DNA of 64,000 nucleotides from contig JANHCV010000002.1 of assembly GCA_025594325.1 (NCBI GenBank), positions 992,001 to 1,056,000 on the forward strand, in the 5' to 3' direction. The position numbers were made by a program, and so were the translations under genes. This document shows positions 1 through 64,000 of this stretch, one piece after another (the first letter of the stretch is position 1; the number at the start of each line of letters is the position of its first letter). Below the pieces are notes generated by a model. It had not been told where the DNA came from and searched no databases. It saw only the letters and a program-made list of their open reading frames with translations. Origin of the DNA: Blastocladiella emersonii ATCC 22665 (lineage: Eukaryota; Fungi; Blastocladiomycota).

Positions 1-1
1 G

Positions 2-976
2 AGCGACGGCACGCTGTGCGCGTGGCAGCTCGACATGCTCGCGCAGCCGCAGGAGGTGCTGGAGCTCGTGGTCCCGCCCGCGCTCGCCGCCGTGTCGCGG
101 CACCCGGGCACCGGCGGTAGCAGCTCCGCCGCCGCTGCCATCTCGGCGGCCGCCGCGGGTCCCGCCGAGGTCGGCGTCACCTGCTTCGCGTTCCCCGCCA
201 ACGAGGCCGCCGCGCTCTGGGTCGGCACCGAGCAGGGCACCGTCATGCACGTGTCGCGGTACGACCGCGCCGCCGCCAAGGCCGGCGTCGCCGACTGCTA
301 CGTCGGCCACTACGGCATGGTCACGGGGCTCGCGTTCCACCCGTCCCACGCCGCCGCCGACCACTCGGACCTGTTCCTCACCAGCAGCGTCGACTGGACC
401 GTCAAGCTGTGGCGCACGCGCAAGTCGGCGCCCCCGACCGCCGCGTCGGGCGCCGCGGGGGCCGGCGGTTCGTCGGGCTCCGCGGCCGGCGCCAACGGCA
501 GCGCGGGCAACATCAACGGACCCTCGTCGGGCACGACCGCGAGCGGCGCGCCGACGAGCCCCGTGTCGGCGCCGGGCGCCGGGCTCACGCACGTGACGCC
601 GCTGTACTCGTTCCTGGAGGCGGGCGACTACGTGTTCGACGTGGCGTGGTCGCCGACGCACCCGGCCGTGTTTGCGGCGGTCGACGGGTCGGGGCACCTC
701 GACCTGTGGAACCTCAACGAGGACACGGAGCTGTACGTGTGCCGCGTCAAGGTCGCGCCGCGCGCCCTCAACAAGGTGGCGTTCGCGCCCGACGGCCGCC
801 GCGTCGCGGTCGGCGCCGCCGACGGCCACGTCTACCTGTACGACCTCGCCGAGGCCGCCTTCGCGCCCCGCGAGGACGACTGGGTCAAGTTCCAGCGCAC
901 GCTCGTCGACATGGAGGCGCTCGAGATGGAGCGCCGGATCACCATGAGCGCGGCGGCGACGGCGACGGGCGTGTGA
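2..976 (+). CDS. PAC11: Cytoplasmic dynein 1 intermediate chain, C-terminal WD40 region (5' end outside window)
   Basis: Frame open from base 2 (SDGTLCAWQLDML..P.E). Motifs GHYGMVTGLAFHP, DLFLTSSVDWTVKLW and DYVFDVAWSPTHPAVFAAVDGSGHLDLWNLN are typical of dynein intermediate chains. Confidence 0.9.
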   Translation, partial: SDGTLCAWQLDMLAQPQEVLELVVPPALAAVSRHPGTGGSSSAAAAISAAAAGPAEVGVTCFAFPANEAAALWVGTEQGTVMHVSRYDRAAAKAGVADCYVGHYGMVTGLAFHPSHAAADHSDLFLTSSVDWTVKLWRTRKSAPPTAASGAAGAGGSSGSAAGANGSAGNINGPSSGTTASGAPTSPVSAPGAGLTHVTPLYSFLEAGDYVFDVAWSPTHPAVFAAVDGSGHLDLWNLNEDTELYVCRVKVAPRALNKVAFAPDGRRVAVGAADGHVYLYDLAEAAFAPREDDWVKFQRTLVDMEALEMERRITMSAAATATGV

Positions 977-1472
977 GGAGGCGAGCAGATCGGGGTTGTG
1001 TACCGTACCGAGCGAAGTTTTGATGGATTGATTGATGTGATTCCCCGTTCTCCTGCTGATGCCGGGTCTGATGCAACGCAGCGCAAATGAAGGTCGCGCG
1101 AACTTCATGCATGCGCGCCGCCGTGCAACGCGCGCGCGACGCGACGTGCTGCCGCAGCAGCGCCACAGCGGCGTCGGCGTCGGATCGGAAAGCGGCCGCG
1201 TGACGATGAGCCGAGGCGGCGAGGAGGCGCTCAAGTGCGTGGGCCAGCTGGCAGGCCAGCTGGTGACGCCGCCGCCCCGCTGCCCGCCGACCTCGATCGA
1301 GCGCTTCTCCTCCTCCCACGCTCCCACTCCTCCGAGACGAACGCAACGTAGAGAAGACGAAGACGAAGATCATAGACCGAATCTCCATGTATGCCACCAC
1401 CACCATGAACCCTCGCCAGCGTCGCCGCAGCGCTGACCCGCCCGCTACGCTCGCTAGACCCGACCCTCCAAG

Positions 1473-2312
1473 ATGGGCGCCTTCATCAAGATTCTCTTGA
1501 TCCTGCTCGTCCTTTTCTTCGTGGCGCTGTGCGTACTCAAGCAGGTGATGCGCAAGTCGGGCAAGGCGCACGAGGCCGAGGCCGCGAAACCCTCCTCGGC
1601 CGCCGCGGGGCCGTCCAACGACCACGCCCTCGACGCCGTGTACCCGCAGGACGTGCCCGCCAACGCCGCCGCCGGGTACGCCGCCACGCCTGCCGCCCTC
1701 ATCAACAACGCCGCCCACGCCCAGCCCCTGCCGCCGCCGCCCGCGTACAGCGGCCACGTCCAGCAGCCGTACGGCGCGGGTCCCCCGCAGCAGTCGCCCT
1801 ACGGCCAGCAGCCGCCCCAGCACCACATGCAGATGCCGTACGGCGGCGGCAACATTGCCCCGCAGCCGACGGGCAGCTCGATCCACAGCTACGGCGGCGC
1901 GCCGAACCAGGGCTACGCCGCGCCCGCGGGGTACCTCGCCCCGCAGCCGCAGTACGGCCAGCCGCCCGCGCACCTCGGCCCGCAGCACACGGGTTCATCG
2001 CTCGGCGGCCATGGTGTGGCGACGCACGTCAGCGGCGGCAGCGCGTACGGGTACCCGGCGCAGGGGGCGCCGCCCACGTCGATGCCCGCGGGGCCCGGGT
2101 ACCACCAGCAGCACCAGTTCACGGGCCCGCTCCCGACGCCGTACGGCGCGCCTGTCCCGCAGCAGCAGCAGATGCCCGGCGGCGCGCCGATCGTGCCGTA
2201 CCCGACCAGCGACTACGGCGGCGCCGCGCCCGTCGGGGCGTACCCGGGCCAGCAGCAGCAGCAGCAGCAGCAGGCGCAGCAGGGCCAGCACATGCGGTAC
2301 CCGGGCGCTTGA
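1473..2312 (+). CDS. Single-pass membrane protein with P/Q/Y/G-rich tail and a PPxY motif
   Basis: N-terminal hydrophobic helix (FIKILLILLVLFFVALCVL), then PPPPAY and YGQQP/YP-type repeats; strong GC3 bias; probable 5'-UTR intron 1389-1457 (GTATGC..GCTGAC..TAG). Confidence 0.75.
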   Translation: MGAFIKILLILLVLFFVALCVLKQVMRKSGKAHEAEAAKPSSAAAGPSNDHALDAVYPQDVPANAAAGYAATPAALINNAAHAQPLPPPPAYSGHVQQPYGAGPPQQSPYGQQPPQHHMQMPYGGGNIAPQPTGSSIHSYGGAPNQGYAAPAGYLAPQPQYGQPPAHLGPQHTGSSLGGHGVATHVSGGSAYGYPAQGAPPTSMPAGPGYHQQHQFTGPLPTPYGAPVPQQQQMPGGAPIVPYPTSDYGGAAPVGAYPGQQQQQQQQAQQGQHMRYPGA

Positions 2313-2393
2313 AGGGTCCGCTCAGATGTAGACGGGCGATCACGCACACGAAATATAGAGATATCCCATGCATGCACGGCATCTATTTTCGAT

Positions 2394-3695
2394 TCATGCA
2401 ATCTCGCTCCTCTCGACGCGAAGATGCGGCTCGGCCACGTCGATGGCGACGTGCGCAAACGCGGCATGCAGCAGCGACACGCCGAGCTCCGGGTCGCGCA
2501 GCGTGAAGCCGTGCGGGCACGCTACCGTCGCGCCGTTGAGCGTCACGGACGGGGTCACGTCCAACAGATTGGCGGCTACATTCCGCAAAAGTGTGAGTGT
2601 GGGCGGCGAAGAGAGAAGGTGAGGGGAAATGGAGGCGGACCGGGATCGGCGTCGTAGAACTGCAGCAGCGTGCCGGGCACCACGGACAGGTGGGTCGCGA
2701 GCGCCAGGAAGCCGCGGCCCGGGTCGCCTGCCGTGATCTCGGTGACGAGGAACGGGGTCTCGGACTATAATCGCGTAGCTGAGCGTGAGTGCACGATCGC
2801 AAAGCCTCGCTCCGCGATAACGTACCCCCGGCGTGCACAAGCCAGCGTACAGCCGGCGCGACTTATCGTGCGACCGGCCAATTGACTTGAGCAGGACGGA
2901 CGTCGGCACCTTCTCGTCCGCATCCTTGGCCGCGTTCGGGTCCGCGAGCCCGAGCACCACGTTCCCCTGCGACCGCAGGACGACCTGCTGCGGGCCGAGC
3001 GGACGCAGCCCGCGCCACTCCATCCCCACGCTCACAACACCCGTGCCGGCATCCGGGACCGACAGCGCCGCACCGACGTACCCCTGCGCCAGCGTGGCGG
3101 CGCCGGGCCCGTACAGCGTGAACGGATTCCCGTTGATGAACGGCGTCGGGCCCGCGACGATCCCGACCACCGCCGCGTTCGGGAACACGTCGTCGAGCGC
3201 GCGCGTGAACCCCGGCCCGTCGTGCCCGTGGCCCGCGGTCCCGTCGCCCATGCCGAGGACCAGGCGGACGCTCGCCGGGCTCACATCCGCCAACGCCGCG
3301 GGCAGCGCACGCGCCGGCTCGGGTGCCAGCTCGACGCCGAACCGCTCGGCGGACTCGGTGCCCCACTGCGACCGTGGGAGCGACATGCGCGCGTCCCCGT
3401 CGTTGGCGGATGAGGAGGTGGTCGTCGGGCGGTGCCACCGGCCCACGGCGACGGTGCCCGAGGTCCAGTCGGGCGCGGCGAACGGCGTCCAGTCCGCGGA
3501 CCCGGACGCGGTCAGGTGTACGGCGAGCGAAGGGGACGGCGCGGGTGTGACGGCTTCGGTCGCCTCGGGCGTCAGGATGCCGCCGATCACGTCCGGGCGC
3601 GACAGAAGCGACGCGGGCGCCGGGCGCGAGCGCAGCGTGGCCAGCGTCAGGCTGGCAATCCCGCGCGTGGGGCGGTGCATGAGTGTGCGATACAT
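2394..3695 (-). CDS. Fungal FIST-domain-like protein, probably mitochondrial (3 exons)
   Basis: Basic Ser/Thr-rich presequence-like start (MYRTLMHRPTRG). Motifs FPNAAVVGIVAGPTPFINGNPFTL, LRPLGP..VVLRSQGNVVL and a spliced exon ETPFLVTEITAGDPGRGFLAL resemble fungal FIST proteins. GT-AG introns restore the frame. Confidence 0.6.
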   Translation of the reverse strand: MYRTLMHRPTRGIASLTLATLRSRPAPASLLSRPDVIGGILTPEATEAVTPAPSPSLAVHLTASGSADWTPFAAPDWTSGTVAVGRWHRPTTTSSSANDGDARMSLPRSQWGTESAERFGVELAPEPARALPAALADVSPASVRLVLGMGDGTAGHGHDGPGFTRALDDVFPNAAVVGIVAGPTPFINGNPFTLYGPGAATLAQGYVGAALSVPDAGTGVVSVGMEWRGLRPLGPQQVVLRSQGNVVLGLADPNAAKDADEKVPTSVLLKSIGRSHDKSRRLYAGLCTPGVRYRGARLCDRALTLSYAIIVRDPVPRHRDHGRRPGPRLPGARDPPVRGARHAAAVLRRRSRSASISPHLLSSPPTLTLLRNVAANLLDVTPSVTLNGATVACPHGFTLRDPELGVSLLHAAFAHVAIDVAEPHLRVERSEIA

Positions 3696-3968
3696 GGTTG
3701 CGATGGGTCGGTCGTTCCAAGTGGAAGGGGCGAGGAGAGGGAGGAGCTCGTTCCGATCGACACGCGCGCCGAGCGATCGCCGCGAGACAAAAGCGCGCCT
3801 CGCAAACATCAGGTGACGCGTGCTTCGATGCACCGCGCGCCGTTCATGCTGCGCCCCTGCTCTCGTTGGGCTCTTGCCCTTCCCCTCTGGAATCGCAGCA
3901 TCGAGGCCCATGAATCGTGCGCGACTATGCGCAACCTTCTCTCCTTGAACCAACACCGCGAAACTACC

Positions 3969-5076
3969 ATGTCGGAAGCCGCCCCCGCCACGGCGGCACT
4001 CGCCGATGAGGGCTCGACGCCGCCTGCTTCCACCGAGTCGGCCCTCTCGCTTGCCTCGCTGCTCCCGGCCTTGCCCTCGATCGAGCCACAGCCGATTACT
4101 TTGACGGATTCGGCGCCTTCGCCTGTGCAATCGGCATCAGCGGCCGTTGAGCTTCCCCCGACTGAGCCGAGTTTGACCGGCTCGGCGACACCTCCCTCGC
4201 CATCGGAGCAGGCGGCACCTGAGCTCCCTCCGACTGCATCGACGGTGCCAGCCCGAGACCCCCCGCGACTCTCGGACGCTGTAGCCTACATTGACGAGGT
4301 CAAGCGCTGGTTTGGAACGGACATGGCTGGGTACAAGTAGTTTCTTGCGATTATGAACGGCTACAAGGCCGGGAAGTACGTCAGTTTCGCCCTATGCCGC
4401 GAGGCAGGTGCTCACCCACCCACGCCATGTAGAATCGACCAAGCAACGGTCATGTCGCAAATCGCGGCCGCCCTCCACGGCTGCCCCAAGCTGATCCTCA
4501 GGTTCAACCTCTTCCTCCCGCCCGGCTTCTCAATGGAAACGACCGGGAATCCCGAGCGCCCCGTCAAGCTCATAGCGCCCAAGGGAGGCGAGAACCCGTC
4601 CGTGCTACCGACGGCTAGCGTAGCTGCTTCCAGGTCCTTCTGCGCCCTCGAACCCGCTTCCGCCAGGTGACGCCGTTGGCCCCGATTCTTCTCGCATGAA
4701 GAGCGCCATTTCGTACAGCGCCAAGATCAAGCGCTCGTTTGGAGAGGACAGGGAGGGGTACCAGCGGTTTCTCGCGATATTGACGGACTTCAAGGACACG
4801 AAGTGCGTCTACCGCACGGCACACCAAAGAGCGTCGCACTCACCCACCTTGCTCTGCATGTGCAGGATCGACATCCCAACGACCATGTCGCGCATCGCGA
4901 ACGTCTTCCACGGCTCCCCCGACCTGATCCTCGGGTTCAACACTTTTCGTCCACCCGGGCACTCGATTGAGCTGAACGGGAACGCTGTGTTGTTTCCTGT
5001 CAATGTTACTGCACCCAACGGCGTCGAGACCCCGCCCGCGCGGCCCGTTGCTACCGGCTCCGCGGTGGTCGCGTAA
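3969..5076 (+). pseudogene. PAH-only Sin3 derivative with two tandem PAH1-like domains, an in-frame TAG and a frameshift
   Basis: LSDAVAYIDEVKRWF..YK*FLAIMNGYKAGK/IDQATVMSQIAAALHGCPKLILRFNLFLPPGF and SAISYSAKIKRSF..YQRFLAILTDFKDTK/IDIPTTMSRIANVFHGSPDLILGFNTFRPPGH. Introns 4376-4432 and 4803-4865; TAG at 4338-4340; frame change near 4620. Confidence 0.75.
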
Positions 5077-5318
5077 GTTCCAGCATCATCAAGTCGTCCT
5101 TCCTCGGTTTCCGCCTCGCTCCATGCGTCACAACCCGCCGGCGACTCGCGGCCCTGGCGCACCCGCGAGACGCGTCGCGAAATCATGTGTTTGGCGCGTG
5201 GGGGTGAACGCCACGCCGGCTGCCACTCGTCGCTCTCTTCTCTCCTCTCCATCTTGTACTACCCATGCATCATCAGTTCATGAATCATTTTGCTCAACAG
5301 TAGCTGCAATCCGCTCCC

Positions 5319-6079
5319 ATGACCTCCACGGCCTCCTTGAACGCAACGCCGTTCCCGTTTCCGCAGCTCTACTCGTTCCCGCCATTCTTCACGTATGCCG
5401 GCACCTACACCGCGAGCCGATGCAACCGAAGCTCACGGGACGGGTGACTGACGCTGTAGTCTGCAGCCGCATGAACCATCACGCGTCAAGCAGGTCGCGG
5501 CGTGGCTCGACCTGATCCGCGCCTACTGCGCCCACCACAAGCTGTACCGCCTCGACATGGACTCGGCCGCGTCGCTCGACCTGTTCAAGAACGCGGCCAT
5601 CGGAAGTAAGTCTGTCCATCGACTTCGCGGTCTCCCCGCTGTCACTGACGCGTCGCGATGGTGCGTAGGGACGGTGCCGCGTGACATGCTTGCCCTGCTG
5701 TTCCGTGAAGCCGTCAAGGCGGGACTGGCCGAGTGGTCGACGCCCAAGGACACGACGCGCGTGCTGGTCCTCTGGAAGTCGGTCGCCGAGTGGGCCGCGG
5801 CCATGGTCGAGTGGGCGCGCAACGCCGGGTTCACGGACACGGTTATGACCGGGTACGAGCTCCGGTTCGGCGACTACGTGACAGACGCTGGTACGACTCG
5901 CCGCGCCGCGCGACCGAAGCGTTTGCACACAACTAACGCGGGGCATGGTAGACTTTTACGGCATGGACGAGGTCCTGTTCTGCCGCGTCATCCAGCACCT
6001 CGCCAAGCAGAAGCGCGTCGTCATGGTCAACGAGTCCAAGGTCGCCGACGAGCTCGGGTTCAAGTTTTTGCCGTCGTAG
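5319..6079 (+). CDS. VPS25: ESCRT-II subunit Vps25 (multi-exon)
   Basis: FPFPQLYSFPPFFT, AWLDLIRAYCAHHKLYRLD, LFKNAAI, VLVLWKSVAEWA..MVEW, MTGYEL and DFYGMDE..F.R.I..L..GFKF match the Vps25 pattern. Confidence 0.9.
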
Positions 6080-6324
6080 CCGTCAATACACGCGCGTTTT
6101 GTCTCCCTCTTCGCTCCCTCTCGCGTTGTCGACCATCGTGGTCCAGGCGGCCCATGATGATGCCACATGGCGGCGCCGCAGCACGTTCCAGATCGGGGCT
6201 CAGCGCTTCTGCACGTTCGGAGCCGCTTCGCCACAGGGCGCGCGAATTCGCTCCTCTTCTTGAGCTCCCACGCGGAGTCCACGCTCTCTCCCCGCAACAC
6301 ACCGATCACGTAGCACATGTAAAA

Positions 6325-7776
6325 ATGCCCAAGTGGGACTGGGACGACATCTTCGCGTACGACACCTTCAAGGTCGTCCGGGTGCGCGACCGGCGGCTCG
6401 GGCTCGTCTACTACTCGTGCTCCATCGCGATTGCTGTGTACATCCTCTACTCGATCATCTCGCAGCAGCTGTACCTGCAGCGCGAGCCCGTGACGGGCGG
6501 CTCGGTCCGCATCACGATCCAGCCGCCGCCCGGCGTCCCCGGCACACCCGACTACTGCAGCAAGGCGCCCAACGGATGCGTCTACTACGATGGGATGCAG
6601 GTCACGCCCAGCAACGACCTCAACGGCGTCATCTTCGTCACCACCCGCGTCACCGTGTCCAACACGACCACCGCGTCGCCGAACTGCGGCTACGGCGCCC
6701 TCAACCCGCCCTCGGTTGACTGTATTCCGCAGATCGACCGCGCCTCGTCGCGCACCTACTACGCGGCTAACATTGAGGACTACACGGTACGCGCTCGAGC
6801 TCAGCGGGAGCGTGGAACGCGCGCACGCTGACGCAGTGGCCCTTAGCTCATGGTCGAGCACACGGCCCGCGGCAAGTCGACGTCGCGCTCGGCCCGCAAC
6901 GGCGACCTGCTCGGCTCGCTCAAGAGTAAGACCGGGTCGCCCATTGCCGTCTACGTCCCGACCCAGTCCAACGCCGAGACCACCAAGCTCGCCACGGCCA
7001 TGGTCGACGGCGCGGCCAACCGCATCGTCGCTCGCTCGCCCTCGGTCGCTGGCGATGTCATGACCAGTACGTTGATGTGTATCGACGCGGGCCGCTGCAG
7101 ACGCTGACTTGAAGCGCTCCCAGTCCGCCAGCTCCTTGACGCCGCCGACCTCTCGAGCCTGGACGTCAAGTCGACCGCGCCCGGCGCCGGCGCCAACGAG
7201 ACGGTCCGCGAGAGCGGCATCGTCATCCTCGTCATGGTCACGTATACGAACCGGCGCGACGACTCGTCGGCGCTCACGTACTCGTACGACGTAAGCAACG
7301 TGTCGGGCGCCGAGGCCAAGGTACACACGCCACCGTTTCCCTCATTCGCCCTAGCGCGCAGTGGAACTGACCCTCCGCCCGCGCCCTAGTTCCTCGAGTC
7401 GGTCCCGATCACCAACGCAGCGGGTTCGACGACGATCCAGATCCGCAACCGGCACGGCCTGCGCATCGTGTTCACGCAGACGGGCATGCTCGGCGAGTTC
7501 CAGCTCATGGCGCTGCTGACCAACCTGGTCGCCTCGCTCGCCATGCTCCGCGTCGCCATCTTCGGCGTCGAGTTCCTCATGGTATGGGTCCTCCCGCAGC
7601 GCAAGGCGTACCGCGCCTACAAGGTGCAGGTCACGGCCGACTTTTCGGAGCTCCGCGAGCGCTCGCCCGAGCGCGGCCGCCAGCCCGGCGCCGCGTTGGC
7701 GGATAACGGCAAGAACGACAGTATCGTCCTGCCCGTCATCAACCACGACGAGCAGCCTAAGCTCGAGTCGGTGTGA
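6325..7776 (+). CDS. P2X receptor-family cation channel; exons 6325-6786, 6847-7066, 7124-7320, 7390-7776 (421 aa)
   Basis: N-terminal YDTFK (YxTxK), TM1 (LGLVYYSCSIAIAVYILYSII), Cys-containing ectodomain, RHGLRIVFTQTGMLGEF (GxxGxF), TM2 (LLTNLVASLAML) and C-terminal YRAYK (YxxxK). Confidence 0.88.
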
Positions 7777-7887
7777 GATATCAGTTAGAGTGGGGGGAGA
7801 TAGAGATCAGCTAGACGGTGCTCGCAGAAGCCCAACCAGCATCTAATCATTCATTCAATACAAATCGTTTGATCACACACGCGTCCG

Positions 7888-9495
7888 TCACAGGTGAGCC
7901 GCGCCGCCGCCGCTCGGACGCCGCGCCAGCGTCGCGTCGGCCATGTAATCGTCCAGGATCTCGTCCGTCGCGTCGTCATCCGCCGCCGTGCTCCAGTCGA
8001 CCGGTGCGGCCGACCCGGGACTGCGCTGCACGAGACCCGGTCCACGGCCGAACCCCGTCGACGTCGCCGCGAGCGGGGCGAGCGGGACGCCGGCGCGCGT
8101 GAGCCGCGTCGACGCGGTGCGCGTGGGACGCGCCGGTCCCGCCGCGACCGGGCTCGCAACGGCGTCGGGCAAGATCCCAGGCTGGCGGCGCGGCACCGAC
8201 CGCTGCTGCTGCGCGGCCCGTTCCTGCATCGCCTTGCGCGCAATCGCCGACTGGCGCCGCGTCTGATACACGGTCATGAGGCCGTAGAAGATGGCGCCCG
8301 CGGCGACGAGCACGCTGACAACGACACCGACGATAACCGCGGGCGGCGCATTGAACAGGTTGACCGCCGTGCCCGCGGCATCGGACCCGTCGGCCGACCG
8401 CACGCCGCTCCCCGTCGCTGCCGAGTCCTCGATCAGGTTGGGCGGGACGGCCGACGCGCCGCCCACGGCCGCGACCGCGGGGACACAGCCCATGTACGCG
8501 GCGGCCTCGGTCGTCGCGTACCCGCACCGGTCCTTGGCCGCGTCCGGGTCGAGGAGCGCGCCGGGCACGTCGTAGCGGCCGTCGCTCGAGAAAACGAGCG
8601 GGTCGTGCATCATGGCGTCGAACCGGTTGAGGTACCACGTGCGGTGCGCGAGCACGCGTGCGTCCTTAGTCGCGCGACACACCCCGGGGTCGGCGATCGC
8701 GGCGCGCAGCGAGTCGAGTCGCTCCTTGAGCGACGTTGTGTTCAGCGCGAGCCCCGGCGCGCCCCACGCGAGACTCGCGGCAACGCACGCGTCGGGCCCG
8801 TTCCCGTTGGTCGACTCCCACCGGTAGTGGTAGACGAGATCCGCGAGCACGCCCGCGAGACCCCACCGGTGCGTCGCGACCGAGCAGTCGAGCACCGAGC
8901 GGTGGAACTCGGCAAAGTTGCGCACCACCGAGTGTGGTTCGCCCGCGTTGTGCAGCATCGACGCCAGGAGCACCGGCGAACTCGCCTTGAGAGAGCGGAA
9001 CGCCGTGTACGCCTGCGGCACGCGCGCCATCATGTACGACGATAGGTTGATGGGGAGGTAGATGCCCGAGCGGTTGAGCGTGTCGAGCGGCGCCAGGCCC
9101 TTGCCGAGCTGGAAGCACACTTTCGACGAGTTCGGGTCGGGCCGGCACAGGAACGCGTTCTGGCACGCGGCACGGCCGACGGCGGCGAGGCGCAGGACCG
9201 GGTCATCAGGATCGAGGCCGTCGGCGGCCGGATCGTACGGCTGCAGCGTGGGCGGGGGCTGGGCGACGGTCGAGGTCGAGGTCGCGGTCGCCGTGCCCGT
9301 CGCTGTTACGGTCCCCGTGGGGCGAGTAGAGGGCAGCGCCGTAGCCGATGCGGAGCTAGTCGAAGAACCCGTCGACGTGGCGCTCGACGAGGCCGAGGAC
9401 CCCGGCGCGGCGAGAAAGTCGTGCGTGCTCGAGGCCAAGTCGCTCTCCGTCGCCGTGGTCGAGGCAGCGCTCGTGCCGGACTTTGAGCGCGCCAT
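7888..9495 (-). CDS. Orphan single-pass membrane protein: Ser/Thr-rich N-terminus, Cys-containing globular domain, TM helix, basic tail
   Basis: 535-aa ORF with host-like codon bias; TM VIVGVVVSVLVAAGAIFYGLMTV followed by RRQ. Confidence 0.7.
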   Translation of the reverse strand: MARSKSGTSAASTTATESDLASSTHDFLAAPGSSASSSATSTGSSTSSASATALPSTRPTGTVTATGTATATSTSTVAQPPPTLQPYDPAADGLDPDDPVLRLAAVGRAACQNAFLCRPDPNSSKVCFQLGKGLAPLDTLNRSGIYLPINLSSYMMARVPQAYTAFRSLKASSPVLLASMLHNAGEPHSVVRNFAEFHRSVLDCSVATHRWGLAGVLADLVYHYRWESTNGNGPDACVAASLAWGAPGLALNTTSLKERLDSLRAAIADPGVCRATKDARVLAHRTWYLNRFDAMMHDPLVFSSDGRYDVPGALLDPDAAKDRCGYATTEAAAYMGCVPAVAAVGGASAVPPNLIEDSAATGSGVRSADGSDAAGTAVNLFNAPPAVIVGVVVSVLVAAGAIFYGLMTVYQTRRQSAIARKAMQERAAQQQRSVPRRQPGILPDAVASPVAAGPARPTRTASTRLTRAGVPLAPLAATSTGFGRGPGLVQRSPGSAAPVDWSTAADDDATDEILDDYMADATLARRPSGGGAAHL

Positions 9496-9857
9496 GGCCG
9501 TGATTCATGGGTTCAGGGACAGGGGATAACATTGCACGAGCTTCGAAGCAGCTTCTTCATATTCGTGGTTGCATGGGATGAGAGACGCTGGGAGACAGTC
9601 TGAAACGGGCGGCGAATTTCTCACCGTAAGCAAAATCGTGCACCCGCGACGCATCGACTCCCAGCTGGCGAGAAAAAATGTGAGTCGCGATTTCTGAAGC
9701 TAACTCCGACCCCGTCCCGATTTTCTCCCTCAACAATCAACAACGAGTACCCATGTATACGCGGCCTGAGTGATAGCAAATTGCTCTCTTGGTAAGGTCC
9801 ATCCATGTAAACCTCATGAATCGCCCATGTAACCGAGGAACCCGCCTGAGCTTGACC

Positions 9858-12800
9858 ATGGACGCCGACGAGGAGACCCCGCCGCGCCCGCTGCCTCGGC
9901 TTCCCCTCCTTCACGTCCTGGGGCTCGATGGGCCACCCACCTTCCTCCCTGTGCTGTCGCGTCCGCCCGTACGCGTTCCCGTGTCGCCGAGCGACGTCGA
10001 ACCGGTCCCGACCTCGAGCCCCGAGCGCGGCACGGCCCGCGGCGGCCCGGCGCCCGCGGTGCCCGGCACCGGCGCGAAGAAGCGCAAGCGTTCGAAGCGC
10101 AGCCACCAGCGTAGTCCGTCACGATCCCCGCCAAGGACGCCGGCCGCCATCCCGCGGCCGCAGTCGCGTCGCTCTCCGCTCCCGCCACCACCACCTCCCG
10201 CGACCGCGCCGATCGTTTCCACCAGTACCGCAAGACCGGCCGTCGGCCAGGGTGTCGATGATTCGCGTCGATCGCTCAACGCGACGGCGACCGACGTGTT
10301 TGCTTTGCCAGGACTCGATGCCGACGCGACGGACGTATTCGCGCTGCCGGGAACCGCCGTGTCCATCCCGCCCGAATCCGAGGAGGAGGACGCGCCGCCG
10401 CCACCTCCGCCAAAACGGGCCCGCAAGGGCGCCGCGCCTGCGCTGGCCTTTGTCGTCAGCAGCGACACGGACGACGGCTACGCCGATATGCGCGCGTTCC
10501 GACCCGACCCGCTCGTCGGCGTGCAATCGGAGCACCTGCGCGGCGTCCCCGACGTCCCGTCCATCCTCGACAGCCCTGGGTCCTCGCCGCTGCGCCAGTC
10601 GGTCTTCTCGCAGGACGTGCTGCTCGAGCTCCCGCCACTGCGGCCGCCGGTTTTCTCGATCCGCGATGCGTCCCCGGCCCGATCGCCGGCTGTCTCCCCG
10701 CCGAGGCCTCGCACGCCGTCGCCACCGCGACCGCCGGCGTCTTCTGTGCGAACACGACCGCCGGTGTCTCCCTCACCACCGAGAACACGACGCCCGCGCA
10801 CGCCCGACGACGACGACGTACTTCCGCCGTCGCCCGTCGTGCAGCGCGATGCGAGTTCGTCGCCCGCCGCCGACACCGTCATGGACTTTTTGCGCCTGCT
10901 CGGGTCCCCCGAGGCCGAACCCGGCATGTCTACGGCCGCGTCGCCGGCCGGGCGCCGCGAGCCGCCGAGTCCAGTGCCACGTCTCTTTGACGACGAGCTC
11001 GACGTCGAACCGGCCGACGATGGCTCGGGCCGCGCGTCGCGCAGGACGAAGCAGCTGGCCAAGCGCAAGATCGACAACATCTACGACCGCTACGGCCCCA
11101 TCGTGCGTCTTACGCGGTCGGAGCGCGGGGTCCCGGTTCCCGAGGACGACGAGCCGTCGCAGTCCCAGGCGGCCGCGTTTGACTGGGACCAGAGCTCGTC
11201 CGAGGACGACGAAGACGAAGACCCGACCATTCGCGGCCCGCTCTCGCCGCAGGACCTTGCGCTATCCCCGCCGTCACCGCGCCGCCGCCAGCGGCCGGGT
11301 GCTCGCGACTCGCCGCTGCGGGACCGCGGCCGAAGCCCGCCACCGCCATTGTCGCCGCCGAGACCCGCGTGGGACCTGTCGCCTCGTCTTCCCCCGCCGT
11401 CGCCACCACGGCGCGAGATCGCGCTCATCCCGCTGCGCCGCCCGGCGAAGCGGCGGAGGACCAACGCCGAGCCCGCCGTGCGCGATCGGCCGAGCGACCT
11501 GTTCGATCGTATGGTCGTCCGCGACCCCGCGGCCAAGTCCGGCAGCAGCGGTAGCGGTGTGTCCCGCCGCTCAGCGACTGGTACATCCTCGGGTACCCGC
11601 ACCCGGCCGCTGCTCCACTCGCTCGTCGACCCGGAGCTGCGCCAGTCACAACCGCAGTTCGTTCGCGTTGCTACGCGCTCGATCCGGCACTCGGTCGCGC
11701 GGACCTCGTCCCGCTCGTCCGCGCCAGTGAGCCCGACCACGCTCGCCCGCCGCGTGTACGGCAACCCGGCACGCAAGGTCATCCGCATCGACGGCGAGTC
11801 GGACCAGGTGCTCCGCCCGTGGCGCGAGGAGCAGGCGCGCCGCGACCCGCTCGAGCTGCCGTGGGACGGGGTTGCGCGGGGAGCGGCGTCGACGCCTGCG
11901 AAACCGCCGCGGAAGCGCGCGGCACCTGCTGCTGCCGCTGGCAGATCCCGAGGGTCACGGGCATCCGTCGTGTCGCCGCCACGCCGCCCGCGGCCGCCGC
12001 GAAAGCTCAAGGCGACGCGGCGCGGCGAGCCGGAGCCCGAGCGTCGCTCGAGTCGCAGCAGGAGCCGATCGCCGCTCGCTCGCGGTGGTGTGCGTGAGCC
12101 GCGGTCGTTCCCTGCGGCCTTCATTGACGACGGCCCCATGTCGCAGGACACGGCCGACCTCCTAGCTGACTGGTTTCCCGCGCACGAAGCGCTGCCGCTC
12201 CCACCGTCGCCGCCCGCAACTCGACCGACCGATCTCGACACGTTTACCGGTTCTGTCCCGCACAGCGGGGGCGCGCTGGCGATTCGGAGGCGCCGCGAGC
12301 CCACGTCAGCCACGGGCGCTAGCGCCGCTCGCCCGCTCAACGCGGATCCCGTCCCGCTGCGGCAGGTCCAGGTCAACGCGCTCGCCCCCGCCGACTCGTG
12401 TCTCTTCTGCATCGTCGCGCACCTGTCAGGCGACGTGCTCGAGCTGTCGCGGCCGCTGCCGCCGGACCTGGCCGCGCCGCCATCCATTGCTAGCGTTGTG
12501 ACACTCATCGAGGACTCGACTATCGATTCGCTGGATCTCGAGCGTGCGCTCGCCGTGACGCACGCTATTGGCGCGCAGTCGGCGTCGGTGGCGCCCGAGA
12601 ACCGCGCGGCTGCGGCGACGCGACTTACACGTCTGTTCGCGTCGATTCGCGAGCAGCTCCAGCAGCCCGTCGACGCCGGTCCCCCTGTCCAGCTCTTCCA
12701 GCGCGCTTCGTGGCTGGCGCTGTGGCTCACGATGCTCCACGGTTTCACGGCCGCCGTTGCGCCTGCGACCTCGATCCTCCGCACACTCCTCTCGCGCGAA

Positions 12801-15800
12801 GCGAACCCGCTGCGCTCGGGGCTCAGCGACGCGTTCCAGTCGCTCCTGCTCTGCACCCTCGTCGCCGTTCCCGACCCCACCAGCGTCTTCAACGAGGTGC
12901 TCTCCATTGCATCGCTGGGCGAGTCCGACAAGTGGCGGATCCTCGTACTCGCGCAGGCGCTCGGCCAGCTGCTGACACCGGCCAAGGTCTTCATCGCGTG
13001 GGACACTGTCCGGCAACACATGCTCCCCTCCGCCGCGCCAGCAGCGGCCACCGCCGACCAGGTCCACGCGCTGCGGCTCTCGTTCGGCCACGTCTACTTT
13101 CTCGTCGTGCACTACGTCTGGCCGGTGATCGCCGACGTGCTGCTCGCCCACCACAAGCTGTTCCTCGCACTCGCCGCCGCCGACGTCGCGTCCCCGCCGC
13201 GGCTCGGCGAGCTCTACCCGGCCGTCACGCGCAGCGCCGACCGCATGTCGATCCACGAGCAGTTCTTCTCGCTTATCGACAAGCTCGACGACTTGCGCGA
13301 GCGCCAACAGCTCGCCGTTCGGCTCCTACCGACCAAGCTCGGCGACCTCTCGACGCACGGGCAGCGACTCGTCCTCGCGCTCGTGCTGCGGTCGCAGCTC
13401 AACCCAACGCAGTTCCTCGCGCAGCTGACGGCGTCGGACGAGCTGCTCGACGTGCTGCTTCCCGAGCTGTTCGACGTCTTCTCGCAGAGCGGCCGGCTCG
13501 ATGCCGTCGCAGATCTCGTCGCGTACCTCGGCAACCAGCTCCGTACGCGGCTTGGGTCGCCCAACCCAGCCCCCTCTGCGCTGCTCTCGATCATTGCGTT
13601 GCTTCAGCGGTTCTGCGCTGTCCAGCATCAACCTGTCGAGAACTGTCTTCTGCGCCAGCACGCTGACCTGCTCGACGCGCTGCTCGCGCCGGCCACAGCG
13701 CTTCGGGTCCGGTTCGCCGCGGTTGACCTGATCACGACGCTGGTGGGCCGCTACGCCGTGTTCCCGCAGCCGCGGCTGCCGGGTGCTCCGTGGGACGTGA
13801 CGATGGCGGAGGCGGAGCCCTCGGCCTCGCAGCAGCAGCAGTTCAGCATGGGCTCGGACGACTTTGGGCTCGACGAGGACCTCTTCTTTGCCGCCATTGA
13901 GGGCGAGACGAGTTACATGAAGGAGGTACGCTCGCGTAGACCATCTTGATACACCGTCCGTCATGCTCATCCACGCCCGCATCCAGGTTGCCGCGACGTA
14001 CCAGCCCGCGATGCGCGCCATCGAGACCAACGTGCTCGCGCCGTACCCGCACGCCAACCTCGCCGAGCTGAACGGCGCGACGTCGGACCCGGACCCCGTC
14101 GCGTCGACGCAGGGTCTCTTCGTCAACGCGATCCGCACCTCGGCCCTGCTCCTAAAGCTCGCGTCGACGGGCAATCCCGACGCCTTCGCCGCGGCCGTCA
14201 ACCAGCGCATCGGCCACATTCGTTGGCCGGCCGCGACGGTCCCGCTCCCGGTCCGCAGCGCCCGCGCTATGCTCCTTGCGCTGCACCTGCTGCGCCTCGG
14301 GTGCCGCCTACCGGAGCAGAAGCTCACGGAGCTGCTCGGGCTCGCGCTGTTCCAGTCCAACGCGGTGGATGCCGTCGCGGTCCCGCTCGTCCACGCGATC
14401 CTCGGCGTGTGCGGCGAGAGCGAGATGCTTGCGCCGTGCGTGGCGATGCTTGCGCGGCCGCTGCCACTCACTCGCGCTCTACTCGCTCATGGTACTCGCA
14501 TCACGTTCAGCGTCACGAATGATCGCGACTAATATTTCTCCTTCCATAGATATCATCGACGCCATCGTCAAGGACCTGCGCAACCGGCGCGCCGACTTCC
14601 GGGGCCGTGCGTTCCGCCTGCTCCCGCACCTCAAGGTCCTGCACGCGGTCATCGAGCAGGTCGCGGCTGTCGGCAGCCCCGCCGTACAGCCGATGCACGA
14701 CCTGCTCTCGGCGCTCGAGTTCGAGTCCTCGATCACGGGCCAGCAGCTCCCGCCCGACCTCGCCTCGCTCGCGTCGCTGTACCGCACGGCGCAGACACCC
14801 GCCCAGTCCATTGGTGGTGTGGTGCGCGGGCTCACCAAGGTTCTCGCCGAGATCGGCGGCCACCCAGCGGGCGGCGACCAGCACCGCCGTCGCGAGGTGC
14901 AGTACCTGCTCGGCCAGTTTGACGGGTTCTTTGACACGGCGGACGCGCGCGACCTCGCGACCGTCATGGCGCAGCGTCGACCGCCGGCGACGGTCGCGAC
15001 TGATGCGCACGCGCAGTGCGAGCGGGCGCGGTGCCCGCAAGCCGACGCGACGCGGGCCGCGCTCATCGCGCACCTCGCGGGGCAATGGATCGGCGCGGCG
15101 GCCGACTGGCAGGTCGTGGCCAAGGCGCTCCGCGTGCTCTCGCTGTGCTACGAGACGCTGGTGTTCGACTCGTGGTGTTTTTCGGAGCTCGCGCCCGTCC
15201 TCGCCGCTGGATCGGCCCGCCTCGGGTTTCTGGCGGCCATGACTCGGGTACGTCGTCGTCGTCTTTGTCCATGCTCTACTGCTGACGCTTCTCGCTGTCC
15301 AGGGCAACTCGTACGCGTGCCGCATGGTCAGCAGCGAGTTCTGGCGCCTCGTTACAGTGGCGTGCGGCCCACCGCGGTCCTCGTTCCTGTCACCCAACCC
15401 GCCGCTGCTGCTCCGCAAGCTGTTCCCGGCATCGGTCGCGCAGATGGAGCGCATCACCGGGTACGCGTGGCGCGACCGGGGTGCGTTTGCCGAGCTCGCG
15501 CGGGACTCGTCACGGCCGGCGTCGCTCGGCTGGGAGCAGGCGCTCGTGCCCCCGCAGCAGCAGCAGCACCAGCAGGTCGCGTACCACGGCGGGCTGGATC
15601 CGACGGCGGCCGACTTCTCGTCCGAGCAGGCGCGCCGCGAGGCCAACCACGCAACGCTCTCGCAGATCTTCCGCAACTGGGCCGCGTGCGTCCACGGCGA
15701 CGCCGAGATCCGCGACCTGCTCGCGCGCGAGGCCCGCAGCATCGACCTGTACCTCGGCGCAGGGCGCGGCGGCGCGGTCCACGAGCTTTGGACGACGACG

Positions 15801-15866
15801 TTCGTGCGCGAGACGGCGGGCGCGCTCGGGAGCGGGTGGAGCACCGACGAGGAGACGTGGTTGTGA
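9858..15866 (+). CDS. Large Mms22/Mus7-like DNA repair protein (multi-exon)
   Basis: Long disordered Pro/Ser/Arg N-terminus (with IDNIY and DLFDRM motifs), helical C-terminal half and acidic SQ..DDFGLDEDLF segment. Introns near 13927-13988, 14491-14548 and 15250-15300 join the ORFs. The family call rests on architecture only. Confidence 0.5.
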
Positions 15867-15908
15867 AGGAGAGAAAAATACATTTGAGATGATGCGGGTG
15901 ATGTGATA

Positions 15909-17834
15909 CTACAAGGGGTTGAACTCAACCGGCGGCGGGCCGGGCTGCGCGACGCGGCGGATCCCGGCAACCGCGACGGCCGGCGTTTGGCTCTGCTGCA
16001 GCGCACCTCCCGCCGCGGCCGGTGGCGACGAGGACCAGTTAGTCGGGATCGGGGGCCGCGCCTTGTTCGGCGGCGTGCCCGCGGCGCGCGACGCGTGGGG
16101 TCCCGTCACGCGGTACGGGTGCGAGGGGACGCTGCGCTCGGCCGAGTTGCTCCGGGCGCGCTGCGGCATGGGCGGCGGGAGCGGCGACCGCGGTGTCGGC
16201 TCGAGACCCGCGGGCGCGGGCGGCAGCGCCTCGCCGGCGCGCGCGAGCCCGCGCTGCGCGGCCGTCGGGTAGTGCATGTGCCCGCCGTCGTCGTCGTCGT
16301 CCTCGATCACCGGGTAGTTGTAGTCGCCCTTCGGGAACAGCGTGCGCGCCGTGTGGAACAGCGCGTCGTCGTCGGCGTCGGCCTCGAGCGTGAGCTCCGT
16401 CTCGGCCGACGCGTTTGGGTCGTCGGTCAGCGGTAGCCGGATCCCGCCATAGCTGGGAGTGGTTGGCGACGCCGCAGTGCGTGCAGCGGCGTTGGATGAC
16501 GACGAGGGTCCCTCGTTGCTCTCGAGCAGCGTCTCGTCCTCGTCGTCGACACCGGCCGAGTCGCCGAGATCAAGCTGTCCGCCGCGCAGCGTCCCGCTGC
16601 CGAACCCAGTCGGCGCGAACGGCGACCGCTGGCCGGACCGGCCGCCGAGCAGCGCTTCCCGCTCGCCGTCCGACGCACCCGGGCTCATGACGCGCGGCGA
16701 CAGCGGCGGCTGCGACGACGGCGCTGAAGCATACGCGTTCCCGCGGAACCGGCGGCGGAACCCGGCACGCGCGAGGAACCGTTCCCACCACACGGGCCGG
16801 TGTGCGCTGAACCGCTCGAGCAGCTCGTCGGCTGCGGTCATGGCGGCGAACCGCGTGCCCTGGATCGTGTGGCGGATGTCGCTGGCGATATCGGCGGTGC
16901 CGAGCGCGTCGCGGAGCGCGAAGCGGAGTGGGAGCCGGCCGACGTGGCTGCGGCCGTGGGGCGCGTAGTCGGCGGGCGAGAAGGCGTGGTCGTGGGCCCA
17001 CGCGGCGACGACCATCTCGAGGCAGATCAGGAAGTCGTGCAGCGCGAGGGAGATGTTGTCCACCGTGTAGTCGCCGGCTATACATCATGCGACAAGATCA
17101 GCGAGGTTCAGACGATATAGCTGGTGAAAGTACGTACACTCCTTGATGATGCCGGTGTACACGAGGATCGAGATGGCCACGCCCTGCCAAAACGAAAAAA
17201 AGATGATGGCCTTGACGCAAAGGAACTTGGGCAGCGGACTAGATTGACGCATGAGGATCAGTAAAGAGCACGTTGACGTGAACGCGGGAGGCGACGGACC
17301 GGTAAGGCCGCAAATCGTCGACGCAGGTGATGAAGAAGATGAGCAGGCAATACATGGACCACGTCACCGACACGTTGTAGAAAAAGGAGACCCACACGTA
17401 GGGCGAGGTCATGGAGATGTAGCCCTCCTGGTACCAGTCGAGCCGCTTGAGAATGAGCGTGATGGCGGCGAACAGCGGTTTCGTGATGACGAACTGGAGG
17501 ATACCGCTGTACGGAGCGATTCGGCGGTCATTACGATGACGATGGCCCATTCAGCCCAACCAGAGCGTACCGTTTCATCGAGAGAAACACGCGCGGGTTC
17601 CCGACATCCCAGCTGCGCGAAAAGAGCGACACGGGGAACGCGTGCCGCGTTGGTGGCCGCCCGTGCAGCGTTGCCAGGAGCTCGCGCTCGCCACCGAGGT
17701 ACTCGACAAGCAAGTTGAAGAAGGTGTAGATGACAAGGGCCTCGTAGAGATCGCGGACCGTCTCAATGTACTCGGCGACGTGCCGGTTGCGCAAGCTGGC
17801 GAGCGACGAGATGGCGTAGATAGGGACCCTGCGT

Positions 17835-17865
<31 letters not shown>

Positions 17866-18103
17866 ACGGGTCAGTCCGCGCGGCTCAAGGCGGTTGGCGG
17901 GCAACCGGGAGGTGCTCGTACATCCAGAATATGCGGAGGATGAGACGCTGGACGTGCGGGCGGCGGTAGCGGTACAGGTGACCGAGCATGGACCGGAACG
18001 ACATGATGCAGGCCGCGATGACGAAGAGGAGGGCCGGGTAGTAGGCGACGACGCCGATCTTCTCCCACCCCTCGGGCGAGCCGCTCTGCGCGAGCGAGTG
18101 CAT
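15909..18103 (-). CDS. TMEM184 / organic solute transporter alpha (Hfl1-like) membrane protein
   Basis: HL..YRRPHVQRLILRI..M/VPIYAISS, RDLYEALVIY.FF.LL..YLGGE, GILQFVITKP, PLPKFLCVKAIIFFSFWQG and DFLICLEM..AA..H..AF. Confidence 0.9.
17835..17860. repeat. (CA)13 microsatellite in a TMEM184 intron
   Basis: Direct reading of a 26-nt CA run. Confidence 0.95.
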
Positions 18104-18411
18104 GGTGTCGCGAGGTCTTGTTGGTGGTTTACTTTTGATTCATGGAGGGCCAGATGCCCATGCGAGAGCGAGAGCGAGAGCGCGAAGTGGAGAGGGGGCG
18201 TTTCACCCGGCGCGACGTGGCTGCGTGCTGCGCGACGCGTTGGCCCGCGCAGCAACGCGTCACCTGATGTCGGGTGGCGGCGCCTAACACGCTCCCCTTC
18301 GCTCTCGCCGAAGAACGCGTGTTGCCTGCCGTGGAGCGGGACAACGTGTGACAACGTAGCTTAACGTATCGACACCCTGAACACCAGCACCAACTTGCTG
18401 CATCATTCACC

Positions 18412-19256
18412 ATGGCCGTCCGTATGTGATCGACACGCTCGCCTGGCCGCCGCCGCACCCATGAAATGAACTCGCGATGCTGACGGGCATCCCCTGGGTC
18501 TACCCGCGACTCTCCCTCCCTCCCACAGGCGCTCAGTTCGAGAACTCCAACGACATTGGCGTGTTTGCGCGCCTGACCAACTCGTACTGCCTCGTGTCGA
18601 TTGGCGGGTCCGAGAACTTTTACTCGGTGTTCGAGGCCGAGCTCGGCGACGTGATCCCCGTGGTGCACTGCTCGGTCGCCGGCACGCGGATTGTGGGTCG
18701 CCTGACGGCGGGCAACCGCCACGGCCTGCTGCTGCCCAACACGACGACGGACCAGGAGCTGCAGCACCTGCGCAACTCGCTGCCCGACGCGGTGGCCGTG
18801 CAGCGCGTCGAGGAGCGGCTGTCGGCGCTGGGCAACGTGATTGCGTGCAACGACTACGTGGCGCTGGTGCACCCGGACATTGACCGCGAGACCGAGGAGC
18901 TGATCGCCGACGTGCTGCAGGTCGAGGTGTTCCGCCACACGGTCGCCGACAACGTGCTGGTCGGCAGCTACGCGGTGCTGTCGAACCAGGGCGGCATGGT
19001 GCACCCGCGCACCACGGTCCAGGACCAGGAGGAGCTGTCGTCGCTGCTGCAGGTGCCATTGGTCGCCGGGACCGTGAACCGCGGTTCCGACGTGCTCGGC
19101 GGCGGCCTCATCGTCAACGACTGGGCGTCTTTCGTCGGCTACGACACGACGGGTACCGAGATGTCGGTCATCGAGTCCATCTTCAAGCTGCACGACGCCG
19201 GGTCGCAGGCCATTGTCACCGACATGCGCGACTCGCTCATCGACTCGATGATGTAA
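18412..19256 (+). CDS. TIF6: Eukaryotic translation initiation factor 6; intron 18422-18528
   Basis: [94 protein letters not shown]. Confidence 0.98.
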
Positions 19257-19422
19257 AGCACTCTCGCTCCCCTCCTTGGTCGCTGCCCGCCGGCACGACC
19301 AAGTCTGTACCTCATTTGATCTTCCCCTCCATTGTGATAAATTAGTGTTACCACCCACTCCTCCTTCCCCTCGACACGCCGCTTCGCGTCGCCGCGACCG
19401 ACAGACTCCTTCACAGTACGGA

Positions 19423-20199
19423 TCAAGCGCGACGAGGCACGCGCCACCTCAACCACGTCCACCACGTTGATCTCCCCCGCGAAGGCATGCTGTAAGGCTG
19501 ATGATCTCTCCCAGATCGTGCTGGCCGGCACAAAGACCTCGCCGACGCATAGATGAACGACGCGTCGTCGTGATGGCTGTTGTCTGAGCTGCAGGGACTC
19601 GAGCGCGACGTGTGATCCGCCACCGTGATCTGATCCACACCGTTGGTCTCGCTCGCCCTCAGGACCGCGTTGGAGGACTGGTCCTGAGGTTCCCGCTCGG
19701 GACGCGCAACACGAGCTCCGAGACTGACGGTGCGAGGCGAGCAGCGATAGGAGAAGAGGAGTGACGTCGGAGAGGGGTCGGGTGGCGTCGGCCGCAGCAG
19801 CGAAGCACTCGGAGCGATCACAGCAGCATGCCCGAAACAGAACAACGCCACGAGCCGCAGCAGCGCTAAACTCGCATGACGCACGCGGGGGGAACACGCG
19901 ACCAGTTTTCCGTCGCCGCCGCCGCGAAACGACGCGACGCACGAACGTGGCCATGGCCGACGCCAGCTGCTTGGTCGGCGCAGGGCTTGATGCGTCGCCA
20001 TCCGGCGCGCTTTTGGAAGCGTCGAGGGATCCTCCTCGTCCTCGGCGTTGTTCTCGTCGCCGTCATCATCGCACGAGAGGTTCTGACGCGGCTTGCGTCG
20101 TCGCGCAGCCGCGAGCGCGAGAGGAAGGCCCGAGTATCGCGGATCACGCTCATTGGGCAGAACACGATAGCGCGTTTGTTCTTGATTTGGCGCGCTCAT
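19423..20199 (-). CDS. Possible small low-complexity hypothetical protein
   Basis: 258-aa ORF with an acidic patch (DDDGDENNAEDEED); no recognisable domain; may be non-coding. Confidence 0.25.
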   Translation of the reverse strand: MSAPNQEQTRYRVLPNERDPRYSGLPLALAAARRRKPRQNLSCDDDGDENNAEDEEDPSTLPKARRMATHQALRRPSSWRRPWPRSCVASFRGGGDGKLVACSPRVRHASLALLRLVALFCFGHAAVIAPSASLLRPTPPDPSPTSLLFSYRCSPRTVSLGARVARPEREPQDQSSNAVLRASETNGVDQITVADHTSRSSPCSSDNSHHDDASFIYASARSLCRPARSGRDHQPYSMPSRGRSTWWTWLRWRVPRRA

Positions 20200-22040
20200 G
20201 GCAGACCCGCTCCATCGTCGAGGTGTTGTGTTGAGGGCGAGGCCGCAGCGTGCAGCGGTCAGTCGCGACGCGTCGGGGCAGTGTGGTGCGGTCGGCGAGC
20301 GGCACGTGGTGTGGCGCTGCTGCGGAATGGCGAGTCAGCCTGAGTCATGGTGACGTGTGCGGTGCGACGCGGCAGGGCCCGGGTTCGCGTCGCACCACAT
20401 GCCCCCATGGCCGCCGCGCCCCTTGTCCCCTCCAAGCCCCGAACTAGAGTTTCCCCTTCGCCACCGCCGCCGCCGCCCTCGCCGCCGCCACGGCGCCGGC
20501 CGCCCGGCAAGGGTTCCGCGGCCACTGCGGTCAGGGCCGAGCGCTTCATGTCGTCGGCCGAACACGGCCGTCGTTGCCACGATGGTCTCATCGTTTCAAG
20601 GTCGCGGCCATCGTCGTCACCGCAGCAATCTCATTAGCGGCGGTGATGAAGATCCGTCGCCGGTGGCCACGGCCACGGTCGCGAGTGAACGTGGCCATGG
20701 CCACCGTGATCGCTGGCCGTGATGCGCGACGTGATCGCGACGCGTCGGCGGCTCCTGCGCGTGAAGATGAGCGCGGCCATCAGTGAAGTCGACGCTGGCG
20801 CGATTGTGCTCGACCCATAGCGTTCGAAAAGGCAACGGACCTCCATCCAGAGGCGAGCGCTACGTGTTTGCCCGTCGGCCAAAGCTGCTGCGGTTCGGAT
20901 ATCCGAGGCCGCGATTCGCCCGATCACCGAGCACTGCAGTCGGGACGGGCGGATCAGGCGGCTCGGCCAGCGCGGGAGGACCCGGAGCCGCGGCGGCCAT
21001 ATTCTGCCGGGTAGCTAGCGTTCGCGGCGGGGCGCACAAGGCGCAAGCACTCTCAAACGCTCACACGCCCAGGCGGGGGCGATTCTTCGACCGTCGAAAT
21101 CCGCAGCAGCGGGCCGCCGATGGCCATGGCCAGGGTGGATACGCCGCTATTGTTCCAGCCTCGCAGCCTTACGCGCGCGCTCCGCGCTCCGCGACACCGG
21201 GCCGTCCTTGTCGCGGCCACGGCCGGCGCTGATGGCCATCGGCCCCACTCGCTCCTGCGCCATAAGCCGCTGCGTCCCTTGTCCCTCTCTCTCCGGTCCC
21301 TCGTCCCTCGCGCACGCGCTCCTCGTCCCTCGCCGCCCAAAAGTACATATATTTATGCGCGCACCCGCTGCGGCCCTCGATCCCTTGCCGACCCTGACCG
21401 CTGACCGCCGTCGATCTTTCTCGCGTCTACTTAGTCGAGCACCTCCCTCGCCGCTCGTCCATCATCATCCCGTCCATCACCGTCGCTGCGCACCATCCAC
21501 GCTCGACGGCCACTGCGAGATCACTCTGTATCACGGCTCCCGTCCACGACCTCGTCGCGTCGCGTCGCGTCTCGCCCTCCCTCGCCATCGGCCGGAAATA
21601 GTCCTCGTCTCGCCTTGGCTCTCTCGCTCCCCCGCACCCGTCCACTATTCCTCCGCCACCGTGGGCTCGATCGCTCGGTCCACTCTCGCGTTCGCCCTCC
21701 ACCTCCACCTCCACCATCGTCCATCTCGCGATCCCGCACCGGCGTGTGATCCGCCTCGGCCGCTTCCAGCACACCACTCGTCACCGTCTCGTCTCGCGTC
21801 GCGTCGCGTGTCTCTGCCCTCTCCCTCGAGATCCCCGCCGTGGGACAATTTCCATCGCGCGCCGCAGCCCCTGTCGCTCCTCTGGCGCCGTCCCCGCCCG
21901 CCGCCCGCCGCCCGCCGCCCGCGCGCTGCATAAACGTCCTGCGATCGCGTTGCGGTTCCGGCCCTGCCACCCACCTATTCTGGACGGTCCCCGCGTCCGC
22001 GCCGACATCACCGTGACCAGCATCCCTCCACCCGCACGCC

Positions 22041-25000
22041 ATGTCGTCGCTGTCGCTCGCCTCGCCCATCCCGGTCCTCGCCGACGAAACGGTCGCTGGG
22101 TCCTTGGCCGCAGTCACGTCCCCGCGGCCGCCGCTGCCGCTGCTCTCCCTCCATCATGAACCGCCGCCTCCGCCACCGTTTCCCCTTCGCCAGTCCTCGG
22201 TCCACCCACTCGCGCTACAAGAAGACTGCACCGGCTTCGCCTCGTCCGTGTCTGCATCGGCGGCTTCTGTGTCTGGCGGATCCATCTCTCCACCTGCGCT
22301 CCGACTCTCCTCCTCCTCGGCCACGGCCACGTCGACGGCCACCACCACCTGCGCGACGCTGACGCTCCCGCTGGCCCTCTCGCCCTCCATCTTCAACACG
22401 CGCTACACCTGCGTGTCCCCCGTCGCCACCGTCGTCGTCGCGCCCTCGGCCGTCTCCTCCGGTCCTTCTGCTGCGGCTCCCGAGGCCACGGACGCACCCT
22501 CGATCTCGGATCATCTCGCAGGTACCAATCTCTCGCGCTCTGTGCTCCTCGTCGCCCTCGCTCCTCCTCCCGCTCCCGTCGTCGCGCACCGCGGCCTCGC
22601 CGTCGCTCAAATGTGCCCTGCTCCCCCTCGCCTCCCCGGCGTCGCAGGCTCTTGACTCGGTTTGAGGCGCGTCCCCGCTTCTCCCCTTCACCTCTCCTTC
22701 ATCATCGCCATCACTGGCAGTGCCTGGGCGTCGTCGCCGACCTGTCTGCCTCACTGTCGCGACACCCCGCCCCCACACCACGTCGCGCGTCGCGTCGAAA
22801 CGAGCTTATCACTGACTCGAAACCTCCCCGCCCGTGCCGCTCGCGTTCCCTCGTGGTCGCCGCGCCCCATCAACTCGAAACGCAGCCGGTCCCATTTCGG
22901 GTCTGCCGACGCCCGCCGAGCAGTGGTCCGCGACCTCGTCCATTGTTCCCGCGCCGCAGCCGGATCAGCCGCTGCACGCCTCCGCCGCGCACGATCACGG
23001 CCTCCATCACGGCGGCGGCACCGACCTCGATCACCGGTTTTGCCTCCACTCCCACCATCTCGGAGCGCCCGAACAATCGTCGCCGGCGACCTCGGCCCCG
23101 CAGCCACTCGATCATTTTTCCGCCGTACCGACCGCGCCACCGACGCCACTCGCCTCGCTCCACCACGACGACGCGCTCCACGCCCTCGGCGACCTGCACT
23201 ACCTGGCCTCGACCGTGTTTGACGTCGTCGACCTCTCGGCCGCCATGGGTCCCGCGCCTGCCTCCGCTGCCGCCTCGGCCTCGTCGCCGTACCCCGTCTC
23301 CGACGTGTCGTTCGCGCCCAACGAGTCGGCCGCGCTCATGCACCAGCACCCGCAACACCACTACTCGTCCGACTTTTCGCAGTCGTCGTCGTCCGACTAC
23401 TCGGCCGATCGCATGCTGCCCGCCATGGTCTTGCCGTCGGACCAGTACGACGCGCCGCACCCCCGGCCGCTCTCCTCCTCGTCGACCAGCAACAACAACA
23501 ACCATCTCCCGCATCAGCCATCGCTCCTCAGCCAGGCCCTCGAACTGGCGACCGCCTCGGACCACCACCACCACCACGCGCCGCCGTCCTACGCCTCCTC
23601 CTCCTCGTCGTCCTCGCAATACCCATTCCCGTCGGCCTCGGCCGAGACCGAGCAGCCCGACCAGCACCAGCAGCACTTCCACCATCCTCACCACGCTCAG
23701 CCGTACCACAACCACCACCATCACCACCACCAGTCGTACTCGCAGTACCCGGACCCGCACCCGTCGTCGCACCTGCACCACCACGCGACGGCCCCGCCGA
23801 GCCCCGACTACATGCAGATCTACAGCCAGGCGGCCGCGGCTGCCGCAGCCGTTGCGGCGGCCAACATGTCGGCGACAGCGTCCGCGTCGGCGTCGCCCGC
23901 GCTGCACTCGGGCGTCGCGCCGTCGTCGTCGTACCTCGACTTTCTGCCGAGCAACGCCAGCAACACGGCGCACGCGTCGCTGTTCCCCGACACGGGCTCG
24001 TCGGGCTACACGGTGTCGCCGCTGATCGGGCCCGAGCACCACGCGCGGCTCCAGCAGCAGCATGACTCGCAGCAATCATTGTACCACCCCTCCTCTTCTT
24101 CCTCGCAAACCATTCCCGTCCCCGTCTCGGCCGCGTTGACCGCGGCTATCCCGCCCGTGGACCCTGCCAACGCCGACGGTGGCTCGCTGCTCTCTGGTAC
24201 GCTGATTTTTCTCCGCTTCGTGGGTGGGTGACGCGCCTTGACTCACGCGTGCTGCGCCACCACCGCTTCCAGTATCCATGGGCGGCGCCACTTCCAGCCA
24301 CCACCACCACGCCCACCATTTCACGTCGGCGAGCGACGCGTCGTCGATGCCCGGCCTCGCCTCGTCACCCACCACGGTCCTCGCCTTCGCCGACGGCACC
24401 TTCCCGTGCGGCGGCGGCGCGGCGCACGCGTCGCCGAGCCTCGGCCTCCCGCCCGCGCCCGCCAAGAAGCGCAACAGCGACCACCTCGACTACCACCCGG
24501 TCGGCCCCCCCGTGCCCTCGCCGTCGATGCTCCCGTCCGCGTACGCCTCGGGCAACAACGCCGCGTTCGCGGCCGCGCTCGCCGTCGCGCAGTACATGCG
24601 GGGCACGTCGCCAACGACGGCGACCGTCTCGGGCTCGCCGTACGCCGCGACGACGTGGCTTGCGTCGCCGACGCTACCCGCGGCGTACGACCTGACGACC
24701 GTCAGCGACGCGCTGATCGCGTCCGAGACGGGCGGCGCGTCGCCCGGGTCCGCGGCCAAGCGCGCGCGCATCGCGTCCGGGTATGGGAGTAGTGACCGGT
24801 GCGAGATGGTCGTGGTCTCGTCGCCCGCGTCCGTCGCGTCGTCGCCGCTCATTTCGGGGACCGGGTCGACCGGCACGCCGCGCGGGGCCAAGTTCAAGCT
24901 GCACCGGTCCATGTCGTCGCCCAACCCGATCTCGCTCGCGCACCTGCGCCGCGCGAGTATGGTCGCGGTCGCGAACGGCTGCACGGGTGCTGACCTCGCG

Positions 25001-26053
25001 CGGTCGCCGACCGCCGACGGGATCGGCGCGGCCGGCATGATGCGCCAGCGCGTCCACAGCGTGTCGGTCCCGCACTCGCAGCTGTACGCCAACTTTGACA
25101 ACGCGTCGACCGAGTCGCTCCCGCCGCTGCCGTCGCTGCCGTCGCCCATGGCGTTCGCCGACGTCGGTACCGGGCATCACCACCTCGCGCACCAGCACCC
25201 GCACCCGTACCACCAGCACCACCACGCGTCGCCGCAGCTCCACATCCAGCCCATGGCGCCCGGCATGGCGGGTAACCAGGTGGGTCTCGTCGACAGCGGG
25301 CTCGCGCTCTCGGCATCGGGGATCCCGCTGCCCGTGGTCCCGGCGAGCGCGGCTGCCGCCACGGCGCTCCCTGCCGGCCCGTCGTCGGCGACGGCCGTCC
25401 CGGCCCCCGCGCCCGCGTCAACGGCCGACCAGCCCGCGTCAGCATCGACTGTCGCTGCAGCATCAACCGGCGCCGACACGGACGCGCTGGGCGACGGCAC
25501 GGTGCGCGAGCAGCCGCTGCGGTTCCCGGACGACATGTACACGCCGCGGTACGTCCGCTTCGCTGGCGCGGCCAAGGAGGGCCGGTGCGACCACTGCCCG
25601 ACGCCGCGGTGGCTGCAGCTCAAGAACTCGGCCTTTTGGTACCACACGCAGTTCTTCCACGGCATCTCGTCGGTGTCGGGGCAGCCGTTCCGCGACCCCG
25701 TCGAGCGCCGCCGCGTCCACCTCCCGCCGCCGCCGCCGGCCCCGCCCAAGGACGGCAAGGAGAGCAAACCCGCCCGTGCGTCGACGGCCGCCTCGCGCAC
25801 GGTCGAGGAGGGCCGCTGCCACCAGTGTAACGAGTGGGTCCAGCTGTCGTCGTCCAAGCGCCGGTGCGGCGCCGTCGCGTGGTACCGTCACGCACACAAG
25901 TGCCACGTCTACGCGAAGCCGCTCGGCGGGATCCTCATCTCGGGCGCGCCGGTGTCGACCACCACCGGCGGCGGTGCTGCGGGCGACGGTGCCGGCGCGA
26001 GCTCGGGGGCGTCGTCGACCACGGCCGAGCCCGTGCAGCAGCAGCAGCACTAG
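22041..26053 (+). CDS. Rua1-like transcriptional regulator with C-terminal DUF4451 zinc domain; exons 22041-22521, 22886-24196, 24273-26053
   Basis: DMYTPRYVR..KEGRCDHC..RWLQLKNSAFWYHTQFFHGISSVSGQPF..EGRCHQCNEWV..WYRHAHKCH. His/Gln/Ser-rich N-terminus. Both introns join in phase 1; the first exon is less certain. Confidence 0.8.
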
Positions 26054-26562
26054 GACACCCGGTCTCGTCGAGGATGACCCCCACCCGCCTGTAAATATCC
26101 ACCCCACACGTTTGTACCCTCCCCCCTTCCCTTCCTCCTTCGCGTAGTCTCTAGCCATGTAATGCACCCCACTTCTCTCCACCCAAAGTCCGCGAGAATC
26201 TCCATCAGGGACCGCGGGCGGTCGAGTGAGTCGGCGCGAGCTCGCTCGAGCTCAAGTCCGTGCGCCTGATCGAGTCCGTGATGATGATCTTCGCTTTCGA
26301 CGCGACTGGGCGCATTCGACGCACCACCGCATCCCGCTCAAGCTTCTTCGCGCGCGCTTCCATCATGTCACCACATCACTGCACGCGGGGTGGCGCGGCG
26401 CGGTGCGAGCGGAAGGCACGGATGCCGGAACGACGCTGATCCGGTGTGCTCGCACCGCACTGCACTGCTTTGCGGCGGCGTCGGCGCGTGCGCATGTGCG
26501 TCGTTGCACTTGCAGCACGCGAGGGACAGGACAGGAGCGACAGTACGCCTCGCCGGCCGGGC

Positions 26563-26568
26563 TATAAT
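26563..26568 (+). promoter_or_regulatory. TATA-like element upstream of the metacaspase
   Basis: TATAAT about 80 nt upstream of the ATG in a GC-rich context. Confidence 0.35.
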
Positions 26569-26645
26569 GCCCGCGCGCGCCCCCGCCGACTTCTCTCGCT
26601 CCCCACCTAACCGACTACCTCCAAAACAACGAATCATCATCAAAT

Positions 26646-27878
26646 ATGCCCTCTGTCGCCTATTGCATCGGACTGAACTACAGCGGCTCCGAGAGCCCGC
26701 TGTCGGGTTGCGAGATCGACGCCAACACCATGTCGGGCGTGGCGGCGGGCATGGGCATCGACGAGATCAACACGGTCACGGACCTCGACGAGCCCGTGAC
26801 GCGCGACCAGGTGCTCGCCAGTCTGCGCGAGATGGTCGCCCAGGCCGAGCCTGGAGACTCGCTGCTCTTCTCCTTCTCGGGCCACGGCGGCCAGGTCGCC
26901 GACGCCAACGCCGACGAGACCGACGGCCATGACGAGGCCATCTACTGCAGCGACGGGCCCATCACCGACGACGAGATCCGCGAGATCATGGCCGACCTGC
27001 CCGAGGGCGCCAACATGACCATGGTGTACGACTCCTGCCAGTCGGGCACGATCGTCGACCTCGACTTCAGCGACGCCGACATTGCCGGCAACCTCGTGGT
27101 CCTGTCGTCGTGCACGTCGACCGAGCTGTCGGGCGCCACCGACAACGGTTCGCTCTTCACCAACGCCGTGGCCGAGGTCATGGCCGCCAACCCGGGCGTG
27201 ACGTGGGCCGAGGCCGCCGAGCTCATCGACGCGGCCGACGGCAGCGACACGCAGTTCGCCAACGTGGCGGCCAACCGCGCCGAGCTCCTGTACGAGCCCG
27301 CGTTTGCGCCCGTGACCGAGGCCGCACGCGACCACACCGCCGAGGCCGCCGCGCTCGGCTCGGCCATTGCGACCGAGGACCGCGACGGCGACGGGTACGC
27401 GGAGCGCACGGTCGAGACGCTCGAGGACGGCACCGTGATCGAGTGCGTCGACCTCGACGGCGACGGCGTCGTTGACGTGACGGCCACGCACCACACGGAC
27501 GGCACCACGACGCTCGAGCACGACCAGGACGGCGACGGGTTCGCCGACACGGTCGCCACGTTCGCCGCCGACGGGTCCGTCACCTACGTCGCGGCCGATA
27601 TGCCCGCGTACACGGGCGGCGCCGAGGGCGGCGACGGGTACCTCGAGACGCGCCTCGAGACGTACCCCGACGGGACCCAGTTCATCGGGGTCGACTACGA
27701 CGGCGACGGTGTCCTCGAGACGGGCGCGGATACCAACAACGACGGGCTGATTGACGGCGCCATGGATGTGAATGTCGACGGGACCACGGACCTCACGTAC
27801 CAGATGGATCTCGCGGGCGGCGTCACCGAGCTCGCGGCGATCGCGGATATCGACATTGGCGGCGATGTGTGCTGCTAA
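26646..27878 (+). CDS. Metacaspase (peptidase C14) fused to DxDxDG calcium-binding-type repeats, ending in CC; intronless
   Basis: IGLNY..L.GC.ID, FSFSGHGGQ (catalytic His), acidic loop DANADETDGHDEAI, YDSCQSG (catalytic Cys), p10-like VVLSSC..GSLFT, followed by the repeat tail. Confidence 0.9.
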   Translation: MPSVAYCIGLNYSGSESPLSGCEIDANTMSGVAAGMGIDEINTVTDLDEPVTRDQVLASLREMVAQAEPGDSLLFSFSGHGGQVADANADETDGHDEAIYCSDGPITDDEIREIMADLPEGANMTMVYDSCQSGTIVDLDFSDADIAGNLVVLSSCTSTELSGATDNGSLFTNAVAEVMAANPGVTWAEAAELIDAADGSDTQFANVAANRAELLYEPAFAPVTEAARDHTAEAAALGSAIATEDRDGDGYAERTVETLEDGTVIECVDLDGDGVVDVTATHHTDGTTTLEHDQDGDGFADTVATFAADGSVTYVAADMPAYTGGAEGGDGYLETRLETYPDGTQFIGVDYDGDGVLETGADTNNDGLIDGAMDVNVDGTTDLTYQMDLAGGVTELAAIADIDIGGDVCC

Positions 27879-28004
27879 GTGGTGCGAAGGCGGTTTGTGC
27901 CTTTGTTTGATAGATACTCCTTTCTGCTCCACCTGTGCGGTCCTCATGAGCGACGCGAGCGACCGCAGACGCGTTGTATCAGTACATGTCCCTCCCTCAC
28001 ACGA

Positions 28005-30169
28005 CTACTTGATAATCATCAGGTTCCCCATCGACACGGCCTGCACGCGGCGCAGCGTGCCGTCCTTGAGCTCGAGGTCGTCGACGAGGTTGAGCCCGCC
28101 CGACTCGCTCTTCTTCTTGCCACCGCCGCCGCCGCCCTCGCGCGCCGCCGCAGCCGTCTTGCCCGACTTGACGGCGGCCGCGGCAGCGGCAGCAGCGTCG
28201 CTCTTCCGAATCTCCTCAATGGACGCTGTCGAGCCCGCGCTGAACAGGTCCATGCCGCCCATGCTCTTCGTGGGCCGCGTCCGGCCGAGCGCGGGCGGGG
28301 CAGGACGCCGGCGGCCGTTCGATGGCGGCGGGTTGGCCGGTGGTCGCGGCATCGAGCTTGGCGAGGAGGAACCCGTGGGCTCTTTGCGACCTGGGGCGGG
28401 CGGCGAGGCGGGTTGCTGGTACAGCCGCGACGTCACGGCGTTGGCCTTGCTCGAGATCGGGACCGACTACAAAGAGACGATTAGCGTGCTGATGAAGCAA
28501 TGGCGACGGTGGCCGTACCGATGACAAAACAGGTGCCGGTATTGCTGCGCTGATGGGCCCGTTGGCCGGGTCGGCGGCGGCCGCGGCCTGCTGCTCGCGG
28601 ATCATGGCCAGCTTGCGCTGGTTGATGGCGTCCATGCGCGCCTTGAACGCGTCCGTGTAGTTGTCCGGGTTGGTCAGCCGTGACGTGACGTTCTTGGCCT
28701 TTTCCTAAACGTTCGAGAAGTGAGCCTCCAAGTCGCGCGACCCGACACTGCCGCGACCGTACCCGCTTCTCGGCCTCCATGGACTCCATGTACGCGGTGC
28801 TGATCGGCGCGACAGTCCCCAACGAGTCCTGCCGCCTCGCCGTGCCGCCCGGCCGCGCGGACACGATGCTCGCGCGGCGGAACGCCTCGCCCGCCTTGCC
28901 GTCAATCGACGGGAGCCCCGACGCCGGCAGCACGGGTGCGCGCAGGTTCCGCTCCGCGTCGTGCAGCGCCGCGTCGATTTCGAGGATACAGCTCGTCGGG
29001 TCCACGGCCGCCGCGGCCGCAGCTGCAGCAGCCTCGCGCCTTGTCCCGCCGCCGCCGCTCAGGCTCATCAGGTCCCCGCGCGACCCGCGAGTGCCGGGCC
29101 CACTGCGGAGGTTGGACGTGGACGCCGCCACGGTCGAGGTGAGCGAGCCGCGGCGCGACCCGCCGCCAGCCCCGCCGGTGCCGGTGCTCGAGCTCAGGTT
29201 GTTGGTGCTCCCGCGCAGCTTGGGCGACGAGCCGAGTAGGTTCTGCGAGCTCCCGCGCGCGAGCCGGTTCGACGACGACTTTTGCGGTTGTTGTGCGAGC
29301 GCGCCGGACCCGAGCGCGGCGCCCGTGTTCAGCTGGGTGCGAGATGCGCGGCGAGTACTCGTCGTAGCGGCGGCGGCGGCCTGCGCCCGCGTCGCAATGT
29401 TTCCGCTCGGAGGGCGCACGGGCGCGAGACCCGCCATCGACTTGGACTGCGCCTTGGACTGCGCGAGCGGCACCGAGCTGGTGGTGCTGCCGAACGCGGA
29501 CCGTTCGGGCGGCGGGGTCTGGCCGGGGAGCCGGCGCGAGGGCGCAGCCGGTGCGTTGGGTCGCGCGGGGACGGGGACCTCGCGGTCGCGCACGACTGAG
29601 GCCTGCGTGGTCACGGACGAAGCCGCGGTGGTCGGGCTCGGCTGCAGCGCGGCCATGACGCGGTCGAGCTTGACGATCGCGGGCAGCGGCGCCTGCTTGG
29701 ACCCCGACCCGGGGCGGTTGACCGAGGCGGCGTGCGACATGACGGCAAACGAGTCGCTGCCGCCGTTGAGCATGACGAGCTGCGGCTCGGGCCAGCCCGT
29801 CGACAGCGACGCCGAGTGTAGCCCCGGCTGGCTACTGTGGAGCGACGAGCGAGATCCAGAACTGTTGGACGTATCGTCGGTCATGGTCGACGCGGCGTCG
29901 TCGAGCAGCGAGCCGCTTGAGGAGCACGACGCGAGAAGGTTCATCTGCGAGGCGCGCAACCGCGCCTTGACGGCGATCTTGGAGCCCTCCATGGCGGCCA
30001 GCGGCTTCGGATCGGGCGACTCGCCGTCGCACAAGCCCTCGAGGATCGCGGACTCGTCAAGATTGTTGAGCGCGCTCTCATCGTCGTCGACGGCGGCGTC
30101 GCGCCCGCTTCGTGTCGGGGAGGCCGATGCGGATGCTCGGCTGGACATGGTGATGGTGGTGCTGTTCAC
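28005..30169 (-). CDS. Disordered Ser/Ala-rich protein with two KAxxVTSRL motifs; exons 30169-28763, 28704-28519, 28466-28005
   Basis: Two phase-0 GT-AG introns join ORFs 28481-30169, 28216-28635 and 28005-28436. Confidence 0.7.
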
Positions 30170-30483
30170 ATTCGTTTTCCTTGTTGGGGAAGAGCAGCGG
30201 GTAGTGGAAACGCCATGTCCATGAGTTCATCAAGTGCGGGACACTATTTTCTCCAGGCACACGCGATAATTTGCAGCCGAGAACGTGCGAGACAGCCGCG
30301 TCTCTGAGACGCGTCCCTGCGCCACATACTGCCGGCGATGGGCGTGGCAGGTTCTCGAACAAGTGGCGCTTCGCCACCACCACCTAACTTCGCCAGTCGC
30401 TCGGGTCCCTGCTCCGCTCGTCTCCCCTCGTTCCTGAATGATAGCTTATGCAGAGAGCGAACCCACCCACTTGACGCAAACAC

Positions 30484-31265
30484 ATGGAACTCCCGCACAT
30501 CGGCAAGCACTGCGGCCTTGCCGGCTGCAACGAGCTGGGTGTGTGTGTGGCCGCTGCCTCGCTTGCCGCTCATCGCTGACTTTAGCCCGCGCGATGGCGT
30601 CAAGACTTTCTCCCGTACACGTGCAACCGGTGTCGCGGCGTCTTCTGGTTCGTGTGCCTCGTGGTGTCATGAATGCAAGCCCTTGTCCCTGACGCTTGTT
30701 CCCCGCCGTAGCCAGGAACACTGGAAGGTTGACGACCACGCGTGCCCGAAGCTGCACGATCCGAGCTACGACCGCATCGTGCCGAGCTGTCCGCTGTGCG
30801 GCCAAGTCGGTGCGCTTCCCACTGCTCCCTCAGCCTCGCCCACCAACGCTCACCCTTAACCCTCACCTAGTCCCCGTCGGCCGCAACGAGGACCCGAACC
30901 GACGCGTCGACGCACACATCGCGTCGGGCTGCCAAGTGACGGCGACCGCGGCTTCGCGCGCCCCGCCGACCTCGAAATGCGCGCTCAAGGGCTGCACCGC
31001 GAAAACCACCGTCCCCGTCGTCTGCAAGGCGTGCCACCTCAAGTTCTGCCTCAAGCACCGCCTCGAGCGCGACCACGACTGCACTCCGCCCCCGCCGCCA
31101 CCACCGCCGAGCGCCGGCGCACGGTTCGGCGCCAAGATGGCGGCCGCTGCGTCGTCGGCTGCTGCGTCGGTGCAGAGCGTGAGCGGAGGTGGTAGCGGCG
31201 CGGGAAGGCGGCCGGGAGCGGGGCCGAAGAAGGGCGGGAAGAAGGGCGACTGCGCGATCATGTAA
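30484..31265 (+). CDS. AN1-type double zinc-finger protein (ZFAND2/AIRAP-like)
   Basis: MELPHIGKHC...CNEL/DFLPYTC.RC...FC.EHW...H.C; VPSCPLCGQ; C..KGC......VVCKACHLKFCLKHRLERDHDC; three introns. Confidence 0.88.
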
Positions 31266-31333
31266 GCGACGACGGGAGACTCAGTTTTGCATCCAATAGA
31301 CAAGTGACTAGTGTGTATATGCCAACCACCCCA

Positions 31334-34129
31334 TCAAATGTCGTCGAACAGGTTTGTCTTGGGCCCGGCCCCCGCCTTCTTTCCGTTCCCGAACGCACTG
31401 AAGCTCGCCGACTTGGCGTGCCCGCCGCCGCCACCGCCGCCGCTCGGTGCGGGCGCGGCTGGTGGTGGCGCGAGACTGGCGGTCGCCAGTGCCGGCGCAG
31501 CTCCACTCGACCCACCGCCGGTGCCGCGCCCGAACCCGCCAAACGACGACAGCGACTTGGGCACCGACACGGACACGGACGACGAGAGCGGGTGGCTCGA
31601 CGACGTCGCCGTCGTCGCCGTGGTCGCCGGCGGCGGCGGGGGTGGTGGCATCGGAGCGGGACCCGCCGGCACCGCCGCCTGCTGCGCGGGCGCACCTCCA
31701 CCGCGGAAATTGCTGAACATGTTGTTGATCGGGTTGAGCGGGATCGTGCGTCGGCCCGCCGCGGGCGAGGGGCCGGTCGACCCTGCGCTCGCGGGACTGT
31801 GCGCGCCGCTGCCGCTCGGTGGGGGCACGGGAGACGCGCTGGCCGAGTTCGTCGTTTGCGGTCCGGGTGGCGGCGGCGGGAGCGGTGTCAGCTTCGTCGG
31901 GGGTGGCGATGGCGCAACGGCCGCGGCGCGGGCTGCCGACAGCGCGGCCGAGTTGGCGATCCCGCCGATGGTGCGCTTACCGCGCTTGGAGAGCGGGACG
32001 AACGCGTCGTCGGCGAGGTACGTCGGCGAGATGGCGTTCGGCGAAGCGACCGCGGGCGACGCGGCCGACGGCTCCATGGCGGTGACGAGCCGCTGCTGCT
32101 CGATGGGCGCGGTGCTCGAAGTCGAAGCGGACCACGCGACCTGGTTGCCCGCGTCGCGCTGCGCCTTGGCCTGCTGCAGGAGGAGCCGGCCGTCGGCGCG
32201 CTCGGCGCCGCCCTCGCCGCCGAGCTCCTCGTCCTCGGCGGCCACGTACGACGTGTCGAGGTTGAGGCACTTGAAGATGCGGCCCTGCACGTTGAGCAGC
32301 GTGATGGCGCACAGGATCACGAGCGAGATCGGGACCCAGTCGTTGAACCCCTCGCCGAGCAGCGGGACCAGGTTGACGGTGCCCATGACCTGGTTGAACA
32401 CGAGCCGCTCGGCCTGCGCCAGGTTCGTGAAGTTCCACGCCATCGGGAACGTGAACCGCGTCATCTGCGCGGCAAAGAAGAGCAGCGACGGGACCGCCGA
32501 GTGGTGGCCCGGCGCGAGCTGGTGCAGCGAGAAGACGCGCAGCGAGAGCAGCGGCACGAACGCGCACGCCGTCAGGTACACGACCGCGCCGAGGCAGATG
32601 GCCTGCAGCAGCGTGTAGGAGTGCGTCTGCGTGATCAGGGCGAGCACCGACAGGCCCATGTTCATGGTGATCTCGCTCCATAGGATGCCGGCCGAGAAGA
32701 GCGCGAACACGACGGCGAGGACCCGAAGCGTCGCGGCGCGCAGGTAAATGTACCACACGTAGTCGAGCCGCTGCCGCCACGCCGGGCGGAACTTGCCGAC
32801 AATGTGGAACCGGCGGTCCGAGTTGTCGGCGTTGTCGAGCACGTCCTGGTAGAAGTGCGCCGTCGTGATGAGCGAGTTCCACTTGCTACACGGGCGTGCG
32901 AACGTCAGTCCGCTGTTGCTCGCCCGCTACACAAGCCACGGCGAGACGAACTATCGCCAGTTGTTGTACTCGCGCTGTGCGCGTTTGAGCGAGCGATTGA
33001 GCTGCTGTAAACTCTTGAGCGTCACCGAGCCCGGCGGCGGGGGCGGGGCCGCAGCGGGCTGTCCGCCCATGCCGACGCGCGAGAGCCAGCCCGTGATCCC
33101 GCCGCCACCGTTTGCAGCCGCCGCGGCAGCCGCGACGCGGTGCTCGTTCGGGCACTGCAGGAGGAGCTGCTCGACGTAGGGGCGGTTCTGGTCCGACACG
33201 GCGACAGCGCGGTCGAGGGCGGCGATCTCGCGGTAAATGGCGTCCCGCTCGCGCGTCGCGGTCTCGAACGACTCCTTGTAGCGCGGGGCGCGGTACTCGA
33301 GGATGGCGAGGCCGCGGCGCACGTCGGCAGCGTGCCACACCTCGCGCGGCACATCGACGAGGCCGTAGCTCAGGCACAGGATGAGCAGGATCAGACCGTA
33401 CGCGTTGGACAGCGCCATGCCGACGCCCTTGAGCGCAGCACTACAGTCGTGGCGCGTAGTTGGTGAGTCCTGGATCGCGGCGATGGTCGGCAGCGCGCAA
33501 CGTACAAGTTGATGGGTCCATTGACCACGGCGAGGTACGCGAGGAACACGAGGCCGATGATGAGGAGCACGCCGTAGTACCACGCGTTGTACCGGATGGC
33601 CTTGCGGAAGCGCTGGCGCGCCGTGAACCCGCCCGAGTTGTCGTACGACTGCAGGATCGGGATGGCGAGCCACGTCACGAAGAAGAGCGTCCAGTAGATG
33701 GACTGCCAGACGGTCCGCTGGGTCGCAGTCGAGAGGTAGACGAGGGGCGGGATGCAGTCGGACCCGCTCGCCTCGACACACTTGCGGTACGAAGTCTATT
33801 TGGACGGAGGCTCGCGTCAGCCAAGGAGAGAACAGTTTCAGGTGCACGCGAACACGTACTGAAGACAAGTCGAGCGGCAAAAAGTAGAGGATGGAGAAGG
33901 GGCCGGCCCAGCCGACTAGCACGACGATCTGGACATACCACGCGGCCGTCTTGCGGTCGCCGAGGTGGTTGACGATGGCGGCCGCGAGGAGGACGACGAG
34001 AACCCATCCCGTGATGATCCACGGTTCGCCCCAGTCCATGTCAAGGCTGGGCATCGCGGGAGCCGTCGGCCCGCCGCTGCCTCCGGTGCCGCCATCGGGC
34101 TCGACAGGGAGCGTCGCGTTGAGATACAT
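31334..34129 (-). CDS. LMBRD2: LMBR1-domain protein 2-like multi-pass membrane protein (multi-exon)
   Basis: LPLDLSS, W..IYWTLFFVTWLAIPILQSY..SG.FT...RF..AIRYN, MALSNAYGL.L....L.YGLVDVPR..W and A..FS..ILWSE. Confidence 0.88.
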
Positions 34130-34534
34130 GTGCGAGTCGTGTTGCGGCTAGTTGCCGTGCTGGTATGAAGTCCAGCGGGTTGGGCATGTGCGGTTGCGGG
34201 GAGTCGCGGCCGCGCGGGCCGGCCGGAGCGAGCGAGGCGCGTGCTGCGCCAGGTCGGCGCGTCGGGAGACGCGCACGCGCGGTCACATGATTCCTTGACG
34301 CGTCTCGCATGTCTCGCGGCTCGCGTCTCGCGACTCGCATCCCGCACCGCACCGCGGGGGCCTTTGGTCAGTTCGGTAGGCAATCAGTCTCTCAGCTCCG
34401 GAGCAACGAAAACTCAAGACCGGTCCAGGGCGAAACTCATCAATGCCGTGCGTAGATCAAGGCTTGTCGCTACTGCTAGATCAACTCATGCGATCGTTAA
34501 TCATTCACTCAAAACACACGCATCGAATGAAATC

Positions 34535-36842
34535 ATGCAGCGCTCCGCACTGGATCCGACCTGCAACCCGCCTGCGTGGTTGCCCGCGGAGCTGATCAGC
34601 GTCATCCTGAAGCTTGCGACACCCTGCGTTGCGGTTGCCGCCGCATCGAGCCAACTCCTTGGCGAGGTCAACGACAGATCCGTTCGAAAGCACTGGATCT
34701 TTGCCGTTTGTGGGCGGCATCTCCGCTTGGCCAACGGGACACGCTGCCTAACACACAATGAACTGGCCCAACTTGTCAAGCTCAACGTCGGCTCCGCTAG
34801 GGCGATTGAGCGGGGCACACCTACCTCTGTTCCAGCTTCAACGGGACTCTTCTTCAACATGACCACCGTTCTGTGTCACAACTTCCGGCCTACAGACGTG
34901 ACCTCGGAGGGTTGCCTGCAGTACATCGCGGACCACCGCAGCAGGCAACCCGTCTTGCTGTCGAACCGCCCTTTCGGACTGCTTGTTCGGCTCCTATTCG
35001 CATCCGCCATTAGTGGCCAGATCGACGCTCTGCGTCAACTTCTCGATGGCATCGTGATTCACTGCCAGGAGCTCCTGGATGTTCAGCTCCCGTTTTCAAA
35101 GTGGGCATCCGTGATCAACATCTTTGAAAACGCGAACCCCAGCGACTTTGACCTGTCCGATACACCAATGCGTTTCAGGGATGCCCTATTCTTCTTCGCA
35201 ATCGCGACCTGGAATCGTCAAACATTCGAAATGTTCCTTGCCGATTCGCGCTACGCAACAGACTTCGCGACCGTTGTGACGCTTCTTTGCGCGGAGGAGC
35301 CGTATCACTTCGTCTGTTCAACCGCCGCTGCACGACCTCGGAGCTCCACGGACGTCACAGCTATACTTGTCTGGATTTTGCGCCACACATCCCGACTGTC
35401 AGACGACATATTTCAGCTCTACGTGCACTCAGCAGTTGCTCAAGGACCAGAGCCTTTGATCGCGTTGCTTTCCAAGCATCCGAACCGTGTCAAATCGGCA
35501 TTTGGCGCTGATCTGGGCACGAAGGTTTATGACCGGACCGTCGAGGCCGACTACTACGCTGATGTTGACGAGCGGTTTGCTGACCTTGGGACTTTCATTC
35601 TGGCCTGGTACGAGCACGACTTGCCGACTGCACATCTCCACCTGCTCAACAGGCACAGACTCGTTGCTTCGTGTTTGTGGGACCGCTTGCTTTCCGCCGC
35701 CTTTGCTCGCGGCGAGTCCTCGCTTGTTGAATGGCTTCACGAGCGCAGCACCTGCGAGGAATGGAAAGAGCGGATCCTGAATGGTGCGACACGAAGAAGT
35801 AATTTGCACCTTGGAATGCTCCACCGTTTGACCTATCGTGCTTCAAACTGTAGCGTACTCGCGAGCTCTTCAAGTCGCAGAAACACGCGAGACCGAGCGT
35901 GCCATCCTTCGCTTTGCACTCGCCTCGAATCCTCGATTCCCCATTCGTGCCCGAGATTTGCTCGAACAACTCACTTTGGGCGACTTTGTGCAAGAATTTC
36001 TCTCGAGCGCGATTGGTGAAGATGATGTATGGGAAGGGTGGGAGTGCTTCTTTCTCCTTGATCGCCAAGGCGAGTCCGTGCTCCCGTCCGGGTTTCTCGA
36101 GTCTCTCAGTCGCGCTGCCGCAAATGACGCTCGGATGTGGGCGACAGCGGTTGACTTGACGCGGCTCTTATCGTCCGCCTATACGATGAAGCACTCGAGA
36201 GGCGGTCTTCTGCGCTTGATCACGTCGTCCGGACTTGCGCACTGCTTGCTTCAAGTGGCGATTCGCACTTTCTTTTCGCCGGAGCGCGATCGTCCGAGTG
36301 CCCCTCAGTGGCTCAAGTACCTCACGAAAGATTGGTGCCCGGACAAAGTGTATCGTGACCGCTGCGAGTTTGTCGTTGCACTGGTCAATCTGTGCAGCAG
36401 TGTGCAGCTTTCATCGCTTGTGTCACTTGTCGATTGCGTGTGGTCTCGCTTGTGCACTCACGTTGCCAAAGGCCACGACGTGCTTGACCCCGCAGCTGAC
36501 GATGAAGCGAAGCTCATTGCTTATACGTTGTTCGCTGCTGATCCGCAGGGAGCGTTCAATGCTCTGTGCGAGGAGGTTGAGAACGCGAGCGGGGTCACGC
36601 TGGAGGTCTTTGGTTGCCTTCCAGACGGCAGATTTGATGGCCTAGTTGATCCCGAGTCGCTTGCAAAACTCGTCTGTAAAATGTCCACGTACCATGTCGG
36701 TGCGATTCTCTGTCCAGTCTGGGTCAACTGGTTCGTTGGTCAACTCGAGCGGGTTGCACATGCTGCGTTCGCAGTGCTGGACTCCAAGCGAACCGATTTG
36801 GACGACGACGAAGATTTAGAGGACCTATGTATTCTCACATAA
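34535..36842 (+). CDS. Lineage-specific protein: F-box-like N-terminus plus long helical (ankyrin-like?) region; intron 35799-35853
   Basis: LPAELISVILKLA start. A 55-nt GTAATT..TAG intron joins ORFs 34241-36019 and 35838-36842 in frame. Weak GC3 bias. Confidence 0.65.
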
Positions 36843-36914
36843 TTTAGTCTATGCTCATACACTTTCGTTACTACCGGTCAGTTACAAGTCTCGGTTGCCC
36901 AAAACGCGCGAGGG

Positions 36915-36934
36915 ACGCGTTGCGCCACTCACGT
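36915..36934 (+). repeat. Copy 1 of the ACGCGTTGCGCCAC-N-CACGT motif
   Basis: acgcgttgcgccactcacgt. Confidence 0.9.
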
Positions 36935-37058
36935 TTTGCTCCTATTGTAGTGAAATGTTCGTTTTTTTTTAAGCAGGCTGGAGCTCCATCCAAAACTGCC
37001 CAATAGTGACAGGAAAAAATTTCTAGCGCAACAATGCGATTGAACAAAAATTAGCTTA

Positions 37059-37858
37059 TTATGCCAGCGTGCCAGCTGCCAGGAGCGCTTCGGGGCCGCC
37101 GCCATGTTTGCCACCAGGGAACCGGCTCCGCGCGATCCGCTCGAGGTGGAACACAGTGGTCGAATGCGCGACCACGTCAATGCCGCTGTCGACCTCCAGC
37201 GGTAGTGGCCCATCGCTGTCCGCGGGCACAAGTCGAATCACACGCGCGGGCGGATCCGTCGGCAGCTCGACGAGCGCGAGCGTGGTGCGCTGGAGTAGAT
37301 CGACCGACGCGGTCCCGTCAGCGACGCTCGCCTGCGGCTCTTCGCCAGGGTTTCGCGGGCGGAACGCGAACTCACACATGGCAGCGAGCGCGATGCCGTG
37401 TATGCCGCTCCATCCGAGCAGCGACGAGAACGTGTACACGGCGAGCAGGGCGGCGATCAACACGGCGAGTTCGGAGATGTCGACGCCAACGACCGTCTGG
37501 ATGAACACCTGCGGGCCGTCCTTGACCACGTAGCTCGGCATGCTCGCAATCTGACGCACACAGCCGCCGCTGCGCGCCGTCGTGAGCGTGGTCGCGGCCC
37601 AGTCGTCGCCTGGCGCCAACGCTTCGGGCGTGAGGCTCTCGATCCCAGCGCTGCGCACAAGCTGCTGGCGGACGCGCAAGAGCGCCGTAGTCCAGAGCGA
37701 CGTACGGGACTCGCGGTTCACCACCTGGTCGTTGAGGCACCGTAGCGAGATGGGCCAGTTCTGGGGAACCTACTGGACGGTGCCGACCATGTCGATGAAC
37801 GAGCTCATGTCCGCGTCGAGCCGAGCTTTCAAATTGACGTGGAATTTCGCAAGCAATC
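37059..37858 (-). pseudogene. Degenerate orphan ORF with in-frame TAG at 37772-37770
   Basis: RLLAKFHVNLKARLDADMSSFIDMVGTVQ*VPQNWPISLRCLNDQVVNRESRT... reads in frame into the 221-aa ORF 37059-37724. Confidence 0.45.
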
Positions 37859-37886
37859 TACATCCGCCGACAGTCCGATCACCTCG

Positions 37887-37950
37887 ACGCGTTGCGCCAC
37901 GCACGTGATTGATCGTCGCGTCTCACGTCACCCGCATCCCGCGCTCGTTC
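37887..37950 (+). repeat. Copy 2 of the motif, with extended blocks CG[AT]CGCGTCT and CATCC..CGCTCGTTC
   Basis: acgcgttgcgccacgcacgtgattgatcgtcgcgtct...catcccgcgctcgttc. Confidence 0.9.
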
Positions 37951-38500
37951 CCGCTTGCAGTTACCACCATGAGTAATCATGGTTATGAGGCGGGTTTTTT
38001 TTTGGAAACTATTATACCCTGTACGAGCTTAAACAGAAAATGCCATCAGGTCCGACGTGGATGTCGCGTTGTGCCGATTGTTTTGAAGTTTGCTATCAGC
38101 TCCGAGCCACTTCAAGGACAACCTGCCCCGCCATCACTGAGATGTGCGGACGGAACTTCGTGACCCGAATTGGCGGACTCAGTGCCAGGCGACCGGGTTT
38201 GCCGGCTGAGCAACCCGGCGCCAGGGACACGGCGTCAGATCGGTCCAAGCTTCTGCGAAGCCGACGGCGTCGCCACACTTGTGACGGCTCAAAACGCCAG
38301 GTAATTTCCTCTCCATCATCAGTGGCGCTCTATTCCTGAAGCCCGAGGGCGGCGACAGTGGTCAGGGCCATCAGCAGGGCATCAATGACCCTGGTCCACG
38401 TTGGCCGCGACGGCTAGGGATCGTGCCCAGATTGAGAGAGGGTGAGTGCGCGCGGAGGGTGGGGGAGAGCGCGCACCGAGGCCGAGGCGCTGAGAAATGA

Positions 38501-38506
38501 TATAAA
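38501..38506 (+). promoter_or_regulatory. TATA box
   Basis: TATAAA about 100 nt upstream of ATG 38608. Confidence 0.5.
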
Positions 38507-38607
38507 GCTCGGCCATCGCCGCCGCTCAAGTGCCGCACATCGTTCAGAAGCGTCGCCTCGCAAATTTCGCCTGCCTTTGTTCCTCCTCTGACCCCGCTCC
38601 TTCGACC

Positions 38608-39464
38608 ATGTCCGGCCCTGGGCTCTCGACCACCACCATCTTCGTCGGCGACGTCGGCGACGGCGTCGCTGGCGTTTCGGCCGCTCTCTACCCGACGATG
38701 AAGGCGGGCAAGAAGATCGCCGGGATCACCAAGGGCGCTATCCCAAACGGCCGCGCGTGCGTCGCCGCGTGCGACAAGGACCCGACCTGCTACTACCCGT
38801 ACCTCGAGGTCGTCAACGCCACGTTCATGCAGTGTGCTCTCGAGACCACGGGCGACAACACGAACGCGGCGCCGCCCGTGACCAACCCCAAGATCCGTGC
38901 GTGCGCGCTTGAGAAGTTTGGGCCGTACATGCCCGCCTCGATGGTCTCCGGCGACATCTGGCTGACGGGCACGCCGTCTGCGCCCACGCCGACGGCCGGC
39001 CCCGCTGCCGACGCGGCGGCGAGCAACGCTACGGTCGCGGTCACCAAGGACATGATCGAGTGCGTCGCGCCGCGCTACTACGGCAAGTCGGGCGAGGTCA
39101 AGAACACGACCTGGTCGGGTGCCGCGACGCGTGCGCCAAGAACTCGACGTGCTACGCAGCTAACTACTTCACGGACACGGGCTCCTGCCTCACGATGAAC
39201 GTTGGCAACGTCGAGGGCCTGGTCGGCGGCTGGCCGCCGAACGCGATCCGGATCTGGGCGGCTAACACGACCAAGGACCAGACGCGCGGTCGGACCGATA
39301 TTGCTGACCTGGACAAGGCCCTCCTCGACCACCAGGCCGCCATGGCCAAGGATCCAGTTGCGACCAACGTTGCGTCGGACGCGGACGGTTGTCCGAGTGT
39401 CAAGCGCGCCATTGTCGGAGTGATGTGGATGATGATGCTGGGCATGTCGCTGATCGCAGTCTGA
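38608..39464 (+). pseudogene. PAN/apple-like two-domain Cys protein with C-terminal hydrophobic tail, broken by a 1-nt frameshift near 39113 (pseudogene or sequence error)
   Basis: CVAACDKDPTCY in frame 1 and GCRDACAKNSTCYAANY...GSC in another frame; adding one G at acctggtcggg restores TWVGCRDAC. Confidence 0.55.
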
Positions 39465-39872
39465 CGGGTTATACACGAAGGTGTGCGAGACAATCGCAGT
39501 TTTTTCCTCTCTCAAATCTTACATTTTGCTTTACGCTGAGGCAGCTCGGCTCGTGAGCTTGAAAGTCGAGTCGAAGCGACGTGCGACCACTGAGCGCTTC
39601 TATGACAGCGAAACGGGCCTGCGCTGTACTGATTCGCGCGATCTGATCTGGCCTCGTCGATTGCAATCAGCCTGTCAACCTCAGTGCACCATACTTGGGA
39701 GCCGCACTGACCTTCAGAATAGGGTGGTGATCGTCCGGATGATCCGCTACCATGCGGTAATCGAGGACGCGAGGGTGTGGCTCTCCCGTCAGTCAGAAGC
39801 AAAAAGTTCGACGACGCGGGCCCCCTCTCTCCGTAGTACGGATCCCACTGACCTGCAATGAAAAACTACTTG

Positions 39873-41105
39873 ATGCAACGGCTAAGAGATGATTCAACAA
39901 GCCAAGTGCTGGAAATTCTCCCCGCGGAGCTCGTAACTGCCGTCCTTCAGCTCGCAGAGCCGCGGGCTGTGCTAGCCGCTGCCTCGACCTTGCTACACGC
40001 GATCGCGGCAGACGAGCCTGTTCGCTTGGCGACAGTGGTCCAGCGGATTGTTCCTTCACCCGGATGTACCAAGTGGAACTGCGCAGCCCTACAAGAGCTT
40101 CATACGGCCGACCTCCGACCTGCTGCGTTGAAGAAACCGAACGACCTTTATCGAGCACCACAGTTGCGGGTGCTTGCACCAAAGCCAATTTATGCCAACC
40201 TGGCCATTTTCTTCCTACGCCGTGTTCGCCGGAGCAGTTTTGACGCAAACACCATTCGTCAGAGCTTTGACAAACGAAACCGGGCACCAATGCACCCTGC
40301 TGTGCTCGTCGGAATCGTCACTGCGTGCGTTTCGTTCGGCTGGATGGACCTGGTGCAAGAGCTACTCAATCGCGTCGCTACCGAGTATCCACAACTGCTC
40401 GACATCCGTTTGGGGCTCATGGAGTGGGTCGCACAGATTTACGACTATCACTTCTACCCATACGATCTTGACAGTGCTGACTACGACCTGCCCGAGATAT
40501 CTCTGCGATTCATTGACTTTCTGTGCTATTTCGCCATGTTTACAACGGACTCGCCGACCTTCCCTTTGCTTCCCGCACCACAAAGCCGACCCAGTTGCTC
40601 TCATTGCGCTGCTATGCGCTGGAGACGCGCCCAAGTTCACTATCGCTCGAACGGACTTGAGCGAGGCTTCCCTCCCAAACTTCAATTGGGTCCTGGTCCT
40701 TGATCGCGGGCATCTGCTGCGATGTGCGCTTCCCGCCGCGACTTGCGTTGTTTATGATGCGCTCTGCAATCCATCGGTCACCGCCTCGGTTATTGCGTCA
40801 TGGTATTGCGTCCGGCGGCTTCCCCTTCAATCTTCAGCCGAGTCCTTGATCGCGGGCAACGACTGACGGAATCCAGGACATATAACACGAGCTAGCCTTC
40901 ACTCGAAAAGTGCTCGATCTTCAACCTGTGGACTGGATTCACCTCTAGGAAGTCGGTCGAATGTTTCCGCGCTCCCGGCGTTCACGGGCTCATCGCCCAT
41001 GGTCGTTAGGAAGCATTACTCGAAGCCGCCGCCGAGCGCGGTAAGTACGAAAGCAAAATTGTTGCGCAGCTTCACAAGGAGTTCGCTTGTTGCTCGGATC
41101 CGTGA
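39873..41105 (+). pseudogene. Decayed paralog of the 34535 F-box-like gene
   Basis: LPAELVTAVLQLAEP..AAAS; QLLDIRLGLMEW ~ ELLDVQLPFSKW; DYDLPEISLRFIDFLCYFA ~ DFDLSDTPMRFRDALFFFA; frameshift near 40570; ALLEAAAERG..ESKIVAQLH ~ RLLSAAFARGESSLVEWLH, with stops at 41007 and 41103. Confidence 0.75.
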
Positions 41106-41289
41106 TGCCGCAGCTGATTCAAGCGTTCGCCGAGATGTTCTTGTAAGTCGCCTGGGCCGTTTGGCGCTCCCCCACTCCTTGTCCCTCTCCGTGATTGAAT
41201 GCATCCCATGCCGTGATTCTTGATCGTACTCAAGCACTTGGAAAGTGACAAACGAGACCCGGAACGTTCGCGCATGAGTGGGCTCAACT

Positions 41290-41359
41290 ACGCGTTGCGC
41301 CACACACGTGCAGCTGCGACGCGTCTTTCGCTTACTCTCGACGCCATCCTCGCTCGTTC
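41290..41359 (+). repeat. Copy 3 of the motif, with the same extended blocks as copy 2
   Basis: acgcgttgcgccacacacgtgcagctgcgacgcgtct...catcctcgctcgttc. Confidence 0.9.
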
Positions 41360-41528
41360 GTCCTCGCGCTCCCATAAACCGTCCCGTATAAGCCTTCGCG
41401 ACGCTGCGAGAGTGAACAAAACTCTCGCCCGCTCGTTCGGGCGGGCCTCAAGAAGTGCATTGCCTACTCATGACACAAAAAAAATCCTATACTCGTCGTC
41501 ATCTCGACCCCGACTCTCAAGTTGCTAC

Positions 41529-44500
41529 TTACATGTGGTGCGGCTGGCGCCCGTGGCTGCTGCTGCTGACGCGCGGGCGCTTGGCGGGCCGGCCGCCGTC
41601 GCCGCCGCCACCGTCCATCATCCCGCCACCACTGCTATTGCCCATGAACTGGTGCTGTGGGTGCTGGTGCTGCGAGTGCTGGTGCTGGTGCTGCGGGTGC
41701 CCAAGCATGCCGCCCATCTGCTGCTGCTGGTGGTGGTGATGATGGTGCTGCTGCTGCTGCTGCATGTACTGCCCAGCGAACCCGCCGCCGCCGCCACCGC
41801 CGTTGCCGCCCACCATGAGGTCCGACGCGCTCGCGGCGCCCGCGTCGTGCTGCTGCTGCTGCTGCGGCTGGTACATGAGCCCCGTCGTGTCAAAGTTGGA
41901 CGCGAGGAGGGCGTCAACGGCCTGGACGTTCGTGAACGACCGCACGCCGCCGCCGCCGCCCATGCCGGCGGGCGCGAGGAGCGGGGCACCACCGCCGCCG
42001 GGTTTGGACCCGGGCGCGCCCATGGACTGCTGCTGCTGCTGAGGCCGGCTGAGCATCCCGGACACGAGATCGACGCCGCTGCTCGCGCCGCTCGGATTGC
42101 TCGTGGTCGGGAGCCCCGAGTCGGTGCCGCCCATGGCGGCGGCGGCAGCTGCAGCGGCGGCCGCGGCGGCCGAGTTGGTGAACGACTGGAACGCGGCGAG
42201 CGAGGTGGCGCTGCCGCTGAGGTCGGCGCCGTCGGGACTGCTGAGCCCCTGCTGCGACTGCTGCTGCTGCGACTGGGACTGCTGCGGCTGCGTCGTGAAC
42301 TGGAACTGCGACGCGGCGGCCTGATCCTGCTGCAGGTGGAGGAGGAGTTGCTCCATGGGTTTGCTGGTCGGCGCCGCGTTACGCCTGCCCGTCTGCTGGG
42401 GCTGCTGCGGGGGCGCGGGCTGGAACGGCGGGATCGGGTTGCCGGGACCGCGGGCGGACTGCTGCTGGTGCTGCTGTTGCTGCTGCTGCTGCTGCGCGGA
42501 GAACATGCCCGCCATGCCGCCCTGCGCCTGCTGCTGCTGCTGCTGGTCCATATCGCCGAACGCGCCGGCACCGCCCGCATCGCCGCCGAGGAACTGCTGC
42601 TGCTGTTGTTGCTGCTGCTGTTGAGCCCCACCGTCCATGCCGGTGAGCCCGAGCGGGATCTGGCCCGACGCCGCGAGCCCGACGAGGTCCGCGGCGTTCG
42701 CGAGCGAGCCGAACGGGCCGGAGACCGCGGCCGCCGCCGCCGCCGCTGCAGCCGCCGCAGCCACCGCGGACGCGTTGGTCGAGGGCGCCATGAGCCGGCC
42801 GTCGCCGACCTGCTCGATCTCGTCGCCGTCGTCGACCTGGTCGACCTCGCTGAGCGACGGCTCGGTGTCGATGCCGCCAATGCGGCGGTCGTGCTGCTTC
42901 TTCTGCTGGTCGGACGCGAGCGGCTCGTCGTCGGGCAGCTCGGTAATGCGGCCGGACGACGACTGGTACCCGATGCGGCCAGCGGCGCCGGGCCCGCCGG
43001 CCGCGGCCGCGTTGCCCGTGGCGGCGGCGGCGAGGAACCCGATGCGGCCCGCGGGCCCGCCCATGCTCATGCCGACGCCGAGGCGCATGCTGGAGGGGAC
43101 AGCGGCGCCGGACGTCGCGGCGGCGGCGGCCGCAGCCGCGTTGCCGTGCTGGCGGAGGTGCGCACAGAAACGCTCAATGACGGCCTTGAGGGCGAGCTTG
43201 GAGAAGGGTTTGGGCAGCACCTCGTCCATGCCGTGGGCGAGGTAGGTCATGCGGTCGCCCTCGGACGTGTTGGACGTCATGGGGATGATGGGCGTCCACG
43301 TGTTGAACTGGCGGATCTGCGACGCCGCCGAGACGCCGTCGAGGTTGGGCATGACAATGTCCATGAGCACCATGTCGTACTGGCCCGCGTTCATGCGGTG
43401 CACGGCCGCGAGCCCGTCCTGCGCCACGTCGAACTGGCACCCGAAGATCTGCAGCAGCTTGCCCGACAGCTTGCGGCAGATGGCGTCGTCCTCGACCAGA
43501 AGCACGCGCGGCGGCGTGTCCCACTGGAACGCCGGGGTCGCGGCCGCCGACGGGTTGGCGCGCACCGCGGGACTGCTGAGCGTCAGCGGCGCGCCGCCCT
43601 GCATCGCCGACGAGGGCGGCGGCGGCAGCGGGAACGGCGGCGGGTTGACCTGGACCGACGACGCCGACGCGGACGGCGCGGGCTGCGCCGCCTGCGCCTG
43701 CTGCGGATTGGACGGGAAGAACTGCGACTGCGCCTGCGACTGCTGCGCCTGCTGCTGCTGCATCTGCTTCTGCAGCGACATGGCGGTGCCCGTGTTGGTC
43801 GGGATCCCTTGCGGCGCGCGCGGGATGCCGCCGAACGGCCGCCCCGCCGCCGCCGTGTCCTTGGTTCCGCCGACGGGCGGCGACACGTGCTGCTGCTGCT
43901 GGGTGTTGGACGACTGCTGCTGCTGCCACTGGTTGCTGCCGCTGTTCCCACGCACCCCAGCCCCGCGGCCGGAGATCGGCGCGCGGTGGTGATGGTGGTG
44001 GTGGCTCGGCGGCGGGGGCGCGAGGTCATCGCCGCCGTACCCGTACTCGTCGTGCGGCGGCGGGGGCGGGGGCGGCGGGACGTCGTCGTACTCGTCCGCG
44101 TACCGCGGGCGCGGAGGCACGCGGCCGGCGCCGGCGCCGCGGCGGTCGGGGCCCGGGTAATACGGGTCGACTATGGCGGGCTCGTCGGCGGCGCCGCTGC
44201 CGCGGTACGGGTCGCGCGCCGAGGCGCCGCCGTTGCGGAGGTGCGGGGGCGGCCCGCCGGGCCCGCCGCCGTACGGCGGGTACCGGTCGTCGGCGGGGTA
44301 CCCGCCGCGCGCAGCGCTGCTGCCGCTGCCACCGGGCGGTGGCGGGTGCGCGTGGTGGTCCCACGGGCCGCCGACGGCGTCGTGGTGGTACGGGTCGCGA
44401 GGGCCGCCGGATCGCGGGCCGCCGGCGGCGCCGGGCGCGTGCGGGTAACGGCGCGAGCCGGGCGGCGGCGGGTGGTGCGCGTCGACGGCCATGTCGTCGG

Positions 44501-46142
44501 GGGCGTAGCCGTGGTCGAGGTGGCGCGGGTGGTCGCGGGGGCGGCCGCGCGGGCGGAGTGGCGACGCCGAGGTGGCGGTGGTGTCTAGCGCGGCGGCGGA
44601 GGCGACGAGCGGGTTGCCCGACTCGAGGCGGCGGCCGAGGTCCGAGGCCATGTGCGAGCGCAGCGCGTCGTGGTGCTGCTGTGCGAGGTGGCGGAGCGCG
44701 TCGTGGTTGCCGTAGCGGTCGCCCGAGTCTGGTTTGGGGGAAGTGCGTTAGCGTCCGGCCGAGAGCGAAGCGAGTAAGGGGAAGAGCGTACAGTAGTGGG
44801 CATTCGAACTCGCGAGCGTGTCGGCCATCTCCTGGAGCAGGCGCTCCTGCGTGACAAACAGCTTGCGCATGGCGAGCAGCTCGTCGACGACGATCTTGTA
44901 ATTGCGGTCCATGCGCTGGATGTACGCGTCCATGTCGACGTGGTACCGGGCCACGTCCTCGAGCTGCGCCGCGAGCTCGGCCGTGGTCGGCCCGTTGGTG
45001 GGCGGGAGCGGGAACATGCCGCCGCGGTGCGGCGGGCGCGTCGACGGCTGGTGGTGGAAGTGGCCGCCGCTGCCCGTGCCGCTCCCGGCGCCGCTGTTGC
45101 CCGTGTGGTGCGTGCCCGTCGGCGCGGCCATGGCGGGTTCGGGAGGCGACGCGCGGTTGCCGGCAGACGTGGCGGGCAGGACGCGGCGAGCATCGGCGGA
45201 CCCGCGGGCGGGGGGATCGGCGCGCGAGCCCGAGGCGGACGACGCGGCGGGCGCGGCAGCAGCGGGGGCAGGAGCCGCCTCGGCGGCGGCGTTGTTGGCG
45301 CGGGCGGCCTTGGACGAGGAGGTGGGCTTGCGCGAGATGTGCTCGAGCAGCTCGGGGCGGTGGAGCTGGAAGTTGGGGTGGTTGAACTCCCAGGCGAGGT
45401 CGCCGTAGGGCCGGCGGCCGTCGTCGTACTTGACCTTGTGGAAGTCGTACTTGTTGAGCTGGCGCACAAACGACGAGAAGTTGTTGTGCTTGAAGTGGCG
45501 CGGCAGCACGTCGCGGGCGAACACGTTGGGGTCGGTGACGACGAAGGAGGTGCCGTCGGGCGACCACGACACGGCCTCGCGGTTGTCGGGGCTCTCGAGC
45601 ATGCGGAACAGCTTCTTGACAAAGTCGGGGATCCCGACCGAGATGGCGAGCCGCAGGCGCGCCGCCGTCAGCGACTCGGGCGTGGTGCGGGCCTCGAGGC
45701 GCGCCGTGGCGGCGGCCGCGCTCATGGACGCGGTCATGGCGAGCCCCGTGGGCGTGCCGCTGAGCGCCGACGAGGACGACGCCGCGGTGCCCGTGGTCGC
45801 GCCCGACGATGCGCCGCCGGCCGGCGTGGTCGGATCGACGTCCATGTCGTTGCTGCCGGCACCGGCGGCACCCGTGCCCGCGGGACGGCGCTCGTCGTCG
45901 TCGTCGTCATCATCATCGTCATCCTCGTTGTCGAGCTCGTTGGGGTCAGCGTCAGCGCCGCGGGCGGCCGTGTCGAGCGGGTGCTGGGGGCCGCTGCCGG
46001 ACGGCGCGGCAATGGGGTGTCGCAGGCCCGACGGCAGCGGCAGCGGCGGTGGTGGTGGTGGTGGTGGGGGCGCGGCCGACCCGGCGGCGGCGGCAGCGTC
46101 GCGGCCGTTCGCGAGCGGGCGCGCAAAGGGTTGCTGGTGCAT
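41529..46142 (-). CDS. SKN7: Skn7/Prr1-type HSF DNA-binding domain plus response-regulator receiver; intron 44791-44729
   Basis: FVKKLFRMLE..VSWSPDGTSFVV..FARDVLPRHFKHNNFSSFVRQLNKYDFHKV; coiled coil; RVLLVEDDAIC..YDMVLMDIVMPNLDG..TPIIPMTSN..GMDEVLPKPF; poly-Q tracts. Confidence 0.93.
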
Positions 46143-47703
46143 TGCGGCGGCTGCTGCGGCTGCGGTGGAGGTGGTGCGCGCAGAGCAGAGCAGAGGTGGG
46201 AGCGCGGGCGCGCAGCGGGCAGAGTGCGGTGATTTTGCGGGTGGGCGATTGCGGGCAGAGGCGGTCGGGCGGGAGCGAAGAGGAGGGGGCGTGGGCGGGG
46301 GCGGGGGCGGGGGCGCGGTCGGCCGTCGGGCGGGTCGCGAAGCACAGCGCAGCGCAGCACGTTCGTGGGCTCGCGCGGCTGCTCGCGCGGTCTGGATTGC
46401 GGGAGATGGGCCCGTGTGTGCCGTTGCAGCAAGTTGAAGGGCCGCGCGAGGGAGAGGAGGGAACAGCGAGCGGGACGACGGAGGCTGCGCGCGCACACGC
46501 TCGGCGTTCGTTCCGCCCACATCAGCGTTCGCCACGGCCAACCGCTGCTGCTCCCCGCTGATCGATACGGCCATCCCGACACGCGCCGAGCATGCGGCCG
46601 AGCGCGCGCCCACCAGCGCTCTGCGCCGGCTGTGAGACACGGCGCCTCTCGCGGCGCTGTCGTGCGCGACATCATGCCGCAGCTGGACGGCGACCCTGGG
46701 CGACGTGCGCGACGGCGAGCGCGGCGGCAACGCCGGGTGACGCACGCGCGAGTCGAGGGGAACGCGGCGCCGGGACCGCGTCGTCAGGCCGCGCCACCGA
46801 GCGGCCCCCGAGTCCAGGCCCGACGCGCGACCACCTCCTCTCCTGAACGCTAACCGCCGCTGTCCCTTGGCCAGGGGTGGCCGGAGCAAGGCGCGCCGCC
46901 CCCGTGCGGTCACATGGCTGTGAGACGATGTCTCCCCGGCCAAGGGAACTAAATGCCCCGGCCGACGCGCGTCGGGAAAAGGCGTGACGGCACACGTGAC
47001 CGCCCGCCTCGGCGCCAGCCGGCGTTGCTGCAGCGCGCACGCTGCCTTCTCGCTCTCGCTCTCTCCTGCCCTGCCCTGCCCGCCGTGCGAACGCTCCCGT
47101 TCTCCTCACCGGAGCCTTCTCGCGAGCTGCTCGCTGCGAATCGACGCCCCGTTGTCCGCCCTCGCGTGCATCGCCGCCTCGTGCCCCTTGAGCGCTGCGC
47201 GGTTCGTGTGCCCTCCGCGCGACCGCTGTCTCCATTGGCGAGCGGCCTCGACTCGACTTCTGTCAGCCGGCTCGTCCATCGGTACCAATCGCGTCTACAA
47301 CGCGCTTGAACGAATCGTCAATCTCGGTCGCATGTACGTCCGCTTCGTCCCCCCTCGACTCGCCGCCGTGCAGGGACCGCCATCCCTCCCATCCCCTTCT
47401 TCGATCCTCGCCGTCACCCAGTTTCGTCGCTCGAAGCACGATTGCTCTCCAGGGGCTACTCGGAGCGCGAAGCATCCTGGAACGGGCCCGCGCCTCGCGC
47501 CAGTGGCCGCGACCGCAACCGCGCCCCCGCGCGCGAGCGAGAGCGACCCCGATCCGTTCCATGCCTTGCCTTCGTTGCGCCTGCGTGACGCATCCCGCTC
47601 GAGCCCTGGCCCTGACTGCTGCTCGCGTACTGACGGCCGACCCCTGCGCCACCTTCTCCTCCCTCCCTCGCTTCTCTCTTTCCCACAGCCCTCGATCACT
47701 ACC

Positions 47704-50700
47704 ATGCAGCAGCAGCAGCAACAGCAGCCGCAACCACAACAACAACCTCAGCAGCAGCAGCAGCAGCCGTCGGCCCAGCCGCAGCAGCCCGTCCAGCAAC
47801 AAGCGCCGCAGTCGCAGCAGCCGATCGTGCTCCCGCCCATGAACGTCAACGCGCCGCCATCCTCCTCGGCCTCGGCCGCGGCCGCGCCGGCGCCAACGGC
47901 AGCTGCTGCCAAGCCCGCCACGGCGCCCGCTGCTCCGAAGCCTGCCGCGATCCCCACAGGCTCCATGTCGTCTTCGTCGTCGGCCTCGGCCTCGGCCGAT
48001 CCGGCTGCCCAGCGCGTGCCCTCGGCGTCGCCCGCTCCCGCTGCTGCCGCCAAGCCGAGTACCGCTGCCCCCGCCCAGCAGCACCGTCCGGCACCTGCAC
48101 CAGCAGCTGCCCCTGCCCGCGCACCGACCACGGCGACGGCAGCGGCACCAGCGACCACGGCCGCGACCCCCGCCGCCGCCGCCGATGAGCCCGAGCGTGC
48201 CCTCAACGTCTCGGACGCGCTGTCGTACCTCGAGGAGGTCAAGCGCCAGTTTGCCACCGACTCGGTCAAGTACACGCAGTTCCTCGACATCATGAAGGAG
48301 TTCAAGGCCCTCACGTACGCTTCGATCTCCGCCCCTTCTCCTTTCCCGACCGCTCACATCCCTCCAACGCAGGATCGGCACGCCCGAGGTCATCGCCCGC
48401 GTCTCGGCCGTCTTCCGCGGCTACCCGCGCCTCATCCTCGGCTTCAACACCTTCCTGCCCAACGGCTTCCGCATCGAGATGACGGGCAACCCCAACTCGC
48501 CCGTCCGCGTCATCACCCCCGAGGGCATCTCGACCCCGCAGGACCCCGTCGTCGCCGCGGCTTCCTCGGCTTCCGCCGCGTCCAAGCCGGCCGCGAGCGC
48601 TTCAGCTGCTCCCGCGCCCGTCGAGGCCAAGGCGCCCGTCGCGGCGGCACCGGCAGCGCCAGCTGCTCCGGCCCAGTCGGCTCGCCCGAACCAGCAGCAG
48701 CCCGCGGCTCAGCCTGCTCGTCCCGCGCCGGCTGCCCGCCCCGCAGCACAGCAGCCGCAGCAGCAGCCGCCCGCCCAGCAGCAGCAGCAACCGCCCGTGG
48801 CCCGCCCGGCTCAGCAGTCCTCGGCTCCTGCCGCCGTACCGGCACCAGCTCGCACCGCGGCCCCGCCTGCTGCACCTCGCCCGACCGGCTCGGCCCCAGC
48901 TCCCGCCACGGCACGTCCAAGTTCGGGCTCGGACCACGCCTACCCCGAGGCACCAGCGCACGGCGCCGCGTACGCGCCTGCCGCCAAGCCGCCGACGGTC
49001 CCTGCACCCGCAACCGCCCCGGTCCCAGCACCGGCTCCTGCCGCCGCCGCCGCTCCTGCTCCGGCATCCACCATGTCGGCGCACGCGACGGCGCCGGCGG
49101 CGCCCGCAGCCGGCCCGGCCCCGGCCAACCACCTCGACCTCGGCCAGGCCGTCAACTACGTGAACAAGATCAAGCTGCACTTTATCCACCGCCCCGAGGT
49201 GTACCGCCAGTTCCTCGAGATCCTCACCAACTACCAGCAGGACTGCCGCCCCGTCGAGGAGGTCAACGAGCACGTCCAGGTCCTGTTCCGCGACGCGCCC
49301 CACCTCATCGACGAGTTCAAGCAGTTCCTGCCCTCGGCCAGCCGCCCCGCCGCCCCCGCGGCCCCGGCCGCGCCCGGTCGCGGTGGACCCGCCCCGGGTC
49401 GCGCGACGGGCGCCGCGGGTGCGCTCGCGGGATCGACAGCTGCCCGCGCACTGCAGAGTGCTGGCGCCGCCGCGTCATCGACCGATGCTGGCACCACGCT
49501 CTCCGTCTTCACGTCGCGCCCCGGTACCCCGCCCGGCGCCATGCCGCCCATGGGCGACCATTTCCCCGACACGTCGGCCGGCAAGGCCGCGGCCGCGGGC
49601 AACTCCAAGGCCGTGGCGTCCGCCTCCGCCGCCGTCCCCGGCGCGCCCGCGACCAAGAAGCGCCGCGTCGCGGCGAGCGAGGGCAAGGCCGCCGCGGGCG
49701 GCACCGCGAGCAAGAAGAAGGCGCGCACCGACGCCTCGGGCGCGTCCTCAACCGCCGGTGCCGCGGCCAACTCGGGCCCGCCGCCCATTGCCGCCGGCGA
49801 GGAGATGGAGCTGTTTGACCGCATCAAGAAGCGCATCAACTCGCCCGCCGTCTACGCCGAGTTCCTCAAGCTGCTCAACCTGTACGCGGCCGACACCATT
49901 TCGCTCGGCGAGCTCGTCGAGCGCGTCCAGGGGTTCCTCGGCCAGCGCGCGCCCGACCTGTTCAAGGCGTTCAAGGACCTGGTCCGGTACCCCGAGCACG
50001 CCGCTGCCGTTGCCGCGGGCACCGCTGACGGTGCGGCTGCCGCGGCGGCTGCCGGCAGCGCCCTCCCGCCGCTGCTCCTCAAGCCCGCCACGGCGCACAT
50101 GGACCCGGCGGGGATCGCGTGGGACGAGCCGTTCACGGGGTTCGCCAAGTACAACTGCCCGAACGGCATGGACACGTGGCAGCAGGTCGGCCCGTCGTAC
50201 CGGCGCATCCGGCGCGGCGTGCGCGTCGGCCAGTGCAGCGGCCGCGACGCCCTGTGCCGGTCGGTCCTCAACGACGAGTTTGTCTCGCACCCGCCCACCC
50301 ACAGCGACGCCAACGCCGAGGACCAGCTCAACGTGCACCGCCGCAACGCCCACGAGGAGCACATGTCCCGCGTCGAGGAGGAGCGGTACGAGTTCGATAT
50401 CAACATCGAGGCCAACGCCGCGTGCATCCGCCTCCTCGAGCCCATCGCCCTGTCGCTGTCGGTCATGCGCGAGGACGAGCGCCGCGCGTACCGCCTGCCG
50501 CGCGGCCTCGGGTCCAGCGCGCCGTCGATCCTGGATCGTATTCTCAAGAAGCTGTACGGCGAGAACGCGGCGCAGGTCGCCGACGGCCTGTGCAACTCGC
50601 CCGCGGTGGCCGTCCCGCTCGTCCTCAAGCGGCTCAAGCAAAAGGACGACGAGTGGCGGCGCCAGAAGCGCGAGTTCGCCAAGGTGTGGCGCGAGTCGGA

Positions 50701-52585
50701 CGCCAAGAACTTCTACAAGGCGCTCGACTACCAGGGCGCCGCGCTCAAGGCCAACGAGAAGAAGTTCTCGATCAAGACGCTCATCCAGGAGGTCGAGGCC
50801 GCGTACCTCGAGGCCAAGGAGAAGCGCGTCATTGCCAACGCCGCCGTCATCCACCACCTCGAGCTCCCCGTCGCCGACCGCTCGGTCCTCATCGACGTCT
50901 TCGACCTCCTCGCCAGCCTCAGCGACGGGCCCTTCAACAAGCTCCGCCCGTTCCTCGAGTCCTTCTTCTTCTCCGAGGTCGACCCCAACGCCGCCACCGC
51001 GGGTACCGTCACCGGCGCCATGGGGACCACGGTCACGGCGGGTAACGCCATGGCCGTCGACGGCGCCGCTGACGGTGCTGCGCCCGGGTCTGCGGCAGCT
51101 GCTGCGGCGGCGGCCGCGCGCCGCCGGTCGACGCGCAAGCAGGTCAAGCCCGCGTCGTCGGTGACGTGCTTCGGCAACAACAACATCTACCTGGTGATGC
51201 GGTTGGTGCACATGGTGTACACGCGGCTCGAGGCGCTCAAGCGGCGCGGGACCGAGCTCGCGCGGCAGACCGCCGGGTCGCTCTTGCGCGTCAACCCGAC
51301 GGCCATCGAGCTCGGGATGCAGGACCCGCCGACGGCCGAGCAGGAAGCGGCCGCGGCCAACCCGCTCAGCTACTACCCGACGACGCTGCGGCTGCTCGAG
51401 CAGTCCCTGCGCGGACGCCTCGAGACGACCAAGTTCGAGGAGGCGGTGCGCGGCATGTTCGGGACCGCCGCGTACACGGTCTTCGCCATGGACAAGACGG
51501 TGCAGGCCGCGCTCAAGCAGGTCAAGGATGCGGTCAACGACGCCAACACCAAGAAGCTCCTCGCCCTGTACTCGCCCACGGCCGCGCTCCGCGGCGGCAA
51601 CCGGTACCACCACGAGACGCTCACCCGGCTCGCCGCCGAGGATATCGTCGCCAAGACCAACCACAACAACCAGGACCACGTCTACCGCCTCGAGTACCAC
51701 CACCCGGTCCCCACCGCGGCGGCACCCTCCGCGTCGGGCCGCCGCGCTGGCCGGACCCACGCCGCAACCCCGCTCGGCGCCGCCGGCCCGCACGCCAACA
51801 GCTACGTCCTGACGGTCCAGCTGCTCTCGTCGCAGGATTTCGTCAACGGCGACGAGGCCAAGTGGTCGCAGTACGTCGAGCAGTACACGGGGTCCGGCGC
51901 CGTCGACACCGAGGGGTACCTGTTCTCGGCGTCGGGCGCGCCCACGGCCGCCGCGCGGTCCACGCGGTCACGCCGCAGCAACGAGCAGCAGCAGCCGGCG
52001 GGCGGCATGGTGTCGGGCGACGAGTCCGGTACCGGCGCAGCGCCGATCGCGGTCGCGCCGCCGTTCCTGCGCCGGTCGTGGCGCCAAGCGGTCCGCGGGC
52101 TCGAGCACCGCGCCGCCAAGGGCAAGCAGGACCACGTCGAGGCGCACGGCGGGCTGCAGCTCAAGATCTGCATCAACACGTACCGGCTGTTCTACATTGC
52201 CCAGACCGAGGACTCGTTTGTGCGCGTCCGGTCCGACACCCCCGCCCCGGCGCCCGCGCCCGCAGACCAGCCGCGGCTCGCCAAGCTCGCGGCGTGGTGG
52301 GAGGGCCCGCAGGGCTGGAACCGCGACGCGACGGGCGATGTCGGCGAGGTCGACCGCGCCCGCACCGACCGCGTCACCAAGTGGTTCCTCGGCATCGAGC
52401 CCGCGCGCCCGCGGTTCGCCACGACGCGCGACCCCGAGTCGGGTATCTACACGTCCCGCACCCGGGCCAACGGCGAGGACGCTAGCGTGCCCATGGACAC
52501 GGACCTGCCACCAGCACCAGCAGCGGGCACGGACGACGTCGAGCCCGTGCGCCGGCTGTTCCCGGGCTTCGCGCCGCGGAAATGA
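47704..52585 (+). CDS. SIN3: Sin3 co-repressor scaffold (PAH1-3, HDAC-interaction domain, Sin3_C); intron 48315-48372
   Basis: LNVSDALSYLEEVKRQF..YTQFLDIMKEFK/..LILGFNTFLP; PAH2 AVNYVNKIK..YRQFLEIL; PAH3; GPSYR..CSGRDALCRSVLND.FVSHP; EEERYEFD; LKRLKQKDDEWR; KALDYQG. Confidence 0.96.
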
Positions 52586-52660
52586 GTGATTGACTGAGAG
52601 AGAATGGAGGAGGAGGACGAAAGTTTTTGTGCCATGGATGAATGTGTTTTTTATCTACTA

Positions 52661-55600
52661 CTACTCGGTCTCGTCGTTGAGCGCGGCGATCCGCTCGCGG
52701 ACCTTGTCGAGCAGTAGCGTGCGGACCGCCGCGTCGTCGATGCGCGGCATCCGCAGCAGGAGCACGCGCATCGCTCGCGCACGCAGGTCGCTGCCCAGCG
52801 CGCTCACGACATGTACGTCCTCGTTGCCGTCCGCGCCGTCGAGCGACTCGCGGAGCAGCGTGAGCGCGACCGTCGTGGCGAACTCGGCCCGCGCATGCGC
52901 TGTTTGGTTCGAGGACGGAACAGCCGCGCCGGACGACGAGTCGCCATCGCCGCTTGCCGCCGCCGTCGCCACGGGCCGCATGTCCATCAACTCGGCGAGC
53001 GCGAAGCGGACCTTGTCCAGCAGCCCGCTCGCCAGCTGTTCCTCGGCGAACACGGCGACCTCGACGAGCCGCTCGACGCGGCCGCGTACCTCGGCCATCG
53101 TCGCCTCGCGCGCCGCAGGCCACCACGCGCTCACGGGTCTCTCGAGCGCGGCGAGCGCGTACACGTCCTCGAGAACGCGGCCCAGGACGTGATTCAGCGT
53201 GACGTCAGCGGCGCGAGATTCAGCGAACCCGCCGCCGAGCAGCGCGGCGAACCACGGCGAGACCGACGACCAGCATGCGCGGCAGCCCGTCACGCGGACA
53301 GCGTCGGCGCCCGTGACGGTGACCCAGCGCTGGCCGCCGAGCGCGGCGGTGTGGGCCGCGGGATCGCGGCAGCGGCGGTCGCCGTCGTGCACGGCCGCGG
53401 GCGATGGATCCTCGCCAGCGACGGGCAGAAGCGGCGGGAACGCGAGCAGCGCGAGCAGCGCGCACCCCGCACTCACGCCCGCCTCGTCCGGGTTGACGAG
53501 CAGCGGCCACGCGGGCCGGCGCACGGGCACGCGGTGGTGCGCCGGGACCGTGGCGGGATCCGGCGGCGTCCACGCGAGCGTCATGACGAGGCGCGCGAGC
53601 CAGGCCGACTTGCGCGCGAGCGTGACCTGGGTGTCGAACCACGCGAGGACAGGGCGCAGCCACGGCGACGGCGCGGATAGGTCGTCGCTCGCGTCGGCGA
53701 CCGCGGCGAGCACGGTTACGAGGGTCGGAACCACCTCGTCGACGATGCACGCGCGGAACCACGCGCCGACGGTGCGCCGCACGACGGGCTCGCGCGCGCG
53801 GTCGAACGGCGGGGCGAGGAGGGACCGCGCGAAGGCGTGGAACGTCGGCGCGCCGAGGCGGCGAGGAAATGATATGGTCTGGCTCATGGTCTCGAGCAGA
53901 GCGAGGGCCAGTGGCATCGACTTGGCGCGGTACGCCGCCTCGCTCGAGCGCAGGTCGCGGTCGGCGGGAATGAGGATGCGGCCGAGTAGCGGCACGAGGA
54001 GCGGTGCAAGGGCTGCGACGAGCGGCTCGAGGACCTCCAAGTCCTCAACGAAGGGGTTCACGAGCGGACCGATGAGCGAGAGAGCGGTGCGAACGGATCG
54101 AAACGAGGCGGACCGCTGCTGGTCTTCGGTGCCAAGTACGCGACGCGCAAGGGCGACGGCAAACCGCGTCCACGTTGGAACGATACGAGTCGCGTGTAAC
54201 TGCAGCCGCGCCATAGAGCTTCCCGTGATCAGACCACCGAGCTCAGCAATGAGCGCGACGACAGCGGGCGGCTCCTCGGGAACCGCAACCTGCTCGGCAA
54301 ACGCGACGAGCAGGCTCGCCAAGTGGTTCATCGTGATCGGGGTCGCGATCTGCCACACGGACATGCACAGCGAAAGAAACTTGAGCGCCTTGTGCCGGAG
54401 CGCGGACTTGGTCTCGGTCGGCGCCCTTCCGCCGTTGCGCGCGACCACGAGGCACGGCGCGCCGTCAGGGAGCGGGGCCGAGGTCACGGCGAAGCAGATG
54501 GACGCCGCGAGGCAACGCGCCAGGTCGCGGTACTGCGACTCGCCGTTGAGCTGTTCGAGAGCCCCGCGTAAGGCCACGGGACTCGGCGCGAGGATCAGAA
54601 AGAGGCGCAGCAGCTTGACCGCGAGGTCGTAGTCGAGCATGCTTGCAGCGGCCGCGGGATCAGCGGGCCACGCAAAGACCGAGCACCACGCGGTAATAAA
54701 TGGCGCGAGGGAGAAGAATGAGTTGTTCCAGACTTGTTGAACGGCTTTCGGGTCTCGCGTAAAGTGAGAGAGCAGGTCGACAGATGCGTGGAAGACGTCA
54801 AAGTACGCTCGGGTTGGCGGAGGTCCAAGGGCCTCGAGTATCTTGTCCGACTTGATCGCGCGTAGCACGGCATTTAGAATGCTGCTTTGATGTCGCGCGA
54901 AACTAGGAGATGCCGGCGAAACACAGTGCGTGAGAAGCTGGAGCATCGGCGCGAGTAGCTGGACAAGTTCGCGCGGCGCATTCGGGGAAGGGATGCTTTC
55001 CATGGTGTGCAGCCACCAGTTCGTAAACGGATCGTGGTCTAAGAGCGACTTGTTTGGGGTCGCGGTTGGACTGGCGGTAGTTGAGCTGCATAGGCGCGAA
55101 GCGAGCGTGATGAGCGTGTTGATGGCGGCACGTCTCGACTCTGGACTATGATCGACCAAAGCAGCTGGTGCGGCACCAATCAAGAGGTCCACAATGGTCG
55201 CGATCCGGTCAAATGAGGCAAGAACGGCTGCCGAGCTCGCGCTCCGCTCTAGCAGCTCAGCGACCATGCTGACCGCCGACTCCGTATTGTCGCGGCACCT
55301 TACCCAAAGCGACTCGATACAGCCGACGAGCCGCGTGAGCGCGTCGGGCGGAGCTGGACACGTCTCAAAGAGCGCAAGAAAGACGGCCGTGCTGCCGCAA
55401 GAACCAGTTTCCTCGAGCGCCGAGTCAATGGCCGAGAGCCAGACCGTTGTGGACGGCGTGTGCGATCCGAGAAAGCGACTCTTCCGCCAACCCGGGAGCA
55501 AGGCAAAGAGCCGAAGCAGCAAGTCAACGAGTCCCGCTTGGAACGCGCCGCTTTGCGTACACAGCGACCACGCCGCGATCCCGCCGTCAATGGCGAGCGG

Positions 55601-55744
55601 GACGATCGGCGGCATGTCGAACGATTGCCAAGGTTTCGACGAGGAATTCGAGAACTGAAGCAGTTGCTGGATGATGTGCTCAAGCTTGGGCGTGTGACGA
55701 GGGCTCGCAGCCCATTCCGTGCGCAACGACGCGACTTTATCCAT
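52661..55744 (-). CDS. Helical/ARM-like repeat protein with C-terminal BTB domain (ARMC5-like architecture)
   Basis: BTB-like VTVTGADAVRVTGCRACWSSVSPWFAALLGGGFAESRAADVTL..LVEVAVFAEEQL..GL; Leu-rich helical N-terminal two-thirds. Confidence 0.55.
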   Translation of the reverse strand: MDKVASLRTEWAASPRHTPKLEHIIQQLLQFSNSSSKPWQSFDMPPIVPLAIDGGIAAWSLCTQSGAFQAGLVDLLLRLFALLPGWRKSRFLGSHTPSTTVWLSAIDSALEETGSCGSTAVFLALFETCPAPPDALTRLVGCIESLWVRCRDNTESAVSMVAELLERSASSAAVLASFDRIATIVDLLIGAAPAALVDHSPESRRAAINTLITLASRLCSSTTASPTATPNKSLLDHDPFTNWWLHTMESIPSPNAPRELVQLLAPMLQLLTHCVSPASPSFARHQSSILNAVLRAIKSDKILEALGPPPTRAYFDVFHASVDLLSHFTRDPKAVQQVWNNSFFSLAPFITAWCSVFAWPADPAAAASMLDYDLAVKLLRLFLILAPSPVALRGALEQLNGESQYRDLARCLAASICFAVTSAPLPDGAPCLVVARNGGRAPTETKSALRHKALKFLSLCMSVWQIATPITMNHLASLLVAFAEQVAVPEEPPAVVALIAELGGLITGSSMARLQLHATRIVPTWTRFAVALARRVLGTEDQQRSASFRSVRTALSLIGPLVNPFVEDLEVLEPLVAALAPLLVPLLGRILIPADRDLRSSEAAYRAKSMPLALALLETMSQTISFPRRLGAPTFHAFARSLLAPPFDRAREPVVRRTVGAWFRACIVDEVVPTLVTVLAAVADASDDLSAPSPWLRPVLAWFDTQVTLARKSAWLARLVMTLAWTPPDPATVPAHHRVPVRRPAWPLLVNPDEAGVSAGCALLALLAFPPLLPVAGEDPSPAAVHDGDRRCRDPAAHTAALGGQRWVTVTGADAVRVTGCRACWSSVSPWFAALLGGGFAESRAADVTLNHVLGRVLEDVYALAALERPVSAWWPAAREATMAEVRGRVERLVEVAVFAEEQLASGLLDKVRFALAELMDMRPVATAAASGDGDSSSGAAVPSSNQTAHARAEFATTVALTLLRESLDGADGNEDVHVVSALGSDLRARAMRVLLLRMPRIDDAAVRTLLLDKVRERIAALNDETE

Positions 55745-56091
55745 GATCTCTACGCATAGTCGATTGATCTCGCCTAAGAGCGACTTGGTGTCAATCCGGA
55801 AGTCGGGATCAGCGAGAGTGCGTGTCGAGACGGACCGAGATCGACGCGCCGGCGCTTGGCTGTCCCGCGGCTCTCCTCACCATGTCCAGCAAGAGATTTC
55901 ATGACACCAGGCATCGGTGTTTCATTCAGTTGCATTGAGTGTAGTAACGGTTTGCTTCATGGGAGGCGGTAAGTTAGGGCGCGTGAGGGATCGCGCGCTG
56001 TCGCGACCATGGCCCTCTCTCACCTCCCTCCTCGCCGTGACTGCAGCACGATGTAAAGAAAAACGATTTTAATTCAAGTCGTGCCGATCAG

Positions 56092-59000
56092 CTAGACACC
56101 AGCATCAGCGGCGACCGCGCCCGAGATGGACCGGCGCATCGCCTGCGCCTCGGCCTGGCTCGCCAGGATCTGCTGCTTCCTCCGGATCAGCGACGGGTCG
56201 TTGTCGAGCTCGTGCCGCAGCGCCGAATAGTCGCGGAGCACGGCCGAGCTCGTAGTGGACCGTCCCGTCGAGTTGGTTTGAGGCGTGTTGGTCGTCGCAC
56301 TCGTGCTCGACGTCGTGTTGGCCGCCGACCTTGGCACGCTGGTCGCGGCCGACGAGTCGGTCGAGGGCTGGTTCACGGCGCCGGCGCCGGCGATGGCTGA
56401 TGTGCTGCGACTAAACCGAGGAGCGGGTGTCGAGTCGGGCAGACCGCCCCCGCCCGAAGGGCCGCCCGACGAGTTGGTCGACGGTTCACTCGAGAGCGCC
56501 ACGGTCGGCAGCACTGGAAGCGCGGGCGACGGCCGCCGCGAGCTGCTGCTGCTGGTCGACGAGGCGAGCGAGTCCATTTGGGCCCGTGTCCGCGCGAACG
56601 CCGAGGCGAACATCGCCTCGACCTTGGAGCCGCCACTGGCGCTACTGCTACTGGTGGCGGGACCCGAGACGGTGGCAGCAAACTCGCGGCGACGGCGCTC
56701 GACGGCGAGGGACTGCAGCTGCGACTTGGCGGCCGCGAGTTCCGCGTCCTTGCGCTGGGCCCGCGCGCGCTCCTCCTTGAGCACCACGTCGAGCTTGTTG
56801 CGCTCGTTGCGCAGCGTCTCGACCTGCTTCTGGTACTTGCGGATCGTCGCCTCGCACTGCGAGTGGTCCACCTCGGGCGAGGCGAGCGGTGCCGGCTGCG
56901 AAAGCGGACCAGCCGAGTCCCTCGGCACCCTCGTGGATGCCGCCGTCACCTGCTTGGCGGCAGTCGCCTCGACGGCAGCGAGCCGCTCGAGCGTGGCCTC
57001 GTACCGCCCGCGCAGCTGGTCGAGCGAGCCCGTGAGCTGCACGATGCGGTGGTCGCGCATGCGGATCTCCATGTGCAGCTGGTCGACGGCGCCCTGCATG
57101 ACCTGCTGCGTCTCAGACTTGCCGTCGAGCTGGGCGAGCAACTTCTTGTAGTTGATCATGGTCTGCTGGCGGTCGTGGTCGGCCCGCCGCATCGACTCGT
57201 GCTGCTCGTGGACCTGCGACTGCAGCTGCTGGATCGTGGCCGTGAGCTGCGCGCGCTCGGCCGCAGCGTCCTCGAGCTCCGAGTTGAGCAGCTGGTTCTC
57301 CTTGATGAGCGACGTCAGGTCCGTCGCCACGTTGTTGACCTCGATCGTCATGTTCTACACGTACACCGTAAGTTCGCTACCCGCGGCCTGACACGCGGGA
57401 GACCATGATCGTACCTTCTTCTCGAGCTCGACCTCCTGCAGCTGCTGGTGCAACCGGTTGACCTGGGCGAGCCGCTGGCTGACGACGTTGTTGGCCTCGT
57501 TGAGGTGGCCCTGGAGCTGCGCGACCTCGGACCGCAGCTGGGCGGCCTCGGCGTGCAGGTGCTGGAGCTCGCCCGCGTCGCGGAGCAGGCGGTCGCCCGT
57601 CTTCTTGGCCTCAGCGAGCTCGTGCGCCTGCTGCTGCAGGATCGCGAGCTGCTGCTGGACCGTGGTGTTGACCTGGGTCAGCGACGACTGGAGGATCGCG
57701 ACCTGGCGCTCGGACGCGACGAGCTTGGCGTTGACCTCGCCGTACGCCGTGGCCTTGGCCTCCCAGTCGCGCGTGCGGTCGAGCAGCTGCGACAGCTCCT
57801 GCTGCAGGCGCGCCGACTCCTGCGCGTGCGCGAGGACCTCGAGCTGCTTGGCGGAGCACGATGAGCACGACGCAACGTGCTGCGGCGCGGGCTCGGCCGT
57901 CTGCGCGGACGCGTCGGCGGCGGGCGTGTCGGCGTCGCGGTCGAGCAGCTGGAGGTACAGGGACTCGAAGTTGTTGCGCTCCTCGACGACGGTGGCGATC
58001 TGCTGCGACAGCGTCTGCGTGGCCTCGTCGAGCGACCGCAGGTCGACGAGCAGCGCGTCGCGCGCCTCGGTCACCTGGCGCAGCTCGTCCGACGTGGCGT
58101 CGCGCGCGCGTTCGAGCTCGCGGATCCGGCCCATGTACGCCTGCATCTGGTCCTCGAGGTCCTGCTGGTCGGCCTTGAGCTTGTTGAGCTGGTTGAGCTG
58201 CGCGGTCGCCTCGCGCAGCTTCTCGCGAGTCTCGGCGAGCTCCCGCTCAATCGCCCACTGCACGACAGGTGGCGGATGCGAGGACGGCGGAGGAACGCCG
58301 GAAGTCGCCTCAGCGGCGGTCGGTGGTGGTGGTGACACCGGCGTGGACTCGGGCGCAGCTGGTGGTTGCTGAGTTGATGGCGCTGGTGGCGGAGCGGTAG
58401 TCGCAGGCGGAACCGTCGCAGGAACAGTGGCGGCGCTCGCGGCGGGTTGCGGATTCGAGGGCTTGGCGGCGAGGAGCTTCTCGTACTCGAGCGCCAGCTC
58501 CTCGTTCGTCTGGTTGGACGTCTTGAGCAGCTCGCGCAGGGCCTCGACTTCGTCGTAGACGGCCTGGTGCGAGAGGTAGTCCGAGTTTTCGCACAGGGCG
58601 AGGTAGCGCGCCTCGAGCTCGGCCAGCTCCCGCGTGAGGCGGGCGTTGTGATTGCGCGCCTCGTCTAGCTCGCGGTCGTTCGACTGACCCTTGTTCTCGA
58701 GTTTCTACGCGGTTGCGGAGGGTCAGCTCGACGCTGCGTACGACCCACGGACAGCATACACGCGCACCTGCTCGAGATCCTGGATTTGCTGCTGCAAAAA
58801 GTCGATCTGGGCCTCGAGGCGCTGCTCGCGGCCGGCGCGCTCCGGGTTCTTGGCCGACTGCATCAGCGACGAGAGGCGGTGGATCTCGGCCTCGCGGGTG
58901 CTCAGCTGCGCCTTGAGCTCGCCGATCTGCATCTCGAGGTCGGCGTTGCGCATCTCGAGGTCCTCGACCTGGGCGCGCTGCTCGCGGGCCTGCGCCTCGG

Positions 59001-59469
59001 CGAGCTTGACCATGTCGACAACGTACGGATCGACGAGCTGCGGGGCACGATTCGACGCCCACGCGGGGGTCTCGAGCGGCGCGAGCCCGCCCGCGGCGAG
59101 CTCGATGCGCTGGCCGGGGTCGCGGCCAATCGACTTGCCGCTGTCCCACAGCTTCCACGTGCGGAAGGCGTTGTCGATGCGGCGACGCTCATCGTCGAGG
59201 CGGCGCTGCTCGGCGCGGATACGCTCTGCGCTCTGCGACTGCAGGAACTGGCGCTCGTGCAGCTCGTTCTCGAGGCGGCGGATCACGGCGGCGGTCTTGC
59301 GCGCATGCTGGTCGTACTTGTCGGCCGAATCGATCAGCTTCTGGTGCAGCGCGTTGTTCTCGGACGACAGCCGCGCGTTCTCGCGGCGCAGGATCTGCAC
59401 GTCCGCGTCGAGCACATCGCCGTGCGGCATTTCTCGTCGGGCGCGCGCGCGAGCAATGAAGATCGGGGT
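56092..59469 (-). CDS. CEP135: Centriole/basal-body coiled-coil protein CEP135/Bld10 (5' exon unresolved)
   Basis: LRRENARLSSENNALHQKL..DQH, DPYVVDMVKLAE, LSTREAEIHRLS and LEAQIDFLQQQIQDLE resemble the CEP135 N-terminus (ENARLSRENNEL, DPYIADLLQVAD, REREIERLS, QVDFLQQANKDLE). Introns 58767-58705 and about 57412-57360. Confidence 0.8.
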
Positions 59470-59739
59470 CTAATGCAGCAAGTGGGGTGCGGGCGTCGCC
59501 TCGCTGTGCTTCATGGATTGCGTGGGGGTGCGGAGCAGCGAGCGATGGGGCCCGGTCCGCCCCTGAGAAGCCGCGGAGACGGGCCGTGCATTCTCCGGCT
59601 GCCACTCCTGTCAGCGCGCCACCATGTGGACCTGAAACTCGACGCGACGCGGCGGCCTCCAGGTCCTTGCTTGGCGAATAAAAGGTGGGGAACACGTTAA
59701 ATTGGTGTTTAAATCGCCATGCTTATCGTTCTTCAGCAC

Positions 59740-61475
59740 TTAATGGTCGCTACTCGGTCGCGCAAGCTTCTGCTGCAGGGATATGAGCCTTGCCAGCGGC
59801 GGCTCAACAGTATGGCCGCTCGCTCTCGCCGGATCGGTCACATAGGGCTGATTTTCGACTTGTGCGGGTGACAGAAACTGAGGCATCGGCATAGTAGCTG
59901 CAGTTGGATACAGCGTTGGCGGCCAGGCAGGTGAAGGTCCGCCAGGGAACGACGCCTGGGCCGCGTTGTTGAAGTACAGGGGAGCGTAGGAGATGGTTTG
60001 CGTCCCGTAAAACTGAGGATGCGCCGGACTAAACGTCGGTTGCAGCGGGTCCGGTGGCGGGTGCGCGACGCCGGATACGCCAGCTGAAGTGCGAGGCAGC
60101 GGGCCAGGCATCGTATCGCACGCATCCCGCGTGGAGCGAGTCGGAGAACGGGACCGTGACCGCGTACGGCGATCCGAGGTCCGAAGCGACGATGATCCGG
60201 AATCACGGTTTGGCGATCGCCCAGGCGATCGCGCACGCGTCGAGGAGCGTCGTGTACGGTCTCGACTACGCGACCGCGAGCGCTCCCATGAAGAACGTGG
60301 TCGCGCCCGTGACGGGGATTGCCTGCGTGGGCGTGAAAGCGAACGCGAGCGGGAGCGAGAACGCGAGCGGGGTCGGCCACGACGCGACCCGCTCCGAGCA
60401 CGACCACGCGCGGGAGAGCGAGACCGCGACCGTACGCGAGCGCGGTGCTTCGATCGACGCAAAGAAGCGGGCGATTCGCGCTTAGAGTCACGAGCGACCA
60501 ACGACGCGGGCCCATCCCGGTTTGAAGACGACATCACCCACTTTGGGAGATAGTTTTTCGGAATGTTGAACCGCCCACTCAGGAGCTTTTTCGAGATATT
60601 GCTACACATAGTCGCAGCAGAATAAGCCAACCGGACGCGGATTGCGACAGCAAAGTAACGTACTGGCACGACCTATCCCAAGCAAATCTGACAGAAAGCT
60701 TACACTTGTCAATCAAGCAGCCCTCTGAAAGAAGCAAGTGGTAGGCGTCCTTAGAGTCGCTGACTGCCGAAAATTCGACGAGAAACGACCGCGAGCTAGT
60801 TTGGCGAACGGGTCAGCATCAACCGCGTCAGAGAGAAATGCGATGAAACGCGTACCCCGCATGCGAGGGCTCGGTGAGCTCCTCAAAAAGATACAGTCGC
60901 CCGCGTCGGGCCAGCCTTCGTTCGAGATTTCGGTCGAGATCAGGTGGAAACCAGTCTGAAGTTGTGACCGTGATATGGAGGGAAGCACAACCATGGGCGT
61001 CGTTTGGGCGGGGTGTAAGCGATGGGGCCGCTGCGGAAGGCATGCTGTAGAAAACGATCGGCCGAGTTTGGCCGACCATCTTGCCCCTAAGCCGTTCAAA
61101 CGAGGCGATCGCTTCGTAGATGTCTCCCTAGCGAGTTTTTGCACAGCGGGGATAAGTAAGCGCGCGGATCCTCTTGGTTTTTCGTCGGGAGTAGCGTACA
61201 TAGTTCACAAAAATACAATGCTCGCCAGGCGCTCCAAGAAAGACAACGATGCGACCTGTCCCAATATATGGACGTAATTGCAGTCGAATGTCTTTTTTGC
61301 GCAAGGAATTCGGGATGCCGCGGATGCAAAATGCGCGTGCGGGCGGGAGGCTCTCGACGGTGAGCACCTCGTTCTCGTCAACCACTTCACCGGCCTCGGG
61401 TGCACGACTCAGTCCCGGACTCGTCACCGGGTCCGGAGGAGGCTCATCCATTCGTTGCATAGAGTTGGAATTCAT
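59740..61475 (-). CDS. RRM-RRM-RS protein, copy A; exons 61475-61200, 61127-60856, 60795-60664, 60601-59740 (513 aa)
   Basis: Canonical GT-AG introns give an open frame: RAFCIRGIP..CIFVNY/GDIYEAI..; SRSFLVEF..AWDRSC; long RS-dipeptide tract. Confidence 0.8.
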
Positions 61476-61771
61476 GGTAGGGCCTGGTCACGGTCGACGG
61501 TTGTGTCGACGGGGAAGCGTCCGCGCCTCGCGACGCCGGCGTGACTGCTTAGATCCCGATGCACGTGAGTCGCGTGCGACTGAGCGACGCTTTTCTTCCG
61601 CCTCGCTCGGTCGACAGCGCGAGCAGCATTTCGGGCGTGCACCGCCGTGCAAAGGCCTTTCGCTCGACAGTAAACGGGAGTTCACTCTCGCTCTGAAGAC
61701 GCTCAAGGGCGAACGATTGACTGCAGTGTGGTGCTGTGCGATGTATTCGAGTCGAACAAACACAGCGGAGA

Positions 61772-63329
61772 TCAATGGCCACGCCCGGTCCCCATCAGCC
61801 TCCGCTGCAGGGCGAGGAGCCGCGGAATGCGCAGTGCAGTGTTCTCCTCGCTCGTACCAGACAGTGAGGACGTCGCGGAAAGATCAAGAGCTTCCGCGGC
61901 GGGCGGCGGGGCAGGCAGGAGCGGCGTTGGAGCAGCAGGTGGAAGCTCCGCCGTTTGCCGGCCGAGGATGGTGCCGACTAGGTCGGAGGAAGCCGAGGCG
62001 CCGCCAGCGTCCACATGCTCCTCACGATGCGCGCGAGAGGGCGTCTGTGAGCGCGACCAACCACGATCCGAGACCTGGCTGGAAGGGGAAACTCGGTTGT
62101 TCGTGTTGGCCGACGGCCGTGTGAGCGACTGTGGTAGGGCAAGGTCCAACACCGAGTCACAACCAATTTGAGCTTGATCTCGCGAAAGCGACCGTGGGCG
62201 AGTTGGAGAGCGGGAGCGGGAGCGGGAGCGGGGCCGATTGTGATCGGACCGATCCAGGGTGCAAGCAGGACGGTGCGCGTGAACATGCGGCTGTGGCCGA
62301 GACTGTGTGGCCAGTGCGTCGGGGCCCACGGGTAGAAGAACGTCTTGCTGTTGCTTGAGGAACTGACGCGCCCACTTTGGAAGAAAGCGGTGAGGAATGT
62401 CAAAGCGTCCGCTGGTCAGTTTCTTTGAAACAAGGCTACGGTGCGTTTTACTCGAGTGAGTGAGGCTTTTCAAGCGATGGCAGTAGTGATCAAGCGGTAC
62501 TAGCAAGACCGGTCCCAAGCCCTCTCAACACGGAGCGTGCAGCGCTCCAATGTGCGCTTCCCCGTGAAAATCAGGTCGTAAGCTGTCTTGGAGTCGCTCA
62601 CTCTGCAGTAATCGACATGGAAGGACCGCGAGCTTCATTGACAAACGTCTCAGCAAATGGACGCATCGTCGAACGATAATACTGAAAGAATGTGCGCCAT
62701 TGAGATGTCAGTTCCGCAACCTCGAAGAACTCGTAGATTGGTCCAATTTCGCGCAGCCCTCGGCCAAGCACGTTAAAAAGTTCGCAAGGGAATTCGCTTG
62801 AAGTCGTCGCCGTGATACAAAGCAACGCGACGCCAGGGACATCGTCTGAGCGCGGGGTCATCAAATGAACATTAGCGCACGGCATGCTGTAGAATACGAC
62901 AAGCTTCGGTTGCCCAGCGATTGCACCCTTCACCCTCGCGAAACACTCCATGGCGATGCAAATGTCAGCCTAGGATTCACCGAAGGCACCGTCAGCGCGC
63001 ATTCATGGATCCTGCGATCAAGAAGGCTCGAGGTACTGATGGCTTACGTAGTTGACAAAGACGCAGCGCACTCCGCAGTCGGCCGTGTGCACAACGATGC
63101 GCCCCGAGCCCACATGCGGACCGAGAAACCTCATGATTTCCTCGTCGCTCGTGGAGCGCGAGAACCCACGAAAGCTGAAGGCGCGTGCAGGTGGAAGGTT
63201 CTCGATCGTGAGGACGCCGTCGTCGGCATCAGGGGCGTCGTCGCCAGCGTTTGGCCCAGGACTCGGTTTCGGTTCAGCCAACGAGATCGAAAGCGTCTTA
63301 TTCATTGGTTGCATAGAGTGTGGTTTCAT
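61772..63329 (-). CDS. RRM-RRM-RS protein, copy B; exons 63329-63048, 62969-62698, 62632-62501, 62435-61772 (449 aa)
   Basis: Exon 2 (272 nt) and exon 3 (132 nt) have the same lengths as in copy A; the motifs are colinear. Confidence 0.78.
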
Positions 63330-63526
63330 GAGCGCGAGTAAATAGTGTTTCGCGTGGAGTGGAGGTGCTTGAGTCGAGTCCAGGAGCATGTCTCAAACCG
63401 TGAACTCTGATCGACTCACGGGCGAGCGCGAGTTGTATCGGCGCGCTACGACGCGTCTCGGATCAGACGGACAGCAGCTAAGCGAGATCGAAACAACAAC
63501 GCTGATATATCTAATGAACCTCTGGC

Positions 63527-64000
63527 TCACGAGACGTGTCCAGTCCCGGCGAGCCTCCGTTGCAGGGCCAGCAACCTTGAAGGAAGCTCCTGCAATAGAG
63601 CAGGTGCTTGATTTGGATAGGACGGGCCCCGCGCGAGATGTACGAGCTCGTTCGGCAAGGCTGGTCGATGTGCAGTAGCGAGAGGCAGAGCCACCTTGGT
63701 TGAGTCGGCGGAATGCGCCGCTGGCCACGGCGCGTGCTGCTGAAGTCCTGGCCATGCGAGCGGGTAGCCGTTTGGATCAGCGTGCGAGTGCGGCTGGCTC
63801 GAGTTGCTAGAAGGAAGCAAGGAAGGTAGAAAGGGCTGAGCAGCAGCAGGGTCGGCGTGAGACGGTGTCAATGCAGGGCACAGGGACGTCGAGCGAGAGT
63901 CCTGGAGCTCGGGCGGTGCCGCGTTTGGCGCGGGAGTGCGCGCGGAAGCCGGCTCCGTCTTCGCGTCGTCGGAGGAGACCCGACGATGGCGCAAACGAGA
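63527..64000 (-). CDS. RRM-RS family copy C (3' part only; runs beyond the window)
   Basis: Ends in RLLALQRRLAGTG, like copy B (RLLALQRRLMGTG) and copy A (RLISLQQKL). Confidence 0.65.
   Translation of the reverse strand, partial: SRLRHRRVSSDDAKTEPASARTPAPNAAPPELQDSRSTSLCPALTPSHADPAAAQPFLPSLLPSSNSSQPHSHADPNGYPLAWPGLQQHAPWPAAHSADSTKVALPLATAHRPALPNELVHLARGPSYPNQAPALLQELPSRLLALQRRLAGTGHVS

Follow-up and report, generated by a model that had tools for sequence, protein, structure and literature searches.

What kind of protease is encoded by the intronless Blastocladiella emersonii gene at the centre of this locus, what does its array of calcium-binding-type repeats do, and did the gene come from bacteria? 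The initial annotation of the window, i.e. the whole 64,000-nucleotide stretch of DNA that was analysed, had proposed a calcium-gated metacaspase with a possible bacterial ancestry and a possible role as a cell-death or immune effector. The open reading frame runs for 410 aa without an internal stop, and its translation agrees with the annotated protein (P0001) at 100% identity. The N-terminus, MP[SN]S.A.C.GL.Y in the paralogue alignment, is shared by the paralogues. A search for sequencing runs gave three DNA runs of one sample and no RNA run. Contigs assembled from DNA reads match both ends of the gene with 0 differences and break at the paralogue-conserved middle, nt 26957-27379. No second paralogue was found in the 64-kb window. 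The coordinates of the features are given in Table 1.

Table 1. Features of the gene and its product; positions are those of the window.
Feature	Residues	Position	Strand	Details and basis
Whole single-exon gene	1-410	26646..27878	+	410 codons + TAA; compact metacaspase with repeat tail; ORF list
Peptidase C14 caspase-fold domain	1-222	26646..27311	+	p20 and compact p10-like part, without prodomain; Pfam, 4f6o, AF2
Catalytic His (CAC)	80	26883..26885	+	FSGHGGQ; aligned to His of Yca1 / CgMCA-I
Canonical metacaspase Ca2+ site	83-138	26892..27059	+	Gly94, Asp96, Asp108, Thr135, Asp138; HMMER alignment to 7qp0
Catalytic Cys (TGC)	131	27036..27038	+	DSCQSG; aligned to Cys of Yca1 / CgMCA-I
Disordered linker	221-240	27306..27365	+	pLDDT <50; contains Arg228, candidate processing site
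Four 24-residue beta-hairpin repeats	245-349	27378..27692	+	DxDGDGxx[DE] loop, strand, xDG turn, strand; motifs, AF2
Three successive 12-residue loops	350-385	27693..27800	+	Dx[DN]x[DN]Gxx[DE]; motif reading
Predicted C-terminal alpha-helix	389-399	27810..27842	+	AF2 models
C-terminal Cys-Cys (-VCC)	409-410	27870..27875	+	Possible lipidation site; shared with paralogues

The only domain found in a Pfam scan of the protein is Peptidase_C14 (PF00656), which matches aa 4-182 with 75.7 bits (cut-off 21.4; E 5.7e-21). By sequence, the head is closest among solved structures to yeast Mca1 (4f6o, E 5e-25), and the match to bacterial GSU0716 (3bij) is weaker (E 5e-20). The full-length AF2 model has a caspase fold across aa 1-220. 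A Foldseek search matched 3bij and 7qp0 at TMt 0.67-0.68, with 3bij first (E 5e-15, TMt 0.68). The NCBIfam model 'caspase, EACC1-associated type' was ruled out, with a score of 36 bits where the cut-off is 140. PADLOC gave a match to its generic caspase model only, without defence-system context.

The initial annotation described an intact C14 dyad, no prodomain and a compact p10-like region, and each of these descriptions is borne out. The SGHG and DSCQSG motifs lie at aa 78-81 and 129-134. The protein begins at beta-strand 1, which starts from residue 4, and thus the prodomain is absent; alignment to the crystallised Yca1 construct pairs its residue 56 with residue 5 of P0001. The Pro/Gln-rich or LSD1 zinc-finger prodomain of type I metacaspases is therefore missing. 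So is the long p20-p10 linker of type II metacaspases, as a p10-like strand starts at residue 149, 18 residues past Cys131, and the predicted fold is over near residue 220. Asp25 (GCEID) and Asp129 (YDSC) are conserved in the family and align to Asp of Yca1 and CgMCA-I. By the established assignment for TbMCA2, these positions form the acidic S1 pocket that gives Arg/Lys specificity. The Ca2+ ligands of CgMCA-I are Gly196, Asp198, Asp214, Thr242 and Asp245 (PMC9622860), and all five have their equivalents among the site residues in Table 1 when the sequence is aligned to 7qp0 with HMMER. Asp96 and Asp138 are invariant across the A1 paralogues. With all five canonical ligands in the head, calcium dependence can be explained without the tail. 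From these residues, we infer that the head is by itself a Ca2+-activated, Arg/Lys-specific cysteine protease.

What is the tail? It had been described as about 170 aa with DxDxDG motifs spaced ~24-26 aa apart, each followed by two strands joined by an xDG turn. We find a tail of 173 aa in which every listed motif can be located. The first three motifs, DRDGDG at 245, DLDGDG at 269 and DQDGDG at 293, are spaced by exactly 24 residues. The loop of the fourth repeat is degenerate (AEGGDG, with GGDG at ~329) and is preceded by a 10-aa insert. The last three, DYDGDG at 350, DTNNDG at 362 and DVNVDG at 374, have a period of 12. The pattern D-x-[DN]-x-[DN]-G thus occurs 6 times, against 0.15 expected, and none of 20,000 composition-preserving shuffles reached 6. 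Position 9 of the loop is acidic (D or E) in all six motifs. No DNA-level tandem repeat was found beneath the protein repeats, which therefore are old.

Structure prediction of the tail, which the initial annotation had put forward together with domain searches, gave a confident model of paired strands (tail-only AF2, pLDDT 82, pTM 0.77), in which two strands and the xDG turn follow the loop in each of the four 24-residue units. Prediction thus shows the tail as a separate module, a single-layer antiparallel sheet built from four 24-residue hairpins and three 12-residue loops. Motif statistics and the predicted fold together give it six complete DxDxDGxx[DE] putative Ca2+ sites and one degenerate site. 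The domain search was less successful, with a match to DUF6802 (PF20615) of 20.6 bits (E 4.6e-4) against a gathering score of 27, so that the tail falls outside that family as defined. With E allowed up to 0.1, DUF6802 nevertheless matched 11 of 12 family tails, the best match being at 3e-6. The predicted structure matches bacterial proteins annotated as DUF6802, EF-hand_5 or FG-GAP, with TM 0.57-0.63 and E to 5e-7. We consider the tail to be a likely distant relative of DUF6802. No paper mentioning DUF6802 was found in the literature search.

The loops are not EF-hands, as they lie between beta-strands in the AF2 models, and the EF-hand_1 score of 17 bits is below the cut-off of 25.4. Furthermore, their acidic ligand is at position 9, whereas the EF-hand Glu is at position 12. 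The linear motif of FG-GAP repeats and calcium blades, Dx[DN]xDG with an acidic residue two positions on, is present in all six loops; the closed propeller of those proteins is not predicted, since in the model the two-stranded units make up an open sheet. Weak Pfam matches of the tail to TcdB_toxin_midN, dockerin and RHS were dismissed as motif-level noise. Structure searches found no solved structure carrying the repeat of the tail, the best Z of 8.8 being at background level.

Between head and tail, the disordered linker has Arg228 as its sole basic residue. Of the 9 closest paralogues, 6 have an Arg here, and these include each of the four that retain the dyad. The full-length AF2 model (pTM 0.53) does not indicate head-tail coupling and has no confident contact between the two. 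At the other end of the tail, the -CC terminus is shared with 7 of the 9 closest paralogues and with P0014 and P0053, while P0055 and P0160 end in CCC. A terminal CC or CXC, here -VCC, is the Rab-type geranylgeranylation signal, and the Rab escort protein needs the Rab GTPase fold. P0001 has no GTPase domain and is not a Rab, so prenylation of the -CC is unlikely. Acylation of these cysteines is a guess.

The composition of the protein is unusual. There are no lysines among its 410 residues, where 9.6 would be expected from the neighbouring genes (P ~6e-5), and only 8 arginines, and the net charge is -76. The nine-paralogue set has 8 lysines in 3,626 residues.

The initial annotation had proposed a phylogeny of the C14 domain, and this places the head in a separate clade of zoosporic fungi. 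The tree is unrooted and has 160 rows, of which ~40 are taxon-labelled. SH-aLRT values are 98 for the 38-row clade, 95 for its Blastocladiomycota part and 97 for the nine-member subfamily. The clade is one of metacaspase-like proteins that are compact, very acidic and poor in lysine. The genome of B. emersonii has at least 22 of these as fast-diverging paralogues, many of them catalytically dead; several members are from Catenaria, and the sister group is in the chytrid Dinochytrium. On the sequences compared, the clade is found only in zoosporic fungi (Blastocladiomycota and the chytrid sister group) and is strongly expanded in B. emersonii. No papers on blastoclad metacaspases were found in the literature search.

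An exhaustive profile search gave 59 matches below 1e-30, and word-indexed searches gave little past the paralogues. All the matches reaching into the tail that were looked up are from B. emersonii, so that in a set of 1.84 billion representative proteins C14 was found joined to the repeats in this species only, in agreement with the view that the architecture is not that of Mca1. It had been overlooked before that P0001 belongs to a large family of paralogues and that about half of the family, as judged from the 38 clade members examined, has lost a catalytic residue. Among the 9 closest paralogues, 6 retain His80 and only 4 retain Cys131. Repeat tails are present in 17 B. emersonii paralogues, and the dyad is kept by 4 of these, P0001 included, the other 13 being dead. 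Other family members have the same type of head followed by acidic disordered or Gly/Pro/Tyr-rich tails. The nearest paralogue by head is P0006 (84%), and by tail P0002 and P0003 (77-78%), while the tails of P0001 and P0006 are only 43% identical. The paralogue nearest by head is thus not the one nearest by tail, which shows that the modules are exchangeable. The dN/dS among paralogues is 0.43-0.74 overall, 0.45-0.61 for the heads and 0.95 for the tail compared with P0006. These high values mean either that constraint on the tail is weak or that the extreme GC3 keeps dS low.

Was the gene acquired from bacteria? The proposal that it was taken whole by horizontal transfer and ameliorated afterwards had been based on its being intronless amid intron-rich genes. 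It is indeed a single exon, but this is true of 24% of B. emersonii genes (PMC9730499), and the paralogue P0003, 76% identical, has an 83-nt GT..AG spliceosomal intron with an ACTAAC branch site within the C14 domain. In structure, the compact head is as close to GSU0716 as to the yeast metacaspases, and the look-alikes of the tail outside the family are all prokaryotic DUF6802 or EF-hand-like proteins. However, by sequence the head is nearer to yeast Mca1 than to GSU0716, and its clade contains two blastoclad genera, the sister group being from a chytrid. A pattern scan across 185,579 prokaryotic species genomes yielded no relatives of the head. Most of the best-scoring matches from outside the clade are unlabelled, and those of identified source are eukaryotic, namely from a euglenid and, for P0071, an intron-bearing assembly. 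The GC3 of 0.94 is that of the neighbouring genes, and the identity of the tail to prokaryotic proteins is ~30-38%, over parts only. A recent import from bacteria finds no support in these data, and we hold transfer of the whole gene to be very improbable. The tail module alone may have an ancient prokaryotic origin.

How might such a protein work? We favour a reading, with a probability of about 0.6, in which P0001 is a cytosolic compact metacaspase with a putative multi-Ca2+ sheet as its tail, membrane placement through the -CC terminus, and dead paralogues as partners. Given the net charge, the tail probably has a loose fold in the absence of Ca2+ and would become rigid once several Ca2+ ions bind. 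The rigidified tail and the probably S-acylated -CC would then place or orient the protease at the membrane upon a rise in Ca2+. Arg228 is a candidate site for a cut between head and tail, by an active paralogue or by the enzyme itself, and the absence of Lys and scarcity of Arg probably keep the protein from being cut by its own activity or by its many paralogues. The dead paralogues with the same tail could act as non-catalytic partners or competitors. In its boldest form, which we consider quite doubtful, the picture would be of a Ca2+-triggered, membrane-tethered metacaspase network built independently in Blastocladiella. It would have a few active proteases among mostly pseudo-proteases, all with a novel multi-Ca2+ single-layer sheet sensor and a C-terminal di-cysteine anchor in common, Lys and Arg purged against mutual cutting, and release of the head at the linker Arg, and would serve Ca2+-dependent transitions in the zoospore life cycle.

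The tail may instead have no part in regulating the protease and be a high-capacity Ca2+ buffer, a spacer or a module for docking to proteins or membranes, with control exerted by the Ca2+ site of the head only. The completeness of that site is in keeping with this, as are the disordered linker and the lack of confident contact between head and tail. The same head bears quite different tails in other family members, head and tail can be exchanged, and 13 of 17 repeat-bearing paralogues have kept the tail without catalysis. Single-layer sheets, MORN and TCP10 among them, typically serve for binding, which fits a tail of either kind. We regard a tail without any regulatory role as unlikely on the whole, and this alternative overlaps the favoured reading of a membrane-placed metacaspase, which already covers docking and localisation. 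The gene could also be a decaying or unexpressed duplicate whose dyad is intact incidentally. The high dN/dS, the loss of catalytic residues in about half of the family and the search that listed no RNA run would fit such decay, but the 410-codon frame is open, the catalytic, S1 and Ca2+-site residues are all kept along with the terminal -CC and the N-terminus typical of the family, the lysine-free composition is maintained, and the dN/dS of the head is below 1 in every comparison. There is thus very little chance that the gene is non-functional.

Fungal metacaspases usually occur in one to few copies with a fixed prodomain-p20-p10 layout. The locus is part of an undescribed metacaspase expansion in zoosporic fungi, with a minimal catalytic core and interchangeable C-terminal modules, one of which is predicted to be an uncharacterised calcium-loop repeat fold. 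To our knowledge, calcium regulation of metacaspases has been understood solely through the site within the catalytic domain. The family offers a natural system for studying the tuning of a metacaspase by an additional, putatively Ca2+-binding domain and by pseudo-enzyme partners. It is also an example of a protease family that purged its own cleavage residues, and the tail gives a eukaryotic handle on the DUF6802-type repeat. The current view of how metacaspases work is left unchanged.

The head of P0001 shares with Yca1/Mca1 (4f6o) and CgMCA-I (7qp0/7qp1) the caspase-hemoglobinase fold, the His-Cys dyad, the S1 Asp residues and the five Ca2+ ligands. Yca1 and CgMCA-I have an N-terminal Pro/Gln-rich prodomain, whereas P0001 has none, and the solved metacaspase sequences align to it only until about residue 142, its region after the catalytic Cys being short. 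Compared with fungal type I metacaspases, it has in addition the C-terminal repeat domain, the strongly negative charge and the lack of lysine, and it belongs to a separate clade. The compact single-chain caspase fold without a prodomain is also seen in bacterial orthocaspases, including GSU0716.

The tail resembles bacterial DUF6802 proteins and repeat proteins annotated as EF-hand, FG-GAP or VCBS in having DxDGDG loops between beta-hairpins. Those proteins are prokaryotic and stand-alone or of lipoprotein type, and none is fused to C14. Dx[DN]xDG with an acidic ligand two residues on is Ca2+-bound in solved calcium blades (PMC3123361). Integrin/FG-GAP calcium blades and the tail have this identical linear signature in a loop between beta-strands, but the blades are four-stranded, ~60 aa long and form closed propellers, whereas the tail is predicted to form an open sheet of 24-aa two-stranded hairpins. 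The central sheet of OspA, MORN repeats and the TCP10/G-box of CPAP have an architecture like that predicted for the tail (Foldseek TMq 0.5, VIA Z 7.5-8.8); they are unrelated by sequence and lack Ca-binding loops, and with scores at method background the likeness is an analogy only.

The dead paralogues find their parallel in the membrane-associated MCA3/MCA4 pair of T. brucei, a cascade of a lipidated active metacaspase and a pseudo-metacaspase for which N-terminal myristoylation/palmitoylation has been demonstrated (PMC3220528). The trypanosome enzymes lack Ca-loop repeats, their lipidation is N-terminal whereas that inferred for P0001 is at the C-terminal -CC, and the two expansions are independent. 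Both, however, are multi-paralogue families of flagellated unicells that combine active enzymes with Cys-to-Ser pseudopeptidases, and both have terminal cysteine motifs suggesting a lipid anchor. For the P0001 family as for the T. brucei pair, it can be proposed that dead members are processed by active ones.

P0001, the product of the gene under study, belongs to a lineage-specific metacaspase expansion that has gone undescribed, and its C-terminal domain is new; our literature search found no paper on blastoclad metacaspases. The gene is real and intact. Its translation is 100% the same as the annotated P0001 protein of B. emersonii ATCC 22665, and its ends are confirmed by DNA contigs from short reads of three runs. 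These contigs break in the paralogue-conserved middle, and the summed word depth there rises about tenfold (1204 vs 124). Near-identity across many paralogues of the DNA that encodes DGPITDDEIR..LPEGA, perhaps due to gene conversion, would account for both. An antisense ORF covering the whole gene was rejected as a gene, since long spurious frames are typical at about 70% GC. Four other long ORFs of the window served solely as composition background.

Coordinates of features in the window and in the loci (L) that hold paralogues or matches
Feature	Location	Strand	Remarks
P0001 gene	window 26646-27878	+	ORF of 410 codons, uninterrupted
Head (C14 part)	window 26646-27311	+	nearest paralogue P0006, 84% identity
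Tail (repeat module)	window 27357-27875	+	77-78% identity to P0002/P0003, 43% to P0006
Breaks of DNA contigs	window 26957-27379
Raised word depth	window 26970-27026
Antisense ORF	window 26640-27947	-	435 aa
LMBR1-like domain ORF	window 32951-34126	-
Response-regulator receiver domain ORF	window 41529-44648	-
HSF DNA-binding domain ORF	window 44748-46940	-
Sin3 PAH/co-repressor domains ORF	window 48479-52582	+
P0003 intron	L009:3202-3284		83 nt, GT..AG, ACTAAC branch site
Prenyltrans (PF00432) repeat gene	L008:1520-2211	-	207 aa, 790 bp upstream of P0006, divergent
P0006 start region	L008:2917-3000		annotated start is a downstream Met
P0007 and P0009	L001:10001-13297		tandem neighbours
Candidatus Poseidoniaceae MAG match	L004:3001-3279		38% identity over 95 aa, tail residues 30-124

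Peptidase_C14 of Pfam matches aa 4-182 of P0001 with 75.7 bits (cut-off 21.4). By sequence (HMMER), the closest solved structures to the head are yeast Mca1 (4f6o, E 5e-25) and the Candida glabrata metacaspase (7qp0, 1e-24), with Geobacter GSU0716 behind them (5e-20). In the full-length AlphaFold2 model (pLDDT 73, nine-sequence alignment), a disordered linker (221-240) separates the caspase fold of aa 1-220 from the beta-hairpins that follow. Searched with Foldseek, the head model is about as similar to GSU0716 as to the metacaspases of yeast, plants, and trypanosomes (TM by target 0.5-0.68). The initial annotation had described an intact dyad and no prodomain, and both are borne out: His80 (SGHG) and Cys131 (DSCQSG) align with the metacaspase catalytic dyad, and the chain opens at beta-strand 1. 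It was also right that this is not the usual Mca1 architecture. Type I metacaspases have a prodomain and type II a long p20-p10 linker, and P0001 has neither. The acidic S1 positions, which we take from established knowledge of TbMCA2, align with Asp25 and Asp129. The Ca2+ ligands in the CgMCA-I crystal structure, Gly196, Asp198, Asp214, Thr242, and Asp245 (PMC9622860), correspond in the HMMER alignment to Gly94, Asp96, Asp108, Thr135, and Asp138, so that 5/5 are kept. With dyad, S1 Asp, and Ca2+ ligands retained, the head is complete for a Ca2+-activated, Arg/Lys-specific metacaspase without need of the tail, and we infer from these residues that it is a Ca2+-dependent Arg/Lys protease.

All the calcium-type motifs that had been listed for the tail were found. 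D-x-[DN]-x-[DN]-G occurs at aa 245, 269, and 293 with a period of 24, and at 350, 362, and 374 with a period of 12, with a degenerate loop, AEGGDG, at 326. Composition-preserving shuffles of the tail gave 0.15 motifs on average, and none of 20,000 reached the observed six. Position 9 is Asp or Glu in 6/6 motifs, and the repeat unit reads DxDGDG-hydrophobic-x-[DE], then strand, xDG turn, and strand. No DNA-level repeat was detected under these repeats, so the protein repeats are old. The AlphaFold2 model of the tail is confident (pLDDT 82, pTM 0.77, alignment of 12 family tails) and contains ten strands in paired hairpins, three more loops, and a short helix. Against solved structures this model gave background-level scores throughout (Foldseek E ≥ 4e-3, VIA Z ≤ 8.8); the analogues OspA, MORN, and TCP10 are all single-layer beta-sheets, alike in architecture alone. 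In libraries of predicted structures, its matches (AFDB E down to 5e-7; ESM Atlas TM 0.57-0.63) are bacterial and carry DUF6802, EF-hand, FG-GAP, or VCBS annotations, and language-model features agree. Pfam DUF6802 matches 11/12 family tails (best 3e-6), but its match to the P0001 tail, 20.6 bits, is under the 27-bit threshold; our literature search found no paper on DUF6802. With the tail as query, sequence searches found only DUF6802-type proteins from metagenomes, weakly matched (about 1e-8), and a single archaeal MAG, a Candidatus Poseidoniaceae genome that was the sole prokaryotic genome matching the tail in our pattern scan. The tail motif, in which an acidic ligand lies two residues past the Gly, is also the hallmark of the ‘calcium blades’ that bind Ca2+ in integrins and related proteins (PMC3123361). 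There it sits in a propeller, whereas the P0001 tail is predicted to be an open sheet. From motifs and model, we infer with good grounds that the tail would bind Ca2+.

When 1.84 billion representative proteins were searched exhaustively with a profile, 16,952 matched, 59 of them below 1e-30; the top matches begin at residue 1, like P0001. Source look-ups of the matches assigned at least 22 distinct paralogues to B. emersonii, seven named proteins to Catenaria anguillulae, and two to the chytrid Dinochytrium kinnereticum. Family members score 130-290 bits per C14 domain and non-members up to about 126; many long, high-ranking non-family matches score high only because they carry two to four C14 domains each. 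Maximum likelihood applied to 160 C14 domains gives an unrooted tree, with taxon labels on a minority of outgroup rows, that resolves a 38-member zoosporic-fungal clade (SH-aLRT 98). Of the 38, 35 form a blastoclad group (95) and three a Dinochytrium-type group (99); the nine closest paralogues cluster in a subclade of their own (97). The His and Cys dyad is retained in 19/38 members. Repeat tails with at least one motif occur in 17, all from B. emersonii and none from Catenaria or Dinochytrium; just four of these, P0001, P0002, P0004, and P0006, have an intact dyad. In the dead ones Cys is commonly replaced by Ser or Thr, and His by Arg, Leu, Met, Lys, or Ala.

Several other members are worth recording. 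P0007 and P0009 are both intronless and catalytically dead, with P0053 (locus tag 006609) a few genes beyond them. P0011 (845 aa, with two large internal duplications of a ~230-aa repeat block) and P0015 (475 aa), both from B. emersonii, have dead heads, with Lys or Ala in place of His and Ser in place of Cys, and far longer DxDxDG arrays, of 8-12 motifs. The B. emersonii proteins P0016, P0018 (on the contig of the window), and P0019 have heads that belong to the same clade and keep the dyad; in place of calcium loops, they carry low-complexity tails rich in Gly/Pro/Tyr/Trp, for example, repeated GGHWAAGSAPSFGDYHG. In P0006, the open frame extends 28 codons upstream of the annotated start to MVNAAVCFGLNY, which brings back the family N-terminus; the P0005 annotation is probably truncated likewise.

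Horizontal acquisition from bacteria, raised earlier for this gene, is not supported, as the clade is one of zoosporic fungi. Euglenids and an intron-bearing eukaryotic assembly, in which the neighbouring genes are of fungal type, are among the identified sources of the best-scoring outgroup sequences. No relative of the head turned up when 185,579 prokaryotic species genomes were scanned with a pattern. At 0.94, the gene does not differ in GC3 from the host genes around it, and single-exon genes make up 2,438 of 10,031 in B. emersonii (PMC9730499). Furthermore, P0003 (76% identity, on the contig of the window) has an intron after codon 67, within the C14 domain, where the P0001 gene is uninterrupted. 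These points are evidence against recent bacterial transfer. Within the family, head and tail of P0001 have different nearest relatives, which suggests recombination or gene conversion among paralogues. By the Nei-Gojobori method, heads have dN/dS of 0.45-0.61 and tails of 0.29-0.95; since extreme GC3 probably lowers dS, these values show no more than that the family evolves fast and that the ratios stay below 1.

The family proteins are extremely acidic and nearly lysine-free. P0001 has a net charge of -76, and its 410 residues include no Lys, whereas the composition of five neighbouring genes predicts 9.6 (P about 6e-5); the nine closest paralogues have 8 Lys in 3,626 residues. Seven of these nine end in -CC, as do P0014 and P0053, while P0055 and P0160 end in CCC. 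The Prenyltrans gene beside the -CC-ending P0006 is probably a coincidence, though the possible lipidation motif makes it notable. Arg228 is the lone basic residue of the disordered linker and is kept in 4/4 dyad-intact, repeat-bearing paralogues.

We propose that the head acts as a Ca2+-dependent Arg/Lys protease and that the tail forms a multi-site Ca2+-binding sheet, whose stability, given the charge of the tail, should depend on Ca2+. On a rise in Ca2+, the tail and the probably acylated -CC would place the enzyme at a membrane or partner. Arg228 is a candidate site for processing, the scarcity of Lys and Arg would shield the family from self-cleavage and cross-cleavage, and the dead paralogues would serve as partners or as competitors. 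In the main rival reading, the tail is a mere docking or buffering module and leaves catalysis unaffected; the modularity of tails in the family fits this reading as well as it fits the proposed mechanism. For the mechanism that we propose, the closest functional precedent is MCA3/MCA4 of T. brucei, a lipidated pair of an active enzyme and a pseudopeptidase (PMC3220528).

Follow-up and report, generated by a model that had tools for sequence, protein, structure and literature searches.

The early-diverging fungus Blastocladiella emersonii is a model organism in zoospore research, and its splicing is known to be stress-sensitive. One end of a 64,000-nucleotide stretch of the genome of strain ATCC 22665 (the window) holds neighboring genes for proteins with RS-rich tracts and raises the question of which protein family they encode. 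The preliminary description had reported three same-strand units with stops at 59740, 61772 and 63527 and had proposed an array of at least three copies. Minus-strand open frames, here called A, B and C, do stop at these positions, and extending the search beyond 64 kb raises the total to six adjacent same-strand paralogs (A to F) over ~12.7 kb, with A, B and the 3' part of C inside the window and the rest of C and D to F beyond it. On balance, the locus is probably a six-member tandem array for an orphan SR-like protein family of B. emersonii, where orphan means that sequence comparison with the collections searched revealed no relative. In a whole-genome search with the array exons (B. emersonii genome paper, PMC9730499), all matches were the six copies of this locus; the similarity between copies is not due to chance, because exon by exon it reaches E values of 1e-18 to 1e-5 and nothing else in the genome matched. 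When a family profile was compared with the same genome, no gene was found outside the array. A seventh copy past F was considered and rejected, as the adjoining gene is COQ7-like. The low-GC tract noted earlier is also evident, with a GC content of 0.57-0.61 in the array versus 0.65-0.75 in its surroundings.

Each array gene consists of four exons in the predicted models. Identical intron positions had been claimed for A and B, and the positions and phases (0, 2 and 2) of three introns coincide in these two copies and also in C to F. The introns of the array measure 58-89 nt, most of them with a CTGAC or CTAAC branch box, and 16 of 17 have GT..AG ends, the exception being intron 2 of copy B, for which no clean GT donor is seen (GC-AG or a GTATTA donor). 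These signals agree with the published intron profile of B. emersonii (PMC2773782), and the COQ7-like gene adjoining the array displays similar ones. The exon pieces are open and can be aligned, with invariant positions across copies. A 132-nt exon completing the second RRM had been predicted, and in both A and B an exon of exactly this length, reading SRSF...SDSK.AY...AWDRSC, completes domain 2. For copy E, the public gene model P0001 (H9P43_002284) has its splice junctions at these same positions; an intron-less copy E was rejected, as its 537-aa open frame is a read-through of two in-frame introns. The public model of copy E also appears to splice out its RS tract. Concrete gene models that are open to testing are thereby supplied, and the features located within the window are compiled in Table 1.

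Table 1. Positions in the window of the predicted features of array copies A, B and C.
Feature	Position	Strand	Basis or remark
Copy A, whole gene, 4 exons, about 511 codons	59740..61475	-	ORFs, in-frame exon translation, paralog matches
A exon 1: N-terminal tail, LT.E.LPP.R motif, beta1-alpha1-beta2-beta3 of domain 1	61200..61475	-	3' end ..FVNY, then GTACGC donor, phase 0; secondary structure assigned by homology to P0001 models
A exon 2: alpha2-beta4 of domain 1, linker Y.MP...TP...GVAS, first half of domain 2	60856..61127	-	GTACGC donor, phase 2
A exon 3, 132 nt: beta3-alpha2-beta4 of domain 2, exon end AWDRSC	60664..60795	-	
A exon 4: post-domain motif, RS tract, Pro-rich tail, C-terminal motif, stop	59740..60601	-	
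A conserved motif NISKKLLSGRFNIPKNYLPKW	60529..60600	-	six-copy alignment; predicted helical in P0001
A RS-rich tract	60112..60486	-	best 50-aa window: 56% of residues in RS/SR dipeptides, 74% R+S
A C-terminal motif RLISLQQKL	59764..59790	-	
ACTCTATGCAA element at start of copy A	61455..61465	-	again at 63309-63319 in B; also at 5' ends of C, D and E
Copy B, whole gene	61772..63329	-	alternative in-frame ATG upstream at 63389 possible
B exon 1	63048..63329	-	GTAAGC donor
B exon 2	62698..62969	-	3' end uncertain: GC donor 62697 or GT donor 62683
B exon 3, 132 nt	62501..62632	-	
B exon 4	61772..62435	-	motif 62363-62434, short RS tract 62165-62266
B C-terminal motif RLLALQRRL	61796-61822	-	
Copy C, 3' part of last exon	63527..64000	-	gene continues to C11:1057354, outside the window
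C C-terminal motif RLLALQRRL	63551-63577	-	

The predicted proteins share one order of parts, namely a short N-terminal tail, domain 1, a conserved linker, domain 2, a motif K...G.F.I....LP.W, an RS tract and a variable tail. Motif and RS-rich tract are present in all six copies, and according to the structural models the motif is probably helical. The features that had been described for A and B, a M-x3-SMQ-x-M start, a SKKL.SGRF.IP...LPKW motif and an RS tract, are all present in both, and the ending RL(L/I)(A/S)LQ(R/Q)(R/K)L claimed for three copies reads RLISLQQKL in A and RLLALQRRL in B and C. The C-terminal tails as such are variable and Pro/Gln/Ala-rich, often with a short Leu-rich motif at the end. 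In the best 50-aa window, 50-62% of the residues of A, C, D, E and F belong to RS/SR dipeptides, which occur in alternating runs of 6-12 aa, compared with only 32% for the weak RS tract of copy B. In copy F, the first domain is no longer intact. In the six-copy alignment, the Phe at RNP1 position 5 of domain 1 is invariant and no aromatic residue is conserved at RNP2 position 2 or RNP1 position 3, meaning that one of three RNP aromatics is kept; domain 2 displays no conserved aromatics on its beta-sheet face, as in a pseudo-RRM.

Homology searches used unjoined exons, the queries being exon pieces, the copy-E read-through frame, which is free of stops, or the public model P0001. At E<=10, no Pfam match was obtained for any exon piece, the read-through frames or P0001. 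A phmmer search of 1.84 billion proteins with H9P43_002284 (copy E) returned the self-match only, and a word search with the copy-E read-through frame returned P0001 only. A word search with alignment A2 also gave P0001 only among 8000 candidates, which is a weak negative because these candidates were probably filled by the low-complexity tail. Neither a word search for the copy-A tail, nor a metagenome scan with exon 1 of A, B and C, nor a viral scan gave any match, and sequence searches of the PDB yielded chance or sub-threshold matches only. Sub-threshold yet in-register profile matches were seen to the RRMs of CIRBP and U2AF65, and RRM families are the nearest protein-language-model clusters. 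In the public protein collections searched, copy E alone is represented and five of the six array genes are absent. A lineage-specific duplicated family, as proposed in the preliminary description, agrees with the lack of any detectable relative elsewhere in the collections searched, and no search revealed clear orthology to a known conserved RRM factor, the observation set beforehand as contrary to that proposal.

As mixed exon fragments were misaligned by MAFFT, and a correct alignment to P0001 was obtained for {exon 2 + exon 3} and {exon 1 + motif} only, AlphaFold2 was run twice on P0001 with separate alignments (A2 and A3) and not with one full-depth alignment. Two beta-alpha-beta-beta-alpha-beta domains are predicted with pLDDT values of 70-93, residues 33-104 reaching about 88-93 with the exon-1 alignment and residues 122-203 about 74-87 with the exon-2/3 alignment; confidence for the whole model is low (mean pLDDT 56-59), the folding alignments consisting of the six paralogs only. 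In both runs, the top Foldseek matches listed from the PDB were tandem-RRM proteins (SFPQ/NONO/PSPC1, DND1, HuR, HuD, U2AF65, Pub1, Sxl and Npl3) with E values of 1.3e-8 to 1e-6. Superposition with VIA gave Z scores of 8.5-9.8 to single and tandem RRMs, including 9.4-9.8 over 148-153 residues to IMP3 RRM12. ACT domains share the ferredoxin-like fold of RRM-type domains, and their superposition on domain 2 is as good as that of RRMs (Z 9.8, rmsd 2.0-2.2). Foldseek, which also scores residues, placed one ACT-bearing chain, an aspartokinase at rank 48, among the matches listed in one run and none in the other. From the earlier claim of two degenerate RRM-like folds followed by an RS tract, the predicted fold and the RS tract can be retained, but no sequence model sees an RRM and ACT domains fit domain 2 equally; the RRM assignment of both domains is drawn from predicted structure only.

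SR proteins reportedly have, by the rule of Manley and Krainer from 2010, one or two N-terminal RRMs and a C-terminal RS domain that spans 50 aa or more, has >40% RS and contains consecutive RS/SR repeats. An RS domain of this kind is found in five of the six copies, copy B with its 32% being the exception. RRMs are recognized by fold (AlphaFold2; Foldseek E 1e-8 to 1e-6), with the proviso that ACT domains superpose equally well, but not at the sequence level, where Pfam RRM_1 gave no match at E<=10. The two-RRM SR proteins (SRSF1/4/5/6/9, S. pombe Srp2 and the SR-like Npl3) have the same order of RRM-type domain, degenerate RRM and RS tract, whereas the array family lacks an RRM_1 match, the SWQDLKD heptapeptide and detectable sequence homology to them, and adds a conserved linker, the post-domain motif and a long low-complexity tail. 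In SRSF1-type SR proteins, SWQDLKD lies in helix 1 of the pseudo-RRM; its reported absence from the array holds in the sequence and in the six-copy alignment, where the pattern in helix 1 of domain 2 is P.DL...L...L...G and neither W nor Q is conserved. The array genes might go back to a canonical two-RRM SR protein (SRSF1, Srp2 or Npl3 type) from which they have diverged very far; lineage-specific duplication would have produced them, and they would belong to a known family. The common order of parts and the presence of Npl3 and SRSF6 RRMs among the fold matches would fit such a descent. However, it appears unlikely in view of the missing RRM_1 and SWQDLKD signatures, a family profile that finds no further gene in its own genome, the failure to find an SR protein among 1.84 billion proteins, and a motif and linker that are not SR features.

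If the array does encode an orphan SR-like family, its architecture suggests nuclear proteins that would function much as SR or SR-related factors do. RNA would be bound by the RRM pair, or the degenerate faces of the pair would contact a partner protein; RNA binding is not assured because few RNP aromatics are left. Recruitment to splicing or other mRNP assemblies would fall to the RS tail, a probable substrate of SRPK/CLK-type kinases. A role in splicing or RNA regulation is proposed from this architecture, activity in constitutive or alternative splicing being a property of SR proteins. The array adds to an early-diverging fungus a lineage-restricted, tandemly expanded set of putative RS-tailed double-RRM proteins. 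As true splicing or mRNP regulators, they would exemplify an SR-like architecture built on RRMs that drifted beyond sequence recognition; otherwise they would constitute an ordinary fast-turnover gene family within an accessory low-GC island. A further reading, to which we give slightly less credence than to SR descent, is that of a true orphan present in Blastocladiella or its near relatives alone. Its SR-like module would have been elaborated independently, the six members would serve RNA biology specific to the lineage, and the conserved linker and the K...G.F.I....LP.W motif would provide a new surface for binding RNA or a partner. Under that reading, candidate roles may be sought in the zoospore nuclear cap, where untranslated mRNA and ribosomes are stored, or in the stress-induced global arrest of splicing described in B. 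emersonii (PMC2773782).

Both domains could instead be protein- or ligand-binding ferredoxin-like modules, UHM-like or ACT-like, which do not bind RNA, the RS tail alone tying the proteins to nuclear bodies. The absence of RNP aromatics from domain 2, the retention of one of three in domain 1 and the equal fit of ACT domains to domain 2 are consistent with this idea, and the conserved basic-Trp motif LP[KR]W after domain 2 is loosely like UHM ligand motifs. UHMs are marked by an R-X-F loop before beta4 and an acidic helix A, but in the six-copy alignment neither domain has a conserved R-X-F or a conserved acidic helix 1. For ACT domains, no Pfam match was obtained and the fold similarity of Z 9.1-9.8 is the sole support, against which stands the near absence of ACT-bearing chains from the Foldseek matches listed; moreover, ACT domains occur in the context of metabolic enzymes or regulators, whereas the array context is a eukaryotic RS-tailed protein. 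We regard such modules as distinctly improbable, and the orphan SR-like family is still preferred.

Amino-acid identity among the six copies amounts to 27-46%, with A, B and C nearest to one another and D, E and F related more loosely. Synonymous sites between copies are saturated, for which reason the dN/dS values of 0.15-0.6 are only rough; from this saturation and these values the copies are, as far as sequence comparison can tell, old duplicates under constraint. The description of the array as fast-evolving or diversifying therefore finds no support, dN/dS between copies being below 1 with saturated synonymous sites and cores that look constrained. Stepwise tandem duplication long ago would have built the array, purifying selection keeping the cores while the tails drifted. 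These data also bear on whether the array is silent or decaying, in which case its members would be pseudogenes or untranscribed paralogs within an accessory low-GC island. The representation of copy E alone in the public protein collections searched, the broken domain 1 of copy F, the non-canonical intron 2 and weak RS tract of copy B and a GC3 of A to C that is low for the B. emersonii genome all point in that direction. Nevertheless, the other exon pieces are all open, GT-AG ends are kept in 16 of 17 introns, intron phases are conserved, and invariant residues are retained at saturated synonymous divergence with dN/dS below 1, which makes a silent array quite improbable.

DBHS proteins (SFPQ, NONO and PSPC1) possess a NOPS domain after RRM2, followed by a coiled coil for dimerisation. 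They are the first Foldseek matches for both models, with alignments of 231-245 columns extending past domain 2, and resemble the array family in a canonical-like RRM1, an atypical RRM2 and helices past RRM2, but array genes that are DBHS relatives with a NOPS-like helical piece for obligate dimerisation are very improbable, since TM-scores of 0.14-0.29 and rmsd values of 16-20 A indicate that the spatial arrangement is not common to both, P0001 has no Pfam NOPS match at E<=10, the region past domain 2 is modelled at low confidence, and DBHS proteins, to our knowledge, are without the RS tract of the array family and known from animals only. Generic tandem-RRM proteins (HuR/HuD, Sxl, U2AF65 RRM1-2, IMP3 RRM12 and Pub1) likewise have two beta-alpha-beta-beta-alpha-beta domains joined by a short linker, but keep the RNP1 and RNP2 aromatics and are recognized by Pfam, neither of which applies to the array family. 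A Mei2-like origin was also considered and rejected: hhalign of the family profile versus the Mei2 gene of the genome gave a probability of 0.8%, and PF04059 (RRM_2, Mei2-type) in a whole-genome scan matched the single Mei2 gene on contig C1 and nothing in the array. The resemblance to Mei2-like proteins is confined to a short stretch of beta1, IRGIP versus IRNIP.

A search of the whole assembly (21 contigs, 32.65 Mb; the published B. emersonii genome is given as 34.27 Mb in 21 contigs with 10,031 genes annotated by funannotate, PMC9730499) that used either of the first two exons of copy A as query matched six loci (E 1e-18 to 2e-4), all on one strand of a single contig and spaced by about 2.1 kb. 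A COQ7-like gene follows beyond the last of them, copy F, so the array comprises six members, A to F, of which the window includes A, B and the 3' end of C. The preliminary description had proposed at least three tandem genes; the tandem, same-strand arrangement stands, and further copies beyond 64 kb bring the true count to six. These queries detected no further family locus elsewhere in the assembly, and a family-profile search of the genome gave no match outside the array locus. The low-GC tract described earlier was also recovered, with a GC content of 0.57-0.61 in the array versus 0.65-0.75 in its surroundings. Within the family, GC3 forms a gradient, increasing from 0.60 in A through 0.65 in B, 0.68 in C and 0.73 in D to 0.83 in E, with 0.71 in F. 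Directly downstream of copy A, three long open frames would encode coiled-coil-like proteins rich in Ala, Gln and Ser.

The minus-strand open frames end at the previously reported stops (59740, 61772 and 63527), and each of the sequence details listed in the preliminary description is present when the sequence is read and its pieces are translated in frame. By this reading copies A and B consist of four exons each. Exon 1 ends in ..FVNY and is followed by a phase-0 donor (GTACGC or GTAAGC), the end of exon 2 is in phase 2, exon 3 comprises 132 nt encoding SRSF...SDSK.AY...AWDRSC, and the last exon starts with (S/T)KK(L/I).SGRF.IP...LP(K/R)W and continues with an RS tract, a Pro-rich tail, and a near-terminal RL(L/I)(A/S)LQ(R/Q)(R/K)L. 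The three intron positions and phases are common to all copies. The introns (n = 17) measure 58-89 nt, 16 of them with GT..AG ends; donors are mostly GTACG(C/T) and acceptors mostly YAG, and CTGAC or CTAAC is found 16-39 nt upstream of the acceptor in 11. These properties fit the published intron profile of the species (mostly 60-79 nt, GT-AG in 102 of 105, CTAAC-like branch; PMC2773782) as well as an intron of the COQ7-like neighbour, which served as control for the signals and, after ..HYNE, reads GTATGT...CTGAC...TAG over about 62 nt. For copy E, the three homology-inferred junctions are identical to those of its public protein model P0001 (H9P43_002284).

Two copies are irregular. In copy B no clean GT donor is present for intron 2, which would have to be of GC-AG type with AAG as acceptor or else start at a GTATTA donor lying 14 bases downstream; the frame stays open for 34 codons beyond the expected end of exon 2. 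Domain 1 of copy F is not intact because exon 1 carries an insertion, changes frame and lacks the intron-1 donor, and an ATG within exon 2 could yield a protein without this domain. Pseudogene decay would suit only F and perhaps B. The public model P0001 removes about 125 open in-frame codons, most of the RS tract of copy E, by means of two extra introns and a frame-shifted mini-exon of 19-21 residues; as the frame is open and an RS tract is kept in all paralogs, this removal is probably a gene-prediction artefact.

Coordinates of the features discussed (window, positions in the window, which spans C11:992001-1056000; C11, contig JANHCV010000002.1, and C1, both of assembly G000)
Feature	Position	Strand
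Six family loci	C11:1,052,858-1,064,067	
Family range for GC3	C11:1051740-1064067	
COQ7-like gene beyond copy F	C11:1066332-1067573	minus
Three open frames downstream of copy A	window 56092-59430	minus
Intron 2 of copy B	window 62633-62697	
Exon 1 of copy F	C11:1064070-1064400	
Codons of copy E removed in P0001	C11:1060763-1061136	
Mei2-like gene	C1:3051934-3055224	
ACTYYATGCAA, copy A	window 61455-61465	minus
ACTYYATGCAA, copy B	window 63309-63319	minus
ACTYYATGCAA, further sites	C11:1057359, 1060020, 1062271	

Structures were predicted by AF2 for P0001 with alignments whose rows were paralog exon pieces. With exons 2 and 3 aligned, domain 1 (strands 33-40, 59-66, 69-76 and 100-104; helices 45-55 and 79-89) and domain 2 (strands 122-130, 154-160, 169-175 and 195-203; helices 140-149 and 178-188; pLDDT about 74-87) were both predicted in the beta-alpha-beta-beta-alpha-beta order of RRMs, and with exon 1 and the K...G.F.I....LP.W motif aligned, pLDDT of domain 1 reached about 88-93. 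In both runs, nearly all PDB matches listed by Foldseek were tandem-RRM proteins, with SFPQ/NONO/PSPC1 first (E 1.3e-8 to 1e-5), followed by DND1, HuR, HuD, U2AF65, Pub1, Sxl, and Npl3. In VIA-align, each domain matched many RRMs (Z 8.5-9.8), IMP3 RRM12 was matched across 148-153 residues (Z 9.4-9.8), and domain 2 matched ACT domains (Z 9.1-9.8, rmsd 2.0-2.4). The fold is therefore best called ferredoxin-like, and the RRM assignment draws on the Foldseek ranking, the tandem layout, weak in-register sequence matches, and the RS tail, structure alone being insufficient. The two degenerate RRM-like folds of the preliminary description are thus supported by AF2 and Foldseek, whereas Pfam gave no family at E<=10 for exon pieces, read-through frames, or P0001.

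When the six-copy alignment was read against the predicted strands, the beta3 strand of domain 1 (x-x-[CRW]-[IVA]-F-[VAS]-x-[YF]) had the position-5 Phe of RNP1 in 5 of 5 intact copies; RNP1 position 3 is aromatic in D only, and at RNP2 position 2 the copies have C, S or R. Domain 2 has a conserved aromatic at none of three RNP positions and is therefore, on the predicted structure, a pseudo-RRM. As noted earlier, SWQDLKD, the signature of canonical SR pseudo-RRMs, is absent from the six-copy alignment. An RNP2-like L(T/R).(E/K).(L/M)PP(A/S)R is conserved immediately before beta1 of domain 1, and conservation outside the usual RRM marks extends to the linker Y.MP...TP...GVAS, to AWD..C ending domain 2, and to K...G.F.I....LP.W, predicted to be helical with low-to-middling confidence.

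Kinship with the DBHS family (SFPQ/NONO/PSPC1) would account for the top Foldseek matches among those listed, whose alignments extend beyond domain 2. However, TM was only 0.14-0.29, no NOPS match was obtained, and the array proteins carry an RS tract, making this kinship unlikely. The marks of a UHM are not conserved in the copies, and a Mei2-like origin was rejected, as hhalign of the family profile with the single Mei2-like gene of the genome (957-aa open frame, RRM_2 147-152 bits) gave a probability of 0.8%.

In the best 50-residue windows of copies A, C, D, E, and F, RS/SR dipeptides make up 50-62% of residues and R+S 68-76%, with alternating runs of 6-12 residues; the dipeptide share of copy B is only 32%. 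Five of six copies thus conform to the rule generally applied to RS domains in SR proteins, reportedly set out by Manley and Krainer (2010). Sequence-based searches matched the proteins to no named family: phmmer with P0001 against 1.84 billion representative proteins returned only itself, a word search using a frame of one copy free of stops yielded one public protein, P0001 (466 aa), a word search starting from the second and third exons of every copy gave only P0001 among the matches listed, and one with the tail of copy A gave nothing. No match was obtained in a metagenome pattern scan or a viral scan, and none of significance in PDB sequence searches. By phmmer and the word searches with exons 2 and 3 and the copy A tail, no public protein was found for A-D or F, and it seems that, within the length limits of the search tools, only copy E has a public model. 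Sub-threshold PDB matches of the family profile (CIRBP, E 0.62-0.8; U2AF65 RRM2, E 1.6-1.8) were in register with helix 1, beta2, beta3, helix 2, and beta4 of domain 2, and the closest protein-language-model clusters, a lead only, were all RRM families (top score 0.89).

The idea of a lineage-restricted, SR-like tandem family is right in outline, given two RRM-type folds, an RS tract, and no relatives matched; its function is unproven. SR and SR-related proteins have the same architecture, which suggests that a nuclear role would be most likely. On this view, the domain pair would bind RNA, or a partner via its degenerate faces, a phosphorylatable RS tract would recruit the protein to splicing or other mRNP assemblies, and the variable tails with the C-terminal Leu-rich motif would provide each paralog with differing partners or localisation.

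The part of the proposal left unsupported is diversification. Across the conserved part (164-256 aligned codons, summed by exon class with sequences left unjoined), amino-acid identity among copies is 27-46%, with A, B, and C as closest set (39-46%) and D, E, and F looser (33-37%). Synonymous sites are saturated (pS 0.57-0.79), and dN/dS, rough for this reason, is about 0.15-0.6 where computable (Nei-Gojobori). The duplicates are therefore old and their cores constrained, and no support was obtained for "fast-evolving" or "diversifying" if these mean positive selection.

Copies A-E have at their 5' ends an 11-base element, ACTYYATGCAA, for which shuffles of the window gave 0 expected matches. 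In A-C, Met-Gln in the SMQ start is encoded by its ATG-CAA; in D and E the element is out of that frame or upstream. It may serve as a signal at the start site or in the 5'-UTR rather than as coding sequence.
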